From a virus (Duplodnaviria > Heunggongvirae > Uroviricota > Caudoviricetes): DNA of 64,000 nucleotides. The notes under the pieces are model-generated. The model worked only from the letters and a program-made list of their open reading frames with translations. It had not been told where the DNA came from and did no database searches. This document shows positions 1 through 64,000 of the stretch, one piece after another. Positions within the stretch are counted from its first letter, which is position 1, and every line of letters starts with the position of its first letter. The stretch is from IMG/VR virus record IMGVR_UViG_3300040781_000350. One strand, written 5' to 3'. The translations under genes and the position numbers were made by a program.

Positions 1-140
1 AATTATTTGTCATCCCCAGTATGAGAAAGAGCTTAATAAAGTTCTCAAGCCATATAAAATAGAAGCAATTGGATCACCATTCAGACATTGTGAAATATTT
101 TCTGGAGCTCATCACTGTACAACATTAGATATAAGAAGAA

Positions 141-938
141 ATGGAAAATTACAAAATTACTTTGAGTAGTGTAAGCGTACCTAGAAAGTACACTAATGCT
201 ATTTGTTTTAACAGCGACTTTAAGTATTTAAAGTTTGCAGTGCCGTTATACAATTCACTTGTTGCTAATAATATCAAAGCGGATCTCGTTTGTAGATGTA
301 TAGATTTTACAGATGACGAAAAACAACAAGTACGCCAAATGTTACCTGGTTGTAATCTGATTTTTGATAACCCAAACATTTCACCAGCTAAAAATATGCT
401 TAAAGAAACAGGGTTGAATTTTCACCAGGTTTTTAAATCATCACCATACACAACCGATGGTATTCAGAATATGATAGCTGGTGGTTTATATAGTAAACGA
501 GCTGCTTATTCATGCCATGTAAGGTTCAACACTATTCTTGATCTACTTAACTCGGATTATGAAAAAGTATTATGTCTTGATTGTGATACTATTTGTATAC
601 GAGATTTCAGTCATATATTCGAATTAGAACATGGTGATATTTTTACTGTTTTCGATAACGGTGAGTATTTTATGAATGAGGGTTTGTTGATGTTTTCAAA
701 TAATGAACTGACATATCAATTTGTTCAAAATGTAAGGGATCAAATATTCACTGATGATAATTGGTTACGATGGGATGCAGATTCTGAAGCACTTGTTGAT
801 AACTTCATAGATGATCTCAAAATCATTGATTTAGGGTATGAATATAAAGATAGATCACATAGTGATGATGCATTTATGTGGTCTGGGGATGCTCTTAGTA
901 AATTCAAACAAAAATTTAAAACAAAACTTGGTGAATAA
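141..938 (+). CDS. GT-A fold glycosyltransferase (GT8-like)
   Basis: 265 aa ORF with DxD-type motif KVLCLDCDTICIRDF and a downstream NEGLLMF segment typical of GT8-like enzymes. Confidence 0.65.
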   Translation: MENYKITLSSVSVPRKYTNAICFNSDFKYLKFAVPLYNSLVANNIKADLVCRCIDFTDDEKQQVRQMLPGCNLIFDNPNISPAKNMLKETGLNFHQVFKSSPYTTDGIQNMIAGGLYSKRAAYSCHVRFNTILDLLNSDYEKVLCLDCDTICIRDFSHIFELEHGDIFTVFDNGEYFMNEGLLMFSNNELTYQFVQNVRDQIFTDDNWLRWDADSEALVDNFIDDLKIIDLGYEYKDRSHSDDAFMWSGDALSKFKQKFKTKLGE

Positions 939-1563
939 AGTAGTACATATTTTATGGTGGGACATTACTGAAAAACCAGACTTCTTCGATGAAAATATCA
1001 GTTCATGGACTGAACATAACCCTGAATGGACTGTTAAAGTATGGGGTAGACAGGAATGCTATTCATTGTTAAAAGTATTCTACCCTAGATACTTCTGTAT
1101 GTTCGAAGAATATGAACATGATATTCAAAGAATTGATGCAATAAGATATTTTATACTTCATTTAGATGGTGGGTTATATGCTGATATCGATATCAAGTGT
1201 AATAAATGTATTGATAATATTATCGATAATGAGGATGTTTTATTTAAAGAAGGAAAGAATCAAACAAAGTTATTCCCGAATCTTACAAACATTACAAATA
1301 GTATAATGTATAGTACAGGTAAGAGTGTTTTTTTCAATTACATAATTAAAATGCTGTTTTTAACTAAACAGAAAGATGAACAGAATGATGTGTTAAATGT
1401 ATTATACTCAACTGGACCTGGTTTAGTAACTGCCGCTCATGATTTATTCAATACAAGACATGTTACAGTTCACCCAAGTACATTTTTCGATGAACCACCT
1501 TGTATATATGGACAGCATTTGTATATGAATTCATGGTTTAATAAAGAGAATGTTATTATATGA
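931..1563 (+). CDS. glycosyltransferase family 32 (OCH1/SUR1-like)
   Basis: NKVVHILW, RIDAIRYFILHLDGGLYADID and STGPG motifs; GTG start at 931 overlapping the upstream stop is more plausible than 838. Confidence 0.8.
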   Translation: MNKVVHILWWDITEKPDFFDENISSWTEHNPEWTVKVWGRQECYSLLKVFYPRYFCMFEEYEHDIQRIDAIRYFILHLDGGLYADIDIKCNKCIDNIIDNEDVLFKEGKNQTKLFPNLTNITNSIMYSTGKSVFFNYIIKMLFLTKQKDEQNDVLNVLYSTGPGLVTAAHDLFNTRHVTVHPSTFFDEPPCIYGQHLYMNSWFNKENVII

Positions 1564-2552
1564 TTTTAACTAAAAGACAAATAGATGCAATGGTAAATAC
1601 TATACCAAATACATTTGATAATATTCTTCATGAATCTAGTATACTGGTCGATAAGAGTAAGTTTGATATCAGCACTATTGATGATCATGGTGATATAATA
1701 ACTATTGATACGATCAGTAAATGTAACTTACACTGTTCATTTTGTAGAGGTAGTATATCTAATATAGGTGAACTTTCAAAATTACAAACAATGACTCAAA
1801 CTGCATTTGAAATATTTGTAAAAAGAGCAACTGATTATGGTATTAAGCATATTGAAATGACACCTGCTATAGGAGAGCCGTTTATTGATAAGGGTATTAT
1901 CGATAAGCTTAAACATCTTGAAGAGAATGATAAAATAGAGAGTTACATCATAACAACAAACCTCACTATGTGGAAGGATGTACATTTTGAATTCATAAAA
2001 ACATGTAACAAGATTGTATTTAATATTTCACTTTATGGATATGATGAAGAATCATACAGCAAATCAACAAACCGTAAAAACAAGTTTCAAACGTTCTATG
2101 CAAATTTTACACGTTTAGCAGATATCGTTCATGAGTATGACAATGTATATATGATTATTTTCATGAGATGCGGATTACCATTTAATCACAGGTTTCCGAG
2201 AACTCCTATTTTTTACGATGTATTCAATTTAGCAAACCTTAAAAACTGTTGGTTAAATAACGGTGATATTGAAAATATCAATCGTGCTGCAAATCTTGAA
2301 GGGTTTGAAAAGAAGTCACGTCAACGTTCTGGTATATGTCCGAATGGCCCTGGAATCGGCGGTGGTGTAATAGCGAATGGTGATTTTCTCTTCTGTCCAT
2401 TCAATGATATCAACAGAGTTGGTGTTGTCGGTAATTTATATACCCAGTCGTTAGAAGAAATATACAGTGGTGATAAATGGCAAGAAATTTTAAATAATCA
2501 TATGAATAATACATATATCGGTATTTGTAAAAACTGTGATGAGACGTGGTAG
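1560..2552 (+). CDS. radical SAM protein with C-terminal SPASM/twitch domain
   Basis: CNLHCSFC (CxxxCxxC), GEP-like AIGEPF, C-terminal CPF...VGNL...CKNC. Confidence 0.85.
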   Translation: MILTKRQIDAMVNTIPNTFDNILHESSILVDKSKFDISTIDDHGDIITIDTISKCNLHCSFCRGSISNIGELSKLQTMTQTAFEIFVKRATDYGIKHIEMTPAIGEPFIDKGIIDKLKHLEENDKIESYIITTNLTMWKDVHFEFIKTCNKIVFNISLYGYDEESYSKSTNRKNKFQTFYANFTRLADIVHEYDNVYMIIFMRCGLPFNHRFPRTPIFYDVFNLANLKNCWLNNGDIENINRAANLEGFEKKSRQRSGICPNGPGIGGGVIANGDFLFCPFNDINRVGVVGNLYTQSLEEIYSGDKWQEILNNHMNNTYIGICKNCDETW

Positions 2553-2567
2553 AGCATAAATAAATGT

Positions 2568-2861
2568 ATGATGTTTGATTTTGCAACTTTTTTTGAAGCT
2601 TCACAATGTGATAAGGATGATCTTGATAAGATGATCAACAACCCTGACCCTAAACGTATTAAAGAATATGGTGATGATAAATATATCAAAATGCTGAAAA
2701 AGAAGAGAGCAGATCTCGATTCTGAAGACCAAGAAGATGCAATGACAGCAAATGATATCAAACATTACAAGAAGGTTAGAAAACCTACTATACCAACGAA
2801 AAAAATTCTTTCTAAAAAGGAAAAACTTCGTAATAAGCGTAATAAAAAGGTTGAATATTAA
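2568..2861 (+). CDS. hypothetical protein
   Basis: 97 aa ORF after TAAATA late-promoter-like motif. Confidence 0.6.
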   Translation: MMFDFATFFEASQCDKDDLDKMINNPDPKRIKEYGDDKYIKMLKKKRADLDSEDQEDAMTANDIKHYKKVRKPTIPTKKILSKKEKLRNKRNKKVEY

Positions 2862-2884
2862 GTTGTAGCTCAATAAGTTATTGT

Positions 2885-3067
2885 ATGGAAAATGATAACA
2901 TATCAACACTAAACGAACAAGTATCAAACTTCAGCGATGATATCGCAAAGTTTAAAGAAAATGGTAATAATGCTGCTGGTACTAGAGCACGTAAAGCTCT
3001 TCTTGAAATCTCAAAACTCTGTAAAGAGATTCGTAAAGAGATTCAAGAAGCAAAGAATGCTAAGTAA
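2885..3067 (+). CDS. histone H1-like (Hc1-type) small DNA-binding protein
   Basis: GNNAAGTRARKALLEISKLCKEIRK matches the Hc1-like family signature recalled from bacterial homologues. Confidence 0.65.
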   Translation: MENDNISTLNEQVSNFSDDIAKFKENGNNAAGTRARKALLEISKLCKEIRKEIQEAKNAK

Positions 3068-3098
3068 CATATAGTAATGGTAGATATTAAATAATAGT

Positions 3099-3512
3099 AT
3101 GCTATCATTTAAAATGTTCTGGGAGGCTAAAGCACTTGGTCTCATTGAAAACCTCACAATCGACGGAATCGGTACTATACCATCTAAGATTGATTCAGGT
3201 AATGGTGCATATAACGTCCTACATGGGGTGGATATCAACATAAGCGGAGATACTGTTCAATTTACATCTGTTGATAACCACCCTATTGAGGCACAAATGG
3301 TAGACACAATCGAAATTAATATCGGAAGTGGTGTTATCGAAAAACGACCTGTTATACATCTCAATGTCACAATAGGTGATCATAAATTTGAGAATGTAAG
3401 ATTTTCTATCGGTGATAGAACAGAAAATGAGTATAAGATCCTTGTCGGGAAGGATTTCATAGAAGAACTCGGAGGGCTTATTGACGTCACCACCGAGTTC
3501 AATTATAAGTAG
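3099..3512 (+). CDS. retropepsin-like peptidase (RimK-associated / putative ATP-dependent Zn protease family)
   Basis: KIDSGNG catalytic motif and C-terminal ILVGKDF. Confidence 0.75.
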   Translation: MLSFKMFWEAKALGLIENLTIDGIGTIPSKIDSGNGAYNVLHGVDINISGDTVQFTSVDNHPIEAQMVDTIEINIGSGVIEKRPVIHLNVTIGDHKFENVRFSIGDRTENEYKILVGKDFIEELGGLIDVTTEFNYK

Positions 3513-3520
3513 TGTACAGC

Positions 3521-4549
3521 TTATTTAAGCATTGATTCGTATACCTCTTTTGGCACACCTGCTGTAAAGCCACCTGGTACATTCTTAACGATTACCGAGA
3601 TAGCATCATGACTATGTAAACTCTCCCAATGTCCAGCAACAATCTTAAAGTCAAGAATCCGTTCATCATCATCAAGCTGTTCATACATTAATCTTACAGC
3701 ATCTTCAACAAACTTAAGATTAGCACCGTTCAATTCTGCAAATGCTTGTTCATCTTCACGCTTAACGATAACTTGCGTTTCCGTCTGTAACGCTTCAAGT
3801 AACATTTCTTGGAGATCCTCAATCCATACATCTTCATCAAACACGATTGATACTCTCGCTGTAGAACGTTGTGAATGCGGTACTGTTGCTCTGTTTCTAT
3901 ATTTTTCAGCATGTTCTGCTAGCTCAAAACTACATGGGCATGCTGATGAGTATACAAAGTCAAAGTGTATAAGTTTTTTCACACTTCCGTCTTTAGCAAT
4001 ATCACATTCAAAACACACATCATAATATTGATAACCCTCATTATCTGATCTTAGACTCTTTTGTAAGATAGGGTATGAAAACTTAAGCATGATTCTTGCA
4101 TCGAACACTTCAAGATTTTTCTTATAATCATTCAATATATTCACAATATTTTCGAAATCAAACACTTTATCTTTATGAGCATAGAACGATCTCATAATAC
4201 GTGACATGTTGATTCCCTTTTTATGTGCTTCAAGCGAGACAGAACCAGTAATTGATGTTTCTAACGTAATTGTTGAACCATCTCTTTTAAGAACTTTAAG
4301 TGGTAACCTAAAATTATGAATACCTACTTGCTGAATTGCAACAGGGGCTCCTTGAATCAAACTTGATGGACCATTTTGTAAATCAGGTAAAGATTTAATG
4401 TATTTTTTATTAGCTACGACAGTATCATCGTATTCCCTAATAGGCGGTTTATATGATGATGCATATTCATCACCCATAATATCATGAGCAATTTTATCTT
4501 TATCGCCACTCATCTCGTCATCACCTAACCAAATATATTTCTTATTCAT
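3521..4549 (-). CDS. folE2: GTP cyclohydrolase I type 2
   Basis: LPDLQ, IQQVGI, KGINMSRI, SACPCS, PHSQRS, ESLHSHDA motifs. Confidence 0.95.
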   Translation of the reverse strand: MNKKYIWLGDDEMSGDKDKIAHDIMGDEYASSYKPPIREYDDTVVANKKYIKSLPDLQNGPSSLIQGAPVAIQQVGIHNFRLPLKVLKRDGSTITLETSITGSVSLEAHKKGINMSRIMRSFYAHKDKVFDFENIVNILNDYKKNLEVFDARIMLKFSYPILQKSLRSDNEGYQYYDVCFECDIAKDGSVKKLIHFDFVYSSACPCSFELAEHAEKYRNRATVPHSQRSTARVSIVFDEDVWIEDLQEMLLEALQTETQVIVKREDEQAFAELNGANLKFVEDAVRLMYEQLDDDERILDFKIVAGHWESLHSHDAISVIVKNVPGGFTAGVPKEVYESMLK

Positions 4550-4603
4550 ATGTCTATTATATAATGCTGCAATCTGTAATCAACTGATATATTAAATAAT
4601 AAT

Positions 4604-5131
4604 ATGAATAAACTTAATCTCAATAAAGAAATTTTGAAGGAAAAATTTGATGAAACAAAATTCAATCAATATAGTAATAGTATATTAAATGAAATTGCAA
4701 CACCTAATGATAGTGGTTCATTAGCAAGTAAAACAGCGTCAGCAGTTTCAAGCTTCATCCCAGGTTCAATAGCTAATCTACAAAAACGCGTACAAAAAAA
4801 GAGATTAAATGATGAGCTTAGTGGAAAAACAGATAAATTTAATCGACGTATCGATCAAACTAAACCTACGCAACAACCACAAAAAACAGGTAAATCAAAA
4901 TTTTATGCTTGCTTAAATCAATTCCTTGTTAAAAATAAACTAAATGCACAACAGTTAAATATTAATGTTGTATATAATTTCGTTAAATCACTCGGTGTGA
5001 AAGATGTAAAAAGAACATTGAAGAGCGCAGGAATGAATTTTGATACATATCATGAAAAACGTATAATTAACAACAATGAATTATCATCATTAAAAGCGTT
5101 ACTACAAAAACGTGGTTTTGTTTCTGAATAA
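4604..5131 (+). CDS. hypothetical protein
   Basis: 175 aa ORF, TAAATA motif upstream. Confidence 0.65.
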   Translation: MNKLNLNKEILKEKFDETKFNQYSNSILNEIATPNDSGSLASKTASAVSSFIPGSIANLQKRVQKKRLNDELSGKTDKFNRRIDQTKPTQQPQKTGKSKFYACLNQFLVKNKLNAQQLNINVVYNFVKSLGVKDVKRTLKSAGMNFDTYHEKRIINNNELSSLKALLQKRGFVSE

Positions 5132-5147
5132 AATAATAAAATACTGG

Positions 5148-5175
5148 TTGATTACTGGATTTCGGCCGGTATAAT
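5148..5175 (+). promoter_or_regulatory. sigma70-like promoter
   Basis: TTGATT-N16-TATAAT upstream of ORF 5200. Confidence 0.6.
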
Positions 5176-5199
5176 TGATGTAGAGAAGAAGAGAAAACA

Positions 5200-5457
5200 A
5201 TGAACTTACAAATAACACGTCAACAATTAAATACCCTAAAAGTTAATCTTACTGAAATACATGAAATCATATCTAGTTTAACACCAGTACCTGAACAATC
5301 AATACAATCAGAAGAATCACCTAAACAAATAGATAAACCAGTGAAGAAGTCAGAACCAGCTAAACAAGGTCCAAACGGTGTACCAAGAACAAAAGTTACA
5401 TCAGGTTTTGGTGACCCATTTGCAGGTACTAGTTGGGGAAATTCAAAAATAAAATAA
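5200..5457 (+). CDS. hypothetical protein
   Basis: 85 aa ORF after promoter. Confidence 0.6.
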   Translation: MNLQITRQQLNTLKVNLTEIHEIISSLTPVPEQSIQSEESPKQIDKPVKKSEPAKQGPNGVPRTKVTSGFGDPFAGTSWGNSKIK

Positions 5458-5458
5458 T

Positions 5459-5734
5459 ATGAATCTAGGAGATATTTATTCACAACAAGTTAATGGTAGA
5501 AGAGTACCACAACAAACGATTACGTCAGGTAATTTTGAAGGTATTCAAAGAAGATCAGATGGTAAGATTGAAAAATTAGAAGCTGATACACTTTCAAAAC
5601 TTAGCCAAGCTCAACAACAGTTATCACCGACACCCAAGATTGATGATCAAAAAAGAGTTACACCGCAAGATAGTTTACAACCTGTATCTCTAGAAGATGC
5701 AATGAAAGAGTTACTTGAACTTGAAAATTCTTAA
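5459..5734 (+). CDS. hypothetical protein
   Basis: 91 aa ORF, tightly coupled to the previous gene. Confidence 0.6.
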   Translation: MNLGDIYSQQVNGRRVPQQTITSGNFEGIQRRSDGKIEKLEADTLSKLSQAQQQLSPTPKIDDQKRVTPQDSLQPVSLEDAMKELLELENS

Positions 5735-5906
5735 ACAATTTTTCTGTAGACATCATTGGAAGAGAATTGAACGTCAATTCCTAAGACCAGGTATAGAAAG
5801 GTCTGGACCGTTTATTGATAAAATATACTATTTTGAAATTACTGATGAATGTACATTATGTAAAAAAATCAGAAAACAAGAAAAATATACATATGTTAAT
5901 TTTTAA
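5715..5906 (+). CDS. hypothetical protein (FFCRHHW...CTLC, possible Zn-binding)
   Basis: 63 aa ORF filling the gap before phoH. Confidence 0.5.
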   Translation: MNLKILKQFFCRHHWKRIERQFLRPGIERSGPFIDKIYYFEITDECTLCKKIRKQEKYTYVNF

Positions 5907-6679
5907 TCATTGTTTATAGATTCAAGACGTTCAACAATAAATCTCAATATTTCACTTCTTACGATATCATCACCATTGAACTTGAAAGTATCAATACCTT
6001 CATCAGAACAACTAGGGTGATCGAATGCTTTAAAGATGTCTTTAAATCCTGTTTTGGATCCAATATCAGCTTGATATGTATCACCAACAACAAGATATTT
6101 ACTATCAACACCAAATCTTGTTAAAATAGTGATAAGCTCGGATCTAGTCATATTTTGTGCTTCGTCAATTATTACACAACTATTTTTAAATGTTAAACCT
6201 CTTGTAAAATTAACTGGTATACATTTTATATAATTTTTTGACATCAAATTTTTACTTACATTACCATCCAAAATCTCATCAAGCTTATCAATCAACGGCA
6301 TAGACCAAGGAGCAAACTTCTCTTCTAATTCCCCAGGGAGAGCACCCATACTACGGGATGCACTTTCTACGATTGATCTGATATAAATGATGTTGTCTAT
6401 TCGATGTTCATTTAAAAGTTTAAGAGCTGCTAGAACGGCAATATATGTTTTAGCTGTTCCAGCCGGGCCATCAACAATACACATATGATTTGATGGATTA
6501 ATTGCTGATGAAAGAAAAACTTTTTGTCGTTCAGTTAGTTCATAATCTTGGTTGATTTTGAAATCTAAATCCCATGTTTCATCTTGTGCTGGTATGACAA
6601 GTTCAATTTCAGTGCGAGGAGCTGTTACTTTTTTTCGAACAACTTTTTTACTCTTACGAGTAGACTTTTTTGTTGGCAT
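5903..6679 (-). CDS. phoH: PhoH family ATPase
   Basis: GPAGTAKT Walker A, RGLTF, IIDEAQN, GDTYQAD, DIVRS motifs; start placed at MPTKK. Confidence 0.95.
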   Translation of the reverse strand: MPTKKSTRKSKKVVRKKVTAPRTEIELVIPAQDETWDLDFKINQDYELTERQKVFLSSAINPSNHMCIVDGPAGTAKTYIAVLAALKLLNEHRIDNIIYIRSIVESASRSMGALPGELEEKFAPWSMPLIDKLDEILDGNVSKNLMSKNYIKCIPVNFTRGLTFKNSCVIIDEAQNMTRSELITILTRFGVDSKYLVVGDTYQADIGSKTGFKDIFKAFDHPSCSDEGIDTFKFNGDDIVRSEILRFIVERLESINND

Positions 6680-6768
6680 ATACTTGTATTTATTGATTTT
6701 TAACATATCAAAACAATGGTCTCCAAATCAGTTGTTTTTCATAAATAATATACTACAATGTAGACAAT

Positions 6769-7527
6769 ATGATCGATACAGCTAAAGAAACATTGTTTAT
6801 GAGTGATGACAAGGTATTTTACACTTGTGAAGGGGAAGGTGAATATGTCGGTAAGCCATCAGTATTCTTTAGAGTATCGATGTGTAATTTAACTTGCAAA
6901 AATTTCGCATCAGAAGATTCACCACATGGGTGTGATTCATACATTTCATGGAGTGTTAAAAATAAAATGACATTTGATGAAATCTTTGAATATATGGAAG
7001 AAAGACGCTATATTGAATTTCTTAGAAACGGAGCATTACTTAAATTAACAGGCGGTGAGCCATTAGTAAGTCAAAAGAAATTACTCAAGTTCATCGAAGC
7101 ATTTATAGAGAGATATGAGTTTTATCCTAGAATCGATTTTGAAACGAATGCTACCATTATGCCAGACAAAAGATGGGTAGAAGAATTTGGTGCAACATTT
7201 ACAACATCACCTAAGCTTTCTACGAATGGTGATCCGGAGAGTAAAACATACAAACCTGATGTGCTTAAATGGCACGTTGAAAATAATAGTGGTTTCAAAT
7301 TCGTTATTACTTGTTCAGAAGATATTGAAGAAATTTGGAGAAAGTATGTCGATGAGCGTAATGATATTAATGTTCCGCTAGATCGTGTATGGTTCATGCC
7401 TTGTTGTGGTTCACGCAGTGAGCATATAGAGAACGCACCTGCTGTAGCAGAATATGCTAAAGCGTGTGGTGTTAATTTCAGTCCTAGAATGCATTTATTA
7501 ATCTGGGACTTAGCTTTACGAGTTTAA
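6769..7527 (+). CDS. queE: 7-carboxy-7-deazaguanine synthase (radical SAM)
   Basis: EGEGEYVGKPSVFFR, CNLTC...GCDS, LTGGEP, ETN, SPKL, SPRMHLLIW. Confidence 0.92.
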   Translation: MIDTAKETLFMSDDKVFYTCEGEGEYVGKPSVFFRVSMCNLTCKNFASEDSPHGCDSYISWSVKNKMTFDEIFEYMEERRYIEFLRNGALLKLTGGEPLVSQKKLLKFIEAFIERYEFYPRIDFETNATIMPDKRWVEEFGATFTTSPKLSTNGDPESKTYKPDVLKWHVENNSGFKFVITCSEDIEEIWRKYVDERNDINVPLDRVWFMPCCGSRSEHIENAPAVAEYAKACGVNFSPRMHLLIWDLALRV

Positions 7528-7550
7528 GGAACAAATATAACATTCATGCT

Positions 7551-7946
7551 ATGATAAAATACGAAACAAAAAGAATTATTAGCGTACAAGATTGGGACGA
7601 ACTTGTATCTGAAACATATGGTAAACCATATTCATTACAACAACAAGATGGTTGTAAAGAACGACAAGTTGAGAATATTACCGTACCAGACTTAGAAGCC
7701 TGGGATTTTGAGAATGATACTATTCCGGAAGAAGTTAATGGAGATGAAATGGGGGTAAGCTTTAAATCATGGCTTGCAAGAGATCCAAAACAACCACTTA
7801 ATACAGGTGATGACTGGGATAGAAAGCATGGGGTACGATTATTCTGGGAACGTAATTTTTATCCTGCTCTAGGTATAATTATTAACGACTTACATAAAAA
7901 GGGTTTAATTGAAGCTGGTGAATACGGCATTGATATAGACTGGTAA
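7551..7946 (+). CDS. hypothetical protein
   Basis: 131 aa ORF. Confidence 0.7.
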   Translation: MIKYETKRIISVQDWDELVSETYGKPYSLQQQDGCKERQVENITVPDLEAWDFENDTIPEEVNGDEMGVSFKSWLARDPKQPLNTGDDWDRKHGVRLFWERNFYPALGIIINDLHKKGLIEAGEYGIDIDW

Positions 7947-7987
7947 AAAAAATTTAAGCAGAAATCAATTACAGGTGCTTAACGAAC

Positions 7988-8024
7988 AAAAAAAGAGCAG
8001 CTTCATTTACGAGGCTGCTCTTTT
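7988..8024. terminator. bidirectional rho-independent terminator
   Basis: AAAAGAGCAGC...GCTGCTCTTTT hairpin with A/T tails between convergent genes. Confidence 0.8.
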
Positions 8025-8042
8025 AATGTTAAATGTTAATGC

Positions 8043-8414
8043 TTAAACGTAACCGAGATGATGAAGTCTTGCTAAGTTAGCTGAAACTGAATCATAACCA
8101 GGTCCTGCTGATACTGTTTGTAGTGTTGTACCAGATGCAACTGTAAACTGTGTTGAAAGACGACCGCTATCAATAATAGCAATTGTTGAACTATCATAAC
8201 CAGCATACATTAAGAATACAAACTCATCACCATTATGTATGGTGCTTAAAGTAACAACTGTCGTGTCGGTTCCTTTATCAGCTGCATTATAAAGTAGCTT
8301 TGCTGTACTATCTGCACTCAATGACTGTGCTGTTACATCGTTAAGTGCTGAAACACCATCTGTTACACTTCCTGTGCCGAAAATTAGTTCATCTGTAAAT
8401 TGAATATTGCTCAT
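8043..8414 (-). CDS. hypothetical protein, possibly virion-associated
   Basis: 123 aa S/T/G-rich ORF with TAAATA upstream. Confidence 0.6.
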   Translation of the reverse strand: MSNIQFTDELIFGTGSVTDGVSALNDVTAQSLSADSTAKLLYNAADKGTDTTVVTLSTIHNGDEFVFLMYAGYDSSTIAIIDSGRLSTQFTVASGTTLQTVSAGPGYDSVSANLARLHHLGYV

Positions 8415-8456
8415 ATTATTATTTATAGGTTATCATAACCGGATTACAAAAATATC

Positions 8457-8942
8457 TTATTTTAATCTCCCACCTGGGGTAAAGTAGAAACCTATTACAG
8501 CTGCTAATGTTATAATCGAAACAAGTGTTATATGACCAGTTGTAATTACAACAGTAGAATCAAGATTAAGTGGTATAGTAATCATACCCCAGAGAAAATC
8601 TAAACTCTCTTTGTTAACTGGTGGAAAAAACGTTATCAATTCCACGCTTGGGAATAATGTACATAATACTGAAATAACAAAAAAGTTTATCATACCTATT
8701 ACAGCAAGAATACGTCTTGTTTGTCTTGCAAACATCGATGTTTCTGGTGATGAGTCACCAAACACCATTTTCTGAACTTCAACATCAAGTTTTGATCGTT
8801 CTAGATCACGGATCATTTCACGTTTTTCATGAGCTTCTTTAGCTCCGGCAATTCTATCAATAATGCCAGCACCTACTTTAAGTAAAGACCCCATTCCGGT
8901 AGCCCCTAAAGTAGAGAAAATCATTGTAAGTAACCCGATCAT
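8457..8942 (-). CDS. membrane protein, holin-like (2-3 TM segments)
   Basis: hydrophobic N-terminus and two TM stretches; basic C-terminus GFYFTPGGRLK. Confidence 0.55.
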   Translation of the reverse strand: MIGLLTMIFSTLGATGMGSLLKVGAGIIDRIAGAKEAHEKREMIRDLERSKLDVEVQKMVFGDSSPETSMFARQTRRILAVIGMINFFVISVLCTLFPSVELITFFPPVNKESLDFLWGMITIPLNLDSTVVITTGHITLVSIITLAAVIGFYFTPGGRLK

Positions 8943-8946
8943 AACA

Positions 8947-9057
8947 CTATGCGTTTGACTTACCTGGTTTTACACCGAATGTAAGTACTGGTTCTGTCTT
9001 AGCTTTAGCATTAGTTGTTTTAGCTTTTGGTTGTTTTGTTTCTTTTTTCTTAAACAT
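8947..9057 (-). CDS. small basic hypothetical protein (36 aa)
   Basis: MFKKKETKQ... preceded by TAAATA; ATG at 9057. Confidence 0.45.
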   Translation of the reverse strand: MFKKKETKQPKAKTTNAKAKTEPVLTFGVKPGKSNA

Positions 9058-9073
9058 ATAATTATTTATTAAA

Positions 9074-9277
9074 TTACCAGCTCTGCCATAAAGGTGGTGA
9101 TTTATAAATAGTTGTTCTAGGTTGTTGCTCTTGTCGCTCACCTTGTTGTTCTATAAAGGGTCTTGTATTTAATTCACGTACTGGTTGAGGTCGATATTCT
9201 GGTAAACTACTGGGTGATTTACAACCGATAAAAAAACCTGAAACAATGATACAACTAACTAAAACAAACATCTTCAT
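9074..9277 (-). CDS. small lipoprotein
   Basis: signal peptide with lipobox-like FIGC. Confidence 0.55.
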   Translation of the reverse strand: MKMFVLVSCIIVSGFFIGCKSPSSLPEYRPQPVRELNTRPFIEQQGERQEQQPRTTIYKSPPLWQSW

Positions 9278-9285
9278 AACAATAC

Positions 9286-9987
9286 TTATTTAAGAATATC
9301 ATATTTTTGTGAATTCATATGTACTGCTAATAATGTCCGTATCTCAGTTTTCATGTAATTGAGATTGATATATTTCCACTGACCATCTACAAGATAATAT
9401 ATAACAAGATGCTTACATTTTTTACCTGTCATTTCTTCATATAAATGAGCATACATAGAAAGCTGTAAACAGTAACTATTGAATTCACAAACAGAAAGAT
9501 GCTGCAGCGGGTATTTATGGTAGTCATTATATGTACTAAAAAATCTAAATCGTCTATTTGTTTTAAAATCCCCTATAAAGAAACTATCCCCGTCTACAAA
9601 TATTAAGTCAGCTAAGCCTGCAATGTTATATTCTGTATTATAAACCAAGAACTCACTTTCAATGTTTTTAAACTTCGGGATATGAGGCTTACTTTCTTCA
9701 AATGTACTATACAACTGTGCAAACTGAGGTTCTTGTTTATTATCAACAATATAGTCTTCCATAACTTTGTGAATCTTAGTACCTTTTTCGCATGCAACAT
9801 CGCATTTATTTTGCCACTGATCTAAAACCATCTGCTTTGGTACACCTTCACGTTTTGCAACTCGTGCAGCATGAAGATGTTTATCGAATTTAGGTTTATA
9901 TTGACCAAGCAGTGTTGTCACCGATGTCATTTTTTTACCATTTTCGGTATTTGTATATGTATGTGTTGGCTCGTCGAATACAATCAT
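9286..9987 (-). CDS. PD-(D/E)XK exonuclease
   Basis: FDEPTHTY, SVTTLL, GTKIH, IAGLADL, IGDFKTN, YCLQLSMYA. Confidence 0.85.
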   Translation of the reverse strand: MIVFDEPTHTYTNTENGKKMTSVTTLLGQYKPKFDKHLHAARVAKREGVPKQMVLDQWQNKCDVACEKGTKIHKVMEDYIVDNKQEPQFAQLYSTFEESKPHIPKFKNIESEFLVYNTEYNIAGLADLIFVDGDSFFIGDFKTNRRFRFFSTYNDYHKYPLQHLSVCEFNSYCLQLSMYAHLYEEMTGKKCKHLVIYYLVDGQWKYINLNYMKTEIRTLLAVHMNSQKYDILK

Positions 9988-10045
9988 TTGAATTTATTAT
10001 AACATAAATGTTTGAAAAACCAAATCCGGTTGTTATAATAAGAAT

Positions 10046-10864
10046 ATGAGATTAAGTATCAGCGGAACAGCAAGCATCGGAAAGTCAACATTAATAGGTG
10101 ATATGCTTGCTACATGGCCAGCATTCGAACACACAAAAGTGTCATATAGAGATATTCTTACGAATCAAAATTTACCACATAGTAAAGAGTCAACAAAAGA
10201 GACACAATGGGCTATTTTGAATCATATGGTTGATCAGATGCAAGGGTACACACCACAAGATAAAGTAATCTTTGATAGATGCCCTCTTGATAATTTAGTT
10301 TATAGCATGTGGTTATTTGATAAAGGTCTTGGTGGTGTCGACGAGAAGTTTATTGATAAGTGTCTTCCTATTGTATCTGAAAGTATGAAATCACTTGATA
10401 TCATATTTTTCATTCCTATGACAAAATTCAATAAAATGAATATTGTAGATAACGGTACAAGAGAAACAGATCCGGTTTACATTTCTGAAATTGATCAAAT
10501 ATTCAAAGGTCTCCAAGCTCAGTACCAACAGCACCCGCAAGAAAATCCTTTCTTTCCGCGAGATGATTCACCAGCTCTTATAGAGATTTTCGGATCAAGA
10601 AAAGAACGTATTCAAATGATAAAACTTTATCTTGATGATGATGGTGATGTTATTGGTGGGGAAAATGGAGCTAATGAAGTTTTCTCTCCGGAAAATATCA
10701 GTTTAGTTGAAGATCTTTTAAAGGAGCAACAAAAACTAAATGATAGTGAAAAAGCTTATACCGCTGAAATGGACAAAATTAAGGACTTTGTTAGACATAA
10801 CAAAGGTGTAGATGTCGGTGTTGATATCAGAAAGCTTTCAAAAGATAAATATGATCTTTATTAA
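10046..10864 (+). CDS. P-loop nucleotide kinase (AAA_28/dNMP kinase-like)
   Basis: GTASIGKST Walker A and DRCPLD motif; TTGAAA-N16-TATAAT promoter at 10012-10039. Confidence 0.75.
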   Translation: MRLSISGTASIGKSTLIGDMLATWPAFEHTKVSYRDILTNQNLPHSKESTKETQWAILNHMVDQMQGYTPQDKVIFDRCPLDNLVYSMWLFDKGLGGVDEKFIDKCLPIVSESMKSLDIIFFIPMTKFNKMNIVDNGTRETDPVYISEIDQIFKGLQAQYQQHPQENPFFPRDDSPALIEIFGSRKERIQMIKLYLDDDGDVIGGENGANEVFSPENISLVEDLLKEQQKLNDSEKAYTAEMDKIKDFVRHNKGVDVGVDIRKLSKDKYDLY

Positions 10865-11172
10865 GCGTTTGCTATGGTGGTTACAGTACCACTTGAACCT
10901 TTATATTTAAAAGCACCGTTCTGTACATAAAATGTACCACCATTTACTGGTGTATCAGGTTCGGATGTATTTTTAACTGTAATAGCAGTATCAAATGTAC
11001 CAGAACCTATATCAGCTATAGCTGATCCAAAAGTGGTGTTATCCAAATCAATGACAAAATTACTGAATGGTATTTTAAATGTACCGCCTTGTGTTTCTAC
11101 AATCAGATAATCACTAGGATTTATTTCGGATGCTTCTGGTAATGTTTTAATTGATTTTGAATTGCCTGCCAT
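10861..11172 (-). CDS. hypothetical protein, fibre-like N-terminus
   Basis: IKTLPEASEINPSDYLIV motif resembles tail-fibre anchoring segments. Confidence 0.55.
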   Translation of the reverse strand: MAGNSKSIKTLPEASEINPSDYLIVETQGGTFKIPFSNFVIDLDNTTFGSAIADIGSGTFDTAITVKNTSEPDTPVNGGTFYVQNGAFKYKGSSGTVTTIANA

Positions 11173-11218
11173 ACAATTATTTATTGGATTCTCAGAATTA
11201 ACAACATATAATCATGTT

Positions 11219-11818
11219 ATGTGGAAAATAGCTAAACAATTCGATTTCTGTTACGGTCATCGCGTATGGAATCAAACTCTCAATACTGACTTTTCGATTG
11301 ACGGTCGTTGTGTATGTCGTCACCTTCATGGTCACCAAGGAACAGTTAAAGTGTTTCTTGAAGGTGATGAATTAACAGCTGGTATGGTAACAGATTTTAA
11401 GCACCTTAACTGGTTAAAGAAATTTCTTGATGATGTTTTAGATCATAAGTTCATTATTGATAAGAATGATCCGATGATTGATGCTATTATACCATTCAAT
11501 TGTATTGATGGTGTTGAAAAACGAGAGAACGGTTGGGTATTTGATGGACAACTTAATATAACTACATTATGTTTTACAAAACATTTTATACACAACACAG
11601 GTTATTCGACGATTAATACAAATCTAATTGCAAAACAAACACCTGATATGCAAGATATTCTTGAAGGGTTCGTTATCGTGGATTTTATACCAACATCAGA
11701 AAATCTCTCTAAATGGATTTGTGATATTGCTAATGCAAAGATGAATAAGATTGGTGTGAAAGTAAGTAGGGTTCAATTCTTTGAAACTCCTAAATCACAA
11801 GCAAACTATTATGTGTAA
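11219..11818 (+). CDS. queD: 6-carboxy-5,6,7,8-tetrahydropterin synthase
   Basis: KQFDFCYGHR, CRHLHGH, MVTDF, LDHKF, PTSENL, ETP motifs; start at MWKIAK. Confidence 0.92.
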   Translation: MWKIAKQFDFCYGHRVWNQTLNTDFSIDGRCVCRHLHGHQGTVKVFLEGDELTAGMVTDFKHLNWLKKFLDDVLDHKFIIDKNDPMIDAIIPFNCIDGVEKRENGWVFDGQLNITTLCFTKHFIHNTGYSTINTNLIAKQTPDMQDILEGFVIVDFIPTSENLSKWICDIANAKMNKIGVKVSRVQFFETPKSQANYYV

Positions 11819-12116
11819 TAAATTAGGAGCTAAAAAACGACGAGAAATATGTCATCAGCGTTTAACAAGTGATGCAAATGATTCTTGGGCAAGAGTTGAA
11901 CTTTATAGATGGCAACATGGTCATTTACCATCAGGTGATGAACAAAAACCGTTAGATATTTCAGAAGGGTTGATGAAAATGTCGGAAGCTCTTATAGCAG
12001 GAAACAGTAATGCTGAAATACCTACACCATTTAATGTTTCATCTGTCTTAGCATATATTTCTAAAGAAATAAATAACCTTAAGGTCTCTCAAGAAACACC
12101 TCAAAATGGTCTTTAG
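11811..12116 (+). CDS. hypothetical protein
   Basis: ORF overlapping the queD stop; ATG 11811. Confidence 0.55.
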   Translation: MCNKLGAKKRREICHQRLTSDANDSWARVELYRWQHGHLPSGDEQKPLDISEGLMKMSEALIAGNSNAEIPTPFNVSSVLAYISKEINNLKVSQETPQNGL

Positions 12117-12603
12117 ATGTATTCCAGCCAGTGTTGTGTTTGAATGATTTTGTTTTATGTATCTCCTTTTCAAGAGCTTGAACGTATGAACCGAAATCGG
12201 AAAGAAACCAATCACCTTTAGATTTTTTGATACTTCTACATTCTAAATGATGCCAAACATCTCCTCGATAATTAAATTTTTTAGGTCTTAATGCTTTTCG
12301 CTTTTTTATATAGGTTTTACCGTTTTGTTCGTGCTCATAGTTGTAATCCGACTGTTTTAGCATTTTCTCAAATACATCAGGATTATCTTCTTTTGTTATC
12401 GGTCGTCCTTTTGAGTCTTTTAACTTAAAATCTGTTTTTGACGTAGTGCATTCTGCACCAAGAAGGAATGGTTCAATATGTGGCCAAGGAAACGCGTAAA
12501 TACCTTTTCTAGCAGGTGGTGTATGGTAACCAATATCACCTTGCTTGTGTAATTTAAACCCTCTTTGTCTAACTGGTGCAAGACCGCCCCATCTAATGAA
12601 CAT
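12079..12603 (-). CDS. hypothetical protein
   Basis: MFIRWGGL... ORF; start set at ATG 12603. Confidence 0.6.
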   Translation of the reverse strand: MFIRWGGLAPVRQRGFKLHKQGDIGYHTPPARKGIYAFPWPHIEPFLLGAECTTSKTDFKLKDSKGRPITKEDNPDVFEKMLKQSDYNYEHEQNGKTYIKKRKALRPKKFNYRGDVWHHLECRSIKKSKGDWFLSDFGSYVQALEKEIHKTKSFKHNTGWNTSKDHFEVFLERP

Positions 12604-12688
12604 GAGTTTATTATTTATGATTCTAATTGTGTTTCTACCTACAAACATTGTATCTTGATTATAATGTTACTTATGCTATAATCAACAT

Positions 12689-13528
12689 ATGGGTAAAATA
12701 GGAATTGCAATAATAACTTGTGATCGACCAAAATTTCTTGAAAAATGTTTGGAATCGATACCGTTTAATTATAATAGATCACCAAAAGTTGTAGTTAATG
12801 ATGGTAATCACAAATACAATCTTGAACAGATTGAAAACATGTATAGTAAGAAACTTGTATCTACCGACATGAAACTCATCCAGGAACACGGCAAGGAATA
12901 CCAGGGTGTTTGTAAGTCAAAGAATAAAGCTTTCAAATACCTTCTCGAACAAGATTGTGATTACATTTTTATCATAGAAGATGACATGGTCTTTACAGGT
13001 GATGTATTCGAGGAATATATCAGAGCTTATAAATCAACAGGTATTCATCACTTCAGCTTTGCTTACCATGGTCCTGCTAATAGAGGTAATGTATCCCATG
13101 GTACACCACAGCCACGTAAGGTGGTTAACTATGGTGATGTACAAATTTCTCTAAATGCTAACTGTGTCGGGGCTGTATGCTTTTACACACGTCAATGTCT
13201 TGAAGATGTAGGTTTGTTTGATGAAAACTTTGATAAAAATAACTTTGAACATGTTGATCATACATATAGATTAGCTAAAGCAGGTTATACCACACCTTAT
13301 TGGTGGTTTGCTGATATTGCAAACAGCTATGATTATATAGATGAACAAGCATGTAGTGAAGAAAATTCGTCTATCCGTAGAGGTGATAATTGGCAACAAA
13401 AAATATGGGAAAGTGCTCAGTTGTTTAAAGATAAACACGGATATATGCCAGCATGGCAAGGGTGTGTACCAGATACACCACTTGATAGTGTTTTAATCAA
13501 TCTCAAAAAGCTCTGTATAACAAGATGA
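12689..13528 (+). CDS. glycosyltransferase family 2
   Basis: IAIITCDRP, VVVND, IIEDD, FDENF..EHVD; TTGATT-N16-TATAAT promoter at 12655-12682. Confidence 0.85.
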   Translation: MGKIGIAIITCDRPKFLEKCLESIPFNYNRSPKVVVNDGNHKYNLEQIENMYSKKLVSTDMKLIQEHGKEYQGVCKSKNKAFKYLLEQDCDYIFIIEDDMVFTGDVFEEYIRAYKSTGIHHFSFAYHGPANRGNVSHGTPQPRKVVNYGDVQISLNANCVGAVCFYTRQCLEDVGLFDENFDKNNFEHVDHTYRLAKAGYTTPYWWFADIANSYDYIDEQACSEENSSIRRGDNWQQKIWESAQLFKDKHGYMPAWQGCVPDTPLDSVLINLKKLCITR

Positions 13529-15117
13529 ACAATCCAATATCATTGATTGTTGCATACAAGCCTGATACTATAGAACGTATCAAAAACCTTGTTCATTTCA
13601 AACTGTACTACTCTAATCTATTACCATTTGGCGAGATTATCGTCGTAGAAAGTGAAAACGATGTGTTTGAAAAATGTAAATTGTATAACGAAGGTTTTTC
13701 ACGTGCAAAATATGATACAGTATGCTTTATCGATAGTGATATATTTGTTTCCGAATCAGCATTACAGACAGCATATGATTATGCTCAGAATCCAGATAAC
13801 GTTGTATTAGGATATAGTGGTAATGCTATATACATGACATACAAGTTCAAAAATGAGTTAAAAACAGCATTTACATATGATGATCTTATCAAACCTATCA
13901 GACCATATGATCAATTAGTATTAAATGAAAAAACAGATGATTATCTTGTCGGTAATCTTAATGCAGTAGGTGGTTGCCTTATGATGCATAGAAAAGCTTT
14001 TGAAGATATCAATGGTTTCAATCCTAACTTTAAAAACTGGGGGTATGAAGATGATGAAATTGTTAAACGTGCTCATATTCTTAAGAAAAATGTTATTAAG
14101 CTGAAAAGATCGCAGCAAAACATGCTGATTCATCTTCCGCATCTAATAGCTAACCCAGATCGTTCAAAACATGAATTTTATGAACATAATCACAAGGTAG
14201 CAAGTGCACTCGGTAGAATGAACTTCGAACAAGCATCAGAATACATTAAAACATGGGAAATTGATGCTCCTCGAAAGGAGTTAATCGATGTTGATATAGA
14301 TGATACTAATTTTGTTGGTTATGATCCGAGCTGCTGTAGGTTTCAACGACCAACTCATTTTAATTGGGATGGATCACGCAACTCTAACAGTAAAAGCTTG
14401 TTCTTTACAGATAACACACTTAGAAACGCTAAAATACAGACAGAACAATTAAAAGTAGCATGGATACTTGAACCGAGAGCTGTTGCACCGCATGTTTATA
14501 GTTATATTGAACAGAATTACAAGGATTTCAACTATGTATTGACTTATGACAAGCAGCTCCTTAGTTTAGACAAGAGATTCTTGATATATCCATATGGTAC
14601 CAGTTGGGTACATAACTTCACTGATGAAAAACAGTTAACTAAGGAGAAACATATCTCAATCATTGCATCTACTAAGAATACAACAGTTGGGCATAGGTTA
14701 AGACATGAAGTAATACAAAAATTTGATATGCTTAACCATCCTTATATTGATGTATTCGGATCTGGTTATAATAAGATCGTTAATAAGAAGGATGCATTGG
14801 AAAAATATGAATTTTCAATTGTTATTGAGAACTCTATACAAGATACATACTTTACTGAAAAGCTCATTGATTGTTTTGCAACTAAAACAGTGCCAATTTA
14901 CTATGGTACTCCAGATGTTAACCATTACTTTAACAAAAACGGTATTTTGTTTTTTAGCACAGTAGATGAGCTTGAAACCATACTTCAAACACTTACAAAT
15001 CATAGTTATGATGGAATGAAATACGCAATTGAAGATAATTACAAGAGATACCAGGATTTTATAATTCCTGAAGATTATATCTACGAAAACTACAAATTTT
15101 TATTTGATGATGAATAA
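13525..15117 (+). CDS. two-domain glycosyltransferase: N-terminal GT2/GT7-like plus C-terminal GT10 (fucosyltransferase)-like
   Basis: N-term FIDSD, GGC, GFNPNFKNWGYEDD; C-term YEFSIVIENS..YFTEKLIDCF..TVPIYYG. Confidence 0.8.
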   Translation: MNNPISLIVAYKPDTIERIKNLVHFKLYYSNLLPFGEIIVVESENDVFEKCKLYNEGFSRAKYDTVCFIDSDIFVSESALQTAYDYAQNPDNVVLGYSGNAIYMTYKFKNELKTAFTYDDLIKPIRPYDQLVLNEKTDDYLVGNLNAVGGCLMMHRKAFEDINGFNPNFKNWGYEDDEIVKRAHILKKNVIKLKRSQQNMLIHLPHLIANPDRSKHEFYEHNHKVASALGRMNFEQASEYIKTWEIDAPRKELIDVDIDDTNFVGYDPSCCRFQRPTHFNWDGSRNSNSKSLFFTDNTLRNAKIQTEQLKVAWILEPRAVAPHVYSYIEQNYKDFNYVLTYDKQLLSLDKRFLIYPYGTSWVHNFTDEKQLTKEKHISIIASTKNTTVGHRLRHEVIQKFDMLNHPYIDVFGSGYNKIVNKKDALEKYEFSIVIENSIQDTYFTEKLIDCFATKTVPIYYGTPDVNHYFNKNGILFFSTVDELETILQTLTNHSYDGMKYAIEDNYKRYQDFIIPEDYIYENYKFLFDDE

Positions 15118-15871
15118 ACTATACTGGAGCGGAGGAGCTAACTTCGGAGATGCATTATCTCCGGTTTTATACAAGTTAATAACTGGTTTTGAACCTATTA
15201 GTGTTAACGAGCACCAATCACCCAAGCATGTAGCAATAGGATCTATATTAAACCATGCAAAACCAGGGGATACAGTGTGGGGATCCGGGTTGGCATGGCG
15301 ATATGATAAGGTTTCACAGGGTATTAACATAAAAGCAGTAAGAGGACCGTTATCCCGTGATATTTGCTTAAGAAATGGTGTTGATTGTCCTGAAATCTAC
15401 GGTGACCCAGCTATGTTACTACCTCGTTTCTTTGAAAAATCGGAAACACAGTATAAACTAGGTATAATACCACATATTGTTGATTTTAAGCTTGTAAACA
15501 TACCAGCTCAGTATAAAAATGATGTTTTGAAGATAGATTTAACACAATCGATTGATGAATGTATCAAAAACATAACAAGCTGTGATAAAATAGTGTCAAG
15601 TTCATTACATGGACTCATTGCAGCTGATGCATATAACATACCTAACACATGGTGTCGGTTTAGTAATGGTGTTTTAGGTGATGGTACGAAATTTGCTGAT
15701 CATTTCCTTGCTATAGGTAAACGAGATATGAAATGTATTGATTTATCACGGAACAACACAAAGAAATACTCATTTGATGATATTATTAACCATATAAACG
15801 ATTGTGATGTGTCTAAATATACAGATATACAGGGAGATGAATTGCTCAATGCATGTCCATTTGAATATTAA
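15104..15871 (+). CDS. polysaccharide pyruvyl transferase family protein
   Basis: NFGDALS, IGSIL, VWGSG, AVRGPLS, GDPAMLL, SSSLHGLIAADAYNIP. Confidence 0.85.
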   Translation: MMMNKLYWSGGANFGDALSPVLYKLITGFEPISVNEHQSPKHVAIGSILNHAKPGDTVWGSGLAWRYDKVSQGINIKAVRGPLSRDICLRNGVDCPEIYGDPAMLLPRFFEKSETQYKLGIIPHIVDFKLVNIPAQYKNDVLKIDLTQSIDECIKNITSCDKIVSSSLHGLIAADAYNIPNTWCRFSNGVLGDGTKFADHFLAIGKRDMKCIDLSRNNTKKYSFDDIINHINDCDVSKYTDIQGDELLNACPFEY

Positions 15872-15894
15872 CAATACCACACTTAAATACTACT

Positions 15895-16413
15895 ATGCCT
15901 TGTAACTTCAATCCTAAAGATCTTTGTGATCATAATATTTTCATTGAAACCGGTACGTATACAGGTGTAACAGTTGATAAATTTAAACATTTATACAAAA
16001 CATACCATACAATTGAAATAGTTGAACGGTTCTATAATGAAACTAAACATAGATTTGATAGCAATCCTGATATAGGTCATAATATCCAATTCCATCTTGG
16101 TCATTCACCTGTAATGATACAAAAAATACTAGATGAAATAGACGAACCGGTTACTTTTTGGCTTGATGCACACTATCAAGGTGGTCAACAGCCGGGTGAT
16201 ACAAGAGCTCCTATTAAAGATGAACTCAAAATTATCAAAAACCATCATATTAAGACACATATGATTATGATTGATGATGTGAGATTGTTTCAATCTTATG
16301 GTACATCAGTAAATGAAGTGACAAAGCTCATGCTTGATATAAATCCTGATTATACCATAGAACGAAAACTAGGGATTAAAGAAGGTGATGTAATTGTTGC
16401 ATATATTAAGTAA
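15895..16413 (+). CDS. class I SAM-dependent methyltransferase-like protein
   Basis: FIETGTYTG, FWLDAH, MIDD motifs. Confidence 0.7.
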   Translation: MPCNFNPKDLCDHNIFIETGTYTGVTVDKFKHLYKTYHTIEIVERFYNETKHRFDSNPDIGHNIQFHLGHSPVMIQKILDEIDEPVTFWLDAHYQGGQQPGDTRAPIKDELKIIKNHHIKTHMIMIDDVRLFQSYGTSVNEVTKLMLDINPDYTIERKLGIKEGDVIVAYIK

Positions 16414-16452
16414 TAAGGTTGAAAACTACTATCTATACAGTATAATTGTTAT

Positions 16453-17043
16453 ATGATTATAAAAAATATTGCTTGTTATGATGGTGAATTAATTCATGGA
16501 CGGTTTGCTTACGATTTCTTTCGTAAAAAGACACTACCTATCGGTAATATTGTTGCATTCCGTGCTCCTATGAACGTAGAAACGTCAGGAATGATTGACA
16601 AAGAGGATCTGATTTCTTCCGATTTCATTTACAGTGATGATGCATTGAGTTTCTGTTGGGAAATTCCCAATTTGTGCCCGACTGGTGCAGTAGCATTTCA
16701 AAGATTGTTTAATACTTTGATGGCAAACATTCTCAGTAGTAAATACCTCCAAAAACCTATTGAAGTTGATGGGGATGACCTTTTAGTTCATGATGAATTC
16801 GAAGGTAGTGATGGATCACTTCAAAAGGTTGGTAAATGTTCGGTGAGTATTACATATTCGAAGAATAATGTTGCAATTGGTCATACTGGTATCAATGTTA
16901 ATGCTGGTTCTAAAGCTCCTAACTTTGCATACGGTACAAAAATGACAGATGAACAGTGTAATCAGTTTATGCAAGATGTGATCGATATGTTTTACAATCT
17001 AGCTGATGATTTGTTTTTATCTTCAACCAAGATAACACTATAA
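16453..17043 (+). CDS. DUF366-like protein (lipoate/biotin ligase-like fold)
   Basis: YDG..IHGRFAY, GNIVAFRAP, AVAFQRL, GDDL, SVSI, HTGIN; promoter TTGAAA-N16-TATAAT at 16419-16446. Confidence 0.65.
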   Translation: MIIKNIACYDGELIHGRFAYDFFRKKTLPIGNIVAFRAPMNVETSGMIDKEDLISSDFIYSDDALSFCWEIPNLCPTGAVAFQRLFNTLMANILSSKYLQKPIEVDGDDLLVHDEFEGSDGSLQKVGKCSVSITYSKNNVAIGHTGINVNAGSKAPNFAYGTKMTDEQCNQFMQDVIDMFYNLADDLFLSSTKITL

Positions 17044-17045
17044 TC

Positions 17046-17327
17046 ATGAAAGAATCAAAAATATTCATATTTCAGCACGGTGAATCTGTTGATGATAGTC
17101 TTAGAAATATAGGATTGGAAGAATTGAGCCATTTACCATTTAAAACGCAAGTTGCGGACAATAAATGGCATGATATAGGTTCAGGTAAGTTAACAATGAT
17201 TTTTTACTGCATTAAAACACCAGCAGAAACTGTCGAACATGATGAATTTACACTTGTAAATATTTCAATTGAAGCAGCATATGTAGTTGTCCGGTACCCG
17301 AAAAAAGAAAATGAATCAGAAAACTGA
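17046..17327 (+). CDS. hypothetical protein
   Basis: 93 aa ORF in operon. Confidence 0.55.
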   Translation: MKESKIFIFQHGESVDDSLRNIGLEELSHLPFKTQVADNKWHDIGSGKLTMIFYCIKTPAETVEHDEFTLVNISIEAAYVVVRYPKKENESEN

Positions 17328-17478
17328 ACATGAACTTGATATTGCTATCACCACTGCTGAAAATCAGTGGAAAAAATATAGAAGAGAATCGCAAGATGCA
17401 AATCTCAAAGCTGGAATGGCTGAACAATTCTATTTTGAGTTGAAAAATCTCAAAGATAAATTAGAATCGACTATATGA
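17311..17478 (+). CDS. hypothetical protein
   Basis: ATG 17311, overlaps both neighbours. Confidence 0.5.
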   Translation: MNQKTEHELDIAITTAENQWKKYRRESQDANLKAGMAEQFYFELKNLKDKLESTI

Positions 17479-17840
17479 CAATATTTTCATACTTAAATTC
17501 ACTACTTTATTCGAAGAAACGTATTGATATGAACTGCGAAGACGAATCGCAGTTCAATCTTTATATGATTAACAGGTGGACAAGTATGTATTCACCAGAA
17601 TTGGCAAATTATGTCAATAACACTACAAATTACTACTGGAGTTTATTTGATGATAAGCGTAGTCAGTATGACTACTGTTATAATGTGCTTCCGAAGATTA
17701 GATTCAAGAGAATGCAGTACATTAAAAAGAATAAAGGCGAGAAAAAGGTAAAATCAGATGAACAACCAAGAATACCTGATTTTACCAGTCAAAGAGAGTA
17801 TAAAAACAATGTTGAACTACTTGAGCAGTTATGTAAATAA
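17475..17840 (+). CDS. clamp loader small subunit (T4 gp62-like)
   Basis: FSYLNSL, YMINRWTSM, QYDY....LPK...YIKK pattern. Confidence 0.7.
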   Translation: MTIFSYLNSLLYSKKRIDMNCEDESQFNLYMINRWTSMYSPELANYVNNTTNYYWSLFDDKRSQYDYCYNVLPKIRFKRMQYIKKNKGEKKVKSDEQPRIPDFTSQREYKNNVELLEQLCK

Positions 17841-17846
17841 CTGTAT

Positions 17847-18302
17847 ATGGCACAAGCAAGTATCGATTCCCTCGCTCCGAAAAGAAGTTTAATCAATCTA
17901 GATGATGAACGGTTAGATGATTTCGGAAATATAGTAACAGATGATTATATTCTGTCATTCATCTTTGATGATATCCTTCTCGTTAAATTCACTGATGAAG
18001 GTGATGATGAAGGTCAAGGAGATGTTGTTGAAAGAGGTGGTATTTTTATACCTGTTAACGCAATGCAACGTGCATGGCGGAAAGGTGTGGTATTAATGGC
18101 TGGACCTGAAGTGAAATACGTTAAAACAGGTCAGATTGTTATTTTTCCAAGCAACTATGGTGTTGGGCTTGGTAATGTCGAGATTAAAGACTATGGATTC
18201 CTTAAGAAAGGTATTTTCTTGAACGAAAGCCGTATATTTGGTATCTGTGATAAGAAGAATGAAGGTAAATCTACAAAGTCTAAGACAAAAGCTGCAAAAT
18301 AA
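17847..18302 (+). CDS. GroES-like co-chaperonin (gp31-like)
   Basis: DDILLV..ERGGIFIP...GVVLMAGP.V.YVKTGQIVIF. Confidence 0.7.
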   Translation: MAQASIDSLAPKRSLINLDDERLDDFGNIVTDDYILSFIFDDILLVKFTDEGDDEGQGDVVERGGIFIPVNAMQRAWRKGVVLMAGPEVKYVKTGQIVIFPSNYGVGLGNVEIKDYGFLKKGIFLNESRIFGICDKKNEGKSTKSKTKAAK

Positions 18303-18630
18303 CGTTTGTGAAATTCATTTTCTTCGTCGTCGACCTATAAAAGGTCATAGTCCTATAAGAAGAATGATATGTACACTCGATATGGGTTTGTTGACCAGTA
18401 ATGATGGTAAGATATCCCTTAATTTTAAGGCCGGATCTGGTCCATTACCGTATAATTCGATGGCGAAAAACTTACTTTGTGTGTGGGATATCTTTATGCA
18501 AGACTGGAGAATGATCAATATGGATGATTGTTATATTGATAATGAAATTCCTAACACACAATTTTGGGATTACTTTAATGAGAAGCTTCGACCAATGTCA
18601 GCTGATGAAAAAGCACAATATATGAAATAA
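18259..18630 (+). CDS. SH3-like beta-barrel protein (DUF2693-like)
   Basis: LRQKLQNNVCEIHF...RRMICTL...VWD....WR motif. Confidence 0.6.
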   Translation: MKVNLQSLRQKLQNNVCEIHFLRRRPIKGHSPIRRMICTLDMGLLTSNDGKISLNFKAGSGPLPYNSMAKNLLCVWDIFMQDWRMINMDDCYIDNEIPNTQFWDYFNEKLRPMSADEKAQYMK

Positions 18631-18632
18631 TT

Positions 18633-18971
18633 ATGATGAGTGAAAAGACAGTCGACATGCTCACAAAGTTTTTACTTAGAGATATTGTCATATTTAACGA
18701 AAAAAAGCAATTTAAACAAGGTAAACTGAAATTGTTTCATACTAAAGAGTTTTATTACATTTTAACTCTAGAAATGCCTGATGGGGGTATGAAAGATTAT
18801 GAAATTCCATACCCATTTGATATTGTTGATTATGGGGATCATTTAAAATTAGACTACACACTTGAACAATTTGCTCAGGAAAAAGATGACGTGTTTTTCA
18901 AATCGAAAATCATAAACACGAAGCGTAGAAGCAAGCTTTTCAACACAGTTGTTGTTTTATCAGCATACTAG
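18633..18971 (+). CDS. hypothetical protein
   Basis: 112 aa ORF in operon. Confidence 0.6.
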   Translation: MMSEKTVDMLTKFLLRDIVIFNEKKQFKQGKLKLFHTKEFYYILTLEMPDGGMKDYEIPYPFDIVDYGDHLKLDYTLEQFAQEKDDVFFKSKIINTKRRSKLFNTVVVLSAY

Positions 18972-18986
18972 ATTATAATCTAGTCA

Positions 18987-20618
18987 ATGATAAACAAATT
19001 ACTTAGCTCCTTCCCTGAAGGTTACGAGCCGAACACAGCTCAAACACAGATATTAACACAAATGCATAAAGCATTTGAGGATGGTTATAAGTTTGTTATT
19101 GTTTCTGCTCCAACTGGCTCAGGAAAAAGCTTCATATCAAAGACATTAGCAAATGCTAGCGATCGCTGCACTGACACATGGGACAAATTGATTACCAGCT
19201 ATGATGCTTTCCAGGTTAACCAAATGGGGGAATATACGAACGAAGAAGCCTGCTTAGATGAGCCGCCGCATGGTGCTTTTGCTTTAACAATTACAAAATC
19301 ACTTCAGGAGCAATACAAACAACTGTTCGATAGTGCTACATTACTTAAAGGTAAGAGTAATTACCCGTGCGAATTGGATAATGAGTTCGATGTAGAAACA
19401 GCACCATGTGTTTTTACTACAGGTCTTAAACAAACATGCTGGATGCAGAACAAATGTCTATATTACAATGCAAGAAACACTGCTTTAAAAAGTGATTTCA
19501 CTGCTTTGAACTATAAAATGTTTCTAAGCACACCAAACCATGTTAAACACAGAAATTATATTGTATGTGATGAAGCATCTGAACTAGAAGGTGAACTTGT
19601 AAGCCAATTTTCATGTAATATAACAAGAAGTAAATGGAAAAAAGCTGGGATCAACATACCAAAACTGCTTAGTAAGAAGCCATCTCAGATCAGACAATGG
19701 GTTATGGATATTATCGATGATGTTGAAACAGAACTGAGGAAATTGAAAGATAAGCTTGCGAAAAATCCAAAGCTTATGACGCAATCTGAAAAATACAAGT
19801 TTCTTGCATTGAGAACATTCAATATGAAGTTGTCGTTAATATACAAAACATGGCCAGACTGTGAATATGTAGCTCAAAATGATGATGATGAAATCAAATT
19901 AATGCCGCTTAAGATTGATACACTTACAGATACAATTTTTAAGTATGGTGATAAGATTGTTTTAATGTCTGCTACCATTATTGATCATAAAAACTTTGCT
20001 AAAACACTGGGTATAGACAAATACAAGTATATCGAAGTAGGTAGTGCATTTGATCCTGAAAAATCACCTATTCATATCAATACAAAGATAAGGCTCAACT
20101 ACAAAAACATGCAAACAAGTTTACCTACTGTGATTAAGCAAGTAAAACAACTCTGTGATCATCATAAAGGTGTAAAGGGCATCATTCATACACATACATC
20201 CTATATTGCTAACCAGATACAACGAGCTGTCGGTAATGACCCGAGGTTTTTGTTTAGAAATGATGAACAAAACAATGAACATATTCTTGAAATGCATGAA
20301 AATAGTAGTGAGCCTACTATACTCGTATCACCAAGCTTAGGATATGGTGTTGATCTCAAAGATGATCTTGCAAGATTTCAAATTATTGTAAAAGCTCCGT
20401 ATTTACCATTAGGTGATGAACGAATCAAAAAGCTCTTTGAACTAGATAAAAACTGGTACTCAAATGCAATGTTGTGTAATGTAGTTCAGCAATGCGGACG
20501 AGGAGTTCGTAATAAAAACGATTTCTGTGATACATATATCATGGACGGGTGCATTTATGACGCGATTGTCCGTAATAAAGACAAGCTTCCAAAGCATTTT
20601 ATTGATAGATTTGTTTAA
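18987..20618 (+). CDS. DinG/Rad3-like SF2 DNA helicase
   Basis: APTGSGKS, LKGKSNYPC, CDEAS, LMSATI, QQCGRGVR. Confidence 0.9.
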   Translation: MINKLLSSFPEGYEPNTAQTQILTQMHKAFEDGYKFVIVSAPTGSGKSFISKTLANASDRCTDTWDKLITSYDAFQVNQMGEYTNEEACLDEPPHGAFALTITKSLQEQYKQLFDSATLLKGKSNYPCELDNEFDVETAPCVFTTGLKQTCWMQNKCLYYNARNTALKSDFTALNYKMFLSTPNHVKHRNYIVCDEASELEGELVSQFSCNITRSKWKKAGINIPKLLSKKPSQIRQWVMDIIDDVETELRKLKDKLAKNPKLMTQSEKYKFLALRTFNMKLSLIYKTWPDCEYVAQNDDDEIKLMPLKIDTLTDTIFKYGDKIVLMSATIIDHKNFAKTLGIDKYKYIEVGSAFDPEKSPIHINTKIRLNYKNMQTSLPTVIKQVKQLCDHHKGVKGIIHTHTSYIANQIQRAVGNDPRFLFRNDEQNNEHILEMHENSSEPTILVSPSLGYGVDLKDDLARFQIIVKAPYLPLGDERIKKLFELDKNWYSNAMLCNVVQQCGRGVRNKNDFCDTYIMDGCIYDAIVRNKDKLPKHFIDRFV

Positions 20619-20626
20619 ATATTTAA

Positions 20627-21124
20627 ATGTCACTCTTCAACGAGCAATATAATCAAATAATATCAGAAATTTTTGGTCCAAATGAAGCATTCCCACTAAA
20701 TTGGACTGAAAAATCTGATGACTTTTGGGAATGTAATTTTGAAACAAAAAAATCAGGACGATTTGAAGTAACTATTATCATGGAACTTCCCGGTAAATGG
20801 GAAATTATATTTGCTGCGATGAAATTTCATGGTGAAAATGAATATGGTGAAAATGAATATATACCACAGCTTGATCCAACTAATGCAAAGACCGGTGAAG
20901 AATTATTGATTTATGGTTCTGTTATAAATGCAGCTAGAGAGTTCATGACACAAATGCAACCACCAATGATATTTTTTACCAATGATAAAACTACATCACC
21001 TAAAAGAACAAAACTCTATCATGCACTTGCAAAAAAAATATCGACAGAATTCCCTAATTATAAACAGCAAGCTACGGGTCTTAGAAATGGTAAAGATGTG
21101 ATTGCATTTGTGAAGGTTAATTAA
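20627..21124 (+). CDS. hypothetical protein
   Basis: 165 aa ORF. Confidence 0.65.
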   Translation: MSLFNEQYNQIISEIFGPNEAFPLNWTEKSDDFWECNFETKKSGRFEVTIIMELPGKWEIIFAAMKFHGENEYGENEYIPQLDPTNAKTGEELLIYGSVINAAREFMTQMQPPMIFFTNDKTTSPKRTKLYHALAKKISTEFPNYKQQATGLRNGKDVIAFVKVN

Positions 21125-21134
21125 GTATTAACAA

Positions 21135-21710
21135 ATGAATTTCGAAAGTTACCACTACATCGACGAAGGTATTAAGGATCAACTTAAATCCGGTGCTATA
21201 ACTCTTGCTACAGCTACTGCATTAAATGCAGCTAACTTAGACCCTATTGAATTGTATAATCAGATCGCTGATCATGAAGGTGTTGTACAACAAGCTTACG
21301 TTGATTCAACAGGTCATAAAACGATTGGTATAGGGTTTAACTTGGATGATGCTTCAAATATTAAAAAGCTTGAAAAAATCGGAGTTTCAGTTGAGGATTT
21401 ACTTTCTGGTAAACAATTATCTGATAGCGAAATAAAAACATTGTATAATATTTCAATATCTCAAGCATACCGAGATGCAAAAACATTTTTACCGGATTTA
21501 GAGTCTCATCCTTCAGATGTTCAGAAAGCTGTCGTAGATATGTCGTTCAATCTAGGGTTGACTCGATTATTGAAGTTCAAACAAGTAAGACAAGCACTTT
21601 TTCAACGCAACTATCGTAAAGCTGCAGATGAAATGTTAAATTCATTGTGGGCAAAGCAAACAGGCCGAAGAGCACAAAAGCTAGCTAATATGGTACGTAA
21701 TGCTACTTAA
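21135..21710 (+). CDS. GH24 lysozyme (T4 e-like)
   Basis: HEG...AYVDSTGHKTIGIGFNL, DMSFNLG, EMLNSLWAKQTGRRA. Confidence 0.9.
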   Translation: MNFESYHYIDEGIKDQLKSGAITLATATALNAANLDPIELYNQIADHEGVVQQAYVDSTGHKTIGIGFNLDDASNIKKLEKIGVSVEDLLSGKQLSDSEIKTLYNISISQAYRDAKTFLPDLESHPSDVQKAVVDMSFNLGLTRLLKFKQVRQALFQRNYRKAADEMLNSLWAKQTGRRAQKLANMVRNAT

Positions 21711-22069
21711 GTAGCTTGATAAAAGGAATGTATATCTTTATCTTCATCGTATAGAACAAAGATATCGTGGTATTTGAAGTTGTCACCATTCATTTCTACC
21801 TGTCTACCAAACTCTGACATACTTCCGAAGATGGTATTAACAAGGTCCTCATCAATGCAGGTACCTATTAGCTCCATTTCTTCATCACTCGGCAACATAA
21901 AATGAGCTGCTTTTGGGTTAGGTGTAAGATTACCAAAGCTTCCTGCTCGTGCAGGTGTTTTAATCATCGTATTGTTTGGTGAATCATCTTTTGCATTTAC
22001 TCTACGCTGGATAGCAATAGGTGCATTAAAATCCTCAAGTAGGTCTGTTACTAAAGAGTTGAATTTCAT
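21707..22069 (-). CDS. hypothetical protein
   Basis: 120 aa ORF with TAAGTA upstream. Confidence 0.55.
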   Translation of the reverse strand: MKFNSLVTDLLEDFNAPIAIQRRVNAKDDSPNNTMIKTPARAGSFGNLTPNPKAAHFMLPSDEEMELIGTCIDEDLVNTIFGSMSEFGRQVEMNGDNFKYHDIFVLYDEDKDIHSFYQAT

Positions 22070-22087
22070 ATAAATACTTATACAATT

Positions 22088-22450
22088 ATGTTAATGAAAA
22101 AAACTCAAAAGCTTCAATGTGTTGTAACAGGTAAAGATAGTATATTCTCAGGAGACTACTTACTTAAAAAAATAAAAGAACACGGGAGCTTAGAAAAACT
22201 TGAAAAAAATTATATTTGTAAAGATGTAAAATCGTTAATCAAACGAGGCTACAACATTGAACAAATAAGAAACGCTCTTAATGTATCTGAAAATGTCGAT
22301 TACCCTTCTGATGATGTGATCAAAACGATAGAAGAAATGCATAAAACAAATTCGTTTAAGCTCCCTACAATTAACAATAATTTGACAGGATTTACACATA
22401 ATAAATCAGACCCTGAGGTTGATTCTTTCATGAGTTTACTATATAATTAA
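22088..22450 (+). CDS. hypothetical protein
   Basis: 120 aa ORF. Confidence 0.6.
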   Translation: MLMKKTQKLQCVVTGKDSIFSGDYLLKKIKEHGSLEKLEKNYICKDVKSLIKRGYNIEQIRNALNVSENVDYPSDDVIKTIEEMHKTNSFKLPTINNNLTGFTHNKSDPEVDSFMSLLYN

Positions 22451-22453
22451 AAC

Positions 22454-22684
22454 ATGAACGGACAAATATTAGTACCAAGAATAGTAGGTGATAAACTTAA
22501 CTTTTATAACGCAACAGCTGGTGGCATGGTAAGATCAGTTAGCTTACCAGCTGGAGGTACATATGATGGACCTATTGTTTCAGGAGATGTAGTTGCAGTT
22601 ACGGTTACAAGACCATCAACACGTCCTACAATTTATACATACAAGCTATCAACTGGTACATTAATCGGAGCTAACTCTATCTAA
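22454..22684 (+). CDS. hypothetical protein
   Basis: 76 aa ORF. Confidence 0.55.
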   Translation: MNGQILVPRIVGDKLNFYNATAGGMVRSVSLPAGGTYDGPIVSGDVVAVTVTRPSTRPTIYTYKLSTGTLIGANSI

Positions 22685-23199
22685 TGATTGATATCGGACT
22701 AGTAGATGAGCAGGTAAATTTAAACGATTTCCTTGATAAAGATGAACTAAATTATAACGTACCATGTATATTTTTCGGGTTTGTAATTAAGAATGAATAT
22801 GATAACAAACGGTTATGCATACAGCCAAAATACGCACCGAAAAAAATCATCCATAAGTATAAAGATGCGGATGGTGTAGTGCACATGTTACCACTTTATG
22901 GTTGTATATTGCCTGTATCGGGTCAGTACAAACAACTGAGTACAATACTAATACAACAACAAGCTGATATTACAATTTCAACCTACAAAAATATACTTGA
23001 ACAATTTGATTTATCGTGTGATGATTGTTATTTACACTATGCTGTTGGGACATATCCAGTAGACCTTGCTCATTTTAAACGGTTGACTAACAATGAAATA
23101 TCAAAGGATAAGAAGATATTTCAGCACATTCTTGGCATGGAGGATGATGAATTTGACTTCCAAAAAATGGGGTCTCTCGAGTTGTTCATACTTACGTAA
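22684..23199 (+). CDS. hypothetical protein
   Basis: 171 aa ORF coupled to the previous stop. Confidence 0.6.
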   Translation: MIDIGLVDEQVNLNDFLDKDELNYNVPCIFFGFVIKNEYDNKRLCIQPKYAPKKIIHKYKDADGVVHMLPLYGCILPVSGQYKQLSTILIQQQADITISTYKNILEQFDLSCDDCYLHYAVGTYPVDLAHFKRLTNNEISKDKKIFQHILGMEDDEFDFQKMGSLELFILT

Positions 23200-23273
23200 A
23201 CTGTTAACTCTTAATAGTTTATAAAAAGTTTACGCAAAAACGTAGGAAATAAAAATCCAACTTAAATAATATT

Positions 23274-26200
23274 ATGTCAATTAAAGCCTTATCAGATTAT
23301 ACAGTATACGCGAAGTATGCAAAATATATTCCAGAACAAAAACGCCGTGAAACATGGAAAGAGCAAGTCGACCGTGTTTTTGAAATGCATGAGCATAAAT
23401 ACCAGCTACAGTTAGCATCAAATTCAGAGTTCAAAGAGTTATTTTATCAAGCAAAACAAGCTGTGATGAAAAAACAGGTGCTCGGATCTCAACGAGCATT
23501 GCAATTTGGTGGACCGAGTATTGAACGCCATAATGACAAGATGTACAACTGTTTTTCAGGAGATACTAAACTGATAACATCAACAGGAGTAATGCAATTT
23601 GATGATTACACCCCTGGTGATCAAATTTCAGTTCTAACACATAATGGTCGATGGAAATCAGCTGTTGTAAATCAATATGGTAAACAGCAACTTTATAAAT
23701 TAACCTTTAAAAACGGTCAAAATATACATACAGTCAAATGTACACGTGATCATAAATGGATTTTAAAAAATGGTAATGAAACTACGAATATCAATATAGG
23801 TGATAAAATATTAACATCTAAGACGACATTTACGTTCGATTACGATAATGCAACACCGATTGAAAGGTTATACTGGTGTTATGGTTATGTGTTTGGTGAT
23901 GGAACAACTGTTAAAACAGATAGCGGAACATATTCATCTGCAAGATTATGCGGCGATGATGCAAAATATGAATATAGATTTACAGAACAAGGATTTAAAT
24001 CATCATCTTCAGCGTCATTAAATGGTGATGTAATAGTATATACAGGTAAATATGATAAGACAGCACCAGATCCGAAAAGAGATTCTATCGAATTAATACA
24101 AGCATTTACAAGAGGTTATCTTGACGCTGATGGATCAAAAAGTAGTAACGTTAGGAAGGGGGATATGACAAAACCTAACCCGTTTAATATGATTTCTGCT
24201 GAAGATTTCGAACATCAACAGTTTATCGAAACATGTTTTCCTATTGCTGGTGTGTTTATCAAAAAAGTATATGATAAAACAGGTACAAAAACAAACTTAG
24301 GTACTATCAAAAACGGTAAAACATATTCTATACAAACAACTTTTGACAGAGAAAACAAACATGCAAAGTCATTTAAATTGATTGATATAGAAAAATTACA
24401 CATTGATAATGTGTGGTGTGTAAGTGTTGAAGATGATAAATCATTTACTATGCCAAATGGTATGGTTACCGGTAATTGCGCAACAACATACATCGATAGA
24501 CATACCGTCTTCGGTGAGATTATGTATATGTTACTATGCGGTTGTGGTGTCGGGTTCAGTGTTCAGTATAAGCATATTAACCAACTACCTAAGATACAAA
24601 AACGTAATGGTAATACCGAAAAATTTATTATTGATGACTCAATTGAAGGTTGGGCTGATAGTATCAGTGCATTAGTGAACTCATATTTTGTATCAAAAGG
24701 TAAATTTAGTGCGTTCAATGGTAAGAAAATCGAATTTGATTACTCGCTTATCAGACCAGAAGGTGCGTTTATATCTGGCGGCTTTAAAGCACCTGGACCA
24801 AACGGTCTTAGAAAAGCTCATGAAAAGATTGCTGCTATTATTGAAAAAAGACTTTCAGAAAACAGTAATAAACTCAAACCAATTAATGCTTATGATATAA
24901 TCATGCATACTGCAGATGCTGTCCTTAGTGGTGGTGTTAGAAGAAGTGCAACAGCTTGTGTATTTTCTTATGATGATAAAGAAATGATCACAGCTAAGAC
25001 AGGTAATTGGTTCTACGATAACCCTCAACGTGGCCGTAGTAACAACAGTGCTCTTCTCATAAGAAATAAGACAACGTTTGAACAATTCCAAGAAATAATG
25101 ATCTCTGTTAAGGAATGTGGTGAGCCAGGCTTTGTTTTTGCTGATAATGAAGATATTGTTTTTAATCCATGCTTTGAAATCGGTATGAGACCAAAACTTA
25201 ACGACGGCAGAAGTGGGGTACAGTACTGTAATCTTACAGAAACAAACGGAAAGAAATGTACTACTAAGGAAGAGTTCTTTCATGCATCAGAAATGGCAGC
25301 TATCCTTGGTACCTTACAAGCAGGCTATACAGATTTCAAGTATCTCGGTGAAGTTACTGAAAAAATTGTAAGACATGAAGCATTACTCGGTTGTTCTATC
25401 ACAGGCATGATGGATAACCCTGATATATTGTTCAGTCCTGCAAACCAACGTAAAGCTGCTGAAATTATCAAGGATACTAACAGAAAAGTTGCAAAAATGA
25501 TTGGTATCAACCCTGCAGCAAGAACAACATGCTGTAAACCAGCTGGTACTACGAGTTGTGTACTTGGGACAGCTAGTGGTATTCACCCTCACCATGCAAA
25601 ACGTTATATCCGTCGTGTTCAAGCCAATCGCCTTGAATTTCCACTGAGAAAATTCACAGAAGTTAATCCACTAGCAGTAAATGAGTCTGTTTGGAGCGAA
25701 AACAAGACAGATATGGTAATTAGCTTCCTTTGCGAGGTGCCAGCCGGTGCTGTAACAAAGAATATGATGTCTGCTTTGGATCTTCTTGATAAAGTTAAGA
25801 CAACACAGCAAAATTGGGTAGAATATGGTACAAATAAAGAGTTATGCATTGATAATACACTAAGGCACAATGTATCAAACACAATAACCGTACAACCAGA
25901 TGAATGGGACCAAGTAACAAAGTATATTTACAGAAATCGCCAGTGGTTTGCAGCTATTTCATTGCTTCCAGCTAGTGGGGATAAAGATTATCCACAAGCA
26001 CCGTTCACAACAGTGCACACACCTATTGAAATGGCAAAAGAATATGGTGATGCATCTGTTCTTGCATCAGGTGTAATTGTAGATGGGCTAAAGGCGTTCG
26101 ATGACTTATGGCCGGCATGTGATGCAGCACTTGGAAAAGGAGCACCACTACCAGAATTGCCAAAAGAGCCGAAATATCCAACAAAACGCGATAATAAAGA

Positions 26201-26480
26201 CCTTGCTCAGTATTTCAATGATAAGGAAGCATATGAAACTATTCTTCTCAAGCATGATTGGGTACGTAGAGCAAGACAATTTGCTGATCGATACCTTGAT
26301 GGCGATGTTCAGAAGATGACTTACTGTTTGAAGGATGTTAATAACTGGAAGACATGGTGTGATCTACGTAGAGAATATAAGGAAGTTGATTGGTCAACAG
26401 TTGTTGAAGATGAACCGTTCTACATTGATATCAATACCACTGCTGCGCAAGCTTGTCAGGGTGGTAAATGTGAATTATAA
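23274..26480 (+). CDS. nrdJ: class II adenosylcobalamin-dependent ribonucleotide reductase (monomeric RTPR type), intein-containing
   Basis: YAKYA, NPQRGRSNNS, NPCFEI, CNLTE, KPAGT, C-terminal CQGGKCEL. Confidence 0.92.
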   Translation: MSIKALSDYTVYAKYAKYIPEQKRRETWKEQVDRVFEMHEHKYQLQLASNSEFKELFYQAKQAVMKKQVLGSQRALQFGGPSIERHNDKMYNCFSGDTKLITSTGVMQFDDYTPGDQISVLTHNGRWKSAVVNQYGKQQLYKLTFKNGQNIHTVKCTRDHKWILKNGNETTNINIGDKILTSKTTFTFDYDNATPIERLYWCYGYVFGDGTTVKTDSGTYSSARLCGDDAKYEYRFTEQGFKSSSSASLNGDVIVYTGKYDKTAPDPKRDSIELIQAFTRGYLDADGSKSSNVRKGDMTKPNPFNMISAEDFEHQQFIETCFPIAGVFIKKVYDKTGTKTNLGTIKNGKTYSIQTTFDRENKHAKSFKLIDIEKLHIDNVWCVSVEDDKSFTMPNGMVTGNCATTYIDRHTVFGEIMYMLLCGCGVGFSVQYKHINQLPKIQKRNGNTEKFIIDDSIEGWADSISALVNSYFVSKGKFSAFNGKKIEFDYSLIRPEGAFISGGFKAPGPNGLRKAHEKIAAIIEKRLSENSNKLKPINAYDIIMHTADAVLSGGVRRSATACVFSYDDKEMITAKTGNWFYDNPQRGRSNNSALLIRNKTTFEQFQEIMISVKECGEPGFVFADNEDIVFNPCFEIGMRPKLNDGRSGVQYCNLTETNGKKCTTKEEFFHASEMAAILGTLQAGYTDFKYLGEVTEKIVRHEALLGCSITGMMDNPDILFSPANQRKAAEIIKDTNRKVAKMIGINPAARTTCCKPAGTTSCVLGTASGIHPHHAKRYIRRVQANRLEFPLRKFTEVNPLAVNESVWSENKTDMVISFLCEVPAGAVTKNMMSALDLLDKVKTTQQNWVEYGTNKELCIDNTLRHNVSNTITVQPDEWDQVTKYIYRNRQWFAAISLLPASGDKDYPQAPFTTVHTPIEMAKEYGDASVLASGVIVDGLKAFDDLWPACDAALGKGAPLPELPKEPKYPTKRDNKDLAQYFNDKEAYETILLKHDWVRRARQFADRYLDGDVQKMTYCLKDVNNWKTWCDLRREYKEVDWSTVVEDEPFYIDINTTAAQACQGGKCEL
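23550..24476 (+). mobile_element. intein (309 aa) with LAGLIDADG homing endonuclease in nrdJ
   Basis: starts CFSGDT after YN, ends MVTGN before C; internal YGYVFGDG and RGYLDADG motifs. Confidence 0.92.
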
Positions 26481-26503
26481 ACGGAACATCTATAATATTC
26501 AGT

Positions 26504-27064
26504 ATGAAATATGCTAATTTATACACCGCTAAAGGTGATACTGGTATGACCGACCTTTGGTCTGGTGGAAGAGTATTGAAAAATCATTTCCGTATTAAAG
26601 CGGTTGGTAAAATTGATACATTCCATGCAACTCTTGGTCTTTGTCATCAATATGAGCCTTCTTCGGATCATTATACAATACTCAAAGAGTTTTTACATAA
26701 AGTACAGACAGATCTTACCAAAATTATGGGTGTAATTGCTAGTGAAACTATCAAAGATGGTTTTGTTGTTGAGTTTGATGTGATGAATCAGTTTTTATAT
26801 AAACACATTGTTAAATATGCTGAATGGCTTGATGATCAATCAATAAAACAACAGGGTTGGAAGATGTATGGTGAAGGAGGAGCAGCCGCTGCTCAGTATG
26901 ATTACACAACCACTATTTGCCGTGAAGTTGAGATCATGATTTATGATCTGGAAAATGTTTACGGAATGACTATCAGTGATGGAATGAAACAGTATTTCAA
27001 TATGTTGAGTAAAGTCCTATATCTCATTGCACGCATATATGAACATCAGGATGATATTAAATAA
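26504..27064 (+). CDS. pduO: cob(I)alamin adenosyltransferase, PduO type
   Basis: LYTAKGDTGMT, RIKAVGKID, ICREVE, YFNMLSKVLYLIAR. Confidence 0.8.
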   Translation: MKYANLYTAKGDTGMTDLWSGGRVLKNHFRIKAVGKIDTFHATLGLCHQYEPSSDHYTILKEFLHKVQTDLTKIMGVIASETIKDGFVVEFDVMNQFLYKHIVKYAEWLDDQSIKQQGWKMYGEGGAAAAQYDYTTTICREVEIMIYDLENVYGMTISDGMKQYFNMLSKVLYLIARIYEHQDDIK

Positions 27065-27068
27065 TATT

Positions 27069-27338
27069 ATGGGTAATGATGATTGTTTAATTTTTGAAGC
27101 GTATAAAGGTTCTGATTTGATTACAGAGCAGTATAATGAATGGTGGGATGCAAAGATGCAAATTGATGAACTCAAACCCGGGTATTATATTGGGTATCAA
27201 TCAGGTAGTGTTATCAAAATAAATGAAAAAGAATATAAAGCAGGTGATACCGTCCGTGGAATGAATTTTCCATTCGTTTTGAGAGTTCAACGAAATGGAA
27301 AAGTATTTAAGCATTATATCCCGAATGAACGTGGTTGA
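27069..27338 (+). CDS. hypothetical protein
   Basis: ATG 27069. Confidence 0.55.
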   Translation: MGNDDCLIFEAYKGSDLITEQYNEWWDAKMQIDELKPGYYIGYQSGSVIKINEKEYKAGDTVRGMNFPFVLRVQRNGKVFKHYIPNERG

Positions 27339-27368
27339 ATTATTATTTTCGTATGATATAATCATCGA

Positions 27369-27917
27369 ATGATCAAATATAAAAGTGATATTTTCGGTGC
27401 AACGGTTTATCCAGATGAAAAAATAATTGCGTTTTGGGGAGGAATCTTAAGTCAATGGGCACCATGTATGTTTACATGTGAAAAATATCTGCCTGGTATT
27501 GAATTAAATTCTGCTGAACAAGGTATGATGCTTTTAAAAGCAAAAGAGTTCAATGACACTGAAATATTTGATGCAATATTGAAATCGAACGATCCAAGAG
27601 AACAAAAAGCTCTTGGTCGTAAAGTATCTGGGTTTGTACCAGAACAGTGGGATAAGGTTTGTGTAGATTATGTAACAGCTATTAACATTGATAAGTTTGA
27701 ACAAAACTATGCATGGAAAGAAGCTTTGAAACTTGTGCCAGATTTTACATTCGTTGAAGCATCGCCTTATGATCGCGTTTGGGGCGTTGGTTTAGGTGAA
27801 GATAATCCCGATGTAGTTGATCCATCTAAATGGGATGGTAAAAATTATCTTGGTATTGCTATCATGAGAGCTCGTGATGCTATCATTGAAAGATCTGCAA
27901 TTAATAATCATGAATAG
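27369..27917 (+). CDS. NADAR family protein (YbiA-like)
   Basis: LSQW, SAEQGMMLLKA..F, KALGRKV, KFEQN, EASPYDRVWGVG, GKNYLG. Confidence 0.9.
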   Translation: MIKYKSDIFGATVYPDEKIIAFWGGILSQWAPCMFTCEKYLPGIELNSAEQGMMLLKAKEFNDTEIFDAILKSNDPREQKALGRKVSGFVPEQWDKVCVDYVTAINIDKFEQNYAWKEALKLVPDFTFVEASPYDRVWGVGLGEDNPDVVDPSKWDGKNYLGIAIMRARDAIIERSAINNHE

Positions 27918-28110
27918 ACGCACATTTTTCAAAAATCTGATTGTCAGTTCTATAGCAGTTGCAGCAGCTCCAGCAATTGTTGCTAAAACACTAACACCTG
28001 TATATGAACCGTATAATGTTGAACAGAGATTAGCAGATATACTATCAAAAGAAATCCAAGATGAAATAGATAAAGAAATGATTAATCGTATGGCTGGGTT
28101 GATAAATTAA
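27910..28110 (+). CDS. small protein with twin-arginine-like signal and gp23-like helix
   Basis: MNRRTFFK...AAAPA N-terminus; C-terminal LADILSKEIQDEIDKEM. Confidence 0.6.
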   Translation: MNRRTFFKNLIVSSIAVAAAPAIVAKTLTPVYEPYNVEQRLADILSKEIQDEIDKEMINRMAGLIN

Positions 28111-28175
28111 GTTCATTGTATAAATATTTTTAGAAATCGCCAGTAGTGGCGCTCGTCCGAAAGGAAGTAAATAAT

Positions 28176-28991
28176 ATGAATAAACAAAAATACGCTGTTA
28201 CCGTCCAAGTTAACGGCAAAAAAGTGAAGGAATACACGAAAGACGGTCGTGTATATATCGAAGGAAGAGATGGTACACCTTACACAATTAAGGTTGGTAA
28301 CAGTTCTGGTAAACGGGTCAAAGCAGTTATAACTGTAGATGGTTTCTCTATCATAAATGACGATAAAAAAGATTATCACACTGGTTATATCATAAATCCA
28401 TATAGTAGCATCACCGTTAATGGTTTCAGAACCAGTAATGAGACAGAAGCACAATTTGTGTTCTCGACAAAAGGTGATAGCCGTGCTCAAAAAGTACAAG
28501 GCTATGCAAAGGATTGTGGTGTCATAGGTGTTCGTATTTATCCTGAGAAGGTTAAACCAGAACAGTATATTAGGGAGTTTCTCGAATCAGCACCTAGAAA
28601 ATCATTCCCAGGTCCTCTATACAGCAAATCAATCGATTACGAAAATACAAGCTGGAGCAATCCAAATGATTCATTCCCTGTAACAATGGATTTCATGGAA
28701 AATGAAACATTAAATAGCTTACCCTCACCAGGTGTTAGTATTAAGGAAACCGATTATTCATTGTACTCAGCAAGTGTTGCTGCACCATCGTTTGATCTTG
28801 GTAGTGAAATGGGTAAAGATGTTCAATCACCAGTTAAAATTGTTGAATTTGAATCTGATACGCTCGATACACAAATTGATATCTATTATGCATCACGCAA
28901 CTCGCTTAAAACAGCAGGTATTGATTTTAAGCCAGCGAAACAGTTGCATATCCCGCAATCATTCGGAGGTTATTGTAAGAGACCGAAATAG
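28176..28991 (+). CDS. conserved hypothetical protein
   Basis: YTIKVGNSSGKRVKAVITVDG...GYII...GVIGVRIYPE pattern; ATG 28176. Confidence 0.7.
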   Translation: MNKQKYAVTVQVNGKKVKEYTKDGRVYIEGRDGTPYTIKVGNSSGKRVKAVITVDGFSIINDDKKDYHTGYIINPYSSITVNGFRTSNETEAQFVFSTKGDSRAQKVQGYAKDCGVIGVRIYPEKVKPEQYIREFLESAPRKSFPGPLYSKSIDYENTSWSNPNDSFPVTMDFMENETLNSLPSPGVSIKETDYSLYSASVAAPSFDLGSEMGKDVQSPVKIVEFESDTLDTQIDIYYASRNSLKTAGIDFKPAKQLHIPQSFGGYCKRPK

Positions 28992-29082
28992 GAACAAATA
29001 GAAAATAAACATTTCAAATACCTATTCGTAATTGGATAGGTATTTTTTTGGAGACGGAACAACACTATACTAGACATACATT

Positions 29083-29688
29083 ATGAAAAAGACACGATAC
29101 TACTGCAAGCCAAGCGATGACGTTTGCTTGTTACTTACTCAAGCATGGACACCACTTGGCGTGACATCTGCTAGAGAAGCGTTTCATAAATTGATCAGAC
29201 AAGCACATAAAGCTAACCCATCTGTTAAAGCAATTGATGCAAATGGTAACATGCTAATGTATGATGAATGGATCAAACAAGGAGAATACTTTGATAATCA
29301 TCCATTCATGCGTGGTGTCAACCAAGATTACCCAGTTCCAACAGTTCTTGTAACATCCGATTCGTTTTTCTATCGCACAAGTAATCCAAAGGTTACTCTT
29401 CGTATGCTTTACAAGCACTACAATGGTAAGTGCCGTATTTGTGGTAAGAAGAAGCCAATGAGTGAAATGAGTAAAGAACACATCAAACCAAGAAGTAAAG
29501 GTGGTGGTAACGGTCCTGATAATTTAACACTAACATGTCGTGATTGTAACTCTAAGAAAGGTGATTTATTTCCATATCTTGTAGATGGCAAGCCATTGGA
29601 GCCAGTTGCTGTAGTTCAGGAAAAGATTCGTATGCGTCGTCCAGAATGGCGCGATATTGTCAAGAAAGAACAACAATCTGAAGATTAA
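29083..29688 (+). CDS. HNH endonuclease (McrA-like)
   Basis: CRICG...EHIKPRSKGGGNGPDNLTLTCRDCNSKKG. Confidence 0.88.
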   Translation: MKKTRYYCKPSDDVCLLLTQAWTPLGVTSAREAFHKLIRQAHKANPSVKAIDANGNMLMYDEWIKQGEYFDNHPFMRGVNQDYPVPTVLVTSDSFFYRTSNPKVTLRMLYKHYNGKCRICGKKKPMSEMSKEHIKPRSKGGGNGPDNLTLTCRDCNSKKGDLFPYLVDGKPLEPVAVVQEKIRMRRPEWRDIVKKEQQSED

Positions 29689-29707
29689 TAGATATTGGTC
29701 AACAGAT

Positions 29708-29966
29708 ATGTTTTTCAAAGCCTGCTCCTCTTGAAAAGGACTCAAGAGGAGCAGTTATTGCTATCGGTAAAAACGTCGCATACAACTATCAAGGTAGTGT
29801 AACGGTCGGAACGATCAAAGAAATCAAACGTAATAAGTGGAAAAAATGTAGACCTGGTTTCGAAGGACAACATTGGTATCAATTAAAATTTGTGATGACA
29901 GTTGATCATGAATCAGGTGAATTCACATCAACAATTAAAAATCCGAATAGTTTCATTATCATTTGA
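29708..29966 (+). pseudogene. hypothetical protein with +1 frameshift in a T5 run (or sequencing error)
   Basis: removing one T after ATG 29708 gives MFSKPAPLEKDSRGAVIAIGKNVAY...FIII*. Confidence 0.5.
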
Positions 29967-29983
29967 TAACTAATTTAAATTTT

Positions 29984-30217
29984 ATGCAAGAATTAAAACA
30001 ATTTGTAGAAGAAGGTGGTAATGTTGTAGAGTGTGAGCCTAGAACATATTATTATGATACTGGTTATTCATACTCATTTTCAAAACCTGGTGATGATGGG
30101 TGTATCGTAATGGTTAACTCTATAGGCGACGCTATTAAAAAATACAATTTAAAATACATTAAGTCATATACAATTAAACAGCCTCAACCTAGTGATGGTG
30201 AATTAACGGAACAATGA
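29984..30217 (+). CDS. hypothetical protein
   Basis: ATG 29984. Confidence 0.55.
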   Translation: MQELKQFVEEGGNVVECEPRTYYYDTGYSYSFSKPGDDGCIVMVNSIGDAIKKYNLKYIKSYTIKQPQPSDGELTEQ

Positions 30218-30229
30218 TATCATATTAGT

Positions 30230-30742
30230 ATGAAAAAGGTTATTTATTACCAAGGTATTCGAAGAGAAGGTGCATGGGACAGCACTGAGCACTTTAACTC
30301 TAAAGTTGACGGGCTTGAAAAGGCCGGTTATGTTGTAGAGCGTGTACCATCTTGCAGAGATTATGATCTATCTCTTAGAAAGTTTCTAGACATTACACCA
30401 ACTACAGATGTCGAAATGATTGTTGGTTGTTCTCTTGGTGGTTTTTGGGCAAATAAACTTGCATGCAAATATAACATTCCTGTTTTGCTGATTAACCCGC
30501 AATTGCTACCGCTTTATTATACCATGGATGAGCGCGCAATTGATACAAAACAAATCGAACGTACATTCTTTCTTGCAAAAGATGATGATATTCTAGATTA
30601 TAGACTCACACAACATTTTATTGAAACCAACAGTATCAATGGTGATGTGCGTGTTTTTGATTATGGTCAACACCATTTTGGTTCTGAGAAATGTGTTAAT
30701 GAAATTGTTGAGTACATAAATAACTATGTACCATGCGATTAA
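30230..30742 (+). CDS. alpha/beta hydrolase (YqiA-like esterase)
   Basis: IVGCSLGGFWA nucleophile motif, LLINP, DDILDY, GQHHF. Confidence 0.8.
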   Translation: MKKVIYYQGIRREGAWDSTEHFNSKVDGLEKAGYVVERVPSCRDYDLSLRKFLDITPTTDVEMIVGCSLGGFWANKLACKYNIPVLLINPQLLPLYYTMDERAIDTKQIERTFFLAKDDDILDYRLTQHFIETNSINGDVRVFDYGQHHFGSEKCVNEIVEYINNYVPCD

Positions 30743-31332
30743 ATTTTCAAGAGTTCTTTTGTGAATCATTTTCAAACCTTTTCATTAACAAAGATGATGA
30801 AAAGCGTAGACAGTTAGCAGATCAAATCCATAGTATGGTGGGTGCATCATATCAGAAAGCTACTGGTCAGCAAAACTTAGCTTTTGGTATGCAGTCTCCA
30901 GAAGCTATGCTTGAAACCATACCATTTTGGAAAATCGCAAAACGTGATGGACGTATAAGAGCAGTCATTCTTTATAAAGATAAGAATGGAAGAAAATCGA
31001 TGGCAATTGCAACCGATAGTACTAAAGAAGGAAAAAATCTTCTCAAACAAATGCTGCATGATGACATGATACGAAATCGAGCATACAGTGAAATTTCCGA
31101 TCCATCACTTTCATTCAGAAAGAAAATTCTCCCAGCAAATTTATCAATTCAAGACATAGCTATACCATTTGAAGAAGTTCAGAAGATGATGCCTAATATA
31201 ACTAGACCACCACAAGATGATCCGCATGTTATAAAACATCCTGAACTTGAGCCATATTTCTATCAGAGAGAGTTCGGTGGAGATCTAAAGACAAAAATAA
31301 TGGTCGGTCAAATTGGTAATGAAATATCATAA
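30733..31332 (+). CDS. hypothetical protein
   Basis: 199 aa ORF. Confidence 0.65.
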   Translation: MRLNFQEFFCESFSNLFINKDDEKRRQLADQIHSMVGASYQKATGQQNLAFGMQSPEAMLETIPFWKIAKRDGRIRAVILYKDKNGRKSMAIATDSTKEGKNLLKQMLHDDMIRNRAYSEISDPSLSFRKKILPANLSIQDIAIPFEEVQKMMPNITRPPQDDPHVIKHPELEPYFYQREFGGDLKTKIMVGQIGNEIS

Positions 31333-31334
31333 AG

Positions 31335-31350
31335 GGAACTATCATATAAT
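31335..31350 (+). promoter_or_regulatory. GGAAC-N5-TATAAT promoter at the head of the RNA island
   Basis: GGAAC TATCA TATAAT, followed by boxA-like CGTTCTTTATCA at 31364-31375. Confidence 0.7.
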
Positions 31351-31456
31351 AGAGACAGAAATACGTTCTTTATCAGAAAAATCAAAAATAGTTCAAAAAA
31401 AAATAGTTTAAAAAGAAGGAACTATGATATACTTGGCATAAGTAATAACAACGACA

Positions 31457-31558
31457 ATGAATTTACATACACAATATAGCTTTAACAAATGTGAGTCTGA
31501 TATTAGACAATCACGCCCGATAGCGAATGTGCTGAATACAGGAGGTAGCGGGGATTGA
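31457..31558 (+). CDS. 33 aa putative leader peptide
   Basis: MNLHTQYSFNKCESDIRQSRPIANVLNTGGSGD* between promoters and a terminator. Confidence 0.45.
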   Translation: MNLHTQYSFNKCESDIRQSRPIANVLNTGGSGD

Positions 31559-31603
31559 CCACGAGATAATTTTAAGTTCTGAAAAAGAACAATAATAGAA
31601 TTG

Positions 31604-31636
31604 AACTCGGGTCAGAAAAAGGACACCGGGTTTTTT
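31604..31636 (+). terminator. rho-independent terminator / attenuator candidate
   Basis: AACTCGGGTC-AGAAAAAG-GACACCGGGTT hairpin with T-tail. Confidence 0.6.
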
Positions 31637-31650
31637 AATGATTTTAAAGA

Positions 31651-31678
31651 TAGACAAAAATAGGAACACAGATATAAT
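31651..31678 (+). promoter_or_regulatory. GGAAC-class promoter
   Basis: TAGACA-N16-TATAAT with GGAAC 5 nt before the -10. Confidence 0.7.
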
Positions 31679-31960
31679 TTAAACATAATTTAGTAAATGG
31701 CGCCTTGAGCCAAATAAAGAATCAAGGTTAGTACGTCCACTGTAAAAGCATCATGGGCACCTAAACCAATTATATAATTGAGAGAGGTGAAAGTAAGATT
31801 TATAAAATGGTGGCTGCACCAGTGAAGTTGAGATTTTTCTCCTTCTGGTGCAGCCTTAACTTTCAGGAATATGGCAGCTGTTCGATTCAGTAACTCTTCG
31901 GAGATGTGGTGTTGTCAGATACGTTCAAAGTTAGACTCCTTGTATTCCTCAATTTTCAAA

Positions 31961-32031
31961 TCCTAGTCGTCTAGAAGCAGAGGACACCAGCCAGTTCGTG
32001 CTGGAAACGATAAGTTGCGATTATCCTAGGA
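31961..32031 (+). pseudogene. degenerate tRNA (Glu-like D-arm, 8-nt anticodon loop)
   Basis: TCCTAG/CTAGGA acceptor, GTCTAG..AGGAC D-arm, CCAGC/GCTGG stem, aberrant T-loop. Confidence 0.5.
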
Positions 32032-32129
32032 CGTTTTAATCCATATAATCTAGGCAAGAGCTTGCAGGCTTATCATTTAGGTTATATGGCGCCAGATATA
32101 TAGTAACTGCAATTACAAATATACCTGCG

Positions 32130-32197
32130 TTGTATCGGTCGGCTGGCGGAGACGCCCTCGTGAAGAGGGAGGTGATTGGTTCGATTCCAATATACAA
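32130..32197 (+). pseudogene. degenerate tRNA-like element
   Basis: TTGTAT/ATACAA stem and perfect T-arm ATTGG-TTCGATT-CCAAT; anticodon arm aberrant. Confidence 0.45.
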
Positions 32198-32290
32198 ATT
32201 CGATATTTATACCTATGCAAGTCATGTGTGAGTCATGGGGACGAAACATATAATAAACCACATGTCATGTATATGTTTCAAATTTTATAA

Positions 32291-32377
32291 GCCTAGGTGG
32301 CTCAGTTGGTCGACAGCGCCTGCTTTGTAAGCAGGATCCTACAGGACTCGTGGGTTCGAATCCCACCCTAGGCTCCA
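32291..32377 (+). tRNA. trnT: tRNA-Thr(UGU), enlarged variable arm
   Basis: full cloverleaf, CCTGC-TTTGTAA-GCAGG, CCA encoded. Confidence 0.9.
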
Positions 32378-32419
32378 TTTTGATTGTAGTTTTCGAGTTA
32401 CGTTTGATTAAGTATTTAT

Positions 32420-32944
32420 ATGATAACATGTATGCAATGCAATAAATTGATTCCTAATCAGGAATCGATAGCTCATAAATATCAAAAACGTTTTTGTGAT
32501 AGTTCTTGTAGTGCAAAATACAATAACACAAAACGTAAATATAAAAAACAACCAAAAAGCAAGTGTTTGAATTGCGATAAAGAAACAAAATATAGTACAA
32601 CGAAGTTTTGTTCGCATCAATGTTCAGGAGATTTTAGAGCAAAACAAGCATATAAAACCAATATCGAAAAATATAAAGCTGGTGAATTAACAAATCGTAA
32701 TCGTATATATTCATTTCTTGTTGAAGAATTTGGTAATATATGTAATATATGCCAGTTAGATGGTAACAATTGGAACGGTAAACCTATCAGATTATGGGTA
32801 GATCATATTGATGGGAATGCAACAAATAATTCACCATCGAATTTCAGACTGTTGTGTCCAAATTGCGAATCACAAACTGATTTTTGTAGAGGTAAGAATT
32901 ATGGAAATGGTAGATCATCAAGAGGTCTAAAACCATACGGGTAA
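32420..32944 (+). mobile_element. free-standing HNH homing endonuclease with N-terminal Cys-rich zinc ribbons
   Basis: FCDSSC, FCSHQC repeats; VDHIDGNATNN...LLCPNC. Confidence 0.85.
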
Positions 32945-32950
32945 TTTAAT

Positions 32951-33025
32951 GGATCTATAATATAACGGCTATTATCACCGGTTTTTACCCGGCTTATCCG
33001 GGTTCAAGTCCCGGTGGATCCACCA
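32951..33025 (+). tRNA. trnK: tRNA-Lys(UUU) (body resembles Glu-type)
   Basis: CCGG-TTTTTAC-CCGG anticodon arm, T-arm, CCA. Confidence 0.75.
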
Positions 33026-33030
33026 TTTAA

Positions 33031-33270
33031 CGTCCCTAGAATCACAGGTATAGGTGCGCCAATGCAAACTATGCGGCATTGGTCAGTAATGCAATGCACC
33101 TTTGATGTAGATTTGCGAGATACGAAGTAGGTGTTGATAGCAGATAGCATAGGCTGTAAACAACACTGAGATAGTTGATCGTGTAGGAGAATTGCCTAGG
33201 AGGGATGACCATCTACAGTTCGAAAGCCGGAAGTCTTGGGTGTTAGGCTTGACAATCGGAGAGACGATAC
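33031..33270 (+). ncRNA. unassigned structured RNA (~240 nt)
   Basis: nested stems GGTGC/GCACC, CCAATGC/GCATTGG, TCCCT/AGGGA, ATCG-GAGAGA-CGAT; no plausible ORF. Confidence 0.45.
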
Positions 33271-33279
33271 AAATTTAAT

Positions 33280-33356
33280 GGGCGTGTAGTTCAAGTGGCA
33301 GAATACCGGATTTGCAATTCGGAGGTTTGGGATTTCGATTATCCCCACGTCCACCA
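33280..33356 (+). tRNA. trnA: tRNA-Ala(UGC)
   Basis: G3:U70 pair, loop TTTGCAA, CCA. Confidence 0.88.
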
Positions 33357-33476
33357 TCTTAAAAATGATAACAGTATGGTCAGAACATAGCTATTCTAGA
33401 TTAACTATGCAATGCACTTGAAGATTAGGACACTTCTTAAGTTATCGATAATGTATATCAGTCCTATACAATTTAT

Positions 33477-33594
33477 GATCGAGGTCGTTATAATCGACTC
33501 ACCAAAATAATGTAGAGTACTATATGTTATTGCGGGAAATAAAAGATATGTAATGAGCTATTGCACAGGGGTGAAAATCCTCCATCGATCACCA
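33477..33594 (+). ncRNA. CCA-ended tRNA-like RNA (118 nt)
   Basis: GATCGA/TCGATC acceptor, T-arm with TGAAAAT loop, ACCA end, no normal anticodon arm. Confidence 0.5.
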
Positions 33595-33600
33595 TTTTAT

Positions 33601-33686
33601 GGGTACCTAAAGCTGTTCGGATACAGTAGCTTGACTGTAAATCAAGTCTCTTCGGGGGAGTGGTTCGAGTCCACAGGTACCCACCA
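33601..33686 (+). tRNA. trnY: tRNA-Tyr(GUA)
   Basis: CTTGA-CTGTAAA-TCAAG, class II variable arm, CCA. Confidence 0.9.
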
Positions 33687-33690
33687 TTTA

Positions 33691-33826
33691 TACATAGTAG
33701 CTTAATTGAGTTAGATGATCAAATGAGTCTGTGAGAGGTACCCAAAATCAGATAGTTTGATCATACTGATAAAGCGGCCGGCTAATAACCGGTATCGTTG
33801 TTGGTAGAAATCCAACTATTGTATAA
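33691..33826 (+). tRNA. tRNA-Ile(AAU)-like with ~60 nt D-loop insertion, probably pseudo
   Basis: GCCGG-CTAATAA-CCGGT arm; insert stem ATGATCAAA/TTTGATCAT; weak acceptor, no CCA. Confidence 0.5.
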
Positions 33827-33835
33827 CAATTTTAT

Positions 33836-33947
33836 GTCGCAATTAGTGTAACGGTTAGCACGCCACCGCAAGGTGAGGACAGCAGTTCGATTCTGCAAAG
33901 CTTGGAGGTCCTTGAAGGAAGATCGGTTCAAATCCGATAGCGACTCA
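33836..33947 (+). ncRNA. tRNA-like RNA with two T-arms
   Basis: GTCGC/GCGAC ends, D-arm AGTGTAACGGTTAGCAC, GCAG-TTCGATT-CTGC and ATCGG-TTCAAAT-CCGAT. Confidence 0.5.
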
Positions 33948-33954
33948 TTTTTAT

Positions 33955-34030
33955 TGTAGGGAGGGATGCTGGTATCCCCGTGAGTCTCATAAGCTCACTG
34001 ACGCGGGTTCGATTCCCGCCCCCGCACCCA
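33955..34030 (+). tRNA. trnM: tRNA-Met(CAU)
   Basis: TGAGT-CTCATAA-GCTCA, T-arm, CCA. Confidence 0.8.
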
Positions 34031-34138
34031 TTTTACTGAAGGTCGGCACACTGATATGCCAATGCCGTCTGCAGCGGTTAGTCAAAATTGGTCTCTAACC
34101 AGGAGTTGATAAGATCACTTCAGTAACAATTTTATAAT

Positions 34139-34214
34139 GGTCTCATGGTCCAACGGCTTAAGATATTCGACTGTCTCTCGAATGATGAGGGTTCGATTCC
34201 CTCTGGGATCGCCA
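34139..34214 (+). tRNA. trnD: tRNA-Asp(GUC)
   Basis: TTCGA-CTGTCTC-TCGAA, G73, CCA. Confidence 0.88.
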
Positions 34215-34219
34215 TTTAA

Positions 34220-34296
34220 TTGACCAGAGGAGAATAGTGAAACTCGTTCGACAGTTTATCGAAAAATAGTGGGTTTGAATCCCATTGGTTGAGCCA
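34220..34296 (+). tRNA. tRNA-Asn(GUU)-like, degenerate
   Basis: TTCGA-CAGTTTA-TCGAA (A33), G73, CCA. Confidence 0.55.
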
Positions 34297-34303
34297 TTTA
34301 TAT

Positions 34304-34378
34304 GCCGCTATGTTGTAAAGGATGCATTTCTTCCCTGTCAAGGTTGAGGTACGAGTTCAAATCTCGTTAGTGGCGCCA
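34304..34378 (+). tRNA. trnD: tRNA-Asp(GUC), second copy
   Basis: loop CTGTCAA, mismatched stem, G73, CCA. Confidence 0.7.
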
Positions 34379-34379
34379 C

Positions 34380-34496
34380 GGGTCCTTAGCTCAAATGGTT
34401 AGAGCAACCGACTCTTTCAAATTATATGATAATATTTCTATTGTATGATTTGGAATAATCGGTAGGTTGGGAGTTCGATCCTCCCAGGACCCACCA
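34380..34496 (+). tRNA. tRNA-Ile2/Met(CAU) interrupted by a 40-nt hairpin insert (34415-34454) between positions 34 and 35
   Basis: removing the insert restores ACCGA-CTCATAA-TCGGT; rest of the cloverleaf is canonical with CCA. Confidence 0.8.
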
Positions 34497-34541
34497 TTTT
34501 CGATATGTTAGGGTACCGATAATATTTGAATAAATATTAAT

Positions 34542-35216
34542 ATGGAATATATTACCATTATTTGCAAAAATTGCGAACAAGAACATCGATACCCTAAACG
34601 TCATTATATTCAAAGACAGAAAACAGGAAGACCGCATAAGATATATTGTTCAAGACATTGTGCTGATATCGGTAAATCGGTCAAATACGAAAAAAGACAT
34701 TGTGTTGTATGTAAAGATGAATTTAATTGTAAATCAAATTTAAAAACAAAATGTTGTAGTCGTAAATGTGCTGATAATTTACATAATCCTAAAAAGAAAT
34801 GTGGCAAATGTAAAAAACCTGATTGTAATAATATTACCAGTAATCATCGAAAAGTATTATGTGATATATGTATTGGTGAAGGTAGATCATATTATAAAGC
34901 ATATAATTACATGTTACCAGATGAGCTTCCTCTTTATAAAGTTATAAAACAAAGAGGTTCAAATAAATTTGATGTAGTTAGATCATGGGCTCGTAAAAAA
35001 ATGATCAACAGTGGTGTAGAATTAAAATGCGATGTTTGTGATTATGATATTCATGTTGAAGCAGCACATATTAAACCTTTAAGTACATTTTCACCAGATA
35101 CACTCATTTCAGAAGTTAACTCATTTGATAACTTAAGATTGATGTGCCGTAATCATCATTGGGAGCTTGACCATGGGGTATTAAAAGAAAAAATTTCATC
35201 GCCGCGAAGCTCTTAG
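34542..35216 (+). mobile_element. HNH homing endonuclease with multiple zinc ribbons
   Basis: YCSRHC, CCSRKC repeats; EAAHIKP...NLRLMCRNHH. Confidence 0.85.
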
Positions 35217-35289
35217 TAGAGCAGTTGGATTTATATCCCAATGTCTAGATAAGAAACAGGAAGGGGAGCGTAACCCCTCGCGGCGACCA
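35200..35289 (+). tRNA. tRNA-Ile(UAU)-like, degenerate T-loop
   Basis: CGCCGCG/CGCGGCG acceptor, loop TTTATAT, ACCA; overlaps the HNH stop. Confidence 0.5.
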
Positions 35290-35313
35290 TTTACATTTTT
35301 CAATTTTATATAT

Positions 35314-35406
35314 CGTGGAGTGCCCGAGTTGGTTTAAGGGATCCGGCTTGGAACCGGATGAATTGGCCCGTTGTCTGTTCCGTGGGTTCGAATCCCACCT
35401 CCGCGA
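35314..35406 (+). tRNA. class II (Ser-like) tRNA with UGG (Pro) anticodon
   Basis: TCCGG-CTTGGAA-CCGGA, long variable arm, Ser-like D-arm, no CCA. Confidence 0.65.
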
Positions 35407-35416
35407 CATTTTATAT

Positions 35417-35502
35417 GGAGGTTAGCGTCAAGGCGACAAACGGGTGTTGAATACCCGGCCGGGTTTAATAGCTCGAGGGTTCAATTCCTTTAGCCTCCGC
35501 CA
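35417..35502 (+). tRNA. trnS: tRNA-Ser(UGA)
   Basis: loop GTTGAAT, long V-arm, G73, CCA. Confidence 0.8.
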
Positions 35503-35510
35503 CTTCCCAT

Positions 35511-35586
35511 CCCTGGGAAGCTCATACGGAAGAGCACACGGTCGATAACCGTGAGGTAGTCGGTTCGAATCCGATTACTACAGCCC
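35511..35586 (+). pseudogene. tRNA-Ile(GAU) pseudogene (unpaired acceptor)
   Basis: CACGG-TCGATAA-CCGTG and T-arm intact, acceptor does not pair. Confidence 0.55.
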
Positions 35587-35592
35587 TTTCAT

Positions 35593-35669
35593 CCCTAGGT
35601 AGCTTAGCGGTTTAAAGCATCCGGTTGATAACCGGAAGACCGAGAGTTCAAATCTCTCCTCAGGGACCA
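35593..35669 (+). tRNA. trnI: tRNA-Ile(GAU)
   Basis: TCCGG-TTGATAA-CCGGA, CCA. Confidence 0.88.
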
Positions 35670-35675
35670 CTTTAT

Positions 35676-35760
35676 TCTGACGTAGCCGAGCTGGTAGCAG
35701 GCGACAGACTGTTAATCTGTAGGAGAAATCCCGTCGGTGGTTCGAGCCCACCCGTCAGAG
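35676..35760 (+). tRNA. trnN: tRNA-Asn(GUU), enlarged variable arm
   Basis: ACAGA-CTGTTAA-TCTGT, G73, no CCA. Confidence 0.85.
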
Positions 35761-35771
35761 CTTTATTTTAT

Positions 35772-35849
35772 TCCGTCTGGGCTGGCATAGTGTTAAGCGG
35801 CAGGCTGTTAACCTGTTTAAGTGTGGGGCGGTACCACAAGACGGAGCCA
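35772..35849 (+). tRNA. trnN: tRNA-Asn(GUU), degenerate T-loop
   Basis: GCAGG-CTGTTAA-CCTGT, T-loop GGCGGTA, G73, CCA. Confidence 0.65.
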
Positions 35850-35941
35850 TTTGCGGTCCCCGGCTTGACTAGAAACGAGCTCGCAGTCTCTTCCAGGGTC
35901 TTCTGCGTTATCAAAAGGATTAAGACCCTACCACTTTATAT

Positions 35942-36017
35942 CTCCTAGCATGCTGTTGGAAGCACAGTGATTCTTACAAAATCGCTCTCGTAAGTTCGAT
36001 TCTTACCTAGGAGACCA
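35942..36017 (+). tRNA. trnV: tRNA-Val(UAC)
   Basis: loop CTTACAA, T-arm, CCA. Confidence 0.8.
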
Positions 36018-36024
36018 TTTTAAC

Positions 36025-36100
36025 GGGAATATGGTGTAACAGGTGCGCACGCTCGACTGAAGATCCTGAGGTTCTGGTTCGATTCCAGATATTCCCGCCA
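36025..36100 (+). tRNA. trnF: tRNA-Phe(GAA)
   Basis: loop CTGAAGA, T-arm, CCA. Confidence 0.8.
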
Positions 36101-36186
36101 TTTTAACGTTTAACATGTGAGGAGCATGACTTAATTGGTACGTGAGGAGCATGAACAAATAAACAAATACATGGTCACAATTTTAT

Positions 36187-36358
36187 GAGGGGGTATCCTA
36201 GTGGTAAGGGACAGACTCTGTCGTATATGAATTAGTTTGGAAGCGTACGGTAGTACATTCTAATTTCATATTATGGCAACCTGTTGTTGACGAAAGCAAA
36301 ACAAAGCGCTTTGTTTTGTGGGAGACGTTGAAGGTTCGATTCCTTTTCCCGCTCGCCA
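36187..36358 (+). tRNA. tRNA-Gln(CUG)-like gene with ~57-nt anticodon-loop insert and long V-arm
   Basis: normal acceptor, D- and T-arms, G73, CCA; ACAGA-CTCTG[insert]AA-CCTGT. Confidence 0.5.
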
Positions 36359-36514
36359 TTTTTATTCTGACAATGCTAAGCTGATCTTTTTAAGGGACTG
36401 TACTGCTGGTATGATCTGTTACAACTATCGCTTGAAGGTATACATTCTTGCCCTGTGACAAGTTCAACATTGGTCAACGTGGTAGCTCCTCGTTGTTTAC
36501 AGATATTTTATAAT

Positions 36515-36591
36515 GCATCACTAGTGTTTAACGGCTAGCACGTGAGTCTTCCAAACTTGAAGTAAGGGTTCAAGTCCCTTGTGATGCACCA
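36515..36591 (+). tRNA. trnG: tRNA-Gly(UCC)
   Basis: loop CTTCCAA, T-arm, CCA. Confidence 0.88.
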
Positions 36592-36594
36592 TTT

Positions 36595-36709
36595 TATTTG
36601 TTGTGTATCAACTATCGACGGCAGCCAGTGAGCAGCCGGTTACAATGGGTCACTACCACGTAGCGAAAAGATCGTCACTTATATCATAGCTGGTACAACA
36701 TAACAATAA
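36595..36709 (+). ncRNA. unassigned pseudoknotted RNA motif, copy 1
   Basis: GACGGC..AGTGAG..GCCGGT..GCGAAAAG..GTCACTTA shared with 38590-38664. Confidence 0.6.
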
Positions 36710-36711
36710 TC

Positions 36712-36784
36712 GCACTGTAGTGTAAGGCTAACACGCTCCAATCAAGAGGGAGTAATTCGGTATAGGACCCGATGGTGCACCCAT
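36712..36784 (+). pseudogene. degenerate Gly-like tRNA
   Basis: GCACTG/TGGTGC acceptor and D-arm; 9-nt anticodon loop, aberrant T-loop. Confidence 0.45.
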
Positions 36785-36795
36785 TTATATTTTAT

Positions 36796-36871
36796 GGCGC
36801 CATCGTCTAAAGGTCAGGACAATACCCTTTCAAGGTAGAAATCGAGAGTTCAAGTCTCCGTGGCGTCACCA
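36796..36871 (+). tRNA. trnE: tRNA-Glu(UUC)
   Basis: loop CTTTCAA, GTCTA..AGGAC D-arm, CCA. Confidence 0.88.
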
Positions 36872-36877
36872 TTTTAT

Positions 36878-36953
36878 GCCTCATCGGACTATATAGTAGC
36901 GCAGCATTACTGCAGTGATGATGAAATCGGTGTGACTCCGATATGGGGCTCCA
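36878..36953 (+). tRNA. tRNA-Cys(GCA)-like, degenerate
   Basis: CTGCAG loop, U73, CCA, T-loop TGTGACT. Confidence 0.55.
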
Positions 36954-37249
36954 TTTTACCAGGCAGAAATGTTCACAACGGAGATACAAGCGCGAATACG
37001 ATCAATGCGGTGTCCGCTTCACCTGACCTGGTAATTAATTTTATTAACAAACTAAAGTATCCATTACAAATTGGATCAACATTATATCCTAAAGGTACGG
37101 TTGTTGAGGTGCTAATGCACAACGATAAACGCATTACAAATGTGTTTCCAAACATGCAACATAACCCTGAATCAACACAAGTAGCAATCATGCTACCAGG
37201 GAGAGAGAAACCAACAATACATGTTGCAAAAGGTAATGAATAATTTTAT

Positions 37250-37326
37250 GGGGATGAAGCTTATTAGGAAAAGCGGCTGGCTCTTAACCAGTAGTCTTGT
37301 CGGTTCGAATCCGATTATCCCTACCA
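37250..37326 (+). tRNA. trnK: tRNA-Lys(CUU)
   Basis: CTGG-CTCTTAA-CCAG, CCA. Confidence 0.88.
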
Positions 37327-37511
37327 TTTAGTATACTGCTCCTTGCCTTGTAAAGCAAATGGCATCTCCTATGACTAATGATACAATACAGCGGTTCGAA
37401 ACGCAAAATTGGTGACCGATTAGGGATGAATTCCTCCGTGTAGGAAGGAGCTTAAATTTATATAAACTACGGAAAAGTAAGTAAACCTGCAATGAGAATA
37501 TAAATATTATC

Positions 37512-38120
37512 ATGAGATATTTCATGTATAAAACAACTAATTTAAAAAATGGTAAAATATACATCGGTGTGCACAGGACCAAAAATGTAGATGATGGTTA
37601 TTTAGGTTCAGGTGTTATGATAAAACGTTCAATCCTTAAATATGGTAAACAATGTTTTAAAAAAGAAATATTGCAAGAATTTGAGTCGGTATCAGCAATG
37701 TATGATGCTGAAAGAAATACAGTTACAACTGAATTTATTAACAGGCCTGATGTTTACAATCTTAGAGTTGGTGGTTGGGGTGGAAAAATCACTGAACAAA
37801 CACGCCAAAAAATATCAAAAGCTTTATTAGGAAAGAAAAAAACAGACCAGATGAAAGAAAAACTTAGAAACGCTCGAACAGGTACAAAATTAAAGGAATC
37901 CACAAAAAACAAGATTCAAAATTCGAGAAACGAAAACAAAGACAGTCGAGATCAAATATGGTGTACACTTTTTGATGAATGGAAAAATAGCGGTTTGAGT
38001 AAAAATGAATTTATAAAAAAAGCAGGTTATCATAGCACAACAACAGCAACATATAATTGGGTTAGGCTAGGATTACAGCCTGCTAAAGAAAGAATAAAAA
38101 GAAAAATTAAGACCTCTTAG
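37512..38120 (+). mobile_element. GIY-YIG homing endonuclease (Seg-like, NUMOD3-type repeats)
   Basis: YFMYKTTNLKNGKIYIG, YLGSG, YNLRVGG, TEQTRQKISKA. Confidence 0.9.
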
Positions 38121-38187
38121 CTCAGAGGACAGAGCAGCAGCCTACGAAGTTGCGTTGTCGGGAGTTCGAATCTCTCAGAGGTCACCA
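38111..38187 (+). tRNA. trnR: tRNA-Arg(ACG)
   Basis: GCAGC-CTACGAA-GTTGC, CCA. Confidence 0.92.
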
Positions 38188-38194
38188 TTTTTAT

Positions 38195-38270
38195 TGTCCC
38201 GTGTGTGTAACGGATAGCACGACTGACTTTGAATCAGTAGGTCCAGGTTCGATTCCTGGTGGAGCTGCCA
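38195..38270 (+). tRNA. trnQ: tRNA-Gln(UUG)
   Basis: ACTGA-CTTTGAA-TCAGT, G73, CCA, weak acceptor. Confidence 0.78.
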
Positions 38271-38275
38271 TTTAT

Positions 38276-38367
38276 TGCAGGGTAGTGTAATCCGGTAACA
38301 TGTCGGGCTCATAACCCGAAGAAGCACTTCGAGTGTGTTGTAGGTTCAAATCCTTCCCCTGCCTCCA
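38276..38367 (+). tRNA. trnfM: initiator-like tRNA-fMet(CAU) with long variable arm
   Basis: three G-C pairs TCGGG/CCCGA, 1:72 mismatch, CCA. Confidence 0.8.
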
Positions 38368-38454
38368 TTTTCTGATATTGTAATATTGACGTGTTACAAT
38401 TGATGTATGATTGCCATATGGATAATAGCTGCGTCAACAGTTATATGAAGTATC

Positions 38455-38526
38455 GCTGATATAGTGTAATTGGTAACACAGCCTCCTAACACGAGGCGGA
38501 TATAGGTTCGAGTCCTGTTTTCATAT
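38455..38526 (+). tRNA. tRNA-Val(AAC)-like, probably pseudo
   Basis: GCCTC-CTAACAC-GAGGC, good D/T arms, poor acceptor, no CCA. Confidence 0.55.
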
Positions 38527-38589
38527 TGCAATCGTTAATTTATAGATAATTGATACGGAGTAGTTGAACGAAAAAGTATCATTTATTTG

Positions 38590-38664
38590 CTGTTGACGGC
38601 TAGTGAGCCGGTATAAACACCTAACCAGTGTAAATGCGAAAAGTTGGTCACTTATTATTAACGG
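38590..38664 (+). ncRNA. unassigned pseudoknotted RNA motif, copy 2
   Basis: see 36595-36709. Confidence 0.6.
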
Positions 38665-38750
38665 TAAAACGGGTGCGTTGCAACCCCTTAACGAGTAATG
38701 TCGAAGTGTTTCTTCAAAAGCGGAGGGCTGATAAAGCGTGACACATTTAT

Positions 38751-38872
38751 GGGGCTAGTGGTCAGATGAAAAAAATCATCAGATGGTAAAACTAAGCCGG
38801 ACAGGACAGCTCATGATAAGTAGTCTGAGTATACGACGTATCGTGTCGGTGAAAATCCAACCTACCCCACCA
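38751..38872 (+). ncRNA. CCA-ended tRNA-like RNA with inserts (CAU-containing loop)
   Basis: GGGG..TAG/CTACCCC acceptor, GTCGG-TGAAAAT-CCAAC T-arm, ACCA. Confidence 0.5.
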
Positions 38873-38889
38873 TTTGATTAAATATTATT

Positions 38890-39333
38890 ATGATATTGAC
38901 ATCATCACAGTTATACAAAAAAGTTCAGGACGAATTCCATAATGCTGGTGTATATTTAACAGATGTTAGTTATGTAACACCTGACCGTAATTGGTTACAA
39001 GGTAAATTTTATTCTACATTTCGTAGAAACTTAACACAAAACAAACTTTATCAGTGGAGAACATATCATGATTGTGATAATAAAGCAAATAAATATTGGC
39101 AGTTCGCATGTGATTGTCATGCATTAACGATGATGTTAAGAGAGAAGCAAGGTAAACAAATTTATGAAGGTATTGCTGTTGGTGTTTTCTTTTTTAAACA
39201 AGAGACCCGATTTGGTCATGCAGTTAATTTTGCAGTCACTGAAAAAGGTATCGAGTTCATCGAACCGCAGAACGGTAGATTTATAACTTTAACACAAGAT
39301 GAAAAGGATACAGCATGGTACGCAATTTTTTAA
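38890..39333 (+). CDS. papain-like cysteine protease domain (agglutinin C-terminal/MOA-related)
   Basis: HDCDNKA...HAVNFA...FIEPQN (Cys-His-Glu). Confidence 0.6.
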   Translation: MILTSSQLYKKVQDEFHNAGVYLTDVSYVTPDRNWLQGKFYSTFRRNLTQNKLYQWRTYHDCDNKANKYWQFACDCHALTMMLREKQGKQIYEGIAVGVFFFKQETRFGHAVNFAVTEKGIEFIEPQNGRFITLTQDEKDTAWYAIF

Positions 39334-39479
39334 TTTTTATAATAGTTTGTACAATAACATTAGGTGCATTGGTAGGGTGTAAAACGACTGAACAACACAC
39401 CACAACAGATGATGTTGATTACTCAGCAACTCCATATGATTTCAAACCTGATGTTGTAATAGAAGCAGAATATGAATAG
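39315..39479 (+). CDS. small lipoprotein (54 aa), absent from the ORF track
   Basis: MVRNFLIFIIVCTITLGALVGC lipobox. Confidence 0.6.
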   Translation: MVRNFLIFIIVCTITLGALVGCKTTEQHTTTDDVDYSATPYDFKPDVVIEAEYE

Positions 39480-39864
39480 ACAAAAACCATTTCAATCTAA
39501 GAAGTTTATTGCACTTACAGTTGGTGCGACATTCACAACCTTATTTACTTTAATCGGGCTAATTATAATTGCATTAGTACCAGTTGCATCAAGTGCGGTT
39601 GTTAATTTGATGACCGTTAGTTTAGCATCAATTAACGGCGTTATTGGTTTATATGCAGTTGGTCAATCTGCTGTTGACTGGAAGGTAAATTCAACCCATA
39701 ATACGTCGCAAGAAAATAAGATCGTCGAACAAAGAAAGAAGCTTATTCTTGAAGCTAAAGATCGTGAGATGAAATATGATGGTATCGATGATGGTATTGA
39801 TTGGGATTTAGTAGATGAAAGTGATATACAAGGTGATGGTATTGATATCACAATAAACAAATAA
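39472..39864 (+). CDS. membrane protein (2 TM)
   Basis: SKKFIAL followed by two hydrophobic helices and an acidic tail. Confidence 0.6.
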   Translation: MNRQKPFQSKKFIALTVGATFTTLFTLIGLIIIALVPVASSAVVNLMTVSLASINGVIGLYAVGQSAVDWKVNSTHNTSQENKIVEQRKKLILEAKDREMKYDGIDDGIDWDLVDESDIQGDGIDITINK

Positions 39865-39872
39865 TTTTATAT

Positions 39873-39949
39873 CGGGATATGGCGTAGTCTGGCATCGCGC
39901 TCCGTTTGGGACGGAGAGACCGGGGGTTCGAATCCCTCTATCCCGACCA
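39873..39949 (+). tRNA. trnP: tRNA-Pro(UGG)
   Basis: C1-G72, CTCCG-TTTGGGA-CGGAG, CCA. Confidence 0.92.
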
Positions 39950-40050
39950 TTTACTAAAAAATCGTAACAGGTTTACAAACTGAACCGGCCTGGCAAATCA
40001 GTTTTCCGCATGAGTTTTAATTCGATTTCTCGTGCAACAATTTTTATAAT

Positions 40051-40126
40051 GCCTAGGTGGTAGAGCGGCTATACGGCTGTCTGCAAAACAGCGTCGACGT
40101 GAGTTCAAATCTCACCCTAGGCTCCA
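40051..40126 (+). tRNA. trnC: tRNA-Cys(GCA)
   Basis: GCTGT-CTGCAAA-ACAGC, U73, CCA. Confidence 0.9.
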
Positions 40127-40131
40127 TTTAT

Positions 40132-40205
40132 GGGCTGTTAGTTGAGCGGTGCAACGCTTTCCTGATTAGAGAGAGACCCAGGTTCGAGTCCTGGACGGCC
40201 TACCA
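40132..40205 (+). tRNA. trnI: tRNA-Ile(GAU), third copy
   Basis: loop CTGATTA, T-arm, CCA. Confidence 0.75.
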
Positions 40206-40210
40206 TTTAT

Positions 40211-40286
40211 GGCTCTATGGTGTAAAGGATTAACATAATTGCCTTCTAAGCTATTGCTCTGGGTTCGAGTCCCAGTGGAGCTACCA
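40211..40286 (+). tRNA. trnR: tRNA-Arg(UCU)
   Basis: loop CTTCTAA, CCA. Confidence 0.88.
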
Positions 40287-40290
40287 TTTT

Positions 40291-40425
40291 ACAATCAAGG
40301 CGCATCCTAATATAGCTATAAGGGTCCCGCGCCAAAAAAGTCGGACATGTATACCTCTGGCGACCGACCAATGTTTGGAAGAAACTGCTTCGGGCTCGAT
40401 ACCTGAATGAGCGGTTCTCGATTGT
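40291..40425 (+). ncRNA. unassigned structured RNA (~135 nt)
   Basis: closing ACAATC/GATTGT; internal GGCGC/GCGCC, GTCGG/CCGAC, AACTGCT/AGCGGTT stems. Confidence 0.5.
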
Positions 40426-40436
40426 AATTAATTTAT

Positions 40437-40512
40437 TGCTCTGTGGTGTAGTGGAATATCACGCTAGGATCTGACCCTAGAAATCTCAGTTCGATTCTGA
40501 GCAGAGCTGCCA
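40437..40512 (+). tRNA. trnQ: tRNA-Gln(CUG)
   Basis: CTAGG-ATCTGAC-CCTAG, G73, CCA. Confidence 0.85.
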
Positions 40513-40518
40513 TTTTAT

Positions 40519-40592
40519 TGGTTCATGGTGTAATGGTAGCACACGATCTTTTGGTGGTCGTTGTGGGGGTTCAAATCCCTCTGAACCTGGCA
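40519..40592 (+). tRNA. trnQ: tRNA-Gln(UUG), second copy
   Basis: loop TTTTGGT, G73, ends GCA. Confidence 0.8.
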
Positions 40593-40619
40593 TTTAAGGA
40601 ACAACTGTATAATCTGGTT

Positions 40620-40853
40620 ATGAGAGAATTTAAAATGTTATCGAGAGTAGAGCTAGAGAAGATGCCAAAACATCGAATTAAAGCTTATCGACAGACAGTT
40701 TACAAACAGATAAACAGAAATGTTGTAAAATATGTTTGTTGTGAAATCTGTAAAGAAAGATATCGACCTGATGAAATCATAGATAAGCAAAAACATGAAG
40801 AATTGCATGCATATCTTGATGTGGTGAATACAATCTTTGAAAGCAAAGGTTAA
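40620..40853 (+). CDS. hypothetical protein (CCEIC motif)
   Basis: ATG 40620 right after GGAAC-N5-TATAAT (40598-40613). Confidence 0.6.
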   Translation: MREFKMLSRVELEKMPKHRIKAYRQTVYKQINRNVVKYVCCEICKERYRPDEIIDKQKHEELHAYLDVVNTIFESKG

Positions 40854-41038
40854 TTTCCGTGGTGTTATGACTTATGACCACGCTAAAAAACATTAGTCCG
40901 GGCTCCGAAACGCCGAGTACGATAGAAGGGATGCGTTTCGTTGATGGTGTACGTAAACCCAGCTGGACCTGGCCAGCGACATAGCAGGCATGCTATAATC
41001 AAAACTGAGATGCGTGAAAAACATTTCTTTCCAGGAAA
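40854..41038 (+). ncRNA. unassigned structured RNA (~185 nt)
   Basis: closing TTTCC.TGG/CCAGGAAA, GC-richer than coding DNA, no ORF. Confidence 0.4.
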
Positions 41039-41049
41039 AATTTATTAAT

Positions 41050-41123
41050 GCCGGATGAGACTAATTGGGATGTCTGTTAGAGATAGAATCTAACGATGCG
41101 GGTTCGAATCCTGCTCCGCCATC
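41050..41123 (+). pseudogene. degenerate tRNA-Leu(UAG)-like
   Basis: GTTAGA-GATAGAA-TCTAAC, T-arm, no CCA. Confidence 0.5.
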
Positions 41124-41128
41124 TATTT

Positions 41129-41357
41129 ATGATATCAGAAAAAAACGAAAAAGAAAATAAGTCGACTTGCAGAGATTAATGCAGCTGCATCAATGATACC
41201 AGTTGGTGAAGAATTACGCAATGAGAGACAAAAGATTGTTAATCAATTGAAAGGTAAAAAGCTGATTAAGCTCGAAAAGCATGGTAATTTCAGTTTTATT
41301 GGTGATTATAAAGAAGAATTAACACAACATTACGTTGATTTTTATAAAAATTTTTAA
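41129..41357 (+). pseudogene. hypothetical protein with +1 frameshift in an A7 run (or sequencing error)
   Basis: removing one A gives MISEKTKKKISRLAEINAAASMIP...FYKNF*. Confidence 0.5.
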
Positions 41358-41358
41358 T

Positions 41359-41418
41359 GGGCGGTTCGCATAGCGGCTATTGCACCTCTTTTACAAGGAG
41401 GCACCTCGTGAGTTCGAT
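41359..41418 (+). pseudogene. 5' part of tRNA-Val(UAC) truncated in the T-loop
   Basis: D-arm and CCTCT-TTTACAA-GGAGG intact, breaks after GTGAG-TTCGAT. Confidence 0.75.
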
Positions 41419-41440
41419 AGTTTTTTGATTAAATAATTGT

Positions 41441-42100
41441 ATGAACTACCAAAACATATACAATTCTCTAATTCAAAAACGATTAAAAGAACCTGCCACA
41501 GGTTACACAGAAAAGCATCATATCATTCCAAAATCTTTGGGCGGCTCAGATGATCTATCCAATTTGGTAGTTCTAAGCGGAAGAGAACACTGGGTTGCCC
41601 ATTTACTTTTATACAAGATTCATAAATGTTCTAAAATGGCTCATGCTTGTAATATGATGTCAATGAGATGTAATGAACGTGGTATTCCGAAGATACGAAA
41701 TAGTAGAATGTATCAAATGATTAGAACTATCTGCATCGAAAACATGCGATTTGATATGAGTATAAAACAGAAAGGTGATAAAAACTCTCAATATGGTACT
41801 ATATGGATTTGTAATAAAAAATTACAACAGAATAGAAAGATTTCAAAAGATGAACAAATACCAAATGGATGGATAAAAGGTCGCAACAAATGGGTACCAA
41901 AATGGCGACCGACACCTGGAAAAACATATACACGTAACAAAAAATACACCAAAACATGTAAAACATGTCAAGGTATGTTTAAAACAACACTTTCATCACA
42001 AACATTTTGTTCAAAAACATGTATAAGACCAACCGACACAGCTCGTAACAACATGTCAACTGCTCAAAAGAAAAGATTTTCAAATGCTCGCGTCGCATAG
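41441..42100 (+). mobile_element. HNH homing endonuclease (MobE/I-TevIII-like)
   Basis: MNYQNIYNSLI...EKHHIIPKSLGGSDDLSNLVVLSGREHWVAHLLL. Confidence 0.9.
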
Positions 42101-42171
42101 TGGCTAGTGCACCTCCTTTACACGGAGAGCTCCTGAAAAGGTCGCAGGTTCGAGTCCTGCCGCGAGTACCA
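42086..42171 (+). tRNA. trnV: tRNA-Val(UAC), enlarged variable arm
   Basis: CTCC-TTTACAC-GGAG, CCA. Confidence 0.88.
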
Positions 42172-42368
42172 TTTGTACTCGGGCTTAAACATAGCACCCT
42201 TCTACGGGCTGGTCCTGAAACATTGTAGATATATGCAGTGGGTGAGTAAAAATCTCACTGAGTAGACATTTTATCTGTTGAAGCGTTCGAATCGTGTTCT
42301 GCAGGGTTGATATCACTGCAACCTTTGAGATTAATTACCTCTGTGGAAAGGCAACAGACATTTTATAT

Positions 42369-42456
42369 GGGGGTGTGGCGAAATTGGTAGCACGCGGTAG
42401 CCTTAGAAGCTATTAGGAGAAATCCTGTGAGGGTTCGACCCCCTCTGCCCCTACCA
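42369..42456 (+). tRNA. trnL: tRNA-Leu(UAG)
   Basis: GTAGC-CTTAGAA-GCTAT, class II, CCA. Confidence 0.92.
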
Positions 42457-42457
42457 T

Positions 42458-42485
42458 TTGATTATATCAGGAACACATGTATAAT
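42458..42485 (+). promoter_or_regulatory. GGAAC-class promoter
   Basis: TTGATT-N16-TATAAT with GGAAC at 42470-42474. Confidence 0.75.
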
Positions 42486-42490
42486 AACGT

Positions 42491-42739
42491 ATGGAAATTA
42501 CAATACCGTATACACAACATATAACACATCATCTTTCTGATGGTGATATGAAATCAATTGCACGATCGTATATCAGAAAACGATATGATATCCCGTTCGG
42601 TGCTTTCATTCACAACGGTAAAGTTATGGTGACGGAAGAAGTTTGTACATCTCATCGATTTGATGTTGATAAGGAAATTCGTCCTGCAACAAAACAAGAT
42701 TTTGATATAATTGAAATTCTTGATACTATTTTAGATTAA
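42491..42739 (+). CDS. hypothetical protein
   Basis: 82 aa ORF directly after the promoter. Confidence 0.65.
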   Translation: MEITIPYTQHITHHLSDGDMKSIARSYIRKRYDIPFGAFIHNGKVMVTEEVCTSHRFDVDKEIRPATKQDFDIIEILDTILD

Positions 42740-42741
42740 AT

Positions 42742-42826
42742 GGCCAGGTGGCGAAATTGGTAGCACGCGGCAGCTTAAGGGGTTGCTGGTCGAAAGACCG
42801 TGCGGGTTCGAGTCCCGCTCTGGCTA
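42742..42826 (+). tRNA. trnL: tRNA-Leu(AAG)
   Basis: GCAGC-TTAAGGG-GTTGC, Leu-type D and V arms, A73, no CCA. Confidence 0.82.
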
Positions 42827-42837
42827 CTTTTTAATAT

Positions 42838-43035
42838 ATGAAAATAACAGATAAACAACGAATGGATTGGTTAGTAAGCAAATATGTAGAGGTTCGACAA
42901 CCTGCTAGATACGGCTCATTTCCTCTCTTCCACGCTCAAGATGTAAGCGATATTGAAGATGATGAATATATTTCAGATTTACGTAATCAAATTGATCATG
43001 AAATTTGTAATATAAAAGAAACACAGTTACAATAA
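42838..43035 (+). CDS. hypothetical protein
   Basis: 65 aa ORF, TDKQRMDWL motif. Confidence 0.55.
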   Translation: MKITDKQRMDWLVSKYVEVRQPARYGSFPLFHAQDVSDIEDDEYISDLRNQIDHEICNIKETQLQ

Positions 43036-43074
43036 CAACACGGTAATGAAACCGTAACAAAAATAAACAAAATT

Positions 43075-44544
43075 ATGTTAGTAAGTCAAGAAACAGCAGA
43101 CAAAATGTATAACAAGAATGGTAAGCTTTACAAAAGTTTTGCTCTTCTTTTTTCAAATAGTATTTGGAACAAATCGGTACCAAACGGTTTCCCAATCTGT
43201 CCATATTTTTGGATGTCGCTTTTTAGTATGGTTTTATTCGTACCATTCATCGAAATGCCAGTGAAATATGTCGTTAAACCATTATCACGAGGCCTTTGGA
43301 AATTGTTCATGTATTGTATTATCGCTCCAATCTCAGCTATGTGTACAAAATGTAACGTCCCGCTAAACGAACGCGGTGCAAAATTACTTGCAAATAGTAT
43401 ATTAGCTATTTGGGGCTTAAGTTTGTATACATTGTTGTCCGCAACTGTGATTCAAACCGGTATTGCAGGTTTTATTACACCGTTTTATCTTCTACATGCT
43501 TTATTTATTGGTTTGTTTGTAGCAGAGTATTATAATTTTAGTGATCATAGCAACTTTAAACAGCATTGGATTTACCCAGCGTTGTTTATAGTTGGAGCAA
43601 TTATTATTAGTACAATCTTCACACCATATGCCATTCCAGCTCTTTTTAGCGGTACATGGTTAGCGATTTCATCATTAGTAGGATTATTCATTACTGTAGT
43701 TGCTTACTTTGCAGTTCTAGCATTTGATGTTGCTGTGATTGTATTTAGTTGGGCTGGCGGACAGTTATCAGATCTACTTCCTGTAATTCTATTAGGCGCA
43801 GGTGGTATTGCAATTTTAAGCGTTCTCGGTTACATAGCTGAACGTTACTTGTATAATGTTGATGCAGTTGCAGCACAAAACCAAAAACGAGATTACAGTC
43901 ATTTATGGACGCAGTTGTTTTTTGATATTACAAAAAATGAAGTTCGTATAGATGAAGTAGTGTTCCAAATGATTAAAAACAAAGTTGTAACACATGGTGA
44001 ACCAGCAATTTTAACAAACTATAAAGTAAAAATTGTTCTACATGATATAGTTAAAAAATATTACAAACATTATATTAAAGAGCTGGAGCACATCAATCCA
44101 GCAAGAACAAAGTTGTATGAGTCACGTAAAAAGTCAAGTCATTTTTACGCTAATTCAGATGATGAAGCAATCATTGGGAAAGAAGCTGTAGAAATACTTT
44201 CCAAAGCTCAAAATGTACTTGACCTGCTTTATACCATTACTTGGGACATTAGTGATAAAAAGGATAATGAGATCTTCAAGAAAAGTGTAAAACAATCTTG
44301 TGAAAAGTTGTTAAACACTACTGAATATGTAAACGAGATGAATTCAATTAAGAAGAAAATTGAATCAAAAAGTGAACGACGTAAGATGATTGAGGAGCAA
44401 TGTGAATCATTTTGCAACAAAGTTGTAGTACCGATTCAAAACAAAGCAAAGTTTGTCAAAAGTTGGTTTGCTCTTGGTTGGTCACTTGTTAAGAAGAAAA
44501 AATCCGAAGCATGTCCATACTTTACATTTAAAGACAGCGAGTAA
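43075..44544 (+). CDS. multi-pass membrane protein of unknown function
   Basis: 489 aa, about 7-8 hydrophobic segments in the N-terminal half. Confidence 0.75.
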   Translation: MLVSQETADKMYNKNGKLYKSFALLFSNSIWNKSVPNGFPICPYFWMSLFSMVLFVPFIEMPVKYVVKPLSRGLWKLFMYCIIAPISAMCTKCNVPLNERGAKLLANSILAIWGLSLYTLLSATVIQTGIAGFITPFYLLHALFIGLFVAEYYNFSDHSNFKQHWIYPALFIVGAIIISTIFTPYAIPALFSGTWLAISSLVGLFITVVAYFAVLAFDVAVIVFSWAGGQLSDLLPVILLGAGGIAILSVLGYIAERYLYNVDAVAAQNQKRDYSHLWTQLFFDITKNEVRIDEVVFQMIKNKVVTHGEPAILTNYKVKIVLHDIVKKYYKHYIKELEHINPARTKLYESRKKSSHFYANSDDEAIIGKEAVEILSKAQNVLDLLYTITWDISDKKDNEIFKKSVKQSCEKLLNTTEYVNEMNSIKKKIESKSERRKMIEEQCESFCNKVVVPIQNKAKFVKSWFALGWSLVKKKKSEACPYFTFKDSE

Positions 44545-44600
44545 AAGAGCAACAATGTAATTTCAAGGCGCTTGGTATAAATATCAAGCACCTTTTTCAT

Positions 44601-44686
44601 AGAGAGTAAACTTGCCAGGGTGCAGGGACTGTTTGCTAAACAGATCGGGCGTTAATTCGTCTACGGTTCAAGTCCGTTGCTCTCTG
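44601..44686 (+). tRNA. trnS: tRNA-Ser(GCU)
   Basis: CTGT-TTGCTAA-ACAG, long V-arm, G73. Confidence 0.85.
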
Positions 44687-44701
44687 CGGAATTTCAAAAC
44701 A

Positions 44702-44717
44702 GGAACACATTTATAAT
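44702..44717 (+). promoter_or_regulatory. GGAAC-class promoter of the suppressor tRNA/pth2 unit
   Basis: GGAAC ACATT TATAAT. Confidence 0.7.
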
Positions 44718-44729
44718 AAGGTATGAAAC

Positions 44730-44806
44730 GCATTAATAGTTCAGTTGGCAGAACGGGCGCCTCTAAAACGCTGTCGTCGCGGGTTCGAGTCCCGCTTAAT
44801 GCACCA
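44730..44806 (+). tRNA. amber suppressor tRNA (CUA)
   Basis: perfect 7-bp acceptor, D-arm GTTC/GAAC, loop CTCTAAA, T-arm, A73, CCA. Confidence 0.88.
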
Positions 44807-44949
44807 TTTTTGACAGGTAAGCCGGTGATGAAACATTATCTTCAACTTAAAAATGAAGATGGTACACCAAACGGTAAATATTTGGTAATATCTGATAACG
44901 TTTATCAGAAGATACTTGAAGCAGTAACATAAAATAATAAATAAATACA

Positions 44950-45312
44950 ATGACATAGAAAAATATATACGCAGTGGTTCGACATGACCTTAATATGTCC
45001 GCAGGTAAGATCGCTTCTCAAGCAGGTCATGCCTATTTAGATTCATATCTAAAAAATCCTGATACAGAGTATCTAAACAATCCAACTAAGATTTGCCTAG
45101 GAGCAAATGAAACAGAGTTGGAGAAAGTATGCCATAAATGTGAGATGCTTGACATCCCGCATTCCAAAATTATTGATCCAGACTTTACAATTGCTGGAAA
45201 CAACGTAATTCGCAACGAGAACAACCAAGAACCAGCATTTACTGCAGTAGGCATCGGTCCTATTGCTAAGCAAGATGTAAAACGAGTTCTTAGCAACCTC
45301 AAACTACTTTAA
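44950..45312 (+). CDS. pth2: peptidyl-tRNA hydrolase type 2, with in-frame TAG at codon 3
   Basis: VVRHDLNMSAGKIASQAGHA and TAVGIGP motifs; ATG ACA TAG AAA AAT ATA TAC GCA GTG is in frame with the tracked GTG 44974. Confidence 0.85.
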
Positions 45313-45313
45313 T

Positions 45314-45346
45314 ATGACATAGAATAATAGATACAAACCTCCATAA
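45314..45346 (+). CDS. mini-ORF M-T-amber-N-N-R-Y-K-P-P-ochre
   Basis: ATG ACA TAG AAT AAT AGA TAC AAA CCT CCA TAA, starting 1 nt after the pth2 stop. Confidence 0.55.
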
Positions 45347-45406
45347 TCGTTAATTGTCTTGGAAACTAAACAAAAACAATACAATTAAAAAACAAAAGGA
45401 AACAAA

Positions 45407-45736
45407 ATGATTAACGAAAATATGAAAGAAACAGTCGAAAGACTAACAAACGATAACGCACTCGACTTTGGAAGCAAAGAAGAGTATCTAACCTGGAGAA
45501 AGAATTGGAAAGAACGATTTAATCGAACTTCTCAAATTATTCGAAAGTTGAAGAATGATCGCAAGGTCGTTCACTTCGATCCAAATATCAAACTAACAAA
45601 GGAAGATGAGGCTTATATCAAAGACCACATCACAACTTATAGCTGGGATCGAATTGAATCTGCACAAGCAAAAGTCAGACATATGATTTGTGAGCTTATT
45701 GCAGCACGAGAAATCTATAAAAAGAAAATTGCTTAA
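45407..45736 (+). CDS. hypothetical protein
   Basis: 109 aa, EYLTWRKNWKERF motif. Confidence 0.7.
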   Translation: MINENMKETVERLTNDNALDFGSKEEYLTWRKNWKERFNRTSQIIRKLKNDRKVVHFDPNIKLTKEDEAYIKDHITTYSWDRIESAQAKVRHMICELIAAREIYKKKIA

Positions 45737-45739
45737 GAT

Positions 45740-45773
45740 AAAGGGGCTGTAGTCAATCTGCAGCCCCTTTCCT
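45740..45773 (+). terminator. rho-independent terminator
   Basis: AAAGGGGCTGTAG-TCAAT-CTGCAGCCCCTTT. Confidence 0.8.
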
Positions 45774-45800
45774 TTACAGGAACAATGTTATAATACGAAT

Positions 45801-46016
45801 ATGAAAACGTCATCAGTAGCAGATATTTTAGGGCTTAACGATCCGAAACCTAGAGAAGTTGAGCGTAATCGAAAAGGTACAATGACGTATGATCATAAGA
45901 CGGGTGGTTCTTTGCAAGTTTTTACAAATGAGAGTTGGAATCGAAACAAACATTATTATGTACCTAACGGTGCTCGTAGTGCAGTTAAGAACTTTAGCAA
46001 GTCAATTTGCGCCTAA
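45801..46016 (+). CDS. hypothetical protein
   Basis: follows GGAAC-N5-TATAAT at 45779-45794. Confidence 0.6.
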   Translation: MKTSSVADILGLNDPKPREVERNRKGTMTYDHKTGGSLQVFTNESWNRNKHYYVPNGARSAVKNFSKSICA

Positions 46017-46025
46017 ATATTTATA

Positions 46026-46103
46026 TCAGATACGCGGCCTAGTAGGCAGAGGCACCCGCCTGTGACGCGGGGGAAGTGGGTTCGAATCCCACCGATCTGA
46101 CCA
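46026..46103 (+). tRNA. trnH: tRNA-His(GUG)
   Basis: CCCGC-CTGTGAC-GCGGG, T-arm, CCA. Confidence 0.8.
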
Positions 46104-46111
46104 TTTTATTT

Positions 46112-46388
46112 ATAGGAAGTTGGCTTAGAAGCAGCCATCTTTTAAAGAGTGGGGTCCACTCTCCCTTTGTGACTTTGTAACCTAGCCGGTCTGAACCAGG
46201 ATAAGGTAGGCGAACACAAAATAACAGCACTATCGTAATGATCTGCGGTAACTGTTTGAGTTAGTTGCGGGGAGCGTTCAGAGTGAGATTCGAGTAATAC
46301 GGCCGTGAAATGACACGGTTTCGAAATAGCAAAGCTCAGAAATGATAACCTTGCTATAAACCACCCCTTTGGCGTAAAAGCACACTAT
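46112..46388 (+). ncRNA. RNA containing a 23S rRNA L11-binding (H43-H44) domain mimic with a 221-nt insert
   Basis: AGGAAGTTGGCTTAGAAGCAGCCATCTTTTAAAGAGT [insert] GCGTAAAAGCACACTAT, near-identical to the conserved 23S 1051-1108 region. Confidence 0.8.
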
Positions 46389-46399
46389 AAAAATTTTAT

Positions 46400-46487
46400 G
46401 GAGGTATGGCGAAATTGGTAGCACGCAACGATCTTAAACGTCGTTGGTCGAAAGACCGTGAGGGTTCGAGTCCCTCTACCTCTACCA
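46400..46487 (+). tRNA. trnL: tRNA-Leu(UAA)
   Basis: ACGAT-CTTAAAC-GTCGT, class II, CCA. Confidence 0.88.
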
Positions 46488-46544
46488 TTTAACAATGAGC
46501 ATTGTGCCTCTCACCGAAGCACAAATTTATGCTCTACTCTTTAT

Positions 46545-46646
46545 GATCCGTTGGCGAAATTGGTAAACGCGCGGCAGAGGCCGTTCATATATTAATAATA
46601 CTAGTTAAACTATATGAGACTGGAGGTTCGAGTCCTTCACGGGTTA
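46545..46646 (+). pseudogene. Leu-type tRNA with collapsed 4-nt anticodon loop and AT-rich long V-arm
   Basis: Leu D-arm, GCGGC-AGAG-GCCGT, T-arm, no CCA. Confidence 0.6.
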
Positions 46647-46657
46647 TTTTTTTAAAT

Positions 46658-46744
46658 GCTCGAGTGGCGAAATTGGTAGCACGCGGTATCTTCAAACGTT
46701 ATTGTCCTCAGGACGTGTGGGTTCGAGTCCCACCTCGAGTACCA
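46658..46744 (+). tRNA. trnL: tRNA-Leu(CAA)
   Basis: loop TTCAAAC, class II, CCA. Confidence 0.85.
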
Positions 46745-46797
46745 TTTGAGAACTATATTTGATTCGATTAAATATTATTGTTCATTGAAATTTTTAT

Positions 46798-46869
46798 ATC
46801 GTAGTGTTGATGGTTAACAAGTTGATTCCAAACCAACTAACGAGGGTTCGATTCCTTCCTACGATGCCA
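46798..46869 (+). tRNA. trnW: tRNA-Trp(CCA)
   Basis: loop TTCCAAA, G73, short D-arm, CCA. Confidence 0.82.
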
Positions 46870-46871
46870 TT

Positions 46872-47020
46872 TGCTGCAGATTATTAAATGCCTATGTAGA
46901 TTTACATGGTACTGTTAACCGAAACAGAAGTAGGCCATTGGGTGCCGAATAGTACGTTAACTAGGGGATGACCGACTGAATAAGAGGTCTTTGTGATAGA
47001 CAAGATTCTATCCTGCAGCA
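46872..47020 (+). ncRNA. unassigned structured RNA (~150 nt)
   Basis: perfect closing stem TGCTGCAG/CTGCAGCA between two tRNAs. Confidence 0.5.
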
Positions 47021-47029
47021 TTATTTTAT

Positions 47030-47102
47030 TGGTGGGGTGCATGGTGCGCGCTCAGATCTCATAAGTCAGAGTTGGTCGGTTCAATCCCGACCCCACCAAC
47101 CA
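47030..47102 (+). tRNA. trnM: tRNA-Met(CAU), reduced D-arm
   Basis: loop CTCATAA, T-arm, CCA. Confidence 0.7.
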
Positions 47103-47105
47103 TTT

Positions 47106-47240
47106 TTGAGAGGATAAGCTATAGAGGGAGTAGAGTCGTATTCACCTGCCGAAAGGATAGGGGTGTTGGAAATCGTAAGGAGCCAGCCTACCACGGCCAC
47201 AAGCTGCACTGGTGAGTAAGTCCACAGTGTATTCTTTCAA
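47106..47240 (+). ncRNA. unassigned structured RNA (~135 nt)
   Basis: closing TTGAGAGGAT/ATTCTTTCAA, internal CACTG/CAGTG and GAAA tetraloop. Confidence 0.45.
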
Positions 47241-47249
47241 CAATTTTAC

Positions 47250-47598
47250 GGGGGTGACCAGGAATCGATTTGATGACATTGTCTACCCTATGCAAGCAGG
47301 AGTGATATCCTCCTTAACAATATCAAATTACTAATTGGCGAAAATCAATTAATGGCTGCGTAATTGTAGCCCCTCAAAACTAGAGATACCTGATATCTAG
47401 GAGTAGGGGTCGACTATCAGGCACCTGATCATTACAGGTTAAAGAAATGATGATTGGTTTGCGAGCTAAAAGAAATTCGTAGGACACCCGATAGTCCAAA
47501 CACGGGAGTAGATTGCTATTTACGAAGAAAATAGCTAAGCTTGTGAACGATTAGGATGACAAACATGAAAGACGCGAGTTCGAATCTCGCCACCTCCA
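47250..47598 (+). ncRNA. ssrA: tmRNA, tag (A)GENQLMAA
   Basis: GGGGGTG acceptor with G3:U70, tag ORF 47337-47363 ending GCT GCG TAA, 3' T-arm GCGAG-TTCGAAT-CTCGC. Confidence 0.93.
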
Positions 47599-47606
47599 GG
47601 TTTTAG

Positions 47607-47614
47607 TATAAATA
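47607..47614 (+). promoter_or_regulatory. T4-type late promoter
   Basis: exact TATAAATA 5 nt before the GIY-YIG start; TAAATA/TAAGTA precedes many other genes. Confidence 0.65.
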
Positions 47615-47619
47615 TATAC

Positions 47620-48351
47620 ATGAACTATGTATATAAAATTATAAATCGTATAAACGGTAAATATTATATCGGGATGAGAAAATGTCCAAAAGGTATAAAA
47701 CCTGATCAAGATAATTATTTCGGATCTGGTAAAAATATTAAAAGAGCTATTAAAAAATATGGTATTGATTCATTTTCAAAAGAAATACTTTATGAATCAT
47801 TAGATAGAGACTTTATTGCTGATAAAGAAAAGCAGTTAGTAAACAGTTTAACAGTTTCAGATAGTCAATGTTATAATATGCGTGTAGGTGGATATGGTGG
47901 ATGGGATCATGTTAATAAAGATAGAACATCTGCTTTTTATTCAGAAATAGGTAAAAGGGGGTATAAAGAAGGTATTTGTAAGTTAACAAAACATGAAAGA
48001 TCGCTGAGAAGTAAAAAATCTGCTATTACACGCAAAAAAACAAATTTCAAACATGAATATTCAGCTGAGCAACGTGAAAGAATGTCAAAATCACACAAAG
48101 GTTCAAAAAATTCACAATATGGTACAGTATGGTGTATTAAAGAAACATCACAAACCAATACTAAACATAACCGTAAAAAATTCAAATATACTGAAATACC
48201 TAAAGGTTGGATAACAACTCAAGCATGGAAAGAAAAAAACGACAAACGAGACCCTAAAAAAACACGTTCGTGGTATAACGATGGAAATAAAAGTTTTTTA
48301 TTACTACCAGATGATGTAAGAATAAAACTACTTTCAAAAGGTAGAATATAA
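47620..48351 (+). mobile_element. GIY-YIG homing endonuclease (Seg-like)
   Basis: YVYKIINRINGKYYIG, YFGSG, YNMRVGG. Confidence 0.9.
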
Positions 48352-48360
48352 CCACTTTAT

Positions 48361-48437
48361 GCAGCAGTCGCCTAACGGTATGGCACTTCCTTGCCAAGGA
48401 AGAATAATTGCGAGTTCAAATCTCGCCTGCTGCACCA
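48361..48437 (+). tRNA. trnG: tRNA-Gly(GCC)
   Basis: CTTCC-TTGCCAA-GGAAG, CCA. Confidence 0.9.
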
Positions 48438-48452
48438 TTTAAACAAAAAATT

Positions 48453-48782
48453 ATGCAATTCAAAATTAATGAACATGATAATCCGAGAATGATTGTCGAA
48501 GAAGCTCTGACTATAGCTGATAGAGTTCTTGTCGATAAACTTGACATACGAGAAAGTTATGCAAGACAATCATGTAATATGACTGCTCAAGAATTTCTGA
48601 ACAAATTCGGAGATGATCCTAAACTGCTTTGGATATTTAGACACTGTCATGGTGATGAATTTGATATCGGAGCATGTACAATGTGTGAACGTGTTGATTA
48701 TTTTCTTTGGGTTGTTCTTAGCAATACAAATGCTATTGTTTTAGCACGGAAACATAATTTACAAGAATATATGCCCGGATAG
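48453..48782 (+). CDS. hypothetical protein
   Basis: ATG 48453; TAG stop lies in the next tRNA. Confidence 0.65.
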   Translation: MQFKINEHDNPRMIVEEALTIADRVLVDKLDIRESYARQSCNMTAQEFLNKFGDDPKLLWIFRHCHGDEFDIGACTMCERVDYFLWVVLSNTNAIVLARKHNLQEYMPG

Positions 48783-48848
48783 TATAATGGATAATTACAT
48801 TCCCTTGGTATGGGAGGGATCGGAGTTCAATTCTCCGTCCGGGCTCCA
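48773..48848 (+). tRNA. trnT: tRNA-Thr(GGU)
   Basis: TTCCC-TTGGTAT-GGGAG, CCA. Confidence 0.85.
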
Positions 48849-48854
48849 TTTAAT

Positions 48855-48932
48855 GCTTACGTAGCACAATTTTGGTAGTGCACCTCACTCGTAAGGAGGT
48901 GGTTGTCGGTTCGAGCCCGATCGTAAGCTCCA
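48855..48932 (+). tRNA. trnT: tRNA-Thr(CGU)
   Basis: loop CTCGTAA, CCA. Confidence 0.88.
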
Positions 48933-48980
48933 TTTACAAATATAAATCTTACTTTTTTTACATTACCGGGTTTTGGAAAA

Positions 48981-49218
48981 GGAACCCAGTTATAATAGTT
49001 GAAATTCTTTATTATTAAGTAGTATACTTGAAAAGGAACTATAGTATAATAGAGGAAGTTCTTTTAAAGTTTAATATTTGTTTCAAAAAATGGTTGATAC
49101 CAGAGGAAACGTTGTTATAATAGGGTTATATTATTAATTCGATTATAATTATTTTCTAAATTGGTTGACATCAAAAGGAACAGTGTTATAATAAGAGAGT
49201 AATTTTAGTTCTTTAACA
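48981..49218 (+). promoter_or_regulatory. four tandem promoters with boxA-like elements
   Basis: TATAAT at 48991, 49045, 49116, 49187 (TTGACA-N16 at 49165); GTTCTTTAACA at 49208-49218. Confidence 0.75.
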
Positions 49219-50055
49219 GTTTAATAGATGGCGGTTTGGCGTCACTAGATAAAGCATCGTAAGGTGTTGAAAGCATATAGGTCTTAATATATGCGCTATG
49301 CAAATAGTCATCCATTCATTCCAAAGTTCTCATTGGCGAAAGTTGATGAGCATCAGTCCATTCTGGTGTGAAAGAACATATTGAGGGTTATAAGTGTACC
49401 TAGGCCAACGGTGAAGGTATACGGAAATTAGTAGTTTCCTGTGACCATACTAACTCAGTACTTCCTTAGAATAAATACTAACTCAGTACTTCCTTAGAAT
49501 AAACGGTAGATATCGTGTCAGAGTTTAGCAGACGATGGCTGATTATCATTACAAACGGGCGAGAGTTCGTGAAGTAGCCTCCAAACTTCCGCTAGAAGAG
49601 GAGATCGGAGCGTGTTGTATTTCGTAGTTCAAAAGACCGCGAAGCGACAGGACATGCACGCTCTATAAGACACAAAGAATATAGATCAATGGTAGATCAA
49701 TTGTATATAGAACAATATGTTGAAGGTTCAAGTCCTCCTTTTCATTAACACGAAAAAGCAAAAGCCATGTCCTTACGTTGTAGAAAATAGTCTAATACTA
49801 TACACGAAAGTGAATATAGTGCTTGTGAACTCGCAAGGGGATCAAGTTTAGCGATACAAGTAATCAAGTTTTGAGAGTAAGCTCCTCACTTCTGATGAAA
49901 ATATGCTGAGTATATAACGTACCATAGTAGAAATGCTACTACTTTAAAAAAGCGACTATTGTAACATACTATTTAAAAAGTAGTGGATAAGTTTTTAACC
50001 GATATAGGGTACGGAAACGAAAGTGTTACTGAAAAAGGTATAATCTCAGCCTCGG
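49200..50055 (+). ncRNA. large ornate ncRNA, GOLLD-like candidate, with embedded degenerate tRNA (~49674-49745)
   Basis: ~850 nt ORF-free region dense in GNRA-capped hairpins, between a strong promoter and a terminator next to the tRNA array. Confidence 0.6.
49447..49502 (+). repeat. perfect 28-nt tandem duplication
   Basis: ATACTAACTCAGTACTTCCTTAGAATAA x2. Confidence 0.95.
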
Positions 50056-50064
50056 GAATTTATT

Positions 50065-50097
50065 AAGCTCATCGTTTAGCGGCGGTGAGCTTTTCCA
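50065..50097 (+). terminator. rho-independent terminator
   Basis: AAGCTCATCG...CGGTGAGCTTTT. Confidence 0.75.
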
Positions 50098-50124
50098 TGT
50101 CAGGAACTACAGTATAATCTGAAT

Positions 50125-50544
50125 ATGGGAAATCTAATGCCAGCACTTCTAATAGCATTTGCTATACTATACACAACCGGTTGCTTGACAACTGATGATA
50201 TTCTTAATTCCAATACATACTCATACAGCGGTGCATTACAGATGAACCGAACGTACACAGGTGTTATCATTCAGGAGCGAACAGTGCATGCTGATACAAT
50301 CATCGGTCCGAAAATTAGAAGCCAAGAATTGGTAATCAAAGTGACACAACAGGGTTCGAGACCACTTTATCACCATGAGCTTGTTACTATCATTCAAAAA
50401 GATCAACCTGAAATCTCAACTGGGGATGAAGTGTTTATTATAACAGCATATAGGTATGGCAAACCAAAAGTGGTTGTTTCACCATATTATAGAGAGTCAC
50501 CGAGTAAAGTAAACTATCGGCTCATTGAAGCTACAGGGATTTGA
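50125..50544 (+). CDS. lipoprotein, SlyB/Pcp-like
   Basis: lipobox TTGC; NTYSYS..Q..TYTGVIIQER; promoter GGAAC-N5-TATAAT at 50103-50118. Confidence 0.6.
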   Translation: MGNLMPALLIAFAILYTTGCLTTDDILNSNTYSYSGALQMNRTYTGVIIQERTVHADTIIGPKIRSQELVIKVTQQGSRPLYHHELVTIIQKDQPEISTGDEVFIITAYRYGKPKVVVSPYYRESPSKVNYRLIEATGI

Positions 50545-50559
50545 ACTAAATAACTGTAT

Positions 50560-50832
50560 ATGGTAATTAAAAAATACAGCGCCAGTTGGTGCGGACCTTG
50601 TAAAGCATACAGTCCAATTTTTGAAAAAGTAAAAAACAAAATATCCAGACATCGAATTTGAGACTGTAGATATCGAAAAGCAAGAAAATATTAAACAAGC
50701 TCAGGAATACGGTATTAAATCTATCCAACCACTATTATTGAAATGAATAATGTAGTTTTAGCACAAGAAGACGGAGTACTTTCAGAGCATGAACTTGATC
50801 AGCTTATAGCTAAATTTTACCATAAATTCTGA
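50560..50832 (+). pseudogene. trxA: thioredoxin with two single-base frameshifts (or sequencing errors)
   Basis: ASWCGPCK motif; one extra A at ~50640 and one missing C at ~50725 restore YPDIEF...GIKSIPT. Confidence 0.75.
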
Positions 50833-50844
50833 TTTATCATTAAT

Positions 50845-51069
50845 ATGAAAACCTGTACTGTACGAACACTAAATATAGACATAGTGTCGGACTTCACAAA
50901 GAGTATTCTGTATAAGCTTTACCTACTCGAAAAAGAGGAAATAGAGAAGCTAAAGTGGATTGAGTCTGAAAAAGTAGGTCAAAATATTGGTAATAATAAA
51001 GCTGTTCTAATCTGGATTCGTCGGTACAGAGCTGATTGGTTCAAATCAATTAAAGATGATTTAGATTAA
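50845..51069 (+). CDS. small protein, DUF4032-like
   Basis: EEIEKLKWIESEKVGQNIG...W...YRADW. Confidence 0.55.
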   Translation: MKTCTVRTLNIDIVSDFTKSILYKLYLLEKEEIEKLKWIESEKVGQNIGNNKAVLIWIRRYRADWFKSIKDDLD

Positions 51070-53306
51070 CCTTTGTACTCATTAACTACTGGATCAGCTG
51101 TTGATCTAGCACTGAGATTAAGTTCTTTAGCATCAGTACGAACCTCAGCATTTGTCGCTTTAAGATCAAGTGGTAGATTAGGAAAAATATGAGCATGTTC
51201 GTATGCTTGTACAAGATTTGGTTCACTTGTGACAACAGTGATTGTACCTGTTGATGGTTTTACTGCACCGTCATTATCTAATGTAAAGTCGCTTCCTAGT
51301 GTTGCTGTAAATGAAACACCACCTACCAATTCACCGAATAACTGAGTTATATTAGTTCGCTGCCATTCAAGCGGAGCAGTAACATGTTGTAGATATGTTT
51401 CCCCCTCGATCATTATACCACCACCGACGACAACATTACCACCAACTCCGAGATTATTTTCAACTAAGATTTGACGCTGGCGTTTTGAACGTAATCTCAG
51501 AATCTCACCAGATATGTTTACGGTATTAGCATCAATATTCACTTCATTTTCAGAACCGATATTGACTTGTTCCCCAGCTATATTCGTAATCGTACCAGTA
51601 ATATTAGTTGGTCCGTATGATTTGAGGTTCAAACCACCAGCTCCGACCATTACGTTATAACGGTTGCAAACATTTAAAGTGTAATTACCACCAGGCATAT
51701 CTTGAACATGTACATACTCTACAAGAGGTGATGCAGCTCTACTTTGATATACAACGCTATCATCAACAAGGACTTCATTAGGTGTTAATTTACCAATATT
51801 GTCAAGTCGAATACTACCAAAATCGTTCATGAGCATCCCGATTGTTTCCATCTTATGCTTTGTAATTTCGATAATTTCACTCCCGCCAATACCCATTTTA
51901 CGTTCAATTTCTGCAAGTTCGACGATCTTACTATTTATAATAGCTGTTAATTCATCTTTTTTAGTTTCAACTTCCCAAGCACCGTCTTGTGTTGAAGGAC
52001 TAAGCCCGCTGTTTAATAATAACCCAGATTGTGTCTCCCAATCACCTGTTATAGATGCATTTGCTGCATTACCTATTGAATCAACAGCATCAACAAGATC
52101 AACATCATCCTTTACTGTATTGTTTCTTATCTGTACAGCTGGTACACTAAGTGAATTGTTTAAATTTAGACTTAAATATACATCACTCAACACATTAAAA
52201 TCTGCAAAAGTACCTGATCTAGTTTGCTGTACACTATTGCGTTTAAGAATAACGTTACCGCTCCCATCTTTAACAGAATTATCTACTGCTCGTCTGATTT
52301 CAAACAACTGTTTGTTGTCTTGAATACCTGAAACAATATCTCTCCACTGTTCAAAATATTCAGCATTTAGATTACCAACTTTGGTATACTTGTCTCTCTG
52401 TACAATTTCGTCAAGATTCTTACCTGTAAATTCGTTTCTGAATCCTTGTACTGTAGAATAACTATCGTTTTGAATAAGTGATTGTTTGTTATTTGATGCA
52501 AATTCTGTACTTGTATGGTTATTCATTTCATTGAATGAACCACTACTTTGTGTAAGCTTTACACTCTCCTTGAGATCAGTATTACATATTTCAAATGCTC
52601 CACCTTTTTGATTTATCAAATATTTGTTTCGGTATGTTTCGACATTATGATCTGGCTCAGTAATACCACTACCATAATTTTCAAACTTGCCAGGGTAATC
52701 AATATCATCATAGACACCAGCCCAATCACTTTTACCAAACGATGCTCCCATTATAACAGGAAATTGCGGATCACCTTCTCTGAAGAATACAAAAACGTGT
52801 GCACCTACAGCAGGTATACCAAACGCACCTTTTGCTCTATTAGAGTATGTAGATGGTTTATACATATAACTGTATGGGTTTTTGTTATTTACTCTTTCAT
52901 CATTAGCAAACGCATCTTTCGGTCTGTTAAAACTTTTTTCATAAACTTCACCAGGTGCTTGACCTACTGGTTCACCAGACGCAGATTTAAAATTTGTTTG
53001 GGTATTTGAATCGGAAATGCTACCATATAAACTACGATTATTAAATCGCGCACTTGCATTTTCACTTGTAAGCGGCATACATGTTTCACTCCATGGTAAA
53101 ATTTGTTTCAGTGTGTTTAATATTGGTGTTAAATCACTATCAATATTCAAACCAGTGAATTTAAATTTTTTGTTTGTGTTATCCTTCACCCAGTCTGTAT
53201 AGACAGCACTAGCTATATGAGGTACAAACACTTTCACGCGTCCTCGTTTTTCCGGGTCGTTATTTTGTACTACTATACCTGTGTATATGCTGTTGTATTC
53301 TTTCAT
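51066..53306 (-). CDS. baseplate hub / tail spike (T4 gp5-like, OB-fold plus beta-helix)
   Basis: GIVVQNNDPEKRGRVKVFVP, PAVGAHVFVFFREGDPQFPV, beta-repeat C-terminus. Confidence 0.8.
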   Translation of the reverse strand: MKEYNSIYTGIVVQNNDPEKRGRVKVFVPHIASAVYTDWVKDNTNKKFKFTGLNIDSDLTPILNTLKQILPWSETCMPLTSENASARFNNRSLYGSISDSNTQTNFKSASGEPVGQAPGEVYEKSFNRPKDAFANDERVNNKNPYSYMYKPSTYSNRAKGAFGIPAVGAHVFVFFREGDPQFPVIMGASFGKSDWAGVYDDIDYPGKFENYGSGITEPDHNVETYRNKYLINQKGGAFEICNTDLKESVKLTQSSGSFNEMNNHTSTEFASNNKQSLIQNDSYSTVQGFRNEFTGKNLDEIVQRDKYTKVGNLNAEYFEQWRDIVSGIQDNKQLFEIRRAVDNSVKDGSGNVILKRNSVQQTRSGTFADFNVLSDVYLSLNLNNSLSVPAVQIRNNTVKDDVDLVDAVDSIGNAANASITGDWETQSGLLLNSGLSPSTQDGAWEVETKKDELTAIINSKIVELAEIERKMGIGGSEIIEITKHKMETIGMLMNDFGSIRLDNIGKLTPNEVLVDDSVVYQSRAASPLVEYVHVQDMPGGNYTLNVCNRYNVMVGAGGLNLKSYGPTNITGTITNIAGEQVNIGSENEVNIDANTVNISGEILRLRSKRQRQILVENNLGVGGNVVVGGGIMIEGETYLQHVTAPLEWQRTNITQLFGELVGGVSFTATLGSDFTLDNDGAVKPSTGTITVVTSEPNLVQAYEHAHIFPNLPLDLKATNAEVRTDAKELNLSARSTADPVVNEYKG

Positions 53307-53999
53307 TTAAATAATCTGATTCAATTCGTATAATTTTTGCGACGCAAGGTCTGTACCTGTATCGATGTTTAAAATAGTGGTATCAACATCGTTAATGAGT
53401 TGTTGTTGGGATGACCCTAAATTCGTTTGACTTACGTTATTTACAATTTCGTTAACACTTTCGTCCACGACATCATTCATGATATCATTAACATAACTTG
53501 TTTTTAGAGCAGGGTTTGTTGTTATATCACGTACACGAACATTTGATATTTGTGATATTTTTTCACTTTGCTTTCTAAGTGAACTATTTATTAACGAACT
53601 TGACTCGACCTGTTCAGGTATTTGTTCTTGGAATGAATCAATTTCTGATTGTAACGAACTTGTAATATTCGTTGATACATCTTTTATCTGCGACGCAACA
53701 TTTGTGTAATTTGAAAGCTTACTCTGTATTGTATCTTGAGCTTGCTGAGTTATCGATCCAACAAAGCCATCCACATTAAAATCTGTAACTTTATCATATA
53801 CATTTACAACACCTTGCTTTATATCTACTATTGTATCAATACTAAAGTTGATTGTATTACGGATTTGGTCTTTAATTGCGGTTATAGTATTCTCAGCAAT
53901 AGTTGTTTTAGCATCCACATCTAAGTTCTCAATTTTTGACGGAATCGCTTTATTGAGTTCAGCTGTTACACTATCTGGTTGTGGTATATTATACGCCAT
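53307..53999 (-). CDS. hypothetical protein
   Basis: start at MAYNIP. Confidence 0.65.
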   Translation of the reverse strand: MAYNIPQPDSVTAELNKAIPSKIENLDVDAKTTIAENTITAIKDQIRNTINFSIDTIVDIKQGVVNVYDKVTDFNVDGFVGSITQQAQDTIQSKLSNYTNVASQIKDVSTNITSSLQSEIDSFQEQIPEQVESSSLINSSLRKQSEKISQISNVRVRDITTNPALKTSYVNDIMNDVVDESVNEIVNNVSQTNLGSSQQQLINDVDTTILNIDTGTDLASQKLYELNQII

Positions 54000-54050
54000 G
54001 TATATCATTATTTAACTGGACATACAGGATTTACAAACTATAATAACCAT

Positions 54051-54839
54051 ATGCTTATATCACACGAAAGTCCGCTCTGTATGTTAAACGAATCAAGAAC
54101 ATACAACGATTACGAATATTGTCTAGTACATCTTACCGAACAATATCCTGAATATTACCAGTTCTTTAAAGATAGTCTTGCTGAAGGGAGAGAAGTCCTT
54201 TTAGACAATAGTATTTTTGAATTAGGTGAGTCATTTGACCCTGTTAAGTATGCTGAAGTTATTAATGAACTTAAGCCAACATTTTATATTGTACCAGATG
54301 TTCTCGAAAAAGGATATGAATCGATGATCAGTTTTGATAAGTTCATGAAAGCAAATCCTGAACTACCTGGTTTGAGTATTGGTGTTGTTCAAGGAAAGAC
54401 ATACGATGAATTAGTAGACTGCTATAAATACATGTCAGAAAATGCTGACTACATTGCAATTAGTTTCGACTATTCATACTACGTTGCTAGTGGAATCGGT
54501 AAGACAAAGCTTGAACGTTGGTGTAATGGTCGGGTAAAGTTTATTAACGATTTGATTAAAGACGGTGTTTGGAATTACCGTAAACCAACTCATCTACTTG
54601 GATGTAGCTTAGCTAAGGAATTTGCACAATATGATCATATTAAAAATATCAGATCTGTTGATACATCTAACCCTGTTGTTGCTGGTATTCATGGTTTACG
54701 ATATGTGCATGGAATCGGATTACAAGAAAAACCAAGTATTAAACTTGCTGACTTGATTGAACATGAAGTGTCGGATACAGAATTGGAACACATCTATCAT
54801 AACACTAAAGAATTCAGAAATATAGCAAATGGTTATTAG
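54051..54839 (+). CDS. tRNA-guanine transglycosylase-like TIM barrel (DpdA/TGT-like)
   Basis: LLDNS, VPDVL, VVQGKT, HLLG, VDTS motifs; adjacent to queF; ATG 54051. Confidence 0.6.
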   Translation: MLISHESPLCMLNESRTYNDYEYCLVHLTEQYPEYYQFFKDSLAEGREVLLDNSIFELGESFDPVKYAEVINELKPTFYIVPDVLEKGYESMISFDKFMKANPELPGLSIGVVQGKTYDELVDCYKYMSENADYIAISFDYSYYVASGIGKTKLERWCNGRVKFINDLIKDGVWNYRKPTHLLGCSLAKEFAQYDHIKNIRSVDTSNPVVAGIHGLRYVHGIGLQEKPSIKLADLIEHEVSDTELEHIYHNTKEFRNIANGY

Positions 54840-55404
54840 TTTTACGGGCGCACAATCGACAGGGAAATCTACATTGTTAAATGCAATGCAGGGTGATGAA
54901 AAGTATAAAGACTGGGTCTTTGTACCTGAAATAACTCGTCAGATAAAGGATAAATATGGTGTTGATATCAATGAGCAAGGTAATGTTGAAACACAAATAC
55001 TGATACTTAACGAACATATCAATAACTGGTATAACACTGTTGGTTCTGAAAAGAACGTTGTGATGGATAGATGCATCTTAGATGGACTCGTTTATACAAC
55101 ATATATGCATCTAAGCAGAAAACGTAATCGAACAAAAGAGTTCAGAACTCTTGTTTCATACGCAGAACTACTTGTTAACACATATGCATCCAATGTTGAT
55201 GTAATATTTTATACCGAACCTGATATACCATTAGTTGATGATGGTGTCAGGTCTGTTAATAAGAGCTTTAGACGTCGTATAATTAAAATGTTCGAAGAAG
55301 CATTTGATCATTTCGAGCTTGAAAATGTAGTAAGGCTCAAAGGTTCAGTTGATGAACGAATGGAAACAATAAATAACACAATAACAAAATTACAAAATGG
55401 ATAA
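54829..55404 (+). CDS. P-loop nucleotide kinase (AAA_28-like)
   Basis: GAQSTGKST, DRCILDG. Confidence 0.78.
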   Translation: MVISFTGAQSTGKSTLLNAMQGDEKYKDWVFVPEITRQIKDKYGVDINEQGNVETQILILNEHINNWYNTVGSEKNVVMDRCILDGLVYTTYMHLSRKRNRTKEFRTLVSYAELLVNTYASNVDVIFYTEPDIPLVDDGVRSVNKSFRRRIIKMFEEAFDHFELENVVRLKGSVDERMETINNTITKLQNG

Positions 55405-56305
55405 CTCAAACATATCAGTTCACCTCGGACAAACATCGCAGTATAAAAGTACATACGATCCAACCTTGCTTGTAAGAGAGCCGAGACAAAATAACCGAAC
55501 ATACCTTGGTATTAAAGATGATGATCTACCTTTTGTGGGTAGTGATACATGGAATGCATATGAGTGTTCATTCCTTCTTGATTCAGGATTACCAGTAACT
55601 GGTGTTCTCAAAATTGTTTATCCTTGTAGCAGCAAATATATTGTTGAGAGTAAGAGTATTAAGTTGTATCTTAACTCATTTAATATGCAGAAAAGCGGTA
55701 AAACCCGGCATACAGCTATATCATCGTTTGAACATAAAGTATCTGTTGATTTGAGCGAATTGCTTGAAACAGATGTTAATGTTAAATTTTTAATGGCAGG
55801 TGAGTGTTGTGAAATGAACGGCCCGACAGACGAGTGGGGATTAGAAACATTTGTTTGTCTTGAAGATATAGTAGGGAACATTCCTGATGTTGATGTTTAT
55901 GAAGAAAGCCCTGACTTGCTCGAGGGTGAAATTCTGGATGAGACTATTGAACAATGGTATCGATCTGAACTACTCAAAAGCAATTGTCGTGTAACGAGTC
56001 AACCAGACTGGGGTGATGTTTTTATCTATTACAAAGGTAAATGCAAGATCGATGAAGAAGCTCTACTACGCTACATCGTATCATTCAGAGATGAGTGCCA
56101 CTTTCATGAAGAGATCTGTGAATGCATCTATCAGAGACTATGGGATACATTCGAACCAGAAGAATTGTCAGTGATGTGTTTATACGCTCGGAGAGGCGGG
56201 ATTGATATCAATCCGATCAGATGCTCTAGTCAGGAAGTGTATGATGAATTTGGTGGTGAACTCAGAGATGTAAATACATCTCATGTAAAGACAGCTAAGC
56301 AATAA
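55397..56305 (+). CDS. queF: NADPH-dependent preQ0 reductase, bimodular type
   Basis: YDPTLL, DTWNAYE, IVESKSIKLYLNSFN, LKSNCRVTSQPDWG, HFHEEICE, YARRGGIDINP. Confidence 0.93.
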   Translation: MDNSNISVHLGQTSQYKSTYDPTLLVREPRQNNRTYLGIKDDDLPFVGSDTWNAYECSFLLDSGLPVTGVLKIVYPCSSKYIVESKSIKLYLNSFNMQKSGKTRHTAISSFEHKVSVDLSELLETDVNVKFLMAGECCEMNGPTDEWGLETFVCLEDIVGNIPDVDVYEESPDLLEGEILDETIEQWYRSELLKSNCRVTSQPDWGDVFIYYKGKCKIDEEALLRYIVSFRDECHFHEEICECIYQRLWDTFEPEELSVMCLYARRGGIDINPIRCSSQEVYDEFGGELRDVNTSHVKTAKQ

Positions 56306-56313
56306 TTACAAAC

Positions 56314-56342
56314 AAAGACCGCTGCTTTTTGTAGCGGTCTTT
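56314..56342 (+). terminator. rho-independent terminator after queF
   Basis: AAAGACCGCTGC/GTAGCGGTCTTT. Confidence 0.8.
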
Positions 56343-56365
56343 TCCTGTCTGAAGTTATAGACAAT

Positions 56366-56395
56366 AAAAGAGGTGACCCTTTCGAGTCACCTCTT
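56366..56395 (-). terminator. rho-independent terminator after the major capsid gene
   Basis: AAGAGGTGAC/GTCACCTCTT with T-tail on the minus strand. Confidence 0.8.
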
Positions 56396-56425
56396 GATTT
56401 TAATTCATTGATTCCGAAACTTGGT

Positions 56426-57922
56426 TTAACCGAAGTACACGCTATCGCTAGCTGGTGTAAACGCTTGACCAAGACCTGCAACAACCACAACGTGGTAGTA
56501 GAGGTTTGCCCCGAAGATATTGTCAACAACTCCATAACGAGTAAGCATACCAACACGTGGTGCAAAATCGTTAGGACCCATTGTACGTTGAACCATCACA
56601 GGGATGTATGGGCAGTAAATGATACCAGTGTCGTAAAACTCTGGACCCTTGTAGCCAAGTAACGCGTATTCTGGAGCACCTGAATTTGAGTTGCTAAGGT
56701 CGTTTCCAACATAGCCACCTTCTGTACGAGTGTCACGGTATACGTTAAAACGACCACCAAGATTACCGATCTTTGCCACACCAACTGGTTGTGTATTAAC
56801 ACTACCTTGTACATTTACCCACTGGAATTCAGGGAGCATTTCTAAGATAGCGCAAACACGTGGAGTAGCAACGATGAAGTTAGCAGCACCACGGCGATTT
56901 CTCACTGCGATACGATTTGCTTCGATGATAAGCTTCTGGTAGAAGTCACGATTACGTTCAACTAACCAACGACCGTCAGCAGATGCCGGACTCCATACAG
57001 AGTATCCATTTCCTGCACCGGCTTCAATAGCAACTTGAATCATACGCATAAGCATTTCACGGTCGATTTCGGCCTGAATTTCGTACGACATAGCGTTTGT
57101 CAATTCAGTATCGATATCGATACCATTCATGTTCATAAGGTCTTGTTCAAGTTCTACCGACCAGCGTGCGCCAAGACGACGTGTACCTGCTTCAACAGCT
57201 GTCTTTTCAAAAGAAACTTCCATTGTAGGAATGTTACCAGTGATTTCAAACTGATTAAGCAATGCAGCAACACCGTTATCGCGTGCGTTCGTAGCACCAA
57301 TGCTTTGACCTTCGATAGTCGCACCAGATAGGTAAGACGATGATGTACCTGTATATCCTGTGTTAAGATATTGGTAACCAGCTTCTTTTTCTGCAGCCGC
57401 TGCGAGAGCAGCTGCTTGACCTGTTGGTGAATTACCAGCAGTAGCACGATTGTTATCGATACCATTACCAAGTGTTTCACCGCTGTAGCGGTAACGTAGA
57501 GCAAATGCAAGACCTACTGGTCCTGCCATCGGTTGAACACCGACGAGTTCGTTAGTTATAAGTTCGGGAAAAGTACGGCGAATCATTGGAATCAAGATCT
57601 TTGGAAGACGTGCATCACCTGCAGCATATTGGTCAGTACCTGGGGTACCACCAACGTTACCTGCGTAACCAAAGTTGTTACCAACTGCACCACCAGATCC
57701 AGCTGTGTTAGCAACACCTGAAGGTGTGTAACCTGGACCGGCTTCTTGAATGCAGTAGGCTTCTTGGTTTTCAAGTAGCATAGCTGTGTTAAGGCGAGTA
57801 TGTGCGTCTTCGATCGGAGCTACATTCTTTGAAGTGTAATCCAATACAGGACCCCACTTCTCAACAAGTAACTTCGCTCTTGATTCATTAATATAAGCTT
57901 GAGTAGGACTAATTCTATTCAT
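56426..57922 (-). CDS. major capsid protein (T4 gp23-like)
   Basis: LLVEKWGPVL, LIPMIRR, VGVQPMAGPVGLAFALR, ELEQDL, YCPYIP, TRYG; start at MNRISP. Confidence 0.95.
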   Translation of the reverse strand: MNRISPTQAYINESRAKLLVEKWGPVLDYTSKNVAPIEDAHTRLNTAMLLENQEAYCIQEAGPGYTPSGVANTAGSGGAVGNNFGYAGNVGGTPGTDQYAAGDARLPKILIPMIRRTFPELITNELVGVQPMAGPVGLAFALRYRYSGETLGNGIDNNRATAGNSPTGQAAALAAAAEKEAGYQYLNTGYTGTSSSYLSGATIEGQSIGATNARDNGVAALLNQFEITGNIPTMEVSFEKTAVEAGTRRLGARWSVELEQDLMNMNGIDIDTELTNAMSYEIQAEIDREMLMRMIQVAIEAGAGNGYSVWSPASADGRWLVERNRDFYQKLIIEANRIAVRNRRGAANFIVATPRVCAILEMLPEFQWVNVQGSVNTQPVGVAKIGNLGGRFNVYRDTRTEGGYVGNDLSNSNSGAPEYALLGYKGPEFYDTGIIYCPYIPVMVQRTMGPNDFAPRVGMLTRYGVVDNIFGANLYYHVVVVAGLGQAFTPASDSVYFG

Positions 57923-58021
57923 AATTTTTCGTTTTTTCCTTTTATTCGACCCCAAAGAGTTAGTGTATAACTCTAGGTAACTCAGGATAACCTAAATATT
58001 TCTTCTTGCGAAAATTGGTTA

Positions 58022-58912
58022 TTAGTACTTAGATAGTTCTGATAGATAACTTGCTGGCACTGTATTTTCAGAAACTAACTCTTGCTTAGCAGGTTGTTTC
58101 TTCTCAGTGATCACACGATCTACCTTTTCCTTAGTACTGAAAGCTTCTGTTTTGAGCTCCTCAAGTCTGTCCACTTCTTTTTTCTTAAAGAGCTTTACAG
58201 TATAGTCGAAGTTTTCTGTGATAAAGTTATAATCCTTATCTGCGAATGCCTTCTTCACATATGTTTTCGCTCTTTCATCAAGTTTGGCAACTCTCTCTTC
58301 CAAGAATAATCTCTTTTTAAGATCATCATTCTCTTTCAATATTTGCGCATTCTTTTTGCGAACAGACTCAAGCTCATTTGAAGCTTCACTTATTTGTTTT
58401 TGACCATCTTTTACAGCTTCTTTAATAGCTTCTTTTTCAAGAGCACTATCAACTGCAAGGTGATGTCTAAGACCTTCTAAAATTTTAGCTGCTTTCTTAT
58501 TCTTCACAGCTTCTTGAATATCAGCTGATGGAATTTTATTTTCGATATAAACATCGATAAATTCAGAAATTGATTCAACAAGATCGCCTTTGAAAAGCTT
58601 TGCATCTTCGTTGATTGCTTTTTCGTAACGAGAAACAACAAGTTTAAGTTTTGCTGTTCTATCTTTGTCGATAGCTTCAACAACATTCTTAAGTTTCTTA
58701 CTATGATCAGTATCAATAGCTTCAATAACTTGCTTTAACTTCTTTGTATAAAGTTCGTCTTGTTCGTTAAGAGCTTTTTCGACATGAATTTGAACACGAT
58801 CTTTTACACGATCTTCAAATGCTTCTTCGATTTGGTTAAGTACATTTTCATCGAGAGCACCGTCTGTTGCTTCGCTTAAAGTCTTTTTGATATCTTGTTT
58901 TTTGTTACCCAT
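58022..58912 (-). CDS. prohead core scaffold (T4 gp22-like)
   Basis: coiled-coil acidic protein immediately upstream of gp23. Confidence 0.75.
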   Translation of the reverse strand: MGNKKQDIKKTLSEATDGALDENVLNQIEEAFEDRVKDRVQIHVEKALNEQDELYTKKLKQVIEAIDTDHSKKLKNVVEAIDKDRTAKLKLVVSRYEKAINEDAKLFKGDLVESISEFIDVYIENKIPSADIQEAVKNKKAAKILEGLRHHLAVDSALEKEAIKEAVKDGQKQISEASNELESVRKKNAQILKENDDLKKRLFLEERVAKLDERAKTYVKKAFADKDYNFITENFDYTVKLFKKKEVDRLEELKTEAFSTKEKVDRVITEKKQPAKQELVSENTVPASYLSELSKY

Positions 58913-58914
58913 GA

Positions 58915-59064
58915 TTAAAATAATTTACGTTTATTATTACTTATGATCTGACGAGCTATTTTCCTATCAACAACCGTTTTTAAATTTTTGCTTGCAGCTT
59001 GATAGTTTTTCTCGTTCACGTTTTTAATGAACTCAATAATCTGCTTTTGTTGTGTCGTTGCCAT
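58915..59064 (-). CDS. small prohead-region protein (49 aa), absent from the ORF track
   Basis: MATTQQKQIIEFIKNVNEKNYQAASKNLK... between gp21 and gp22. Confidence 0.6.
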   Translation of the reverse strand: MATTQQKQIIEFIKNVNEKNYQAASKNLKTVVDRKIARQIISNNKRKLF

Positions 59065-59108
59065 TTTTAATTATTTATAGTATGTTATTGTTTTTTCTGA
59101 TAAAAATA

Positions 59109-59777
59109 TTAAAGTGTTTTCAAAAACTGAATAATATTTTCTGTTAAATACTCTTTTGTGTGCTTTTTCGGTAGTGTAATTAAACCATTCTCAAATTTAT
59201 CATATGCTTCTTCAAATTGACCATATTTGTTTAGAACGTATTGCTTTGATTCAAGAATACCATTAACGAATGCATTTGAAAAGGATGGATCAGCTACACA
59301 ATCGATTGCTACAAGTTTAAAATCCTTTACACGGTTGATACCTTCTTGACCAGATTCTGGAATAAGTTGCCCAAGTGCTCTTGAACTCATACCAACACGA
59401 ACACCATCATTAATAAGCGATCTAACAACGAGACCTTTTGGTGTTGAGAGAACTTTACTCTTACCAATGAAAACATTACCTTCTTGTGTAAGCTCTGTTA
59501 CAACGTGACATGCTCTTTCAAGATCAACTTCTGCTGATGTTGGGTGGTTCAGTTCCCCACAAGCGCGACCAGTCATAACCATCTCCTTATTATAACGAGC
59601 AATTTCAGTTACCATCTCGTTAAGTGTATAGATTCTGTTATTCTTATTAACACCTTCAGCCATCATGTATGGACCTTTGATGAAAAAGTTTCTTTCGTCT
59701 TTACCGTTTTTATCTTCAACGATATACTCGAATTCTTGTTCAGGAGCGGATTTTTCTACTATAAGATGATGACTCAT
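59109..59777 (-). CDS. prohead protease (T4 gp21-like)
   Basis: NKNNRIY, GELNHP, STPKG, GMSSRALG, DCVADPS. Confidence 0.92.
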   Translation of the reverse strand: MSHHLIVEKSAPEQEFEYIVEDKNGKDERNFFIKGPYMMAEGVNKNNRIYTLNEMVTEIARYNKEMVMTGRACGELNHPTSAEVDLERACHVVTELTQEGNVFIGKSKVLSTPKGLVVRSLINDGVRVGMSSRALGQLIPESGQEGINRVKDFKLVAIDCVADPSFSNAFVNGILESKQYVLNKYGQFEEAYDKFENGLITLPKKHTKEYLTENIIQFLKTL

Positions 59778-59799
59778 TACAATTATTTATCGTTCCCTT

Positions 59800-60255
59800 T
59801 CAAATATTTAACTCTTTTTCTGTAAGAACTACAAATTTAAACCCATTTCTCTTACACCATTCATCAGCATACTTCCATTTAGCTTGGTTTCTCAACCATT
59901 CAGACTGTTCATATATAATAGTGCTTTTCTTTTTACGTTTACTTGGTGTTGGTGGTTTGGTCTGGCTACTTGGTTTGATTTCAACTAAAAATTTGACGAG
60001 TTTCCCTTGCTTATCTTCAAATAGAATATACCCATCAACATAGTACTTGTGCATTTTGTTGTCTAAAGGACTTATATACGGTATAATAAAGCACTCGTTA
60101 TTCCATTGTTTAACAAATGGGTTATGATCACACCATCTGAAAAATTTTAACTCAAAACTTGATCTATAAAACGGTGTATTTTCCCCATTATATTTTTTAC
60201 CATTTTTTGGTATGTACGGACCTTGTTTATACTTTTTCTTATGTTTATAGTTCAT
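59800..60255 (-). CDS. head completion nuclease (T4 gp4, TnsA-like)
   Basis: YRSSFELKFFRWCD, PYISPLD..HKYYVD, VEIKP, NQAKW, LTEKEL. Confidence 0.9.
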   Translation of the reverse strand: MNYKHKKKYKQGPYIPKNGKKYNGENTPFYRSSFELKFFRWCDHNPFVKQWNNECFIIPYISPLDNKMHKYYVDGYILFEDKQGKLVKFLVEIKPSSQTKPPTPSKRKKKSTIIYEQSEWLRNQAKWKYADEWCKRNGFKFVVLTEKELNI

Positions 60256-60283
60256 CTTTAATGTTATTTAGATAAATACTTAG

Positions 60284-61021
60284 ATGCAGTCGTTTAGTAA
60301 ATTTTATGAGAACTATTTTCAATACAGTGAAGAATTGAACCCGAAGGTATGGGACGGGTTCACAATTAAACCAAACATTAGAGAAAAGCTTATTGTAATA
60401 GCAAAAGATTTTTATGATTCTCTGGAGCTAGATGCAAAATTTACCGACATACAATTGACCGGTTCATTATCAAATTTTAATTATACACAATATTCTGATT
60501 TCGATTTACATATACTTCTTGATTTTAAAGATATAAATGATGATGAAGGTCTGGTTAAACAAGCATTAGATGGTAAGCGTTTTATATGGAATAGTAGACA
60601 TAACATAATGATTCAAGGGTATGAAGTTGAAGTTTATTTACAGGACAACAGCGAGCCGCATATTGCTTCAGGTCTTTACTCATTGTTAAATGATAAATGG
60701 TTAGTTAAACCAACATATGACCCTCCTCATGTTGATGAACGAGATGTAAGTAAAAAAGCTCGTGAGTATGAGAAACTTATTGATCAACTCGTTAGTAAAG
60801 TTGAAAGCGCACCTCTTGGTGATCCTATAAATGAAGAATACTATGAATATGGTAAACGTATAAAAGATCGTATTCAAAAGATGAGAAAGAGTGGTCTTGC
60901 TACAGGTGGTGAGTTTAGCGTAGAAAATCTCGCATTTAAACAGCTTCGTAATAGCAAATCTATCCAAGATCTTATCGATGCAACAAATACAGCATACGAT
61001 AAAATATATAGCGAAGGTTAG
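60284..61021 (+). CDS. Pol-beta superfamily nucleotidyltransferase
   Basis: LTGSLSNFNY..SDFDLH signature and VEVYLQ. Confidence 0.7.
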   Translation: MQSFSKFYENYFQYSEELNPKVWDGFTIKPNIREKLIVIAKDFYDSLELDAKFTDIQLTGSLSNFNYTQYSDFDLHILLDFKDINDDEGLVKQALDGKRFIWNSRHNIMIQGYEVEVYLQDNSEPHIASGLYSLLNDKWLVKPTYDPPHVDERDVSKKAREYEKLIDQLVSKVESAPLGDPINEEYYEYGKRIKDRIQKMRKSGLATGGEFSVENLAFKQLRNSKSIQDLIDATNTAYDKIYSEG

Positions 61022-62037
61022 TTCGAAATTTTGTTAATGAAGTCTGTGTAATCTTTATCTATTATAACGATGTAGTCATATTGTGATTTTTTTGCAGCAT
61101 CGAATTTTTCTGCTCGAGTGCGCTTGAAAGTGTATAACGATTTTATTTCAACCTGTAAATTAAATTTCGGGATGAAAAAATCAGGATAATAAAATCTTTC
61201 TTTATTATCTGCAATATACTGTATTCTCGGAGCATCATACTCTATTTCAGTTTCATTTAAAATGTTATTATAAAAAATGAAATCTAAAAAATGATCTTCA
61301 TATCCTTGAACAAATATGATCTTACCGCTCGGTAGAGTGTATTTTTTCGATCTATAACTGCGGTTCAACTTATTACGGAGATTTGTCTCATCTTTATTTC
61401 TCATCTGTATTGAAAGTCTCTTACTACGAATCGTAACACCATTATCGGTGAGTGTTTTTCTTATATAGTACACACTTACATCATATTTTACTTTAAGTTC
61501 ACCAATAGATAAACCATTATTGTAATCACATATAATGATATCCTTTTTTGCTTTACTTTTTACTAACGATTGTTTCCGTTTTTTCTGTAATATGATTCCG
61601 TGTAATTTTAAAACTGATCTTACACCAGATGTTGGTATATCGTAAACTTTTGCAACATCAGCTATTACAGATCGTTGATTATAAATCGATAACGCAGCTT
61701 CATATTCGGTATACAATTTATAGTATTTTTCATTTTTAATAATGCTTCTATTCAGATTTTGGACTGGGATACCACGCTCATCTAATAACTTCATGAAATA
61801 TGATTTTGAAAATCCATATTTATTTAAAGTTGCTGACAGAATAGGGTAGTCTTGATAATACTGAATAGCTTCCTCAATTAAATGATCGCGTTTTTTATTA
61901 CCATAAACAGGAATACCGTGGTTATGCATGATTTTCAAAACTGTTGCCTCAGCTATACTAAAATCATTAGCCACACTTAATGCACATTTTCGAATCTTAT
62001 ATGCGTCTATTATATCACTTTCTGTTTGTCTATTCAT
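61018..62037 (-). mobile_element. endonuclease with tandem HTH repeats and C-terminal PD-(D/E)XK domain
   Basis: repeated Y..G.S...(V/L)...Y.V...I...L...GI units; QGYE, YYPDFFIP..NLQVEIKS. Confidence 0.7.
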
Positions 62038-62083
62038 TATAGTTATTTATTTAAACAACTACAAAAAACAACGTCGTGAAGCA

Positions 62084-63328
62084 TCAACCTAACATAGTGT
62101 TCAATGCACCGCTTGTATAAATATTGTGTATAATATTATATATTGGTATTAATGCTGCTGCCCAAGCTCCCACAAAAAAGACAGGTGGAGCTGCGTCCCC
62201 ATACCCGCCTTCTTGGATATTCTGTTCTAGCGCTTTCTTCTCGTCAAGACCTTGTGTCATTAGATCGGTAGAGTTTAACGTTCCACCACCAAACAATGTG
62301 ATGTTACCATACTTGCCTCGTACGCTTGCTACAGTCATCTTCGTTAAAGCAAGTGCATAGTTATACACCCATTGCTCTTTTATAACATCTCTGATAGGTC
62401 TTTCAACATAACAGCTTATAACTCCGTAGAATCTACTTGCAGATGTACCACTGTTTCGTGGTTGCGGATACATTCTAAGCAATTGTGTTCTTGGATCGAA
62501 CGTATAGCTACGATTAATTGCAAGCATTTTCTCACGAGTTTCCATCCACTCTTTCATTGTATACCAACTTACTAAGTCGAAACCGTAATTACCCATTGAA
62601 TAACTGAAGTATGTTTGCTGTGCTAATGTTTGTTCAATAGTAAAGAGAGTGTTAATACCATTTGATGAACCTTCTTCAAAGTTAATTACATCGATTACCT
62701 TTCTATAATCCATCAAGTCGTAATCAAATGAATTCATGAATCTGTTTCGGTTACCTTCCTTTGTACCTTTAATAGTAAACCCTTTTGGTGTTTGAGCTAC
62801 AAAGTATTGAGCTAATGCTGAATTAGATTCAACAACTGTGTTGTAAATTTCGGTCAGTAAAAGCTGATACTCAAATACACCATCTGAAAGTGGTGATGAT
62901 AATGATGAGACACTTGTAAAATAAGAACCAGGTATTGCACTTGTACATACATACGTTGTATCTAATGATATCGTATCAGGTTCATCAGCATATGTAGAAA
63001 AATCTTTACTCTCTGTTTTAAATTGAACTTGTTCTGTAAATGTATCGCTATTTTGAAGAGTGAAAAGATGGTCTAATCTCACACCTTTATTCTTTTCATA
63101 TAAATCACTATCAAATACCAGATATTCTTGTGTGTATCCAGCATACTTTGTGAACCATTCGACAGCAATACTAATATTTTCGTATAGAGAATCCCGATGA
63201 ATTTCAATGTTTATGAACGGGTAGCCTAATGATCTAAGTATGCGTTCAGCCAGATCGTTATATGATTCGATTTTGTTGTTTAAATTGGTTGACTGAAAAG
63301 CTGATACCGGTTGTATTTCACATGCCAT
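62084..63328 (-). CDS. neck protein (T4 gp13-like)
   Basis: ILRSLGYPFINIE, WVYNYALAL, GKYGNITLFGGGTLN, PPVFFVG. Confidence 0.85.
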   Translation of the reverse strand: MACEIQPVSAFQSTNLNNKIESYNDLAERILRSLGYPFINIEIHRDSLYENISIAVEWFTKYAGYTQEYLVFDSDLYEKNKGVRLDHLFTLQNSDTFTEQVQFKTESKDFSTYADEPDTISLDTTYVCTSAIPGSYFTSVSSLSSPLSDGVFEYQLLLTEIYNTVVESNSALAQYFVAQTPKGFTIKGTKEGNRNRFMNSFDYDLMDYRKVIDVINFEEGSSNGINTLFTIEQTLAQQTYFSYSMGNYGFDLVSWYTMKEWMETREKMLAINRSYTFDPRTQLLRMYPQPRNSGTSASRFYGVISCYVERPIRDVIKEQWVYNYALALTKMTVASVRGKYGNITLFGGGTLNSTDLMTQGLDEKKALEQNIQEGGYGDAAPPVFFVGAWAAALIPIYNIIHNIYTSGALNTMLG

Positions 63329-63412
63329 TAAAATATTTAATCAAACAAAAATATTGTTATATAGGTCTAAAAAATATACTAAACACATTACTTGTTTTTA
63401 TAAGTATTGACA

Positions 63413-64000
63413 ATGGAACAACTAAGAAATTCTTCTACACCTTTTAAGGTAGTACTATCATTAGTATTAGCAGTTATAACAGCGAGCGGAGGCTGGTTAG
63501 CTGCTTACTATAATTATCAAGCGCAACTTTCACACCAACGAGCTGAAATTGAAGTTGCAGCGCTCGAAATGGGTAAGGTACAAAAAAATCTATCTTTTGG
63601 TGAATATTTAGCTGATTGGGACGAGACAGAATTGATGATAGCTGACTTGATTGATAGCACAAATATAAGCCGGTTTCTTTTAATGAAAGCATGGAATGGT
63701 TCAGTTGATCCAAAGTGGTCAACTGCTACATTTCAGATAAGAGAAAGCAATCAAAAAGTATTTAATTATGTTCATGTCGATTTAGATGCTGATTATGTTA
63801 ATAGATTGCGTGAAATTATGATCAATGAGTACGCTGTTTTATACACTGATAACTTACCGAATTCACTAATAAAATCAATTTATATGAATGAAAATGTCGG
63901 TAGTGCACTATGGGCAATGATCGGTCAAAGAGAAGAACCTGGTGGTCATGTTGTACACACATATGTATCATTTGCAACACAAAATGGTGATATACTAGAT
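63413..64000 (+). CDS. membrane-anchored protein, runs off the window end (holin T-like candidate)
   Basis: open frame from ATG 63413 to the end; single N-terminal TM then a soluble domain. Confidence 0.65.
   Translation, partial: MEQLRNSSTPFKVVLSLVLAVITASGGWLAAYYNYQAQLSHQRAEIEVAALEMGKVQKNLSFGEYLADWDETELMIADLIDSTNISRFLLMKAWNGSVDPKWSTATFQIRESNQKVFNYVHVDLDADYVNRLREIMINEYAVLYTDNLPNSLIKSIYMNENVGSALWAMIGQREEPGGHVVHTYVSFATQNGDILD

What the first reader, a model, noticed from the sequence alone, without database searches (positions are those of the whole stretch)
44702..45312. Amber-gated peptidyl-tRNA hydrolase next to its own amber suppressor tRNA
Seen: a GGAAC-class promoter (44702) drives an intact tRNA with CUA anticodon (44730-44806). 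About 140 nt later pth2 begins ATG ACA TAG AAA AAT ATA TAC GCA GTG GTT CGA, with the TAG in frame. Known: Pth2 proteins start with a KxxxVVRxDL beta-strand, which the tracked GTG start would truncate. Two-codon minigenes (lambda bar) cause peptidyl-tRNA drop-off that Pth must clear. Inference: full-length Pth2 is made only when the phage suppressor is active or termination is impaired. Otherwise the mRNA acts as a minigene. This would be a translational switch for ribosome rescue in a standard-code phage.
Basis: partly seen in the sequence, partly recalled or inferred. Interest (0 to 1): 0.9.

Follow-up and report, generated by a model that had tools for sequence, protein, structure and literature searches.

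The report
Stop-codon-gated phage Pth2 operon
A 221-kb marine phage that otherwise uses the normal genetic code keeps a UAG stop as the third codon of its peptidyl-tRNA hydrolase gene and of a tiny leader gene just behind it, next to its own UAG-reading tRNA. The same layout in about 80 related phage sequences indicates that these genes are made only when that tRNA reads through the stop.

Summary
tRNA-CUA lies at 44730-44806 behind a GGAAC-N5-TATAAT promoter. pth2 reads ATG(44950) ACA TAG(44956) and continues in frame into a PF01981 Pth2 body.

The TAG is not damage. In 76 of 79 non-duplicate relatives (30-79% identity) the first in-frame stop before the conserved YAVVR strand is TAG. It is usually preceded by ACR (Thr) and always followed by a purine. 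The codons after it evolve as coding sequence and mostly hold no start codon. A matching suppressor tRNA lies just upstream in 45 of 62 loci with enough DNA.

The stop co-varies with the anticodon: two TAA with tRNA-UUA in L003, and TGA with tRNA-UCA in cultured Agrobacterium phage Atu_ph07. The genome itself uses the standard code.

New for this window: the second ATG-ACA-TAG copy (45314-45346) is a conserved leader, M-T-amber-..-Y-K-P-P-stop. The bases after its stop pair with the start region of the next gene, X (45407-45736), which is conserved beside pth2.

Best reading: an operon whose output depends on amber suppression. Nothing is experimental. The inserted residue and the purpose are unknown. 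This scan has noted the same module on other DNA (at least 171 genomes). I found no published description.

The parts
44702..44717 (+). Promoter of the unit: GGAAC (44702-06), 5 nt, TATAAT (44712-17). The transcript probably starts near 44723, about 6 nt before the tRNA.
   Evidence: It is one of 62 GGAAC-N3-7-TAnAAT elements in the genome, mostly 6 nt before an ATG. It forms a repeat with the copy at 45776-45795.
44730..44806 (+). Amber suppressor tRNA: anticodon CUA, loop CU-CUA-AA, short variable arm, discriminator A, encoded CCA. It is an elongator type (G1-C72, no three G-C pairs in the anticodon stem).
   Evidence: ARAGORN and Rfam tRNA at 56.2 bits. It is homologous to 47 other unique suppressor tRNAs found beside pth2 relatives.
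44828..44932 (+). Small ORF of 34 aa between the tRNA and pth2. Its status is uncertain and the closest relatives lack it.
   Evidence: ORF list. No Pfam or PHROG match. L001 has only 56 nt between the tRNA and the TAG.
44950..45312 (+). pth2 with an in-frame amber: ATG 44950, ACA, TAG 44956-58, then KNIYAVVRHDLNMSAGK... to TAA 45310-12. The protein has 120 aa if the TAG is read.
   Evidence: Alignment to solved Pth2 2zv3 from its residue 4. Conservation of the stop in relatives.
45314..45346 (+). Amber-containing leader ORF: ATG ACA TAG AAT AAT AGA TAC AAA CCT CCA TAA, that is M-T-amber-N-N-R-Y-K-P-P-stop. It starts 1 nt after the pth2 stop.
   Evidence: The same ORF is found, in frame, only directly after pth2 in L001, L002, L090 and L029/L030. 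Lengths differ by whole codons and the K-P-P codons carry synonymous changes. There is none elsewhere in the genome. L111 and L104 carry it without pth2.
45347..45417 (+). RBS-sequestering helix. The 5' arm (45347-61) begins at the first base after the leader stop. The 3' arm (45403-17) covers the start codon and codons 2-4 of gene X.
   Evidence: Inverted repeat I1. The helix appears in the MFE fold. Duplex energy is -12.5 kcal/mol, matched by 4 of 2000 shuffles. Equivalent helices occur in 4 other loci, two of them on other sequences.
45407..45736 (+). Gene X: 109 aa, helical, function unknown, with the motif F..K.EYL.WR..WK..Y..LS..IR. It is the conserved downstream partner of pth2.
   Evidence: tblastn finds it right after pth2 in most loci. 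Alignment A2. No Pfam family. AlphaFold model at pLDDT 85 with four helices. No fold match.
45740..45775 (+). Terminator-like hairpin (GGGGCTGTAG / CTGCAGCCCC) followed by TTTCCTTT. It probably ends the unit, since the next GGAAC-TATAAT promoter starts at 45779.
   Evidence: Inverted repeat I3, 13 nt arms at 92% complementarity. Sequence read. The consensus scan did not call it.

Best explanation
The stretch 44702-45775 is one small operon whose protein output depends on read-through of UAG by the operon's own suppressor tRNA.

Shown from sequence and comparison:
- The promoter at 44702 precedes tRNA-CUA.
- pth2 opens with AUG-ACA-UAG in frame with the enzyme body.
- A second AUG-ACA-UAG ORF follows 1 nt after the pth2 stop and ends Lys-Pro-Pro-UAA.
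- The bases right after that stop pair with the start region of gene X.

Inferred course of events:
1. Ribosomes start at AUG 44950 and decode Thr.
2. At the UAG they are either released by RF1 (or drop off) or accept the charged tRNA-CUA.
3. Only in the second case do they make full-length Pth2 with its first beta-strand.
4. Ribosomes finishing pth2 restart on the leader, where the UAG must be read again.
5. A ribosome then reaches the Pro-Pro-stop, a slow-termination context. There it covers 45347-61 and frees the start codon of X.

Pth2 would therefore scale with suppression efficiency, and X roughly with its square. Placing the stop two codons after the start, followed by a purine, probably favours the tRNA over RF1. 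That would let a weak suppressor open these genes while leaving ordinary TAG stops mostly intact.

Most likely purpose (inference, about 35%): a feed-forward or dosage link. It would tie Pth2 and X to the activity of the suppressor, or to weakened RF1 termination, in order to deal with or limit the consequences of read-through.
For: Conservation of the stop:
- Of 79 non-duplicate loci, 76 have TAG as the first in-frame stop before the YAVVR strand. The codon before it is ACG in 39 and ACA in 27, never ACC or ACT.
- The base after the stop is a purine in 77 of 77 loci.

Translation through the stop:
- In 35 loci with 8 codons after the stop, third positions vary (1.1-1.9 bits) while first and second positions of the V, D, L, R and L codons stay fixed, as in the enzyme body.
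- Most loci have no ATG, GTG or TTG between the stop and the Tyr codon.
- The nearest upstream ATG is in frame in 48 loci and out of frame in 7.
- In the five closest loci the TAG-to-Tyr distance is 3, 4, 4, 4 and 5 codons, always in frame.

Link to the tRNA:
- A matching suppressor tRNA lies on the same strand within 700 nt upstream in 45 of 62 loci with at least 300 nt of upstream DNA.
- L003 has two in-frame TAA codons and a tRNA-UUA.
- Atu_ph07 has SD-ATG, five codons, then TGA, and its only suppressor tRNA is UCA (PMC6102473).

Start of translation:
- Relatives place TTGACA-N16/17-TATAAT-N6/7 directly before the ATG, with no SD. This implies a leaderless mRNA starting at the AUG.

Genetic code:
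- 248 high-scoring ORFs cover 79% of the genome. TAG ends 43 of them, with no coding signal beyond it.
- A scan for ATG, then 1-8 codons, then TAG, then an ORF finds only pth2 as a convincing case.

Leader and helix.

Fold: the residues YAVVRHDL align to residues 4 onward of solved Pth2 2zv3.
Against: - There is no experiment. It is unknown whether the tRNA is made and charged, and with what. A nearest-neighbour comparison gave no amino-acid identity.
- The window's tRNA has a C31.A39 mismatch.
- In this window pth2 has no recognisable promoter of its own and no SD. A 34-codon ORF is inserted between the tRNA and pth2, so how the AUG at 44950 is reached is unclear.
- L001 and L089 have an ATG after the TAG, so they could make the enzyme without suppression.
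- The window has ATA and GTG after the TAG.
- Three loci (L065, L069, L058) have the TAG 8-17 nt after the tRNA with no ATG.
- TAG ends 17% of the phage's own high-confidence genes, so a strong suppressor would be costly.
Confidence: 0.75

Rival explanations
1. Suppression-independent start. AUG-ACA-UAG is only a regulatory upstream mini-ORF, or part of a promoter or start-site signal. Pth2 is initiated after the stop, at ATA 44965 or GTG 44974 here, or by re-initiation after the two-codon ORF. The tRNA-CUA is a neighbour for other reasons.
For: - L001 and L089 carry an ATG 4 and 1 codons after the TAG.
- The window has in-frame ATA and GTG.
- L065, L069 and L058 have no ATG before the TAG.
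- No SD precedes ATG 44950.
Against: - Most relatives have no ATG, GTG or TTG between the stop and the Tyr codon, yet those codons evolve as coding sequence.
- L002 and L090 have none before the Tyr codon either, and L002 has none before the internal Met.
- The upstream ATG is in frame in 48 of 55 cases.
- The stop type follows the tRNA anticodon in all three stop classes.
Confidence: 0.13
2. RF1 gauge rather than tRNA gauge. The tRNA is made constitutively, and the variable that the early UAGs sense is host RF1 activity, in the way prfB senses RF2. The operon would then turn on when termination at UAG weakens during infection.
For: - The design has early UAGs in a translation-factor-like gene.
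- L055 carries CTT TAG C, with the enzyme body in the +1 frame, which is the prfB-type site.
- No RF-1 domain is encoded by the phage.
From my own knowledge, uL11 is needed for efficient RF1 action.
Against: - This is a variant of the main reading, not an alternative to read-through by the tRNA.
- Nothing in the sequence shows that RF1 changes during infection.
- The L055 and L033 frameshift reading rests on two loci only.
Confidence: 0.07
3. Genome-wide reassignment of TAG (code 15), a pseudogene or assembly error, or the 21-nt direct repeats being scars of a mobile pth2 cassette.
For: - A suppressor tRNA is present.
- A 19/21 direct repeat brackets pth2.
Against: - TAG ends 43 of 248 confident genes, with no coding signal after it.
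- The stop is conserved in 76 of 79 loci down to 30% identity.
- Both repeat copies are the first seven codons of conserved amber ORFs. The downstream copy keeps its reading frame through whole-codon length changes.
Confidence: 0.03

Closest known systems
Stop-codon recoding in phages that carry suppressor tRNAs (TAG read as Gln, code 15, in crAss-like, Lak and other gut phages; bioRxiv 10.1101/2021.08.26.457843; PMC10879173)
   Same: A phage-encoded tRNA-CUA decodes in-frame TAG in phage genes inside a host that uses the standard code. The suggested role is control of expression.
   Different: Here only two short ORFs in 221 kb carry an in-frame TAG. TAG remains an ordinary stop for 17% of the genes. 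The targets are a Pth2 gene and a leader peptide beside the tRNA, not late structural and lysis genes.
prfB (RF2) autoregulation through an early in-frame UGA and a +1 frameshift
   Same: A stop codon placed early in a gene of the translation apparatus makes its synthesis depend on how that stop is decoded.
   Different: The window's TAG is in frame and is passed by a dedicated tRNA, not by frameshifting. The product is not the release factor. Only L055 and L033 look frameshift-like.
Leader-peptide translational attenuation and arrest peptides (ermCL/ermC, cat and cmlA leaders, tnaC, SecM; RAPP-type ApdA, ApdP, ApcA; Pro-Pro-stop slow termination). Cited from my own knowledge and earlier notes of this scan.
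   Same: A short ORF whose ribosome, paused at its end, covers the 5' arm of a helix that hides the next gene's start site. It has a Pro-Pro-stop ending.
   Different: The ribosome reaches the pause site only if it first reads a UAG at codon 3. The signal sensed is therefore stop-codon read-through, not a drug, an amino acid or secretion.
Lambda bar minigenes (AUG AUA stop) and Pth. Cited from my own knowledge.
   Same: A two-codon ORF, AUG-NNN-stop, with a functional tie to peptidyl-tRNA hydrolase.
   Different: Here the mini-ORF is in frame with, and is the start of, the pth2 gene itself. Many relatives have 4-codon or two-amber versions. No toxicity or drop-off has been shown.
Synthetic suppressor-tRNA feed-forward loop for leak-free expression in E. 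coli (PMC7969014)
   Same: One input drives both a suppressor tRNA and an mRNA with early amber codons, so output needs both.
   Different: That circuit was engineered. This one is natural, conserved, and tied to specific genes.
Archaeal and eukaryotic peptidyl-tRNA hydrolase 2 (PF01981; PDB 2zv3, 1rzw, 1q7s)
   Same: The fold family matches, as do the N-terminal strand, the GK..Q..HA motif and the conserved Asp.
   Different: This phage clade has a 10-residue insert after the conserved Asp. Activity is untested. Cultured-phage Pth2 genes of other clades (phiM12, Myrna, phiCbK) have no early stop.

Membership tests
Pth2 (PF01981) | Match to the family profile above the curated cut-off | tested here: met
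   63.9 bits from the GTG start and 67.4 bits for the read-through protein, against a cut-off of 23.
Pth2 (PF01981) | N-terminal beta-strand (..VVR.DL..) followed by GK..AQ..HA | tested here: met
   YAVVRHDLNMSAGKIASQAGHA aligns to 2zv3 residues 4 onward. The strand is complete only if translation starts upstream of GTG 44974.
Pth2 (PF01981) | Conserved catalytic-site residues (Lys of GK, Asp of the D..T motif) | tested here: met
   K17 is nearly invariant and D73 is invariant in alignment A1. Both align to the solved enzymes.
Pth2 (PF01981) | Hydrolysis of peptidyl-tRNA | not testable with these tools
   This needs an enzyme assay.
Elongator nonsense-suppressor tRNA | Cloverleaf with a 7-nt anticodon loop, U33, anticodon CUA and a purine at position 37 | tested here: met
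   ARAGORN and Rfam at 56.2 bits. The loop is CU-CUA-AA. There is one C31.A39 mismatch.
Elongator nonsense-suppressor tRNA | Not an initiator (no 1:72 mismatch, no three G-C pairs in the anticodon stem) | tested here: met
   G1-C72 is paired. The anticodon stem is G.U, G-C, C-G, G-C, C.A.
Elongator nonsense-suppressor tRNA | Expressed, aminoacylated, and inserting a residue at UAG | not testable with these tools
   The nearest-neighbour comparison with 130 other tRNAs gave no clear identity.
Code-15 (TAG-recoded) phage | In-frame TAG in many genes, with TAG rarely used as a stop | tested here: not met
   TAG ends 43 of 248 confident ORFs, with no coding signal beyond it. Only pth2 and the leader carry an early TAG.
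Leader-peptide translational attenuator | A short translated ORF upstream of the regulated gene, conserved as a peptide | tested here: met
   M-T-amber-x2-4-(Y/H/F)-K-P-P-stop is kept in frame in the window, L001, L002, L090, L029, L111 and L104, with synonymous changes in the K, P and P codons.
Leader-peptide translational attenuator | A helix hiding the next gene's SD or start codon, with its 5' arm within reach of a ribosome at the leader's end | tested here: met
   The arm starts 0-3 nt after the stop. Energies are -11.2 to -15.4 kcal/mol. Between 0 and 4 of 2000 shuffles match this in six loci; L104 is weaker at 115 of 2000. The pairing is kept on different sequences and with different next genes.
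Leader-peptide translational attenuator | Ribosome pausing at the arrest motif | not testable with these tools
   Pro-Pro-stop is a known slow-termination context (my own knowledge). Testing it needs toeprinting.
Lambda bar-type minigene | A two-codon ORF whose expression causes peptidyl-tRNA drop-off and depends on Pth | tested here: inconclusive
   The two-codon form AUG-ACR-UAG occurs in about 35 loci. Others have MKET-amber, MNET-amber or two ambers. Drop-off cannot be tested here.
prfB-type programmed +1 frameshift | A slippery CUU before the stop, with the enzyme body in the +1 frame | tested here: not met
   In the window the TAG is in frame with the body. Only L055 (CTT TAG C) and L033 have the body in the +1 frame.

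The most novel reading that the evidence does not exclude
The suppressor tRNAs of large standard-code phages may be regulators rather than decoders. Together with early stop codons in a leaderless pth2 gene and in an arrest-type leader, the tRNA would form a self-contained circuit. The circuit would measure the balance between read-through and RF1 termination at UAG (or UAA or UGA in variants) and set the dose of Pth2 and its unknown partner X accordingly. In this phage it might work together with the neighbouring RNA mimic of the uL11 site, which could weaken RF1.
Probability: 0.35. Interest if true: 0.9.

Novelty: new variant of a known kind. Interest (0 to 1): 0.8.

Why it matters
Papers on jumbo phages report suppressor tRNAs whose targets were not identified. 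The XacN1 authors looked and found none (PMC5852040). The Atu_ph07 authors named no specific target (PMC6102473). This locus and its relatives supply a specific, conserved target.

They also point to a natural gene switch built from a stop codon and a dedicated tRNA. So far this logic is known mainly from synthetic biology (PMC7969014).

The module links three topics: ribosome rescue and tRNA recycling (Pth2), termination control, and leader-peptide attenuation. Atu_ph07 carries the opal version and is cultured, so the idea can be tested directly at the bench.

Practically, gene callers start this Pth2 at an internal Met (cluster P0001, 105 aa) and so miss its true N-terminus.

Tried and rejected
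- Genome-wide promoter: I asked whether ATGACATAGAA is a genome-wide promoter or repeat. It is not, with only the two copies around pth2.
- Recoding: genome-wide TAG recoding was rejected.
- Mobile cassette: the direct repeats as cassette scars were rejected, because both copies are starts of conserved amber ORFs.
- Initiator tRNA: the idea that the tRNA starts translation at UAG was rejected on tRNA features and on the in-frame ATGs.
- tRNA identity: a nearest-neighbour comparison was inconclusive.
- Gene X: there was no Pfam or PHROG family, no atlas lead and no PDB fold match.
- Near-identical assemblies: the look-up for P0001 returned nothing. The contigs of P0006 and P0007 had no DNA available.
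- Cultured phages without the early stop: phiM12, the gp680-type Pth2 of Atu_ph07, Myrna and phiCbK.
- Atu_ph07's gene after its Pth2-like gene is not an X homologue.
- The uL11-site RNA was not found in the short relatives' loci.
- The consensus terminator scan did not call the hairpin after X.
- Five literature searches found no natural description of this arrangement.

Full report
WHAT IS THERE

The window is bases 93421-157420 of a single 221,292-bp phage contig with 35.5% G+C. Earlier notes of this scan call it an uncultured marine T4-like phage. ARAGORN finds 39 tRNA genes and a tmRNA gene in the window. One of them, at 44730-44806, has anticodon CUA, and Rfam confirms it as a tRNA at 56.2 bits.

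It is preceded by GGAAC (44702-06), 5 nt, then TATAAT (44712-17). This is a real repeated signal. The genome holds 62 such elements, most of them ending 6 nt before an ATG.

The pth2 frame reads ATG(44950) ACA TAG(44956) AAA AAT ATA TAC GCA GTG(44974) and runs on to TAA at 45310-12. Pfam PF01981 matches well: 63.9 bits from the GTG and 67.4 bits for the read-through protein.

IS THE TAG MEANINGFUL?

I collected 90 loci that encode relatives of this Pth2, at 30-79% identity. Of these, 79 are non-duplicate. Findings on the stop itself:
- The first in-frame stop upstream of the conserved (L)YA(V/I)VR strand is TAG in 76, TGA in 2 and TAA in 1.
- The codon before the stop is ACG in 39 and ACA in 27. 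It is Thr but never ACC or ACT.
- The codon after it is GTT in 40 and GTA in 16, neither of which is a start codon.
- The base after the stop is a purine in 77 of 77.

Evidence that the codons after the stop are translated:
- In the 35 loci with eight codons between the stop and the Tyr codon, variation shows the coding pattern. Third positions carry 1.1-1.9 bits. First and second positions of the V, D, L, R and L codons carry 0-0.4 bits. This is just as in the enzyme body.
- Most loci have no ATG, GTG or TTG in that stretch.
- The nearest ATG within 24 nt upstream of the stop is in frame in 48 loci and out of frame in 7.
- In the five closest loci (window, L001, L002, L089, L090) the TAG-to-Tyr distance is 3, 4, 4, 4 and 5 codons. 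Every length change is a whole number of codons.

The residues after the stop are strand beta1 of the fold. YAVVRHDLNMSAGK aligns to residues 4 onward of solved Pth2 2zv3. Gene callers start the protein at the internal Met (cluster P0001, 105 aa). That start would delete this strand (Pfam profile from position 13).

LINK TO THE tRNA

A suppressor tRNA whose anticodon matches the stop lies on the same strand within 700 nt upstream in 45 of the 62 loci with at least 300 nt of upstream DNA. Typically it ends 42-48 nt before the TAG. The 48 unique suppressor tRNAs form one homologous elongator family.

The stop type follows the anticodon in all three classes:
- TAG goes with CUA in the majority.
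- L003 (the same contig as L018) has GTG AAA TTC ACG TAA, then 20 codons later TTC ACG TAA. That is two ochre codons, and its tRNA has anticodon UUA.
- The cultured Agrobacterium phage Atu_ph07 has a second Pth2-like gene that is annotated only from its internal Met. Its real layout is SD, ATG, five codons, TGA, then 33 open codons with no canonical start. Its only suppressor tRNA has anticodon UCA, as its authors reported (PMC6102473) and as ARAGORN confirms at 430713-430784.

HOW TRANSLATION STARTS

In the GC-rich relatives the tRNA is followed by TTGACA/G, 16-17 nt, TATAAT, 6-7 nt, then ATG ACR TAG, with no Shine-Dalgarno sequence. This is a consensus promoter placed so that the transcript begins at the AUG, which means a leaderless mRNA. 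L001 and L002 have the same layout.

The window is less clear. It has an extra 34-codon ORF between the tRNA and pth2. Only weak promoter-like matches lie before 44950. pth2 is therefore probably read from the transcript started at 44702 or near 44810. How the AUG at 44950 is reached is not established.

STANDARD CODE

In the genome, 248 high-scoring ORFs of at least 100 aa cover 79% of the sequence. They end in TAA (163), TAG (43) or TGA (42). The in-frame coding score after TAG stops is the same as after TAA and TGA.

A scan for ATG, then 1-8 codons, then a stop, then a long coding ORF gives 10 TAG cases against 21 TAA and 19 TGA. Only pth2 is convincing. TAG is thus an ordinary stop here, and read-through is gene-specific.

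THE SECOND COPY

The 21 nt at 44950-70 recur at 45314-34 with 19 of 21 matches. The second copy is an ORF of its own: ATG ACA TAG AAT AAT AGA TAC AAA CCT CCA TAA, that is M-T-amber-N-N-R-Y-K-P-P-stop. It starts 1 nt after the pth2 stop.

The same ORF follows pth2 in these loci:
- L001: MT*IIHKPP*
- L002: MT*ITVYKPP*
- L090: MT*KRYKPP*
- L029/L030: MT*KKYKPP*, with CCA CCG in place of CCT CCA

It occurs nowhere else in the 221-kb genome or in the other loci, on either strand. A pattern scan of IMG/VR found it also in L111 (MT*KFKPP*) and L104 (MT*IFKPP*). Both carry a tRNA-CUA and have no pth2 nearby.

In every case the bases directly after the leader's stop are complementary to the start region of the next gene:
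- Start codon and codons 2-4 in the window (45347-61 with 45403-17), L001 and L090, where G.U pairs absorb a synonymous change.
- The Shine-Dalgarno sequence in L002, L029 and L111, where the sequences and the next genes differ.

The helices appear in the minimum-energy folds. Duplex energies run from -11.2 to -15.4 kcal/mol, and between 0 and 4 of 2000 shuffled arms match them. L104 is weaker, at 115 of 2000.

This is the anatomy of leader-peptide attenuation. The difference is that the ribosome can reach the Pro-Pro-stop only after reading a UAG.

GENE X

The gene after the leader (45407-45736, 109 aa) is found right after pth2 in most relatives. In the GC-rich ones it often overlaps or abuts the pth2 stop, which suggests translational coupling. 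It has no Pfam or PHROG family. Its model is four helices at pLDDT 85, with no fold match.

The conserved unit is therefore suppressor tRNA, amber-gated pth2, then X. A hairpin followed by a T-rich tail (45740-75) and the next GGAAC promoter at 45779 bound the unit in the window.

MECHANISM AND ODDS

Best reading (0.75): an amber-suppression-dependent operon, as set out under Best explanation.

What is shown:
- the anatomy;
- the conservation;
- the coding signal beyond the stop;
- the stop/anticodon matches;
- the standard code;
- the conserved helix.

What is inferred:
- that the tRNA is charged and competes with RF1;
- that Pro-Pro-stop pauses the ribosome;
- that X is off without read-through;
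- the purpose of the arrangement.

Main rival (0.13): initiation after the stop. It is supported by the ATG after the TAG in L001 and L089, by ATA and GTG in the window, and by three loci with no upstream ATG.

NOVELTY

Five full-text searches found no natural description. The XacN1 paper states that the targets of its two tRNA-CUA could not be found. The Atu_ph07 paper names no specific target for its tRNA-UCA. A synthetic circuit with the same logic exists (PMC7969014).

This scan has already noted the amber-Pth2/tRNA-CUA pairing in at least 171 other genomes, and amber leaders ending in Pro-Pro in several. It is thus recurrent within the scan, though apparently unpublished.

- the whole-codon frame conservation;
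- the leaderless promoter layout in relatives;
- the double ochre case and the opal case in a cultured phage;
- the leader-plus-helix evidence for X;
- the conserved partner gene X.

Noticed in passing
window 44601-44687 (+): A sub-threshold tRNA-Ser(GCU)-like gene of 87 nt, with an 8-bp acceptor stem, a long variable arm and a 4-bp T stem. ARAGORN finds it only at lowered thresholds and Rfam misses it. It is 80% identical to a stretch of Arthrobacter phage Atuin. The default scan finds no tRNA-Ser or tRNA-Glu in this phage.
   Followed up: partly
L055 about 180-330 and L033 about 2360-2520: Two relatives have SD-ATG .. CAG TAG GTY CTN TAG, with the Pth2 body in the +1 frame. L055 reads CTT TAG C, the same slippery pattern as the prfB CUU UGA C site, and L033 has TAG CCC CCT. 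This is a possible UAG-dependent +1 frameshift variant of the gate.
   Followed up: partly
L003 2369-2500 (same contig as L018): An ochre version of the module: two in-frame TAA codons, each after TTC ACG, in the pth2 leader, with a tRNA of anticodon UUA 111 nt upstream.
   Followed up: yes
L093 (Atu_ph07, MF403008.1 198552-199000) and L100 (430713-430784): An opal version in a cultured phage. The Pth2-like gene is annotated from an internal Met but has SD-ATG, five codons and TGA upstream in frame. The phage's single suppressor tRNA is UCA and lies 230 kb away.
   Followed up: yes
L065, L069, L058 (tRNA 3' end to TAG): In three loci the TAG lies only 8-17 nt after the tRNA-CUA, and no ATG lies between. 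L065 has two tRNA-CUA in tandem. How translation would start there is unexplained.
   Followed up: no
L006, L015, L019, L020, L037, L048, L061, L070, L077, L078: Many relatives carry two ambers in the pth2 leader, of the form M..T-amber-V ... P-F-T-amber-V/D. This would make output depend on the square of read-through.
   Followed up: partly
From my own knowledge, uL11 is needed for efficient RF1 action at UAG, so a functional link to amber read-through is conceivable. It was not found in the short loci of relatives.
   Followed up: partly
whole genome G000, e.g. window 44702, 45779, 50103: There are 62 copies of GGAAC-N3-7-TAnAAT. Most sit 6 nt before an ATG (implying leaderless mRNAs) and 49 are on the minus strand.
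   Followed up: partly
L111 (minus strand, about 2598 in reverse-complement coordinates) and L104: Amber leaders MT*KFKPP* and MT*IFKPP* with a tRNA-CUA in the locus but no pth2 within reach. They precede unknown genes of about 100 aa. L111 has TATAAT-N7-ATG and a perfect 10-bp anti-SD helix.
   Followed up: partly
window 49674-49747 and 35200-35289: ARAGORN calls a tRNA with anticodon AUA (labelled Tyr) and one with UAU (Ile). Both anticodons are unusual, and neither was examined.
   Followed up: no

Follow-up and report, generated by a model that had tools for sequence, protein, structure and literature searches.

A conserved amber-containing mini-ORF downstream of a phage peptidyl-tRNA hydrolase gene as a proposed stop-codon-gated leader peptide

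Why would a phage that uses the standard genetic code keep a ten-codon mini-gene, interrupted by an in-frame UAG and ending in Pro-Pro-stop, immediately behind its peptidyl-tRNA hydrolase gene? To address this question, we examined a 64,000-nt stretch of a 221-kb tailed phage genome (hereafter, the window; IMG/VR record IMGVR_UViG_3300040781_000350), in which the stop codon of pth2 at 45310-45312 is followed by a single T and then by a mini-ORF at 45314-45346 (+) reading M-T-amber-N-N-R-Y-K-P-P-stop, with the amber at 45320-45322, the Pro-Pro codons at 45338-45343, and the final stop at 45344-45346. The original prediction, that this mini-ORF lies 1 nt after the pth2 stop and that its first 21 nt match the pth2 start (44950-44970) at 19 of 21 positions, is correct. 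The degenerate 21-mer occurs only at these two places in the window, where 0.03 matches are expected and none of 100 shuffles gave two, while the flanks on either side show no similarity (they were compared by eye, as a MAFFT alignment misaligned the two neighborhoods). The 9-mer ATGACATAG alone is not significant (0.86 expected), though in the whole genome it occurs only at these two sites, and the amber-plus-Pro-Pro-stop mini-ORF pattern occurs only once on both strands.

The mini-ORF sits in a tRNA island in which ARAGORN finds 39 tRNAs and a tmRNA across the window. Immediately upstream of the module and co-oriented with it is a tRNA with anticodon CUA, which reads UAG (44730-44806, +; 56 bits against the Rfam tRNA model), separated from pth2 by a 34-codon ORF (44828-44932) whose conservation was not examined. 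The phage genome is not TAG-recoded as in genetic code 15: under the standard code it yields 344 ORFs of at least 100 aa, 64 of which end in TAG, meaning that the CUA tRNA has few targets. The upstream gene (44950-45312, +) matches the Pfam PTH2 model (PF01981) at 67.4 bits against a cut-off of 23 (E = 1.6e-18) and carries an in-frame UAG as codon 3 (44956-44958), with the conserved first beta-strand lying between the TAG and the first GTG. Among 80 distinct phage Pth2 loci, 74 have an in-frame TAG just before that strand, preceded by Thr in 63 and followed by a purine in all 74, and 60 of these 74 have no alternative start codon in between. The ATG-ACA-TAG-A shared by the two window sites is therefore a recurring gate and not merely a repeat. 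In three Pth2 loci (L067, L070, and L074; L-numbers denote related loci retrieved here), the ORF that overlaps the pth2 stop reads M-T-D-T-P-T-amber and then continues for many codons, representing another Thr-TAG gate in a different downstream gene, and in relative L001 a third copy of ATGACATAG, of unknown meaning, lies at 2836-2844 between the -35-like and -10-like boxes upstream of the CUA tRNA.

We next asked whether the mini-ORF is conserved. No close relatives of the region were found in the annotated phage collection, which returned only tRNA-sized DNA hits and Pth2 hits at 29-36% identity in Sinorhizobium and Agrobacterium phages. Single-protein scans of viral contigs with Pth2 or with the downstream gene product returned nothing, a word-indexed homologue search with the latter found only itself, and an alignment of the window-type downstream proteins found nothing in viral contigs. 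Other routes were productive, however. Pth2 relatives at 43-77% identity (L001, L002, L003, L145, L147) all have the mini-ORF directly after the pth2 stop, as do L038 and L149 at about 39-43% identity. A DNA pattern scan of viral contigs gave 16 hits, of which four (L097, L102, L111, L109) were accepted; the others had no CUA tRNA called nearby, or were not checked, and showed no Pth2-like context or context like that of the downstream gene, and were treated as chance. Each of the four sits in a tRNA cluster with the mini-ORF upstream of a small gene of the same kind as the one downstream in the window; L097, L102, and L111 also have a Pth2-like gene and a CUA tRNA called nearby, and a CUA tRNA is called in the contig of L109. 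In total, 33 distinct phage loci, including the window, carry the same device, consisting of a UAG at codon 2-9 (usually 3), at least five further codons, and then x-Pro-Pro-stop, located 40-95 nt upstream of a small gene of unknown function that we refer to as gene X. For three further contigs, only gene layouts were examined; Pth2-to-gene-X gaps of 91 and 95 nt are compatible with a leader but were not counted.

In the window, gene X (45407-45736, +) begins 60 nt after the mini-ORF and encodes a 109-aa protein with no Pfam or PHROG family above cut-off (only sub-threshold hits). It is a conserved neighbor of phage Pth2, and in L102 (4131-4685, - strand) gene X is fused in one frame to a Pth2-like domain, while in L111 the two genes overlap, suggesting that gene X and the hydrolase work together. 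The presence of a short ORF ending Pro-Pro-stop upstream of homologues of the 45407 protein had been named in advance as the test of a leader function, and it was borne out: relatives of the 45407 protein (L001, L003, L150, and more distantly L038, L145, L149) carry an upstream short ORF with an in-frame TAG that ends Pro-Pro-stop. To avoid ascertainment by the leader itself, an alignment of three such small genes, forming a second group of syntenic genes, was used to retrieve 32 loci (28 distinct, 25 of them not seeds) by protein similarity alone. Of these 25, 21 have a canonical leader 40-95 nt upstream, and the other four (L117, L130, L134, L135) have amber-containing short ORFs without a terminal Pro-Pro-stop. 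A profile of the 45407 protein found a small family of 35 representatives, and the one new member for which DNA was examined (L150) again has a leader, ending I-P-P-stop, 1 nt after the pth2 stop.

These comparisons bear directly on the alternative offered in the original prediction, that the mini-ORF is a duplication left by insertion of pth2. In its favor are the 19/21 identity, including 9 matches among the 11 nt that follow the shared 10-nt gate (estimated p of about 0.003 by chance), and the resemblance of the L038 mini-ORF to the first codons of its own gene X, suggesting that such leaders may well arise by local duplication of a gene start. The 19/21 match may likewise reflect how the amber gate was copied in this lineage. 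As the full explanation, however, a passive scar fails and is very unlikely: the device occurs upstream of gene X where no pth2 precedes it (L102, L111, L109), which also rules out the idea that the leader always follows pth2; beyond the first 9-10 nt the two copies are not alike in L001, L002, L003, or L038; Pro-Pro-stop and the frame are kept across Pth2 proteins only 39% identical, with synonymous codon changes; and the segment after the leader stop covaries with the downstream start site. Duplication may therefore describe the birth of the leader but not its present state. Presence of the leader is polymorphic among closely related Pth2 loci, as L148 (1842-2159) and L076 manage without it, gene X there overlapping the pth2 stop directly (ATGA), whereas L038 (1507-1630) carries the leader plus a spacer of about 90 nt.

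The mini-ORF is conserved as a peptide. Across the 33 distinct leaders, the first Pro codon is CCT in 18, CCA in 12, and CCG in 3, and the second is CCA in 13, CCC in 12, CCT in 5, and CCG in 3, such that Pro-Pro is invariant while both third positions vary. L038 has CCA CCG where the window has CCT CCA, L001 changes ACA to ACG and AAA to AAG, all of these being synonymous, and length differences are multiples of 3. The residue before Pro-Pro is K in 23, R in 4, G in 3, I in 2, and E in 1 (Lys-Pro-Pro-stop at 45335-45346 in the window), and the final stop is TAA in 29, TGA in 2, and TAG in 2. One amber is present in 29 leaders and two in 4, with a purine following the TAG in 37 of 37 (A in the window), and there are never fewer than 5 codons between the last amber and the final stop, and exactly 5 in 21 of 33. 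Two ambers are found in leaders such as L118, L119, L121, and L122; in L121 and L122 a first Pro-Pro-TAG is followed by V-R-G-P-P-TAG, so that the final stop is itself a UAG. A CUA tRNA lies on the same strand within 1.5 kb of the leader in at least 25 of the 30 loci checked.

Initiation signals are also present. Of the 33 leaders, 24 have a Shine-Dalgarno (SD) site and 14 abut the stop of an upstream ORF; the four without an SD, including the window, all abut the pth2 stop, and the window mini-ORF is thus probably started by ribosomes finishing pth2. In many loci of the second gene-X group (L116:1306-1401, L123:1315-1395, L128:1323-1401, L133:1311-1394, L136:1321-1399), a tRNA gene with an abnormal, enlarged or A-rich anticodon loop ends 15-20 nt before the leader ATG. 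ARAGORN calls these Phe(aaa), a 4-base 'taaa' anticodon, or Ser(gga), and they score 38-51 bits against the Rfam tRNA model; they may be processing signals that set the 5' end of the leader mRNA, or unusual decoders.

How might translation of the mini-ORF be connected to gene X? Folding of each locus from the leader stop to the first codons of the downstream gene predicted a long-range helix whose 5' arm starts -3 to +4 nt from the end of the leader stop and whose 3' arm covers the SD and/or start codon. In the window, 45347-45357, beginning at the first base after the leader stop, pairs with 45407-45417, the AUG and codons 2-4 of gene X, and this is both the MFE and centroid structure (-9.7 kcal/mol, z = -3.80, 1 of 200 shuffles as good). 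This pairing explains the short motif conserved after the stop in the window, L001, and L003, which is the reverse complement of the start of gene X. The same pairing is found in L001 (13 perfect pairs, z = -4.22) and L003, with a compensatory U-A to A-U change between those two. Across 30 loci, cognate duplexes (23 nt starting at the stop codon against positions -18 to +13 of the start) average -11.7 kcal/mol, compared to -6.5 kcal/mol for swapped partners (permutation p <= 5e-5), and the cognate partner ranks first in 16 of 30 rows. The window helix is, however, A-U/G-U rich and modest, and it hides the AUG but not the SD-like AAGGA (45396-45400, 6 nt before the ATG), which is predicted to be unpaired (P = 0.96). 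A competing hairpin with a mid-spacer segment exists; 5 of 326 start regions in the same genome, which should include gene X's own, pair with the 5' arm at least as well; and some family members have weak or no predicted helices (L126, L141, and L149 in the simple duplex test, the pairing segments of L149 lying inside the leader's last codons, and L150 with z = -1.66). A conserved helix, together with the resemblance of CCUCC in the window to an anti-SD sequence, could suggest an element acting only as RNA structure or as a protein or sRNA binding site, with an incidental reading frame. This is very unlikely, given that the Pro codons vary at their third positions, so that CCUCC is not kept and the anti-SD idea is rejected, that frame and ATG are kept, that SD sites or stop-start coupling precede the ATG, that the mini-ORF itself is predicted unpaired, and that no Rfam family was found in the leader or spacer.

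Taken together, these data support the interpretation in the original prediction, namely a leader or sensor peptide coupling suppression and stalling to expression of the 45407 gene, with the helix giving the coupling a physical basis. We favor, with reasonable confidence, a model in which translation of gene X depends on read-through of UAG by the phage's own CUA tRNA. In this view, ribosomes finishing the amber-gated pth2 restart at the ATG 1 nt downstream, and if release factor wins at codon 3 the ribosome leaves at least 21 nt before the helix, which stays closed and hides the start codon of gene X. If the CUA tRNA reads the UAG, the ribosome would run seven more codons to Lys-Pro-Pro-stop, the proposed arrest site, where termination is slow. 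From established ribosome geometry, mRNA is covered to about 12-13 nt beyond the first base of the A-site codon; a ribosome held at the UAG would therefore end at least 5 nt short of the helix, with which the minimum spacing of five codons is consistent, while one with the final stop in the A site would cover about 10 nt after it, corresponding to the 5' arm, freeing the start region for initiation. Our analysis establishes the sequence anatomy, the peptide-level conservation of amber and Pro-Pro-stop, the covarying helix, the linkage to gene X and to CUA tRNAs, and the initiation signals, whereas suppression, stalling, footprint geometry, and direction of control are inferred. There are no experimental data of any kind, including ribosome occupancy, neither stalling nor arrest-dependent induction was assayed here, and we had no information on the host or its release-factor and EF-P properties. 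Also counting against the model are the four gene-X loci whose amber-containing short ORFs lack a terminal Pro-Pro-stop and the close relatives L148 and L076, which manage without the leader. Lys-Pro-Pro is not a proven arrest motif, but a C-terminal Pro-Pro arrests termination in all contexts tested in E. coli (PMC3834316), and arrest at Pro-stop with the stop in the A site has been demonstrated for bacterial uORFs, as has arrest-dependent opening of an SD stem for secDF2 (PMC10987492). The phage does encode a tmRNA (47250-47598; tag GENQLMAA) 1.9 kb downstream in the same tRNA island, and a link to Pro-Pro-stop stalling is possible, but the suggestion that tmRNA tagging contributes was not examined.

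Two other readings of a translated leader were considered. It is possible, though unlikely, that the leader senses proline supply or EF-P rather than termination, with ribosomes pausing on the Pro codons when Pro-tRNA or EF-P is limiting, for example when tRNAs are trapped as peptidyl-tRNA, and the pause opening the helix in the manner of classical attenuation while the amber serves as a second, independent gate. Pro-Pro is invariant and mostly preceded by Lys or Arg, the regulated operon always includes a peptidyl-tRNA hydrolase-like gene, and a ribosome paused on the second Pro codon would still cover part of the 5' arm; yet Pro-Pro sits directly before the stop in 33 of 33 canonical leaders, which points to termination rather than elongation, and only two variants place it internally (L130, L134). 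Without suppression, the element is AUG ACA UAG, which fits the form of the lambda bar minigenes (AUG AUA UAA; PMC8012679), toxic when Pth is limiting, and peptidyl-tRNAs shorter than about 7 residues drop off readily (PMC8012679); its main effect could then be drop-off that creates the substrate for the neighboring hydrolase or drains a host tRNA, and the element always travels with a Pth2-type gene. We consider this unlikely as the main role. Codon 2 varies across the family (Thr, His, Asn, Tyr, Leu, Ser, Arg), so no particular tRNA is targeted, the amber can sit as late as codon 9, and the reading does not explain the conserved Pro-Pro-stop, the spacing, or the helix, the conserved features lying downstream of the stop; trapping of a tRNA was not measured, and membership in the bar type was left undecided.

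The proposed device can be compared with several described systems. As in SecM-secA, MifM-yidC2, and uDF_RQH-secDF2 (PMC10987492), a short upstream ORF with a stall site (here only proposed) at its 3' end precedes a stem that hides the next gene's SD or start, with the 5' arm lying under the stalled ribosome so that stalling switches the next gene on; those leaders, however, are 90-170 residues long, carry export signals, and are released by the pulling force of the Sec/YidC machinery, whereas this one is 8-15 codons, lacks such a signal, and would take read-through of an internal UAG by a phage tRNA as its input. Pro-Pro or Pro directly before the stop, with stalling when the stop is in the A site, is shared with YbeL-PP (PMC3834316), an engineered model, and with the uDF_NAP-stop and uA_NSP-stop uORFs (PMC10987492), long Bacteroidota leaders without an internal stop codon. 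The RAPP/RGPP arrest peptides (ApdA, ApdP, SecM RAGP; PMC10951233), defined by R-A/G-P-P and arrest before peptide-bond formation to the second Pro, also have a Pro-Pro-containing C-terminal motif, often preceded by a basic residue, but the window leader ends R-Y-K-P-P-stop and lacks this motif, only 3 of 33 leaders have Gly before Pro-Pro, and only L121 and L122 have R-G-P-P. Code 15, crAss-like, and other gut phages encode a CUA tRNA proposed to time gene expression (bioRxiv 10.1101/2021.08.26.457843; PMC9523058), but there TAG is recoded in many, mainly late, genes, while here only the pth2 start and this leader carry the gate. Synthetic switches with an amber codon placed in the trp or tna leader peptide (PMC6412442) follow the same logic, in that suppressor-dependent translation beyond the UAG turns on the downstream gene, although these are engineered, act on transcription through a rut site or terminator, and use an orthogonal tRNA/synthetase pair, whereas the phage device is natural and would act on translation initiation. 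Full-text searches found no published description of a natural example.

Many large phages that use the standard code carry a UAG-reading tRNA whose targets were unknown, and the XacN1 authors looked for targets and found none (PMC5852040); this leader and the amber at the pth2 start give that tRNA defined, conserved targets. The mechanism, directly testable on a 110-nt fragment, combines an internal stop codon, a Pro-Pro termination pause, and a start-site-hiding helix into an input not described for natural leader peptides, namely the activity of a suppressor tRNA relative to release factor, and could serve as a compact reporter of read-through. A more speculative and rather unlikely possibility, though one of considerable interest if true, is that the leader senses whether UAG read-through is currently active in the infected cell and restricts a rescue module (Pth2 plus its partner gene X, fused in some phages) to that state. 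This would imply that standard-code phages with orphan CUA tRNAs deliberately switch on cell-wide read-through, damaging termination of host genes, and would then need their own peptidyl-tRNA hydrolase module, and perhaps the phage tmRNA, to clear the resulting stalled complexes and peptidyl-tRNAs.

Finally, a GC-rich hairpin followed by a T-rich tail at 45743-45776 (+), read directly from the sequence, is a probable terminator closing the tRNA-pth2-leader-gene X unit; weak sub-threshold Rfam sRNA hits cover it, while a promoter/terminator consensus scan did not list it, though that scan was not above the shuffle expectation and was not used. A repeated promoter-like motif (ACAGGAACA, a few bases, then TATAAT) precedes the CUA tRNA at 44690-44722 and appears again at 45775-45800 with its TATAAT box only 7 nt before the ATG of the 45801 ORF, which may be translated from a leaderless mRNA.

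Follow-up and report, generated by a model that had tools for sequence, protein, structure and literature searches.

A 283-nt RNA element at positions 46109–46391 (+ strand) of the window, the 64,000-nucleotide stretch of viral DNA analysed here, carries at its two ends sequences that together rebuild helices 42, 43 and 44 of 23S rRNA (E. coli 1051–1108), the GTPase-associated centre (GAC), with an insert placed between U1090 and G1091. The element is flanked by two tRNA genes and is a member of an RNA family of phages, the existence of which we regard as near certain and which is apparently undescribed. The source genome is a 221-kb IMG/VR virus record, and in the window ARAGORN detects 39 tRNA genes and a tmRNA, densely arrayed at 32–50 kb.

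A preliminary description of this DNA had proposed a non-coding RNA with the H43–H44 (uL11-binding) domain and an insert in H44, lying like a processed unit between tRNA-His and tRNA-Leu. These points are upheld. The sequences it quoted were found in the places it gave for them when checked against the DNA, and the ARAGORN predictions leave gaps of 5 nt and 8 nt on the two sides of the element. The layout is given below, with E. coli numbering in which 1051 = 46111, A1067 = 46127, U1090 = 46150, G1091 = 46372, A1095 = 46376 and 1108 = 46389; R1 is a covariance model built on 39 short members of the family from other phages.

46027–46103, + strand: tRNA-His (GTG) (ARAGORN; Rfam tRNA 42.2 bits), its 3' end 5 nt upstream of the element
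46109–46115, + strand: UUUAUAG, the H42-like closing stem (5' strand), pairing with 46385–46391 and equivalent to 1051–1055 plus 2 extra pairs
46116–46141, + strand: G1056 followed by H43 (LSU model alignment; R1 match)
46117–46119 with 46139–46141, + strand: lower H43 stem
46122–46125 with 46133–46136, + strand: upper H43 stem, the loop of which holds A1067 at 46127
46142–46146, + strand: 1082–1086 turn, UUAAA, in which U46142 pairs with A46146
46147–46150, + strand: GAGU, that is G1087, A1088, G1089 and U1090, the 5' strand of lower H44; A1088 within it is the partner of U1060 (46120)
46151–46367, + strand: variable inserted domain of 217 nt, closed by GGGGU (46151–46155) and ACCCC (46363–46367)
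46368–46371, + strand: UUUG linker from the insert to G1091, a family signature absent from rRNA
46372–46381, + strand: upper H44 hairpin GCGUAAAAGC (1091–1100), with A1095 at 46376 (sequence; R1 match)
46382–46391, + strand: A1101 (pairs with U1090), C1102 (pairs with G1087) and A1103 (opposite G1056), then CUAUAAA
46385–46391, + strand: 3' strand of the closing stem, CUAUAAA (sequence)
46400–46487, + strand: tRNA-Leu (TAA) (ARAGORN; Rfam tRNA 52.9 bits), beginning 8 nt past the closing stem

Closure of the domain by ATAG/CTAT, as first described, is correct as to pairing but not as to length, the stem being 7 bp long (UUUAUAG, 46109–46115, with CUAUAAA, 46385–46391). The insert of 221 nt closed by GGGGT/ACCCC in that description corresponds to the 217-nt insert together with the 4-nt UUUG linker. 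A scan for promoters and terminators around the element gave nothing beyond shuffled expectation.

The similarity to rRNA was evaluated using two covariance models. With the Rfam bacterial LSU model (RF02541), a search that had been suggested as a check from the outset, 46114–46166 aligned with model positions 1095–1146 (H43 and the start of H44) at 29 bits and E 5.9e-7, below the gathering score of 50 bits. The element is not a member of RF02541, and there is no LSU rRNA match elsewhere in the 221-kb genome. With E values allowed up to 10, the stretch gave no match to a second Rfam family, and in seven cultured-phage loci, too, sub-threshold LSU was the sole Rfam family to cover the element. 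R1 matched the element in two parts split by the long insert, 46109–46181 at 56.9 bits (E 2.5e-14) and 46264–46391 at 24.9 bits, and because of these matches the similarity is far beyond chance. All canonical pairs of the GAC are present in the window (1051–1055/1104–1108, 1057–1059/1079–1081, 1062–1065/1073–1076, 1087/1102 and 1091–1092/1099–1100), as are, read from the sequence, all the nucleotides of the tertiary contacts: U1060–A1088, the 1082–1086 pair, G1071, C1072, G1093–A1098, A1067 and A1095. H44 (1087–1102) is not a continuous hairpin, as the insert and UUUG intervene and position 1101 is A, not U. The preliminary description had also pointed to GGGGAGCGTTC within the insert as reminiscent of 23S rRNA; the LSU model leaves it unaligned and it is found in only 1 of the 124 unique family members, so that this part of the description is not upheld. 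By eye, AAGGUAGGCGAA, CGUAAUGAU and GGGGAGCGUUC also resemble 23S rRNA, and were rejected since none is aligned by the LSU model. For exact 11-mers, chance alone would give about 0.15 matches between sequences of 217 nt and 2.9 kb.

When searched by blastn against GenBank phages, the H43 half was found in unannotated intergenic DNA of several large phages, and in those loci the 3' half, CUUUGGCGUA(A/G)NAGCACAC, is also present, following an insert of 130–230 nt. Many small records labelled as phage among the blastn matches are rDNA. A scan of IMG/VR with the 3'-half pattern TTTGGCGTANNAGCNCAC, which true 23S rRNA cannot match, gave at least 120 loci, and among the matches listed 95 of 120 are preceded by the H43 half, at a distance of no more than 700 nt and in the same orientation. 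An independent scan with the 5' half gave at least 76 further loci; 71 of those listed carry the insert and the 3' half, and none of the 76 listed runs on as genuine 23S rRNA. Altogether, IMG/VR and the GenBank phages (GAP32, CBB, pf16, Astolliot, 4_4572, XacN1 and RSP15) contain at least 150 elements, of which 124 are unique, measuring 90–431 nt and all having the same split architecture. The preliminary description would have been refuted by a lack of homologues with a conserved core; these homologues, in which the core is both covarying and nearly invariant, decisively contradict such a refutation. R1 recovers full elements in pf16, Astolliot, 4_4572, GAP32, XacN1 and RSP15, and matches all 26 of the near-complete element-bearing records examined, mostly with one copy per genome. 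The window element has each of the characters of the new family: a GAC-like core, a stem-closed insert after GAGU, UUUG, A1101 and a closing stem of free sequence. The same 3' pattern was run against 596 Gb of bacterial and archaeal genomes, where only 7 among the 120 matches listed have the H43 half, several of these 7 sitting in phage-like tRNA arrays. The family is thus almost absent from bacterial genomes and is essentially viral.

Within the family it is the structure, beyond mere sequence, that is under selection. In an alignment of 39 members, 94.9% of the cells of the GAC-type structure and the insert closing stem are paired, as against 71.2% in column shuffles (none of 500 reaching the observed value) and 35–51% when the partners were slid, and the covariation score is 0.59 vs 0.14. 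Double compensatory changes are seen in all seven closing-stem pairs, two of the three lower-H43 pairs, 1082/1086 and all four insert closing-stem pairs. Across the family the pair 1057/1081 is A-U or C-G, 1058/1080 is U-A, G-C, A-U or C-G, and 1082/1086 is U-A, C-G or A-U. The loci found through the 5' half add many changes at 1055/1104 (G-C to A-U) and rare compensatory changes in H44 (1091/1100 to U-A and 1092/1099 to U-A).

The nucleotides of the tertiary contacts are, family-wide, invariant or above 94%. U1060/A1088 is kept in 39 of 39 and 84 of 84 members, and U1060–A1088, G1071, C1072, G1093–A1098, A1069 and U1066 are invariant or nearly so, the invariance of 1062–1077 and 1091–1104 being partly imposed by the search patterns, which is not the case for the covarying positions. 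The nearly invariant H43 loop and the H44 loop (G1093, U1094, A1095, A1098) are the most conserved parts. Two positions are slightly less fixed than in rRNA, namely A1067, present in 117 of 124 members, and A1095, replaced by G or C in about 7 of the 76 loci listed through the 5' half. Position 1061 varies freely in the family, as it does in rRNA (PMC6239185).

These patterns bear directly on whether the element could be captured and decaying host 23S rDNA, or an assembly contaminant. True rDNA does occur in phage records, an example being Paenibacillus phage Pd_22F, which was considered as a Gram-positive member of the family and rejected because it is genuine 23S rDNA for more than 500 nt. 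In the window, however, only some 70 nt are rRNA-like, the closing stem is of unrelated sequence and the LSU model finds nothing further in the 221-kb genome. Derived characters absent from rRNA are common to more than 120 distinct versions in phages, and compensatory changes preserve the pairs of these versions. The elements of Enterobacterales phages carry GAGU at 1087–1090, the invariance of which is in part ascertainment as the parse demanded GAGT, while the 23S rRNA of their hosts has GAAA there. Identity to enterobacterial 23S rRNA in blastn ends at about position 1088, consistent with that difference, and for these two reasons a recent acquisition of the element from host rRNA is rejected. 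Covariation and the family-specific signatures refute an origin as rDNA debris, to which we attach next to no probability.

Three derived characters are the family's own and, judged from the sequences, set it apart from rRNA: A1101, the UUUG linker, and the obligatory hypervariable insert. A1101, which makes a Watson-Crick pair with U1090, is found in 123 of 124 unique members; in the Rfam LSU consensus a U is conserved at that position. The linker before G1091 is TTTG in 112 of the 124 unique members and TTTA in 7; it was partly ascertained by the 3' pattern, yet it is also present in loci found through the 5' half alone. The first base of the insert pairs with the base just before the linker, a family character that is absent in 23S rRNA. 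None of the 76 loci listed through the 5' half lacks an insert, and the inserts range from 24 to 365 nt, the 124 unique elements falling into 90 sequence clusters among which the insert of the window is a singleton. The insert enters H44 on the strand facing H43, where it might clash with uL11, and the junction has no linker on two of its strands and UUUG on the third. This layout would likely form a three-way junction that leaves upper H44 free to stack on its lower part and to dock with H43, with the insert projecting sideways.

The insert of the window was compared with other sequences in several ways. Against the other inserts, blastn gave only chance matches of 13–14 nt; two insert patterns run against IMG/VR gave 27 loci, none having an R1 match; two metagenome scans gave no match; and loci related through the neighbouring 489-aa protein contained no relatives of it. 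The predicted fold of the 217 nt has a z-score of -1.35, not significant alone, and would place GGGGAGCGUUC in a stem. In the window only, a 7-bp hairpin, AGAGUGG/CCACUCU (46146–46162), competes with lower H44, and was treated as local because a comparable complement exists in only 4 of 124 members. Also in the window, a proximal CCCUUUG (46163–46169) repeats the distal junction.

Excision of the insert together with UUUG gives back the bacterial consensus, GAGU|GCGUAA, exactly, and the U and G at the boundaries recall group I introns, both of which speak for a self-splicing intron in an rRNA-like exon. Against this, a search with E values allowed up to 10 gives no match to any Rfam intron model, the inserts are without a common core and they go down to 24–45 nt, a length that cannot accommodate the core of a group I or group II intron. 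Moreover, the U before the insert of the window pairs with A, not G, in the local hairpin shared by so few members. We give splicing hardly any credence.

Another possibility is that the core acts mainly as a compact, nuclease-resistant frame, its ends sealed and uL11 perhaps clamping it, and that it presents the variable insert as the working part, which would differ from phage to phage. This would suit the presence of an insert in every member found, the hypervariability of the inserts, and the modules that recur across insert clusters, namely CACCCC-(tetraloop hairpin)-GGUAAGG beside the 3' junction in 27 members and GUGCGAAAUG...GAUGUG in 13–14. A second expansion site after A1077, used by 9 members, points the same way. 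However, a mere frame has no need of the near-invariant exposed A1067, A1069, U1094 and A1095, the shortest inserts (24–45 nt) are plain hairpins, and no Rfam family matches any of the inserts searched, those of the window and of the seven cultured-phage loci. A carrier role of this kind is improbable in our estimation.

The genomic setting looks like that of an independent RNA gene, as indicated by the lack of a recurrent protein neighbour together with the same-strand tRNA setting. For 47 of 99 elements the distance to a tRNA is less than 300 nt; these tRNAs always share the strand of the element, and gaps of about 10 nt to either side are frequent. The island in the window also holds a PTH2 peptidyl-tRNA hydrolase (44974–45312), a GIY-YIG homing endonuclease, the tmRNA and a GOLLD RNA, the last of these 3.2 kb downstream of the element. 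Among the ORFs lying up to 1.5 kb from the elements, the longest on each side mostly share their orientation, and a Pfam scan of 208 such flanking ORFs (104 upstream and 104 downstream) detected no recurrent family, the best being HNH in 3 of 104.

The setting was also considered in relation to a cis-acting leader that would regulate a downstream gene through binding of a ribosomal protein. Leaders of ribosomal-protein operons do mimic rRNA, and such mimicry by mRNA leaders is the classical route by which RNAs bind ribosomal proteins (see PMC3616713). The contexts contradict this reading: neither side of the elements has a recurrent gene family, no ribosomal-protein gene lies beside the members in such a way that they would form its 5' UTR, as for an autoregulatory leader, and tRNAs are the neighbours of the window element and of roughly half the members. 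A gene for uL11 was found in none of the 46 element-bearing phage records and not in the genome of the window, 47 genomes in all, and the latter is also without a Ribosomal_L11 or RelA_SpoT domain. Regulation in cis is accordingly a very remote prospect. As uL11 is missing from these records and from the window's genome, the partner of the RNA must be host-encoded.

The leaders of ribosomal-protein operons (the L10 leader and the L1, S8, S15 and L20 sites) are nevertheless alike in being RNAs that imitate, off the ribosome, a protein-binding site of rRNA, and they bind the free ribosomal protein, as the phage RNA would. They differ in acting in cis on the mRNA of their own operon and in being mostly loose mimics, whereas the phage RNA is a near-exact copy, has no associated gene and lies within tRNA arrays of phages. 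Neither the window element nor the seven cultured-phage loci match a leader model of Rfam, and we know of no L11-binding leader.

With the GAC of 23S rRNA itself the phage RNA shares the secondary structure, the nucleotides of the tertiary contacts (U1060–A1088, the 1082–1086 pair, G1071, C1072, G1093–A1098, A1067 and A1095) and even the positions that vary, 1058/1080, 1061, 1082/1086 and 1097. Unlike the GAC, which is part of a 2.9-kb rRNA, it is phage-encoded and free-standing at 90–431 nt, has a closing stem of arbitrary sequence and A1101 in place of U, and has the 5' strand of its H44 split by the obligatory insert and UUUG. The GOLLD and ROOL RNAs occupy the same niche in the tRNA arrays of phages or prophages, and a link of their function to the ribosome has been suggested (PMC12286853). 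They form RNA-only cages, copy no rRNA domain and bear no similarity to the phage RNA in sequence or structure. OLE RNA is a non-coding RNA proposed to sequester a ribosomal protein, bS21 (PMC12286853), and differs in its bacterial origin and its unrelated sequence, and in that it does not copy an rRNA site. Phage tRNAs and tmRNA are, like the element, host-like translation RNAs of large phages, co-located and probably co-processed with it, yet they stand in functionally for their host counterparts. A single rRNA domain on its own could not substitute for a portion of the ribosome, and for this reason mimicry or decoy activity is the natural reading of the element.

The GAC domain of rRNA, isolated as 58–60 nt, folds autonomously and binds L11 and thiostrepton (PMC6239185). 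The core of about 70 nt in the phage RNA is a copy of this autonomously folding GAC, comprising the top of H42, H43, the 1082–1086 turn and H44. The RNA would be transcribed as part of the tRNA-array transcript and probably released by the enzymes that process the flanking tRNAs, after which it could fold like the rRNA domain and, acting in trans, bind one of that domain's ligands, the likeliest being uL11 of the host. Binding by the phage RNA of a GAC ligand seems perhaps fairly probable. As a decoy, it would draw uL11, or factors that recognise the uL11–RNA surface, off the ribosomes during infection, and for the decoy reading as a whole, with uL11 or another GAC ligand as its target, we would put the chances at about even. 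The pay-off, speculatively, may be a weaker uL11-dependent RelA response or altered recruitment of factors. The GAC is the site of elongation-factor activation and is needed for the activation of RelA through uL11. More tentatively, and with chances we place somewhat short of even, a trans-acting copy of this ribosomal centre may hold uL11 or soak up agents directed at H43/H44 and so neutralise a host response mediated by the L11 stalk; the response could be RelA-dependent stringent control or toxins against the GAC.

Titration of uL11 within one lytic cycle may be weak, since most of the uL11 in the cell resides on ribosomes. The preliminary description had also suggested titration of uL10. 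The proposed site of uL10 on the ribosome is a longer region of H42, and with H42 here reduced to a closing stem of 5–7 bp of free sequence its binding is less likely and that suggestion is weakened. Simple sequestration of uL11 would leave three features without an explanation, namely the obligatory insert, the UUUG linker and A1101.

A related explanation is that the RNA protects the ribosomes the phage needs by offering a free H43/H44 surface to attackers of the GAC, candidates being ADP-ribosyltransferase toxins, abortive-infection nucleases and thiopeptide antibiotics. The strongest conservation is indeed in the H44 and H43 loops, and agents that act on H43/H44 exist: the Rhs toxin Tre23 ADP-ribosylates 23S rRNA in H44 at nucleotides 1095–1098 and blocks the GTPase of EF-G, and thiopeptides bind H43/H44 (PMC8661411). 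The element also sits among phage tRNAs, a tmRNA and a peptidyl-tRNA hydrolase. The proposed role of phage tRNAs in such settings is to counteract attacks by the host against RNAs of translation. However, no phage defence targeting the GAC was found in the literature searched and we know of no such system, Tre23 being a competition toxin delivered through the type VI secretion system and not a phage defence. The RNA would have to compete stoichiometrically with tens of thousands of ribosomes, and the insert is likewise left unexplained. We consider protection of this kind unlikely.

Genes for tRNAs, tmRNA and a few ribosomal proteins are familiar from phages. Neither Rfam 15 nor the full-text literature searched contains a report of a functional centre of rRNA copied in a conserved and covarying form, and if the copy does disarm a host response at the L11 stalk, this would be, to our knowledge, the first virus-encoded rRNA functional domain and would point to the GAC as a battleground between phage and host. 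A phage RNA that imitates the GAC gives experimental access to the ways in which translation in the host is tuned or protected by large phages, and the family may bring to light defences of the host acting on the L11 stalk. As full elements are present in seven cultured phages (GAP32, CBB, pf16, Astolliot, 4_4572, XacN1 and RSP15), experiments are feasible now. For RNA structural biology, the family is a useful source of more than 120 naturally occurring versions of a textbook tertiary fold, all of which bear an additional helix in H44. In a divergent paralogue from Astolliot, read by eye, U1072, U1092 and A1099 occur together.

A divergent second GAC-like element was read by eye in the Pseudomonas phage Astolliot (locus L002), where it occupies approximately positions 1167-1487, immediately upstream of the canonical one. 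Its closing stem is AACAGG/CCUGUU, position 1095 is a C, again in a by-eye reading, and U1072 occurs jointly with U1092-A1099, a combination that matches the base-triple covariation known in rRNA. The covariance model R1, built from 39 short family members, matched this divergent element only partially, at just 15.5 bits. A similar weak second R1 match adjoins the element in another element-bearing genome record, G028. Two full-scoring copies, approximately 3 kb apart, were found within one phage genome, the IMG/VR record (G032) of locus L248:

48159-48320, minus strand, element copy, 107 bits
51430-51583, minus strand, element copy, 119 bits

Vibrio phage 2.275.O (L326) carries a divergent family member at approximately 794-1020, in which the H44 loop reads GCUUAAUCGC in place of GCGUAAUAGC and the insert ends in GACCCUUAGAG, like those of the cultured phages GAP32 and CBB. 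The record of Paenibacillus phage Pd_22F (L323, MZ092003.1) includes true 23S rDNA over 500 nt or more, close to its right end (approximately 83.4-84.0 kb); this stretch may derive from the host or from transduction, or may have arisen in assembly as an artefact.

Within the window, the tRNA array surrounding the element contains, among others, these tRNA genes, a tmRNA and two protein genes:

32291-32377, plus strand, tRNA-Thr
35200-35289, plus strand, tRNA-Ile (tat)
35314-35407, plus strand, tRNA-Pro
35676-35761, plus strand, tRNA-Asn
38276-38367, plus strand, tRNA-Met
42086-42171, plus strand, tRNA-Val
44730-44806, plus strand, tRNA with anticodon CTA (amber suppressor)
44974-45312, plus strand, PTH2-type peptidyl-tRNA hydrolase gene
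46545-46646, plus strand, tRNA-like gene whose anticodon-arm region carries 43 inserted nt
47250-47599, plus strand, phage-encoded tmRNA
47620-48351, GIY-YIG homing endonuclease gene

The CTA-anticodon tRNA, labelled 'Pyl' by ARAGORN and scoring 56 bits with the Rfam tRNA model, may be a sign of TAG recoding in some of the phage's genes. The tRNA-like gene at 46545-46646 scored 36.8 bits with the same model and received no ARAGORN call; an intron or another interruption of a tRNA may account for the insertion. The Thr, Ile-tat, Pro, Asn, Met and Val tRNAs called by ARAGORN are 86-94 nt in length. Variable arms are normally short in these types, and extra arms or insertions are probably present.

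The PTH2 gene, matched to Pfam at E 2e-17, is part of the array and is situated approximately 800 nt upstream of the element. The same array holds a GOLLD RNA at 49605-50052 on the plus strand (179 bits, over the gathering score), 3.2 kb downstream of the element, and the GOLLD linker region contains a tRNA-like 'Tyr(ata)' at 49674-49747 (ARAGORN). The tag peptide of the tmRNA is GENQLMAA, whose GEN... start is similar to Bacteroidota tags, a resemblance that hints at the phage's host.
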